Shown piece after piece: positions 1-38,390 of a DNA stretch of 38,390 bases; position 1 is the first letter of the stretch; each line of letters begins with the position of its first letter. Made by a program: the position numbers and the translations under genes. The stretch covers positions 1 to 38,390 of the forward strand of contig NIVC01000141.1 in NCBI GenBank assembly GCA_002269645.1, written 5' to 3'. Source of the stretch: Macrostomum lignano (taxonomy: Eukaryota). The notes beneath the pieces were generated by a model. That model did no database searches, was not told where the DNA came from, and saw only the letters and a program-made list of their open reading frames with translations.

Positions 1-642
1 TTTAACAAACATAATTTTTTCCATCTTGAACTTTTTAAGTTTTAATTAAAATAAAACAATAACTTAAATTAATTTTTTAATAAAAGCAATTCACTAAATC
101 TTAACGTGTAGCCGCAAGTATAAATGTAGCTATATCTGTAAGTATATCTGTGACTATAAGTACTGCTAGCCTAGACAGGGCCAGTAAGTATTTGAACTTA
201 TAGATTATTACAAATTTTATATTATAAGAAGTTTGCCACATTTTTGTTCATGCTCTTCAGTTATTGCTGGATTTTTATTTATTCTCAAGTTGCTTAATTA
301 CGCATTTAGTAAGGCTATATAATGTTTAACTCATGACAAAGTGCAGCCAATATGTATCAAAAAAATTATTTCTTTTTCAGTAGCTACATATATAATTCTG
401 GCCACACTTTAAGATTTAGTCACTAGTGTTACTCTTAAAATTTTAATTTAATTTAGTTTCTAGAAGTTTCAAATTAAAAAAAAAAACTTTGACCACTTGG
501 GATTCAAACCTTTTCATACAATCATAAGGCAATTAACTTATCCACTAAGCAACTATTTGCTTATAAGAAAGCCCCACAGAACACACATTCTATATCAATG
601 ATTATATACATGGCAGCCATGCCTATAAGCTCCAATATTATA

Positions 643-800
643 GACACAGCCATCTACCGTGTCTCTAAGTATGAACCCATTCAATAATAACAACACAGCC
701 ACCCATTTTATCTCTAAGTGTGAACCCATTCAATATTAATGACACAGCCACCTACCATGTCTGTAAGTGTGAACCCATTCAATATTAACGACATAGCCGC
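643..800. repeat. 49-bp imperfect tandem repeat, ~3.2 copies
   Basis: GACACAGCC-like anchors at 643, 692, 741 and 790 (period 49), each full unit containing TAAGT(A/G)TGAACCCATTCAATA. Confidence 0.8.
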
Positions 801-817
801 CATGCAAGTTTCATCAA

Positions 818-957
818 CATGGCGGCCATGTCTCTAATAGTGACTAGTTCTATACTTATATATAGACACGGTAGCTGGCTAAATGTAGAAACTTGTACAC
901 ATGGCAGTTGTGTCTATAAATATAGACCTAGTCACTATTAGAGACACAGCCGCCATG
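818..957. repeat. Inverted repeat with ~50-bp arms (818-869 / 910-957) and ~40-bp spacer
   Basis: CATGGCGGCCATGTCTCTAATAGTGACTAG..TATAGACAC pairs with GTGTCTATA..CTAGTCACTATTAGAGACACAGCCGCCATG. Confidence 0.75.
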
Positions 958-1481
958 TCTATAAGTTTCTGCATTATAGACATGCCATTGTGTCTCCAAG
1001 TGTGGCATTTAATATTTTGGTTGTATTATATTTATTTCTTATCAAAAGATAAGGAAAAGGACTAAAAATGAAATTAGGCAATTGGCTATGTAGAAAATTT
1101 ATATGAGGCCTAGAAATTATTTATAGTAAAAATATTTTTTGGACAAAAATTATCATAGTACAATGTCTTAATATATAAATATAGCCTTATATAGCCCTAG
1201 CCTAGGTAACATACATTATAAAAGTTTAAAATGATTTACAATGACAAAAAGTGTCATTTTGTTTAGACAAATAAGATTTATCAAATGGGATAAAAATAAT
1301 TGTTAAAAACTTTTAAAACCTTATTGGAGTCCCTATTTATAAATAAACCCTAAAGATATTTAGATAGAATTTGTATAATTGGCATGAAAAGCAGTTTTAA
1401 CAAATTTTTAAATATCAAGTATTAGGCAAGAACTTTTGACTCTTGTTTGCAAAATTCATGAGAAATGTTTTTTGTTTATTA

Positions 1482-2271
1482 GGGCCATTCCATATAATTA
1501 TGGTCATAACATGACAGACTATTTTTACTTATAAAATGAAATCTAATAATAGAATATACTAAACCAATATTTTGAATGAAAGATTATTTTGTCAACAATA
1601 TGTTTATAAAGTTTCATATAGATATCATCATTAGTATAGATGCTATTAAACCTTGAATGGCACTTATGGTCGTAACAACAGGATTTTTGACATATAAAAA
1701 ACTAAAAGGTAAAAGTCTTATAACATTTTTCATTTTTGATACCGGTATTTTGCAATATTTTTTTTAATTTGACTAAGAACATTTTTAGAATCCATACTCT
1801 TTTATTAGAATATATAAACCCAAAAAGGCAACAAAGATACAAAAGAAAAGGCAGCCTTATGGTTATAACATTATGGTCGTAACATATTTTTTTCTGTCAA
1901 TTCAGTAACTTTGAAGTACTAATATATTAAAAATATAATAGATTATATGGTTGCTAATGTTTTTATCTGATGATGCAAGTACTATAATTTTATATATAGT
2001 TTGTTTTAACCTTCTAAAGCTTTCTATTTGTTTTTAAAAGGTACATAAACTTAATGATGTCTTTTGCTTAGAAAATGTCCAATTTTTTACAAAAATAACT
2101 TTTTGCCAATTGATAACATACTAATCCAACATTTTATCATTTATTTATTCTTAGATTGTATACATTACATACAAAAAAGATTTGGTAAAAAATGGCTGAT
2201 AAGGCAATGACAAGCAAAAATATTGACTTTTTTCCTTTTTCCAAATATGTCCATCTTATATGGAATGGGCC
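1482..2271. mobile_element. Decayed non-autonomous DNA transposon (MITE), GGGCC-ended, possibly PIF/Harbinger-like
   Basis: Imperfect ~27-bp TIRs (GGGCCATTCCATATAATTATGGTCATA / TATGTCCATCTTATATGGAATGGGCC), TTA-like flanks, and the internal motif TTATGGT(C/T)(G/A)TAAC repeated four times. Superfamily assignment is tentative. Confidence 0.5.
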
Positions 2272-2374
2272 ATTATAGAACTTATCATTATCCCTAAGCC
2301 TAATAATTATTTAATTAGGTCTAACCTATAGGCATTAATTAGGCATTTTTACAACTTACCCCTGGTCCACCACA

Positions 2375-2424
2375 ATTTACGGTGGCCAGATCAAGCCAGA
2401 TCAGCCAGCAGTTGCGCATGTATG
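2375..2424 (-). mobile_element. Solo end of the CATACATGCGCAAC-ended MITE family (see 5864-6164)
   Basis: GGCCAGATCAAGCCAGATCAGCCAGCAGTTGCGCATGTATG resembles the reverse complement of the left end at 5864. No partner end was found. Confidence 0.5.
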
Positions 2425-3087
2425 CCACATAGTAACAAAAAACAATGGGTTTATTTTTTGGGCCATATGGGGTTTTTTGGCCCCTTGAAAATCTTATTAG
2501 CAATTTAATTTTTGGTATCAGAGGCCAATCTAGCAACTTTATTTTCCCCATGCCAGTTGCCAATTTCAAAAAATGATTTTGAAAGTGTAATAAATGTGCC
2601 ATATAAATCTAAGTTGTGGCAAATAGTCACAATATACTAAATCTCTTAGATCCAACTGGTATTTCAGTCTAAAGCCTGAATGCCTGAACCGATTTTTTCA
2701 AACTTGCTTCATTTAATTGGAAATTCTTGTGAGATTATGTGGGTGTAATTGCATAAAAAAAATTGAATGGGAAGATGGTTAAGTATTTGAAAAACTTCTT
2801 GCAGTTTTCTTGCAATATTTTCTTGCAGTGAGGGCTCAATATGTCTATGGCTATAGACTAAACTTCAACTTCTTGAGCTGATGCTACACTATAAATAATT
2901 ACATATGAGTATTTGAAAACATGCTTTTCTGCATAAAGGAGAGATATCAGCCAGTGCACTTTAAAAGTATTGAAGTATTGTGCAACTGTGTATAGGCCTT
3001 ACTGCTATATATCACTCAATGTGTATATCACTGCTATATATTTGACTGCAGTGCCAAACCATATATGGCTGATGCTAAAAATTATCT

Positions 3088-3438
3088 GGATTGCTTGCTG
3101 TCTGAGGAATGCTTGCTGTCTGGGAGATGCTTGCAGTCTGGGAAATGCTGCTATCTAGGAGATGCTTGCTGTCTGGGGGATGCTTGCTGTCTGGGGGATG
3201 TTTGTTGATGCTTGCTGCTTAAGGGATTGCTTGCTATCTGGGAGATGCTTGCTATCTGGGAGTTGCTTGCTATCTGGGAGATGCTTGCTGTCTAAGGAAT
3301 GCTTGCTGTCTGGGGGATGCTTGCTGTCTGGGGGATTCTTGCTAATGCTTGCTGTCTGGGGGATGCTTGCTAATGCTTGTTGTCTAGAGGATGCTTGCTA
3401 ATGCTTGCTGTCTGGGGGATGCTTGCTTTCTGGGAGAT
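3088..3438. repeat. 18-bp minisatellite (GATGCTTGCTGTCTGGGG), ~19 degenerate copies
   Basis: Periodicity is directly visible and explains the spurious ORFs 2970-3158 and 3162-3401. Confidence 0.9.
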
Positions 3439-3982
3439 TCTTTGAGTTAGGCTAATAAAGAAGGGTCTAAGGCCCTGAGCTCCTGCTGTAGACCAGAATA
3501 TGCCCCAGTCAGTGACAATATGCACTAAGAGTTTGTGCTTGAAAGGATAAGCACTATTTGCTGATTGAGAATTTGTTTTGGGTTGATGAAGGAAACTTTT
3601 TTGGCTGATGAAAGTTTTGATTCATGGCAATTTGGTGTCATTTTTAAGGCCCTGCCTCCCTCCCACCCCCAGCGGGGGCTAAATGGCTAGTAAGTTGCTA
3701 AAATTGACAATGTCAGTAACAAGTCCCAGACAATCTCATTCCCATAGTCATATAGTGCATACACGTTTAATGAGCCTTGAAAATATATCTTTGAGAATTT
3801 GGCTAGTTGCTAATATGCAACCAAAATAACCATTGGTAACTGGATTTTGAGCCCCAAGGGCCAGCTGGAAACTGAATTTCCAACCTTAAAAAACCTAGAC
3901 AACAACTAGACACAGTCTAATTTTCAGCAATAAATCTTTTACCAATGGGTATTTGGATACAAAAACATGAGAAACTGTGTCC

Positions 3983-5342
3983 TACATATGTAATGCAAAA
4001 CTTAAGCAGGAGAAATGTAGTCTCTGCCACATGCAAAAACTTGGACAAGGTGGGTGATCAGCTTGTCCAGTTCCTTTCAAAAAATAGATTTTTCTGTCCA
4101 TCTCAAACATTATAAAGCTGCTTCTTTAACCATTGCTGGGTCTTAAAAATGCACCTGGCGTAGGCTGTTCTTGATTTGGTTGTCTAGCTAGCAGTCCACA
4201 AATTCAAATCAGGGGAGTAAGGGGGCTGATTAAGGATCTCCACTTGTTGCTTTGTAAAGAAGTCTTGTACAGACTATTTAACATATGGTTGAGCATTGTC
4301 ATGCTGCCATACCAATTCATTAAGATATGTAGAACAACTTCTCAGAGAATGCCATTTGTTGCCCATACTTTGAACAAACTGGGTATACAGGTCACCATCA
4401 AGGCTCTTTCTGTATGGCAGTGCTTGAACACAAAAATCTTTATTGCCAGTGAAAAAAATGCCCAACATGCATTTCAAAGGTGTTAGTTTGCCGGAAGGAA
4501 CCTGTGGTTAGGCTGTATCAACCAATATCTAAGCCTAAGCATCCTTCTGTATGAACTCTATATCATATCAAACCCATATCTTATCCTCAACAGTGTAGAT
4601 GTTGTTTTTCTGCTCACCTAATCTCACAAAACAGTCCTTGATAATGGCTGCATGCAGTCTCCTCTGCTCCATCTGCTGTGCTATCAGAATCTTTGGTACC
4701 CAGAAAGAAGCAACATTGTGAAATTTCAGGATATCTATTAGGATTCTGTAGATACTTATAGTAGGTATCTCAGTCTTCAAAAATCTCTCACACAGTGATA
4801 TGTGGATCATCACTGACAAGCATCAAAATTTCTTGCAACCTGTCATCCCAACTTGCAGAAACAGGCTAGCCACATTGGGGCAGGTCTTCAAATGATGTCT
4901 ATCTTCTAGATTTATAAGTTAGCCAGCCAGTTTTTTATGGTGGCATAGCATGGTGCTTAGTCATTCCAACTCTGACTTAGTATACAGTTAATTTTTGCAG
5001 CATTCTTGCCAAGTTGCTTTTCTATATAAGCAAAAAACTGGGCCTTTTCCTTATTGTAACTCATTTCATTATTTCACTCATTTCATCTATAGAAAAGTAT
5101 GATAGGCAACTTAGAAACAGATAGACAACTACTAACTTTAGGCACCAGTAAAAATGCTTTGAAACCACAGCTCTGGTTAGAGTTTGTGACCATAGAAATT
5201 TAGGTTGAGTACACATTGCACTATAGAAGCTAGGCTTCACATTCTTCCTGATAGATTTTAAATATTCAACTGAGAGCCCAAACTCTACATAGCTGCTTGG
5301 CCTATATACATGTGCTTGTGTATAATTTTTCATTCATTTGTA
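3983..5342 (-). mobile_element. Full-length but dead mariner transposon; transposase pseudogene ~5064->4002
   Basis: Minus-strand translation through stops and frameshifts gives APCYATIKNW (HTH), FWVPKIL (WVPHEL motif), EDKIWV (decayed DETWV, first D), WQHDNAQPY (second D), QPPYSPDLNL (YSPDL motif) and C-terminal GRDYI. The ~1.36-kb length is typical of mariners. Degenerate TA-ended TIRs lie at ~3983-4003 and ~5324-5342. Confidence 0.85.
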
Positions 5343-5863
5343 TACTTGTACTGCAGTTTAGAAGTTACTATAGGGGCTAAATACTTTTGGAACACTATTA
5401 TTATCATCATAAGTCCCTAGCCATTATGTCCATTGATACACATTTTTAAATAATGACTTTTCTTGACCTTTAGTCTAAAGAAATTTTTCTTAGCTATACT
5501 TGGCCTTTACCTTTTTTCTATTTCATTCTTTCAATTGCCTATCTAGTCAATTGTGGCTTGCCTTTATTTCCTTATTTCTCAACCTTTAAAATAATATTCA
5601 ACTATTGCCTTTAATATTCTATCACTTCTTGCAATATGCCTAAAGAAATAGAAATTATTTTTTATATTATATCTGTAAAGTATTTCATTTCCTTTTTGTA
5701 GACTCTTGTCATTTCTTTTTTAATCTAAGTATTTCCCAGGAAAGGCCTTGCATCCTTCTATAGGTAGGTCTTCATACCAAAATGACAAAAGCTCTTAGTT
5801 GCTTTTTTCTATTTTTCTATTTAGCTTTCTTATATATAGCAAAAATTTGCCATGACCTATCAC

Positions 5864-6164
5864 CATACATGCGCAACAGTCGGCCGAGTTGGCCGATCTA
5901 GCCAACCGATTTGGCGGCCAACCAAGGAAGTTGCAAAAATGCCCACCCAAAAAACACCCAAGTAGTAGTACTAAGTAGCTGACGAGGCATTTTGGCTTAG
6001 TAAGACAGTCATAGTTACGAGTACTTCTACCGTTTACCCAAAGTTTCGTTAATTTTGCTTTAGGTTTTTTACATGTAAGTCGCATTTTTGGCCAAGAACT
6101 ATGTCGCATTTTTGTTAAAACTAAGTCACATGGCTGACCGAATTTTGGAGGTTGCGCATGTATG
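5864..6164. mobile_element. 301-bp MITE with 14-bp TIRs and 8-bp TSD (hAT- or P-type)
   Basis: Perfect TIRs CATACATGCGCAAC / GTTGCGCATGTATG. Flanks are CCTATCAC (5856-5863) and CCTATTAC (6165-6172), differing by one C>T. Confidence 0.8.
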
Positions 6165-6219
6165 CCTATTACTATGAAACTCAATAGTATTTTATTTTAT
6201 AGATCTTTTCTGCTCTAAA

Positions 6220-7150
6220 TTTTGTAGCAGTTAACAAGAGAATTATCTGCCCATTAAAATGACTTTCTATTTATTTTTTTATCTGCTGGCATTCTATAGA
6301 TATGAGCAATTTTATGCCCCACCCCCCTGTGCTACTTCTACAAATTGCCATACACCAAAGCTTTGTACCTGATGCACAAAACAACGAAACATTCAAAGAA
6401 TCAACAAAACATCTGCAGCATGAAATCTGCAGTCCAAAGTTCACTGTTTCACACCGCACGATGACTGCGGAGTTGGAACTGTCAAAGATATCCGCCCACT
6501 AGGTACTGTGGCTCCGCACCTTCTGCACCATGACATTGCAAGTCCCCACATGGCCAAGAATATAGAGGAGACGATCGAGCAAGCAAATATTAAGCTGCTC
6601 TCACCAACGCCTTCTCTTTAGATTTGTCAATAGCTGACTTTTCCATCTTTCCAAAGATAAAGAAGCTGCTACATGGACAAATCTTTGCTTGTTGTGGGAG
6701 CCTGGGGAAGCATTGATTCGCCAAGTTCTCCTTCATGATATGCCGCGCTCAGATATTGCTGATGCCCTTGATGACATGCACAGCCGATGGCAGAAGTGTG
6801 TGCAGTGCAGCAGTGACTATGTGGAGAAGCCTCAGGACAATTTTGATGATTAACTTTTGACTGTTCTTTCCTCAGGTTTCATGCTGCGGATGTTTTGTTG
6901 ATTCTTTGAATGTTTTGTTGTTTTGTGCATCAGGTACAAAGCTTTGGTGTATGACAATTTGTAGAAGTAGCACAGGGGGTGGGGCATAAAATTGCTCATA
7001 TCTATAGAATGCCAGCAGATACAAAAATAAATAGAAAGTCATTCTAACGGGCAGATAATTCTCTTGTTAACTGCTACAAAATAAGCATTTCTGATTGGTC
7101 AGAAAAGGCTGTTGTAAAGAAAGTGCACCGACTTTTGGGACACCCCTCTG
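6220..7150 (+). mobile_element. Mariner-derived fold-back element: ~210-bp inverted arms around a transposase C-terminal fragment
   Basis: Arms 6220-6429 and 6873-7081 are ~96% identical inverted copies. The interior ~6520-6852 reads LLHHDIASPH..SLDLSIADFSIFPKIKK..RWQKCVQCSSDYVEK (mariner C-terminus). The right end resembles a mariner TIR (ACTTTTGGGACACCCCTC). Confidence 0.8.
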
Positions 7151-8014
7151 GAACATTATTGAAGGTTCTATAGTCATTATACAGGGTAGCCCACGTAATG
7201 TGCCTGGTTTAAAGCAAAACATTAATAACTTTTGTCATTTTCAACCAATGTTGACAAAACTTTAGCATAATGTTGCCCACAAGTATAGTATTATATTTGC
7301 AAAATTTATGCACAAAAGCACTCACACACATCCACATGCAAAGCAAAGTTAATGCGGCATGCCTGTAGCTTGCTTTTTTAACATTCAAATTTGGACCTCC
7401 ACTTGTATGGTGTATTTCCTACAAGTACAATAGATCTTTTTGGTATAATGATAATAATCTTATAGTGACAAGTGACAATAATATTATAGTGCAAGTGACA
7501 ATAATATTATCTGCCTACTGACTTGGCTACTTTCTTGTCTTCAGCATCTTGTTGCAAAGAATCAGAGCTTATGCAACACTTTTGCTATGATTTAGCTACC
7601 CATATAAAAAAAAACATTTAGCTTTTGATCTTATATAATAACTATTGTTTCTTTCTTAAGGAGAATGATGTTTGATTCATCTACCTTGCAAATGAAAGCC
7701 AGCCATCTAGCTTAAGATATCAGCATCGCTTTGGAGCTTTGCCATCAAAGCCTCTTAAGGCCATGGCTTAATCCTAACTGTTACTTTCCATTTGATGTTT
7801 GGCCTACCATAGTATTTCAGCAATCCCTCTCGAGTCTTTACTTCTTAGCCATTCCCCCATGAGTCTTGATAGCTAAGCCTTTTCCCGAATGACCTTGAAA
7901 TGTAGATACTTTGAGTTACATGTCTAGCTTGTTAGCATTTATTTGTGTATAATGCTTGTCTAGAAAGAATATCAAATTCGAAAACTGTGGAATTCATGTC
8001 AACTCAATGTTGCC

Positions 8015-8392
8015 ATGTCCTCTGGACCAATCATTACTAAAGTTCAATGGGGCTCTATACTGGTGAGTGGCAAGGACAGGCCCTACAAAGATGCTAAAGT
8101 TTGGCCAACAGGCAGTCGCGCTTGGGACTGGTCTGAGACAGGCACCTCGCATAACCCCGGGGTTCAACCAACTGACCTAGATGAACTGTTTGACAAAAGC
8201 CATTACTTGGACGCTTTGGTGATCTCCTGCGGCATGGAGCTGGTGTTGCAAGTTCCGGAGAGTACTGTTCTGTATGCCAAGGAGCGATGCGCTCAGGTCT
8301 TTGTACTGCAGACTGAGGAGGCTGTCTTTAAATACAACGAGCTGGTGCGCGAGGGCCAGAGAGTTGCTGGATTATTCCACTCCACCTGCTGA
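8015..8392 (+). CDS. AAMDC: Mth938 domain-containing protein (AAMDC), intronless, 125 aa
   Basis: WG..YKDAKVWPTGSRAWDWSETGTSHNPGVQP..LQTEEAV..YN.L..GLFHSTC matches the AAMDC family from end to end. The start is in a gccATG context. Confidence 0.95.
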   Translation: MSSGPIITKVQWGSILVSGKDRPYKDAKVWPTGSRAWDWSETGTSHNPGVQPTDLDELFDKSHYLDALVISCGMELVLQVPESTVLYAKERCAQVFVLQTEEAVFKYNELVREGQRVAGLFHSTC

Positions 8393-9759
8393 TAGTGCTT
8401 GATTCATTGAGTCTTTTAGCATCTTTATGCTAAAATCCTCATGAAGTCCTCGCATGCACCATGTAGCCTAGCTTCTTGCTGTGAGTCTAATCAACTTAAC
8501 TCTGTAATAAATTGCTTTTTGTTGTTTTACTTCATGGTTTTGGTTAAAAAGTTAAGTTTTAAAGGCTCTACTGCACCAGCTATCTATTTTATTCTGTCCT
8601 GTTCAGAAACTAACCTATACATGTAGCTGTTCGAACAACCTATTTTGTTGTTTGAGTACCCTCATCATGGTTCCAGATTGGAGCTCAGAATTTGGGTCTG
8701 CTGGCTCTTCCCACCTGCAAGTACTTCAAGGTGTTGCTGCTTTCGGTCCTTCATAACACATCGCTTTTTACAAACTCTAGAATTATATTTTTACCAAAAG
8801 TATATATCTGAAATTCTTTAATTTTTTTATAAATACTCACGTGCCCACCAGATTTTTTTCTAACGCCTGAGTTGATCATGAACATGCGCGTGAGTCGACT
8901 TCTCCGAACTGATTTTTTTTCCTGTGAAGCAGTTTTAAAACCTTGGTAGTAAGGAAGTGATCTTAATTTGAGCATGTTATGCCCAATGTTATTTTTTAGT
9001 CTACTGCGAACTTTAGAAGGATTTTCTATCAGGAAAGAACAGCACATGCTTGTGCGGCAGTAAAGATCCTATTGCGTGAAGCGAACACCAATGAAATGGG
9101 TTATAGAAATCATATATATACTAGCGTTCAGTGAGAATGAAGCCTGTCCGCCCTCGTCCCTTGGTCCCCTCTCGCCCTCCTGCGCTCGTGTCCTCGCCCC
9201 CTCGCCGCTCCGGCTCTCCGCCTCTTCGCCTCCTCAACTGCTCCGCTAGCTTGCCCCAAGAATCGAGCCTGAACTCTGCTATCCTGATTTAACAAAGAGA
9301 TAAATGTGGCACAGTGTATTTCTATGGTGACATTTTTTGAAAAAATGGCCACCCCAGATTTTTACTATCATCAATAGATCATGTATGTCCAGAGAGAATG
9401 CTACAAGACTTTAAAAAATCCATCGAGCAGTTGCTAAGAAACTACTGTTTTTCTGTTTTTAATGCTGTTTTATGCTGTTTCGTGCTATTTGTTTTTGTTT
9501 TTCTAGTTCAAACAGAAAATCACTTATAAGCTTAAGGTCCATTTGTTTAGCCAACAAATAGGCTGTTTTTTACACACATTTCATATGCTAATCAAAATGA
9601 ATGTTCCAAAAATACAGGGTACAATTGTGTGATTGAATGTAACAAATAGGTTTTGTACTAGCTGTACTACTTCTCTATTGAGGGGAGACTGTGTGTGCAT
9701 GATTTGGAGTTGAAGAACGCAGTCACTCATCTATTACTCAATCAAATAGTGTGCTATAC

Positions 9760-9891
9760 ATTGCGCAATGCACACAAGTTTGCTGAGCTAAAAACTTGTC
9801 TGCTCAGCAATCAATGAATATATATAAGTCGCTCTTATCGATTGATTTCACTTTAATCTAACTAGAGAAGTTTTTATATTCATTGCGCAAT
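9760..9891. promoter_or_regulatory. Putative transposase promoter: two perfect ATTGCGCAAT palindromes flanking a TATA-like tract
   Basis: ATTGCGCAAT at 9760-9769 and 9882-9891, TATATATAAG at ~9819-9828, and a small inverted repeat TTGCTGAGC/GCTCAGCAA at ~9780-9810. Function is inferred. Confidence 0.45.
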
Positions 9892-9970
9892 CTCTGCGTC
9901 TCATTACATATCAGATTTGTTGTGTAGCACCTTTCTTAATCGACACCAAGCACGCTCAGTGTTAGGCATT

Positions 9971-11956
9971 ATGAGTAAAAGCAGCAGTGCCAGAACGCAC
10001 GAAGATGCTCGTCTCATCGTCTGCCTCATCTGCATGCATAAGGGCAAGGAAATGCGCCGGATAAATGAGCACATGCAGTCACTCATCTCAGAGTTCAAGA
10101 TGCATGGCTACGATACGCAGGACGATCGGCTACCAAGTGCTCTGTGCACAAAATGCAGGATAACGCTGCTAGAGTACGAGAAAGGAAACTTTTCGTCCTC
10201 GCTGCCCGACTTCGACCACTCTAAGATTGGAGCCCAGCCTCCTCGAACACGAAGCCGAGCAGCTACTCGATGCAACTGTATTGTGTGTCAGGCTGCCAGA
10301 GAAAGCTCCGCAAACTTTGGACATCCAGCAGCAGTTAATCGGCGACCACGAGGAAGGCCAAGCGCTGACAGTCAAAGTAGGATTGGTTGCGAGCCCACTG
10401 CCAGCACTGTGTCAAAAACTCGACGCCCAGTCAGCATGAAGCTCTGTGTGAAGTGCCTCTCGCAGCTAAATCGAGGCAAGTCACATGTCTGTACTCCTGC
10501 TACAAGGGCACATAATGCAGAAGGCTTTTACATGGAAGTGGAGCCACCATCTCAGAGTACGCCGAAGCAACCACAGCAGCTGAGCGTCAGCAGCATGGTG
10601 AGCATTCAGCAGGATATGGGCCTCAGCACGCGCTCTATGCTGAAGCTGGCTCACCATATTAGAGCAGCGTCGGGTTCAAAAACAGCTGTAGAGTCGTACC
10701 TCCAACAAAAGCTGTCTGACATTCACCACCAGCTCGACAGCTTTTTTGAACTACAACAGTTGGACTTCGTCAACATGGAGCGAGGAGTTGTGACAGAAGT
10801 AACATCACGTCCAGCTGTTATTTGTGTGCGCATTCAGCAGCTTCTCGAGCAAATTATTCAAGAAAGACAACTGAACCCATCGACCTGTATGATTAAGGTT
10901 GGCATTGATGGAGGTGGTGGGTTCTTCAAGATCTGCCTGTCTGTGTTTGATTCCAGTTGGTGTGTTGACTCCACTGAGCCTTCGCAGGCAGCCTGTAGCA
11001 GCAACTCTCGCAGCAGTCGGCTAAAGCACTCCGGTGTTAAACGAATTCTTATTGTAGCCATCGCACCAGCCATTCAAGAAAATTACCAGAACCTGGAGTT
11101 GCTGTGGAGGGCAGCTGGACTGAGCAGTCTTCAAGGCAAATTTACCATCGCTAGCGACTTAAAGCTGTGCAACATGCTGCTTGGGCTTATGGCTCACAGT
11201 GCTGCTCATCCCTGCTGCTGGTGCGATGCCCACAAGAATAAGCTATTGCAGAAGGGCACAGATCGCACACTGAAGCTTCTCGAAGACAGCCATGCAAACT
11301 TCCAGGCTTCTGGCTCCAAGCTTGCAGCTGCCAAGAATTTTGGAAATGTGGTACGTCCCTGTCTTCTAGAAAATTTCCCAGCCTCAACAATGGTCCTAGA
11401 AATTGTACCACCGCCCGAACTGCACCTGCTAACTGGAGTAGTAAATACCATTTACTGTAGTATGCAGTCAGTGTGGCCAGAGTGTGACAGATGGCTGCAT
11501 CACTGCCACGTCGCCAGGGAGGCAATTCACGGCGGCAGTTTTACCGGCAACAGCTGCAAAGTGCTCCTGCAGAATGTTGATGCTCTGGCATCGATGTGCC
11601 CGCTACAGTGCTTGCCGTACGTTGCTGCACTGCGCTGCTTCAGGCTTGTTGTGTCCAGCTGCTTTGGCAATGAACTGGCCTCCAATTTCCAGCAGACGAT
11701 CGCTGATTTTCAAGTGGCGTTCATGGACCTCGGGATCTCAGTGACACCGAAAGTTCACACAGTGCTGCATCATGTGCCACAGTTCTGTTTGATGCAACAG
11801 CGAGGACTTGGTCCCTGGAGTGAACAGGCATCTGAAGCAGTGCACCACGACTTTCAGCAGCTATGGGCGAACTTCAAGGTCAAGGATGTAGAAAATCCCA
11901 GCTTTGGAAGTCATTTGCTTCAGGCTGTGCGTCATTATAATAGCCGACATGTGTAG
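9971..11956 (+). CDS. RAG1-core-like DDE transposase with N-terminal Chapa-type Zn motifs (~661 aa from the first ATG)
   Basis: N-terminus H-x7-C-x2-C...C-x2-C...C-x2-C...RGRP, then C-x2-C-x9-H-x-C. Core motifs: KVGIDGGGG (D, nt 10907); ASDLKL..LLGL..HPCCWC (D, nt 11156; compare RAG1 GYDEKL..GL..CTLC); TPKVHTVLHH (compare YFHKTLAH); GLGPWSEQASEAVH (E, nt 11834; compare GAWASEGNESGNK). The first ATG is at 9971; the ORF track starts at an upstream TTG. Confidence 0.92.
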   Translation: MSKSSSARTHEDARLIVCLICMHKGKEMRRINEHMQSLISEFKMHGYDTQDDRLPSALCTKCRITLLEYEKGNFSSSLPDFDHSKIGAQPPRTRSRAATRCNCIVCQAARESSANFGHPAAVNRRPRGRPSADSQSRIGCEPTASTVSKTRRPVSMKLCVKCLSQLNRGKSHVCTPATRAHNAEGFYMEVEPPSQSTPKQPQQLSVSSMVSIQQDMGLSTRSMLKLAHHIRAASGSKTAVESYLQQKLSDIHHQLDSFFELQQLDFVNMERGVVTEVTSRPAVICVRIQQLLEQIIQERQLNPSTCMIKVGIDGGGGFFKICLSVFDSSWCVDSTEPSQAACSSNSRSSRLKHSGVKRILIVAIAPAIQENYQNLELLWRAAGLSSLQGKFTIASDLKLCNMLLGLMAHSAAHPCCWCDAHKNKLLQKGTDRTLKLLEDSHANFQASGSKLAAAKNFGNVVRPCLLENFPASTMVLEIVPPPELHLLTGVVNTIYCSMQSVWPECDRWLHHCHVAREAIHGGSFTGNSCKVLLQNVDALASMCPLQCLPYVAALRCFRLVVSSCFGNELASNFQQTIADFQVAFMDLGISVTPKVHTVLHHVPQFCLMQQRGLGPWSEQASEAVHHDFQQLWANFKVKDVENPSFGSHLLQAVRHYNSRHV

Positions 11957-14086
11957 GACATGTAGTCAGTGTGGACTTTGACATTGTTTTCACTCTTAAT
12001 GTGTAATTTATATTGACATTGTACAACTACGTTTCAAGCTGAGTTTTTATATTGTACAAGCATTCTTTAAACTTATACTAATAATATAATTTATTAATGT
12101 TGAAAGAAAAACATTGAATAATGTTTTTGATACCAATTTGCCTATTATAGCCTGTATCAAAGCAAAAAAATGAAAACAGCATGAAACAGCATGAAAAACA
12201 GAAAAACAGTAGTTACTCAGCAACCGCTCGACAAGATTTTTTTAATATTGTGGCTTCCTCTCTAGAAAAATGTGATCTATTAATGATGGTAAAAATCTTG
12301 AGTGGCCATTTTTTTCAGAAAATCTTACCAAAGAAATACACTGTGGTGGACAAACGTCAATTCGTGAAACAGTATCCTGTGGCTCTATTTTCACTGAATT
12401 GCTTAACAAATTTGCATGATCAATATCCTATCAGAAATTGCAACCAACATGAATTAGTAATAAACATACTTATTGAAGGTTAGAGATCGAGAGAAGCAAA
12501 TCGCGAACCTTTATTTGTTTTAGTCGTTATCAGCTGCTTTCAATCATGGCATACATTCATCATGTAATACAGCTACTCTTAACACCTAAGGCTAATGAGA
12601 GTTCTCCCTTTTATTTAATTCAGTGCTAGCTGCAGTATGCACATGTAAATGGATTCATTGTGCAATTTACTGTATAAGAACCAAAAACAGTTTCTCTATA
12701 ATTAATGGAAATACTGAACAAGAATTATATGGGAGCTACATGTATGAAGTTTGCTACTAGCAGGAATTTTGCTAGTAGCAATTGGATTTTGCACGTAATA
12801 TAGATTAATCTAGCTCTTTGACATTGATTATGTTTTACCGCAGAAGGCAGGTACTTAAAGTTTTAACATACATACTAACATACCACTCTCAGCCTAAGTA
12901 TACATGTAGCTGGTAGTGACCGCACGAGCTAGAAGCTTTAATACGATCGTACAACATGTACGGATCAGAGAGTTGGCTGACTAACTTTGTCAATAAGCAA
13001 ACAAATAAGAGAACAAGGCACCAAGTTCGGCTGGCAAAATCCTTGCTACAAAATTCCTTCTTGTAAGCTTCGGCTAGCAAACTACGGCTAGAATATTTCG
13101 GCAAGCAAATTTCTCGACAGCATTTAATTGGGCTAGCTATAGCATATCGATCGTACCTGCACCCAAGAAAAAACATGCCGGATTTTAAAATAAGACACAT
13201 TTAATTCTCATAACGCTATCGATTTTCAGTATGGAGCTTCTATCAACACTTAGAGCGTTTTTAGGCCAGGCCAGGAACACCTGAAGCCCTGAATGACCAA
13301 GAGGTTTTGTTCTGGCTAATTATTACGACGTGCTAACAGAATAAATGAAATTAAAATTAAAGTCCAGAAAACGTACGAAAAATTTATAATAGTCGTAGCT
13401 GTTTAATTCAGGTATCTAAAAAACTTGAAAAAGTTACCTTTGACGATAACAACTTGTTATAACTTTTGTAAAAGTAAATTATTTTCAAAAAAATGAAATC
13501 TGACGAGTTATAGAATATAGGTCCCTCGATAAACCTCTTTCCTTACGAGATTTTCCAAACTTGACCACTAAAATACCATACAATTGGAACTAAAATATAT
13601 CAATTGCGTAAGAGCCCCCCCCCCAGGGCTGAGGCGCAGGGCCTTTGTTTGCCCATTACTTATAAACTGAACTGAACTTTCTTTGCGAGAAAGGAATGAT
13701 CCCTGTTCCGGAGCATCGATTGGCAGGAAAATAGAAGGAATTGCATGTTTTTACACATTTACTACAGGCGTAATTGTGCAAATTTTAGAAAATTTTCGAT
13801 CTCGTAAATTAGGTTCTACTTCTAGGGCTAGGCCAGGCCTACTCATCAAAAATTGCCAAGTTATATGAAAGATGGTTCCTTGTAGAATTGTTGTCAGTTT
13901 TAGTCAGCTACTAGGCCAAGACATAGTTTTATTTTGAATATGGAATATATGCACTAAATTAGGCTACTAAATTAGGCCTTTTTAACCAGGCAGGCAATAC
14001 AAAAAATTGTATTTGTTACATCAAATTTGTTGAATAAATATAGAAAAGCATTTACTTTACAGAGAGCTTGTGTTGTTATGTGCATC

Positions 14087-14266
14087 TTGCATGGCAGCTG
14101 TACACCCAGTGTTTAAATTGCATGCATGGCAGCTACAGCTATCCATCCACATATTGTTTAAATTGTATGCATGGCAGCCATCCATTCCACTAACCTTGTA
14201 GGCCTTTTTAATTGCCTAGTAGGCAGTTTTAATTGCATGCATGGCAACCATCTACCCAATGTTTAG
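14087..14266. repeat. Irregular imperfect direct repeat, 4 copies of a (TTTAAA)TTGCATGCATGGCAGC core
   Basis: The core recurs at ~14087, 14118, 14163 and 14230. Confidence 0.55.
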
Positions 14267-16442
14267 AATTAGATATCTTCCAGTTTGTTTTGCAATATTA
14301 TTCTCAAGTTTGAATTGGTGCTACAATGTAATGACACATTAGAAAATGATGTCTATTGCCAAAAGGGATGCAAAATAGCACTATACTATTAAAGACATTC
14401 TTATTTCACTGGCTATCTAAGGAATTTCTATGGCACCACTTATACCTTGGCATAACATTTGGTGGCTAGACCTGGTGCTGTGTTGCATTGGGTGTCACAT
14501 TATTATCCTCTGTAACTAGATCCTCTGTTTTCTACCCTCCAACTGTTACTGTTACTTGTCTGCTTCTATTTCATATCTCTTTTGGGCATAGGTATTGTTT
14601 TCTAATGTTTCACTATATTGATATACCATTTTAAACTAAAATAAACAGGCAAATAATATTGCAAAACAAACTAGAAGATTGCCGAATTTTTTAATTGCAT
14701 ACATGGTAGTCAGCAGATGAGCAATATTGCAAATACCAAATTGGATCCTTTCCCTCAAATCTGTATATTGCTACTCACAGAACTAATAATTTATTAGGCC
14801 TACTTGTTTCATCTTATACAATGTAATCTCAATTTCTTGCAAATCTCTTTGTATTCTTGAGCATCTTTGCATTTCTACTTTTTTGCAAGGCCAACAGATT
14901 TTTTACTAGCCAACTACTGATATATCTACATCTATAGTTGTTTTTAATGAATAAGGGCAGCAACACCTTGTGGGTGCTTAATAGAAATGAATTGCATCTA
15001 GCCAGCAACAATTAACTTACCCCACTAACTAAGGCTAAAAAGGAAGATCAACCTGCTAAAGTGGCAAATGATAATCACCAAAATCTGCCTATTAGTCTGC
15101 TTGACAACCTTTGCAATGCCAAACTAGTTGTTGGCAGTTGTTGCAACAGAAGCATCTTGCCTGCTATTCACTGTAATATAGATCACTTGTGATTATAAGA
15201 CCTGTAAAAGCATCATACCTTCTTGGGTATGCATCCTATAAATGCAGATTAACTTCTATCTATACAACCTTCCTTGTCACCTTGTTGCTCTTGCCATTGT
15301 TCATTTTGCACCCTTATTCACACATTTTTATTCCTGGCTCTATTTAAGATGGGCCATGATATAGTATGGCTAGCAAGTCCCATTAGCCAAGCAAGAGTTT
15401 TTTTATATTTTGCTTTACTAGGTTTCCTAATATCTAAAAAACAAAATAACTAAATTTTTAACTGTTCTATAACTAGAAAAATAATAAATATTGCTATCAC
15501 TTTGTCCTAATAGTTATAGTTTCATTTGATTGCTTAACATAAATAGATTATACGAAAAGGCACTGTAAATGATTAAGTCAGTAGCTCTGGCCCACTGATT
15601 CTAATTAAGAATAGTAATAAATCAATATTTTTACAACCAATACCCATGCCTTAGCCTTTTCTGTTGTTATAGAATTTCACACATTCTTTTAGGTTTCCAT
15701 ATCTGCTTGATTTTTTTCCATCTATCATAGTCTTTTTTGAATGGTAGGATGACCTGCCGATTGAACTGCAACTAGCCTTTTAAATACTCCTGTCTTGTCT
15801 TATTTGACTAAAATTAGGGCATTTAGTAAATGTTTTCTGTGACAACTTTTATTGGGGAAGTCTAGAACAAAGTACAGCAGTTGTTAAATGTATTTTGGTA
15901 AGTAACCTTATTCACATGTCAAAGCAGTATTTAAAGCAGCTAATTTGGCAGCTGACTGCCTAATCAAATAAAAATTTTATTTGCTTCTTTGATTTTATTT
16001 GCTTTTGATAATTTTATTTGCTTTTATTGTTTCTTTGACACTCAAGTATTCTATTTGCAATTAGTCATTGTGTGGTATAAAAAGCTCATTTCAAAGCTTT
16101 TATAAATGCAGACAACCATTACAAGTTTGTACAAGCTGTTTACAAAAGTTGAAATCAGCAATGGAAGCATTTCTTTTTTTGTTTTAATATGAGCTATATG
16201 TGATAATTTGTTTATCACAATTATCTCATTTCCTAACTGTCAATGAAGCTTAATGTTTATCACTTTTTGACTTCTATTAATAATTTTTTTCAAATTTGAC
16301 TTAGCAGCTTCTATTATGTGAAAGATGAATAGCAGACACAGCATTTTGTTATTGCTAGTCCAAAAAAAAAGGAAAGTAATGTTAGATAGAGTTGCAAGTA
16401 TTGCATATCGCGAAAGCCTAGATAATAAAATAATTACAATTA

Positions 16443-18075
16443 ATGGCTTCCGCCTTTGCCTGTCGTTTGCGGCAGAGCCTTCTTGGCCGGCTGCCAGGCC
16501 TGTCCAATGCTCGCCGGCTTCTGTCGGCTCCGCCATCTGGCATGCCGCCCGACGATGAGAAGCCAATGTTCCCCGGCTCGCGGTCGAGCTTTACCACCCA
16601 GCTGGACTTTATCCATCCGGAGAACTTCGAAGGAATTCCCGTTTATAGATTAGTGAACCGACGCGGCGATCTAGTTGATGGAGCGCCGGAACCTACTCTG
16701 GCTGGCAACAAAGACCTGTGCCTGCAAGTGTACGAGACAATGCTCCAGCTTAATATTATGGATAAGATTCTGTACGATTCACAGAGACAGGGTCGGATCA
16801 GCTTCTACATGACCAGCTTTGGCGAGGAAGGCATTGTTGCCAATGCGGCCGCTCTTAATCCAAACGATCTTGTGTTCTGCCAATACCGCGAATCCGGCGT
16901 TCTCATGCAGCGCGGCATGGAGCTGGAACGCTTCATGGACCAGTGCTACTCTAACGATAGCGATATAAACAGGGGCCGTCAGATGCCAGTTCACTATGGC
17001 AGCAAAGATCACAGCTTTGTGACCGTGTCTTCTCCGCTGGCTACCCAAATGCCGCAGCTAGCGGGGCCGCCTACGCGTTCAAACGGATGCAGAACGGCCT
17101 GTGCGTTGTTTGCTACTTTGGCGACGGCTCAGCGTCGGAGGGCGACGCGCATGCCGCTTTGAACTTTGCCGCCACGCTAGACTGCCCCGTAATGTTTGTC
17201 TGCCGAAATAACGGCTACGCAATATCTACGCCTACGTCTGATCAATATCGCGGCGATGGTATAGCGATTCGGGGCCCGGCATTTGGCATACCGACTGTTC
17301 GAGTCGATGGCAACGATGTGTTCGCTCTGTACGAGGTGACTCAACAGGCCCGACAGCTGTGCTTAACTGAGATGCGGCCGACTCTAATTGAGATGATGAC
17401 TTATCGATTGGGGCATCACAGCACGTCGGATGACAGCTCGGCTTATCGGTGAGTTTTTGCTTTAGCTGTCGCGCGTTACCAGGTAATACTGCAGAGTTTT
17501 CTACTGTTGCCTACCTAATTGGAGCCGTGCCGAACAGGGGGGGGGGGTTGACCAGTCGCAGGAGACTTTGGGCACTGCAGCAAACTTCCTGTCAGTGAAC
17601 TCTTACTCGCTGGAAGTCCTTTGAATTTTGGTATCTCAGCATTGCTCAGATCGGACTGGGTGTAAACACATAGACTTTATGCACCATGGAATGGGTGTGC
17701 TGATTTGAAAATATAAATTCGTGATTCGACTGGCTATTTCTCTATTTTCCTTACAGTTCCGTTGACGAGTTAAGCTTCTGGGATCGGGAAGATAATCCGA
17801 TAATTAGGATGAGAAAATTTCTCACCAAACGCGGCTGGTGGAGCGACGAACAGGAGACGGCGACTAAGCAAGCGATTAGAAAACGGGTGCTGCAGAAATT
17901 TGCCCAAGCCGAGAAGCGATTGAAGCCGAATCCTATGGAGATGTTTAGTGACGTCTGGGCTCGAATGCCGCCGAGGCTGCGCCAACAGATGGAGGATACT
18001 AGGCGCCATCTGGAGGCTGAGACCAGCCACTATCCCGAGTTAAAGAACTATAAACCTATAGCTGATGTTGAGTAG
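16443..18075 (+). CDS. BCKDHA: 2-oxoisovalerate dehydrogenase E1 alpha (mitochondrial); exons 16443-17448 and 17757-18075; -1 frameshift at ~17057
   Basis: Motifs [26 protein letters not shown]-like ([11 protein letters not shown]), [21 protein letters not shown] (ThDP motif), [11 protein letters not shown] and [15 protein letters not shown]|SVDE. GT-AG intron at 17449-17756. Restoring one G at CAG(G)CTAGC joins the two ORF-track frames. Confidence 0.93.
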
Positions 18076-18254
18076 ACTATTATGTAATAGCCACGCTTCT
18101 AACTGACTGATCAATAATCGTAGAACTAATTAATTTATATAACAGGCCTTGTCTTCACTCCTCCCACTAGGCTTTAAGTAAATTGGGCAAATTGGGCCAT
18201 CATTGTGATCCTGTACTGTAAGTCAACTGGTTTACAGATTCACACTATGTAAAT

Positions 18255-18570
18255 GGGACAGGGCAGCTCAGCAGTAAATTACGCGCCTGACTCGCGCGCC
18301 ACGACCCCTTGGTTCGATTCCGTGTGCGGCTACAATAATTTTTAGATCGTGCGAGTCCCATCCATAAGGGCCAGCCCCCAAGGCACTGAGAGTGTACATG
18401 CCTGACGATTAGACAGTCAGGACGGCTGTACACCCTGTGTGAGCGTGTGTACGAGTGCGTGCCTGCGTCAGCGGACTGGGCAGTTGCCGTCAGCGCTGGA
18501 GTGTGGAACAATTTTGCCAAAGGCGTTGCACCAGGGTGCCCGTAATCCTCTTGCAAATATTAATTAATTC
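18255..18570 (+). mobile_element. tRNA-derived SINE, family A
   Basis: A-box-like CAGCTCAGCAG and B box GGTTCGATTCC (18311-18321). The body (GGGCCAGCCCCCAAGGCAC.., TGTGTGAGCGTGTGTACGAG, GTCAGCGGA.TGGGCAG, CACCAGGGTGC) recurs at 19980-20500. AT-rich tail. Confidence 0.75.
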
Positions 18571-19321
18571 ACACTAATTGGATCAATTTTAAGTTCTTCG
18601 TGTGTGCAGTCATTTTGACGCAGTTCAGTTGCTCGTGTTTCTCAATCCAGACCATATTTCAAGCCGTGTTGTGTACAGTTTGCATTAATCAACTTCGAAA
18701 ATGGAATATGCAACCAATTGGTTTTTGAGTCTCAGGCTTGTCAATTACGGTTAATTTCTTTTCTAAGTTGTTTATCTTAATTTTTAGTAAAAGTTCTATA
18801 TACTCGTATATTAAGTTTCTTTTCAATTTATTACGCAGGGTACGTAGGCGATTAGAAATGTACTTCCAAATACAGTCATTGCGTTCCGAGTAAATCCTTA
18901 TTGGTTGCCTATAATTTGTATTTGTTATGCGTATTCCGCGTAAAACTGTTCCTCATTCAACTCTATAGAAGATGTTTTTCTCATTCATGCTACTTTGCCA
19001 GAAAGATATAAAGTAGTATTGTTAGCGTTCCAACAATTGTATTAAGAATTGTTGGCATTTTGTCTCTTGTGTTTTTCCACTGGATACAGCAGGGATCGGT
19101 AAACCTTTTTTGTTGGTTTTTGCTGCAGGCCAGGTACAAGAGGAAAATAGAGGGAAGAGGGGAGAAAAAAAGGCAAGGAGATGAGAATAGGTATATAAAC
19201 CTTAAGCGGGCCGGATTGCTTTTGTGAAGTTTCAAGGGACACGGATAGAGAGATAACCCATCGATTACAGTCATCACAGAAAATTTATTTATCGCCCATA
19301 AGCTTGTAGATTTCACAATGA

Positions 19322-21382
<2,061 letters not shown>

Positions 21383-21395
21383 CTGTTCTGTATAA

Positions 21396-21825
21396 CAGGG
21401 GTTGGAAAACTTTTTACCTCAAGGGCGATAGGGGGGAGATAGGAGACGGAATAAAAAAGAGATGAGAGATGAGATAAGAGACAAGAGAAGGGAGAGGAGA
21501 GGATGGGAGAGGAGAAGAGGAGAGGAGAAGAGAGAAAAGATAAAGGACAAAAAAAAAGAGAGGAGAGAAGAAGAGAGAAGAGGAGGAAGATGAGATGAGA
21601 GGAGGGAGAGAAGAGGAGGGGGAGGAGAGAAGAGAAGAGAGAAGAGGAGGAAGATGAGAGGAGGGAGAGAAAAGGAGGGGGAGGAGAGAAGACAAGAAAG
21701 AAGAGGAGGAAGATGAGATGAGAGGAGGGAGAGGAGGGGGAGGAGAGAAGAGAAGAGGAGGAAGATGAGATGAGAGGAGGGAGAGAAGAGAAGGAAGCCC
21801 GCTGTCGGAGTGTTGCCGACCCCTG
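21396..21825 (+). mobile_element. hAT (Charlie-like) MITE filled with a GA-rich polypurine tract
   Basis: Ends are CAGGGGTTGGAAAAC and GTGTTGCCGACCCCTG. The interior ~21430-21795 is almost pure A/G. The 8-bp flanks match only 5/8, so a TSD is not firm. Confidence 0.7.
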
Positions 21826-22236
21826 TTTTATTAAAGCAGGGCTGCAGGACTATTGTCATTATTTAACTTAAATCTGAACTAAGCATGTATTAACGGACTG
21901 CTTCTTAGTAGCAATCAACTGGTTTTTTTTGTGCTAGCATCTCAAATTTTAAATTACCTGCTATGCTTTTTTACTAATACGTATAAATACGGCATTTCTA
22001 ATTGACTCGGTGTTCAATTGCGGCAGTTATTTTAAGATGCGGCTTATTTTTGTATCACAGTTTACTCGATCTCGGTGAACTAATTTTTAAAACATCGCGT
22101 GCTAAATTTAATAAAGGACAAAGAATTTAGTAGTGTTTTTAAATACTACACTAAATAAACCGACTGACGTATCATACGGTTGAAAGTTAATACTTCTTAA
22201 GGCGCTGTGTTGTGAATCCTGTTGGAATTTCTTTGA

Positions 22237-23262
<1,026 letters not shown>

Positions 23263-24045
23263 TTTTACTTGCAATTCAGAACGGCTTTACAATTATTTAC
23301 TATTTTTATTACTATTAGTAGTTTTTAACCTCCGGTTTATACTGCACGATAATTATTGTTGATGACGAATCTCTACGGTACAGCGAAATGTAATAATGCT
23401 AGGGCACGCTTCATCCAGTGCATCCGCACCATAAATGATGCACCATATGCACTGACTGTAATGACGAGCTGTCTATTTTTCTAAGCACCCCTTTTCTGTC
23501 AATCGCATTTTTTGTCAGCTGATCAAGTAATTAATTTGTCCAGCTTATGGCGCATTTTGTCTCTATATAATTTCTACTGCAATGATTTATAAGCAACAAT
23601 AATATGCCCTTAGTACATACAAAGTACATGCACAAATAAAGCTTGATAATGTAAGCCCATAACTATAATTATTATTAGGTATTTTTTCGTCTTAGTAAAC
23701 AATAATAAAATGTCAAATTATCGTACTTCTAATACAAAAAAATGAGTTTATGTTCAATATTTTCTTTCATTTTTCGTCTAGCTAGGGTCGTCACAATGCT
23801 TTGAAAAGAGTTCAGGAAAAGGCTAGTTTATTAACATTATAATGACAATGACAATTGGTTAAATTGGAAACTGCGGTTGCTGTGCTAGTTAAGCAGAGTT
23901 GGCTCTGGATAGTACGCGACTGAATAGGCTTGTCACCAATCAAAGGAGGCGCCGTGTGACAGCAAGTGATGAATTTAGCTTGCCTCGATCTTGTATAATA
24001 TATAAAAGTATTAATTAAACCGGTGTCCCGCTGAGTGGCCAGCAA

Positions 24046-24615
24046 ATGTCCGGGCCTAGCGGTGAATTGCCGCTACCGGCTGTGGCCGAGCGCATGAACA
24101 ATCCCCGCAATCCTGTCGTATTCTTCGACATCACAGTCGGCGGCCAAGAGATCGGCCGGATGCAGTTCGAACTATTTGCCGATGTTGTACCAAAAACTGC
24201 CGAAAATTTTCGCCAATTTTGTACCGGCGAGTTTTGCAAAGACGGCGTGCCGTTAGGCTACAAAGGCTCGGCTTTTCATCGCGTTATTAAAGGCTTCATG
24301 GCTCAGGGCGGCGATTTTATTAATGGCGACGGTACGGGCGTTTGCAGCATCTATGGCGGCCCGTTCGGTGACGAGAACTTCAGCTGCACGCACTCGTGCG
24401 CCGGCATGCTGTCTATGGCCAATTCTGGTCCGCATAGCAACGGCTGCCAGTTCTTCATCACCTGCGACTCTTGCGACTTTCTTGACAAGAAGCACGTGGT
24501 ATTTGGCCAGCTAGTTGATGGGCAGCTGGTGTTGAGAAAGATTGAGAATGTGCCAATTGGAGCTAATAATAAGCCGAAAGTTCCTGTGCTGATTTCTCAG
24601 TGCGGTGAAATGTAA
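24046..24615 (+). CDS. PPIH: Peptidyl-prolyl cis-trans isomerase H (U4/U6 snRNP cyclophilin), intronless
   Basis: [74 protein letters not shown] and the terminal ISQCGEM* are diagnostic of PPIH. Confidence 0.96.
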
Positions 24616-25146
24616 CGCTGCCTGTCTATAGTTTATTCAGTTTTCATTGCATTTTCAACTTTCGTAATATTGTTAACTTAAACTCTAAATTAAAAGTTTT
24701 GGGGTTCAAATAGTTGTGCTTATCTTAACTTGCGTGCATTTTGGTTATTGCTATTAATATTGCAGAGTGAAAGACAAGACAAATATAAAAGTACTATAAA
24801 ACATGCTCACTTGTTATTCTTTTGTTTTACCTTTCCTCGAAAATTCCTAGTTTGATACTTTAGTGCATTATTAGCGTGGTCTGTTTAAATTGCCTAGCTA
24901 CTGCATAGTAAACAGCGCCTTTTTCTACATAATGGAAGCTGTTTAAACAAAAAGATAATAAATCAATAAGCTTAACTAGCTAAGCTAGGGAAATTTTAGT
25001 CAATCCAGCTCCCCCGCAACGTTTCCGAAAATCTGTGTTAAGCAAGCAGCTAAACTACGTTAATTTCATTGTTACTTTCACTTGGGCACAAAATTCAACA
25101 TCGTATATATAGCCAGGGTGTTACAGTTCTTTGAAAGTTCCTACCG

Positions 25147-25423
25147 TAATAATAACAGTAATAAGAACCAACGGCTCAGCCGCAGCTATTGCGCGGCATC
25201 TGAAGGCTGCGTACGACTGTTTAGTCTAAGGCCTGGGGTCGCCATACACACCCCCCCAGCTAATGCTGGCGCCCATTTTACAGCTAGGGCATGAACTGAA
25301 GCAATACAGATCGAGTTAGGTGTCTTGCTCAAGGACACAAATTGTTCCTAGTGGGTGGAGAATCGAACCCCCGACCTTTCAGTCGTGAGTCCGACGCTCT
25401 AACCACTAGGCTACAACCTCTCC
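25147..25423 (-). mobile_element. tRNA-derived SINE with CORE-like central domain (family B)
   Basis: Minus strand: A box TAGCCTAGTGG, B box GGTTCGATTCT, then GTGTCCTTGAGCAAGACACCTAAC..CTGTAAAATGGG (compare MIR CORE GTGACCTTGGGCAAGTCACTTAAC..CTGTAAAATGGG), and a (TTA)n-like tail. Confidence 0.8.
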
Positions 25424-26169
25424 TGTCATATAAATAATGAATTCGTGCTCCTCTTTCTATGAAACTCATGTCAGTTTTGAAGAGTTTATTCTGCTTGTAA
25501 GCGAGACCAAGATTTAAAAATTAGTAAGCAAGATCTTGCCCTATGCTTGTATTGTATACGAGTAATAGGATAAAGCATATAAGATATAATGTATGCAATG
25601 AATGGCCCAGTCTTCAGATAGACAAAACTCCCTCTTCTCGGCCAGAAAGGCTTTGCATAGCAGAGAGTACAGTTCATTTAGCTTTCGTCGTGCTATCTCA
25701 GCCACTATTTGTCAGCTGGTATTTTTGATACATAGCTTTGAGAGTCATGCTATCTCAGCCTTGGATAGGCAAAATTGTAAATTCATGGCCGCTGAGTATG
25801 CTTGGCCGCTGAGTATGCTTGTCCTAGGCTGTCAGTTCTAAATGTATGGCCAGACTTTTTGTTCTCCAGACTTAAAACCACAGCAAACAAATCTTGTGGC
25901 AGTGATAGTCTATGGCCAGCCCTGCTGACCAACCTGGAACGAACAGGTTTTATCTTCCAGTCTTGAGCGGGAAGAGGTTTTTATAAAGTTCGTATCGGGG
26001 AAATCTTTCAAGTTTTTTGGCATCTTTACCGTATAAATTTTTTAGATGAGCGTTGCATCATGTGACATGTCCTCTGATTGTGCGCTATCTCAAAAGTATG
26101 TCTTTAAAAACCGCTACGCTTTCATTTTTCAGCTGCTTAATTGCTGCATTTAAGTTTTTTAAAATTACC

Positions 26170-38390
<12,221 letters not shown>

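What the first reader, a model, noticed from the sequence alone, without database searches (positions are those of the whole stretch)
9306..12349. Intact, probably recently active RAG1-related transposon with exact RSS heptamers at both ends and a 4-bp TSD
Seen: both termini read CACAGTG, the TSD GTGG is perfect, and the ORF has no stops and keeps the D-D-E triad plus both Zn-binding pairs (CCWC; H-x4-H). It also keeps its CpGs, whereas neighbouring TEs are decayed. Established: CACAGTG is the V(D)J RSS heptamer; RAG1 core derives from Transib-like transposases; Transib and ProtoRAG make 5-bp TSDs; Chapaev elements have CAC..GTG ends with 4-bp (Chapaev3: 3-bp) TSDs. Inference: this is a young, possibly mobile element combining a RAG-type heptamer with a Chapaev-type duplication length, so it may be informative for RAG/Transib/Chapaev evolution and usable as a native transgenesis tool.
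Basis: partly seen in the sequence, partly recalled or inferred. Interest (0 to 1): 0.85.

Follow-up and report, generated by a model that had tools for sequence, protein, structure and literature searches.

The report
Intact Chapaev-type DNA transposon copy
This is a complete, undamaged-looking copy of a Chapaev-type cut-and-paste transposon in an animal genome; its enzyme is predicted to fold like the antibody-gene recombinase RAG1, a kinship already described for this transposon group, so it is a new family of a known kind.

Summary
A 3,036-bp element (9310-12345) has about 186-bp terminal inverted repeats, ends CACAGTG...CACTGTG, a perfect 4-bp duplication GTGG, and one uninterrupted 661-aa ORF.

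The protein has the Chapaev signature: D313/D396/E622, C415-x2-C418, an invariant ELH motif and H596-x4-H601. It is homologous to the published Chapaev3 transposase Garfield_BM (hhalign E 2e-15).

An AlphaFold model (pLDDT 87) matches only RAG1, amphioxus RAG1-like and HzTransib among solved structures. Sequence-profile alignment puts its D, D, E, CxxC and HxxxxH on RAG1 D600/D708/E962, C727/C730 and H937/H942.

Five of six related complete elements also have perfect 4-bp duplications and CAC-type ends. So "RAG-type heptamer plus 4-bp duplication" is simply the Chapaev hallmark, and the RAG1 kinship is already published.

The closest protein is only about 43-48% identical, so this is a new family. 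The wider protein family holds more than 10,000 sequence clusters.

Recent activity could not be tested: there is one copy in the window and the host genome was not searchable.

One addition of mine: the ends have a Transib/RSS23-like layout (heptamer, 23-bp spacer, A-rich nonamer), conserved across distant relatives. The protein also carries an AT-hook (RRPRGRP).

The parts
9306..9309 (.). Left copy of the 4-bp target-site duplication, GTGG
   Evidence: Read directly. The inverted repeat ends exactly at 9310. Five of six related complete elements also have perfect 4-bp duplications.
9310..9495 (+). Left terminal inverted repeat, about 186 bp. It holds heptamer CACAGTG (9310-9316), a 23-bp spacer (9317-9339), the A-rich nonamer-like block AAAAAATGG (9340-9348), and subterminal ATGCTGTTT-type short repeats around 9458-9500.
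   Evidence: Inverted-repeat pairs I1, I2, I3 and I11. Arm-to-arm BLAST E = 2e-41. Heptamer/spacer/A-run register.
9496..9970 (+). Internal 5' non-coding region between the left repeat and the start codon (presumed promoter and 5' UTR)
   Evidence: No long ORF here. Its function is inferred only.
9971..11956 (+). Transposase gene: single exon, 661 aa, intact
   Evidence: ORF list. 82 homologues, the best at E = 4e-181. 88 of 89 conserved columns retained. AlphaFold pLDDT 87.
9998..10300 (+). N-terminal two-zinc domain, residues about 10-110. Ligands are H10; C18, C21, C59, C62; and C101, C103, C106. It looks like a Chapa/NZD domain.
   Evidence: Ligands conserved in 45-47 of 47 homologues. The model of this domain best matches ZAD domains (7pok, E = 0.09-0.19, probability 0.77-0.99 for its three chains). 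The ligands line up with RAG1 residues 102-212, but E = 0.15, which is not significant.
10340..10360 (+). AT-hook-like motif RRPRGRP (residues 124-130) in a disordered linker
   Evidence: A GRP core is present at this position in 27 of 47 family members. The segment has low pLDDT (116-152). Binding to the A-rich block of the repeats is inferred.
10445..10492 (+). CCHC zinc knuckle (C159, C162, H172, C174)
   Evidence: C159, C162 and H172 are conserved in 44-45 of 47; C174 in 37 of 47.
10868..11953 (+). RAG1/Transib-like catalytic core. D313 = 10907-10909; D396 = 11156-11158; C415-x2-C418 = 11213-11224; E483-L-H485 = 11417-11425; H596-x4-H601 = 11756-11773; E622 = 11834-11836.
   Evidence: Foldseek: all 37 significant PDB hits are RAG1, BbRAGL or HzTransib. 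hhalign against mouse RAG1 gives E = 1.6e-4 and 2.1e-4 and aligns these residues to D600, D708, C727/C730, H795, H937/H942 and E962. hhalign against Chapaev3 Garfield_BM gives E = 2.3e-15.
11957..12158 (+). Internal 3' non-coding region
   Evidence: No ORF.
12159..12345 (-). Right terminal inverted repeat. It holds heptamer CACTGTG on the + strand (12339-12345), a 23-bp spacer (12316-12338), and the nonamer-like block CATTTTTTT on the + strand (12307-12315, i.e. AAAAAAATG read inward).
12346..12349 (.). Right copy of the 4-bp target-site duplication, GTGG

Best explanation
The locus is one full-length autonomous copy of a Chapaev-group DNA transposon. This group is filed as CMC-Chapaev, or as the 'Chapaev clade of the Transib superfamily' in Kapitonov and Koonin's scheme. 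The copy belongs to a family not closely matched by any protein in the databases searched.

The single gene encodes a 661-aa transposase with four parts:
- an N-terminal two-zinc Chapa-like domain;
- an AT-hook;
- a CCHC knuckle;
- a RAG1/Transib-type RNase-H core, with D313, D396 and E622 and a zinc site formed by C415/C418 and H596/H601.

Inferred mechanism, by analogy with RAG and HzTransib:
1. The transposase binds each end through the CAC-heptamer and the A-rich block 23 bp further in.
2. It pairs the two ends.
3. It nicks at the heptamer/flank border and releases the element, probably leaving hairpins on the flanking DNA.
4. It inserts the 3'-OH ends into target DNA with a 4-bp stagger, which yields the 4-bp duplication (here GTGG).

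Shown here: the anatomy, homology, predicted fold, residue conservation and duplication length. Inferred: all chemistry, DNA-binding roles and current mobility.
For: Structure of the element:
- TIR, TSD and ORF anatomy.
- Perfect 4-bp duplications in five of six related complete elements: window GTGG, L042 ACGA, L044 TTAT, L006 GTAT, L015 CACC. L005 has GGTC/CGTC, a 3-of-4 match.
- CAC-type heptamers at every defined end.

Protein family:
- The Chapaev motifs C(2)C, LH and H(4)H are invariant or nearly so. They are defined as Chapaev hallmarks in PMC4079192.
- Homology to the published Chapaev3 transposase Garfield_BM: hhalign probability 98.5%, E = 2.3e-15; BLASTP E = 2e-11.

Link to RAG1:
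- All 37 significant PDB fold matches are RAG1, BbRAGL or HzTransib. The best is E = 9e-12 and the next unrelated hit is E = 0.16.
- hhalign against mouse RAG1 (sequence verified against PDB chains) aligns the DDE triad and the zinc ligands.

N-terminal domain:
- It is ZAD-like with a 1+3 ligand pattern, as described for type I Chapa domains.

Integrity:
- The ORF keeps 88 of 89 conserved columns.
Against: - No Chapaev sensu stricto reference protein (Repbase) was available, so placement within Chapaev rests on hallmarks plus homology to a Chapaev3 member.
- Sequence-level similarity to RAG1 is weak: hhalign probability about 50%, and a profile search against PDB sequences found nothing.
- The match of the N-terminal domain to RAG1's NZD is not statistically supported.
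- Only one copy was seen, and no transcript or polymorphism data exist.
- The two repeat arms differ (78-89% identity), whereas the arms of L005 and L006 are 97-99% identical.
Confidence: 0.85

Rival explanations
1. The copy looks intact but is an old, fixed, immobile insertion, either silenced or kept for a host function. The reader's 'recently active' would then be wrong.
For: - Only one copy in 38 kb, with no fragments or short derivative copies sharing these ends.
- CpG observed/expected is 0.61, below host exons at about 0.85-1.2, which suggests some exposure to methylation-driven decay.
- The repeat arms are only 78-89% alike.
- The exact protein is absent from a 15-billion-protein collection, so there is no evidence of multiple identical copies.
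Against: - The 4-bp duplication is perfect and the heptamers are identical.
- The 661-aa ORF has no stop codon, and 88 of 89 conserved residues are kept.
- A domesticated gene would usually lose its repeats and duplication.
- Divergence between the two arms is a family trait, not a clock.
Confidence: 0.3
2. It is a canonical Transib or a RAG-like (ProtoRAG/RAGL) transposon, not a Chapaev.
For: - The RAG1/Transib fold is the only structural match.
- The ends have the Transib-type layout of heptamer, 23-bp spacer and A-rich nonamer (consensus from PMC1131882).
Against: - The duplication is 4 bp, not 5, in the window and in four relatives.
- There is no RAG2-like second gene: the element has a single ORF.
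- Homology to a Chapaev3 transposase (E = 2e-15) is far stronger than to RAG1 (E = 1e-4).
- phmmer and profile searches do not reach RAG1 or HzTransib.
- An N-terminal zinc domain is present, which Transib lacks according to bioRxiv 10.64898/2026.01.24.700457.
Confidence: 0.04
3. It represents a separate, undescribed lineage lying between Transib and Chapaev. It would share Transib-type bipartite ends with the Chapaev-type duplication and N-terminal domain, rather than being an ordinary Chapaev.
For: - The heptamer-23-nonamer architecture is conserved in relatives that share only 30-38% protein identity.
- No open paper was found that describes such ends for Chapaev.
- Foldseek E-values are better against RAG1 than against HzTransib.
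Against: - Every tested Chapaev hallmark is met.
- The family is huge, with 10,866 clusters, which fits a well-known group better than a missed one.
- The original Chapaev descriptions (Repbase Reports 2007/2008) could not be read, so the end architecture may already be recorded there.
Confidence: 0.1
4. It is a CACTA/En-Spm or Mirage element, i.e. from one of the other CMC branches.
For: - CAC termini and short subterminal repeats (ATGCTGTTT type) in both arms.
- Weak Pfam DUF1280 hits in 7 of 47 homologues.
Against: - The termini are CACAGTG, not CACTA.
- The duplication is 4 bp, not 3 (CACTA) or 2 (Mirage).
- There are no hits to plant CACTA transposase Pfam families.
Confidence: 0.02

Closest known systems
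Chapaev transposons (Kapitonov and Jurka 2007; CMC-Chapaev of Yuan and Wessler 2011 and RepeatMasker)
   Same: - CAC...GTG termini and a 4-bp target duplication.
- A single-ORF DDE transposase with C(2)C, LH and H(4)H motifs.
- An N-terminal multi-cysteine zinc domain.
- An animal host.
   Different: - No close described family: the best database protein is 43% (BLASTP) to 48% (alignment) identical.
- The bipartite heptamer-23-A-tract ends and the AT-hook are not mentioned for Chapaev in any paper I could search.
Chapaev3 elements (e.g. Garfield_BM, Merrow, Conan; PMC4079192)
   Same: - Homologous transposase core (hhalign E = 2.3e-15) with all motifs collinear.
- CAC-type ends; Merrow_PM ends read CACTGTG.
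   Different: - Chapaev3 makes 3-bp TWA duplications between A and T. This family makes 4-bp duplications with no evident consensus (GTGG, ACGA, TTAT, GTAT, CACC).
- Identity to Garfield_BM is only about 21%.
Transib transposons (HzTransib; Kapitonov and Jurka 2005)
   Same: - The same predicted core fold (Foldseek E = 2e-5 to 2e-4).
- The same end layout: CACAATG, 23-bp spacer, AAAAAAATC in Transib versus CACAGTG, 23 bp, AAAAAA(A)TG here.
   Different: - Transib makes 5-bp duplications and lacks the N-terminal zinc (NZD/Chapa) domain.
- No sequence-level hit to HzTransib was obtained here.
RAG1 / RAG1-like (V(D)J recombinase; ProtoRAG)
   Same: - Best structural match (E = 9e-12, TM-score about 0.5-0.58 normalised to the target).
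- D600/D708/E962, C727/C730, H937/H942 and H795 all have aligned, conserved counterparts.
- The identical D-19 residues-CxxC spacing.
- The heptamer is identical to the RSS consensus.
- A GRP-type minor-groove motif is present together with an A-rich nonamer-like block.
   Different: - No RAG2 partner gene and no RING domain detected.
- A 4-bp rather than 5-bp duplication.
- About 12-14% identity over the structural alignments.
- Both ends are of the 23-spacer type, with no 12/23 asymmetry.

Membership tests
Chapaev (CMC-Chapaev) | Terminal inverted repeats with invariable 5'-CAC ... GTG-3' ends | tested here: met
   CACAGTG at 9310-9316 and CACTGTG at 12339-12345. The same holds in L002, L005, L006, L015, L042 and L044.
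Chapaev (CMC-Chapaev) | Target-site duplication of 4 bp (3-4 bp for the wider group) | tested here: met
   GTGG/GTGG in the window. Perfect 4-bp duplications also occur in L006, L015, L042 and L044; L005 matches at 3 of 4.
Chapaev (CMC-Chapaev) | DDE transposase with conserved C(2)C, LH and H(4)H motifs | tested here: met
   D313, D396, C415, C418 and E483-L484-H485 are invariant. H596, H601 and E622 are conserved in at least 45 of 47.
Chapaev (CMC-Chapaev) | N-terminal Chapa (NZD-like) two-zinc domain | tested here: inconclusive
   - The ligands are conserved in a 1+3 (type I-like) and CxxC...CxxC pattern.
- The domain model best matches ZAD domains such as 7pok, at weak E-values of 0.09-0.19.
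- The ligands line up with RAG1 residues 102-212, but hhalign E = 0.15.
- The NZD structure 21WB did not appear among the Foldseek hits.
Chapaev (CMC-Chapaev) | Sequence homology to, and phylogenetic placement with, named Chapaev transposases | tested here: inconclusive
   Homology to a published Chapaev3 member, Garfield_BM, is clear (E = 2.3e-15). Repbase Chapaev1/2 references were not available, so no tree was built.
Chapaev3 | 3-bp TWA duplication, inserted between A and T | tested here: not met
   The duplications are 4 bp and are not TWA.
Transib | 5-bp target-site duplication | tested here: not met
   A 5-bp reading fails in the window (TGTGG versus GTGGA) and in the relatives.
Transib | Ends built as CAC-heptamer, about 23-bp spacer, A-rich nonamer | tested here: met
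   - The A-run starts at position 29-32 in 12 of 14 arms.
- The pattern occurs 34 times in the 61 fetched loci versus 5.9 in shuffles.
- The Transib consensus is taken from PMC1131882.
Transib | Transposase detectably similar in sequence to Transib/RAG1 core | tested here: inconclusive
   The fold matches. hhalign against RAG1 gives E = 1.6e-4 at 50% probability. phmmer and hmmsearch against PDB sequences find nothing.
RAG-like (ProtoRAG/RAGL) transposon | Convergent RAG1-like and RAG2-like gene pair between the ends | tested here: not met
   There is a single ORF in 3,036 bp and no second gene.
CACTA/En-Spm | CACTA termini with a 3-bp duplication | tested here: not met
   The termini are CACAGTG and the duplication is 4 bp.

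The most novel reading that the evidence does not exclude
In this Chapaev lineage the transposon ends are true bipartite RSS23-type signals: a CAC-heptamer, a 21-24-bp spacer and an A7T block. The A-block would be read by the conserved AT-hook (RRPRGRP), in parallel with RAG1's GGRPR nonamer-binding motif. If so, the heptamer+nonamer signal, and a minor-groove reader for it, predate the split of Chapaev from Transib/RAG. Chapaev elements would then be a tractable outgroup for asking how RSS recognition arose.
Probability: 0.3. Interest if true: 0.6.

Novelty: new member of a known kind. Interest (0 to 1): 0.35.

Why it matters
No Chapaev transposase has been studied biochemically or structurally. 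The 2026 NZD preprint says explicitly that experimental work on Chapaev systems is lacking. An intact copy with clean ends is therefore a usable starting point for three things:
- testing whether Chapaev enzymes cut DNA the RAG/Transib way;
- asking what sets a 4-bp rather than a 5-bp stagger;
- dating the heptamer-nonamer signal and the N-terminal zinc domain relative to RAG.

It could also be tried as a gene-transfer vector in its host. As a genome feature, however, it is an ordinary transposon insertion between host genes. Comparable intact copies exist elsewhere, for example in Brassicogethes aeneus and Macrostomum lignano.

Tried and rejected
- Pfam scan of the protein: nothing above threshold, only weak DUF1280, zf-AD and RICH hits.
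- phmmer and family-profile hmmsearch against all PDB sequences: no RAG1 or Transib hit, only spurious tropomyosin matches.
- Exact-sequence look-ups of the transposase and two host proteins: not on record, so neither the host nor the copy number could be obtained.
- PCNA homology search to name the host: the best named hits are flatworms at about 70%, with no close species. The host stays unidentified.
- hhalign of the family against RAG1 residues 1-388: no hit. The N-terminal-only profile against RAG1 85-230 lines up the ligands, but E = 0.15.
- Foldseek of the N-terminal model: only weak ZAD matches, and the RAG1 NZD entry 21WB was not returned.
- Many metagenome contigs (L007, L009, L012, L013, L016-L018, L030) carry inverted repeats that run to the contig ends. 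Their true termini and duplications could not be defined, so I left them out.
- L002 has only 3 nt of right flank, so no duplication check was possible.
- I considered dating the insertion from the divergence between its two arms and rejected this, because arm divergence is a family property.
- I considered E483 of the ELH motif as the catalytic E. I rejected it in favour of E622, because E622 aligns with RAG1 E962 while H485 aligns with RAG1 H795.
- The AT-hook/A-tract correlation across elements rests on too few cases: L005 lacks both, and L006 has the A-tract with only a degenerate GRGHP motif.
Full report
**1. What is in the sequence**

The window reads ...ATAAAT-GTGG-CACAGTGTATTTC... on the left and ...GAAATACACTGTG-GTGG-ACAAACG... 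on the right.
- GTGG lies at 9306-9309 and 12346-12349.
- The heptamer lies at 9310-9316, and its reverse complement at 12339-12345.
- The heptamers are the tips of a long inverted repeat. The terminal 36 nt are 89% complementary and a further 163 nt are 78% complementary, with one indel between them.
- BLAST of one arm against the other gives E = 2e-41.
- Extending outward, complementarity stops exactly at the heptamers. The element is therefore 3,036 bp (9310-12345) and the direct repeat is exactly 4 bp. A 5-bp reading fails (TGTGG versus GTGGA).
- One ORF fills the middle: 9971-11956, 661 aa from the ATG that matches the N-terminus of its homologues.
- No other copy or fragment is present in the 38-kb window.

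**2. The CpG remark**

CpG observed/expected is 0.61 for the element and its ORF.
- Blocks at 2-6 kb and 14-16 kb show 0.05-0.13. One of them carries a decayed mariner-like ORF at 4568-4819 on the minus strand.
- The immediate flanks show about 0.4.
- Host exons (PCNA, cyclophilin, E1 dehydrogenase, Tudor) show 0.85-1.2.

The element keeps more CpG than some neighbours but less than host genes. This is a weak, ambiguous age signal.

**3. What the protein is**

*Database context*
- Pfam gives nothing significant.
- phmmer and a 47-sequence family profile find no RAG1 or Transib among PDB sequences.
- A search of 5.8 billion proteins finds 82 homologues, the best at E = 4e-181 but only 43% identical. 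Nearly all come from unnamed assemblies. The named ones come from the beetle Brassicogethes aeneus and the flatworm Macrostomum lignano.
- An exhaustive profile search finds 10,866 clusters (50% identity level) at E <= 1e-3 and 1,716 at E <= 1e-30. This is a very large family.

*Conserved residues in the 47-sequence alignment*
- Invariant: D313, D396, C415, C418 and E483-L484-H485.
- Conserved in at least 45 of 47: H596, H601, E618 and E622.
- N-terminal ligands in at least 44 of 47: H10, C18, C21, C59, C62, C101, C103, C106, C159, C162 and H172.
- The window protein departs from the family at only 1 of 89 columns that are at least 85% conserved (family median 3, range 0-23). Its coding capacity looks fully preserved.

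*Chapaev identity*
- C(2)C, LH and H(4)H are the three motifs published as diagnostic of Chapaev transposases. The other hallmarks are CAC...GTG ends and 3-4-bp duplications (PMC4079192).
- I took the published translation of a bona fide Chapaev3 transposase, Garfield_BM, from that paper's supplementary Figure S1.
- The family profile aligns to it with probability 98.5% and E = 2.3e-15 over 355 columns, with all motifs in register.
- The window protein alone gives BLASTP E = 2e-11 at 21% identity.

**4. Is it RAG1-related?**

*Fold*
- An AlphaFold2 model built on the family alignment is confident: pLDDT 87, pTM 0.71.
- Against 350,542 PDB chains, all 37 matches with E <= 1e-3 belong to three proteins:
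  - RAG1 core (best 9jpu_A, E = 8.9e-12, about 580-610 aligned columns, TM-score 0.5-0.58 on the target);
  - amphioxus RAG1-like, 6b40 (E = 3e-7);
  - HzTransib, 6pqy/6pqr/6pqn (E = 2e-5 to 2e-4).
- The next hit has E = 0.16, and no hAT or other DDE enzyme appears.

*Sequence*
- I wrote mouse RAG1 from memory. The tools confirmed it is 100% identical to PDB chains over residues 1-388 and 389-1010.
- hhalign of the family against RAG1 389-1010 gives E = 1.6e-4 (probability 50%, 296 columns). It aligns the following pairs:

| Window protein | Mouse RAG1 |
|---|---|
| D396 | D708 |
| C415 / C418 | C727 / C730 |
| H485 | H795 |
| H596 / H601 | H937 / H942 |
| E622 | E962 |

- The D-to-CxxC spacing is 19 residues in both proteins.
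- A more permissive run (E = 2.1e-4, 452 columns) also aligns IDGGG with CDGMG, which puts D313 on D600.

"RAG1-related" is therefore supported at the level of fold and active-site layout, although sequence similarity is marginal. This kinship is not new:
- Kapitonov and Koonin list Chapaev and Chapaev3 as clades of a broad Transib superfamily (PMC4411706).
- RepeatMasker files Transib and Chapaev together under CMC (bioRxiv 10.64898/2026.08.26.747230).

**5. The N-terminal domain**

- Residues 10-110 are modelled with high confidence.
- Their best structural matches are ZAD domains, at weak scores (Pita 7pok, E = 0.09-0.19, probability 0.77-0.99 for its three chains). Pfam zf-AD also gives weak hits.
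- A 2026 preprint solved the RAG1 N-terminal zinc domain (NZD, PDB 21WB). It reports three things:
  - its first zinc module resembles the Pita ZAD;
  - Chapaev 'Chapa domains' are NZD-like;
  - type I Chapa domains bind the second zinc with one N-terminal and three C-terminal ligands.
- The window protein fits that description. It has H10 plus C101/C103/C106, and C18/C21/C59/C62.
- A permissive hhalign lines these ligands up with RAG1 H102, C110/C113 and the later Cys pairs. However, E = 0.15, and the standard run finds nothing.

I score this feature as consistent but not demonstrated.

**6. Relatives elsewhere: ends and duplications**

I fetched 61 loci encoding relatives. Six other elements have both ends defined:

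| Element | Ends | Flanking 4 bp (left / right) | Note |
|---|---|---|---|
| L006 (M. lignano) | CACAGGT | GTAT / GTAT | intact ORF |
| L042 | CACAGGT | ACGA / ACGA | broken ORF |
| L044 | CACAGGT | TTAT / TTAT | broken ORF |
| L015 | CACAGTT | CACC / CACC | broken ORF |
| L005 (B. aeneus) | CACGGTG | GGTC / CGTC | intact ORF; duplication matches 3 of 4 |
| L002 | CACGGTG | not checkable | intact ORF; right flank too short |

- With the window, five of six checkable elements have perfect 4-bp duplications, and no target consensus is evident.
- These transposases share only 30-38% identity with the window protein.
- The family heptamer is CAC[AGT]G[TG][GT]. The exact RSS heptamer in the window is thus one of about a dozen permitted variants, not a special retention. 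A published Chapaev3 element, Merrow_PM, ends in CACTGTG.

**7. An added observation: RSS23/Transib-type ends**

- In both arms of the window element the heptamer is followed by exactly 23 nt and then AAAAAATGG (left) or AAAAAAATG (right).
- In 12 of the 14 arms of the seven elements, a run of 6-10 A begins at position 29-32. The A-to-T boundary sits at position 37-39, and at 37 in eight of those twelve arms. The spacers themselves are unrelated in sequence.
- The chance of such a run in a given 5-nt window is about 0.004-0.02 per arm.
- The pattern CAC-N4-N20-24-A6+T occurs 34 times in the fetched loci versus 5.9 (maximum 12) in shuffles. It also marks further one-sided ends in L019, L038, L048, L053 and L055.
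- This is the layout Kapitonov and Jurka reported for Transib (CACAATG, 23-bp spacer, AAAAAAATC) and compared with RSS23 (PMC1131882). Both arms here are of the 23 type.
- The transposase carries RRPRGRP (residues 124-130) in a disordered linker. A GRP core is present at that position in 27 of 47 homologues.
- AT-hooks bind A/T minor grooves, and RAG1's nonamer-binding domain begins with GGRPR (established knowledge). A role in reading the A-block is therefore plausible, but it is only inferred. The correlation across elements is too thin to test: L005 lacks both features, and L006 has the A-block with a degenerate GRGHP.
- No paper in the searchable library describes such ends for Chapaev. 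The original Repbase Reports could not be read.

**8. Mechanism**

- Shown: the element's anatomy, a conserved RAG1-type active site and zinc site, and a 4-bp stagger.
- Inferred by analogy with RAG and HzTransib: binding of paired ends through the heptamer and the A-block, nicking at the heptamer border, hairpin formation on the flanks, and integration of 3'-OH ends 4 bp apart.
- Nothing here shows present-day mobility.

**9. Context**

- The element sits between host genes. An Mth938-like ORF lies at 8015-8392 and an E1-dehydrogenase exon at 16443-17162. PCNA, cyclophilin and Tudor genes lie further on.
- PCNA's best named matches are flatworm proteins at about 70%, so the host is an unidentified animal, possibly a platyhelminth.

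**10. Verdict**

This is a real, intact, autonomous Chapaev-group transposon and a new family of a known kind.
- The RAG1 link is right but already published.
- The claimed unusual combination is the Chapaev definition.
- Recent activity is untested.

Interest is modest. It rises somewhat through the conserved RSS23-like ends and the AT-hook, which would make Chapaev a useful outgroup for RAG evolution if confirmed.

Noticed in passing
window 19335-19955 and 22313-22933: A 622-bp stretch encoding most of PCNA (N- and C-terminal domains) occurs twice, 3 kb apart, at 99.4% identity. It could be a recent local duplication or an assembly artefact.
   Followed up: partly
window 2001-6000 and 14001-16000: These blocks have extreme CpG depletion (observed/expected 0.05-0.13) while neighbouring host exons sit at about 0.9-1.2. 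This suggests patchy, heavy methylation or old repeats. The ORF at 4568-4819 (minus strand) looks like a decayed mariner-type transposase fragment.
   Followed up: partly
window 29132-29765 and 30882-31369: Two well-preserved 34-bp tandem arrays (18.6 copies at 97% identity and 14.3 copies at 94%). The first is open in three frames and creates long spurious ORFs.
   Followed up: no
window 21491-21794 and 35507-36609: Long purine/pyrimidine-biased (GGAGA / CTCTC-type) low-complexity arrays. Similar CT-rich arrays lie next to the related element in Macrostomum lignano (L006, about 5900-6550).
   Followed up: no
L002 174-6464: A related element is twice as long (at least 6.3 kb), with about 540-bp near-perfect terminal inverted repeats and about 2.5 kb of extra non-coding DNA after the transposase gene. 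Its left flank, GGTC+CACGGTG, is the same as in the beetle element L005.
   Followed up: no
L013, L016, L017, L018 (whole contigs): In several more distant relatives (29-30% identity) the inverted repeat runs exactly from the first to the last base of the contig and does not begin with CAC. Either these contigs stop inside very long repeats or those lineages have different ends.
   Followed up: no
window 9458-9500 and 12164-12196: Short subterminal repeats of the ATGCTGTTT(T/C) type occur 2-3 times in each arm of the element. They may be additional transposase-binding sites, as in CACTA elements.
   Followed up: no
window 8015-8392: A 125-aa ORF that looks, by eye only, like an Mth938-domain (AAMDC-like) host protein lies about 0.9 kb upstream of the insertion. 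I did not run it against Pfam.
   Followed up: no
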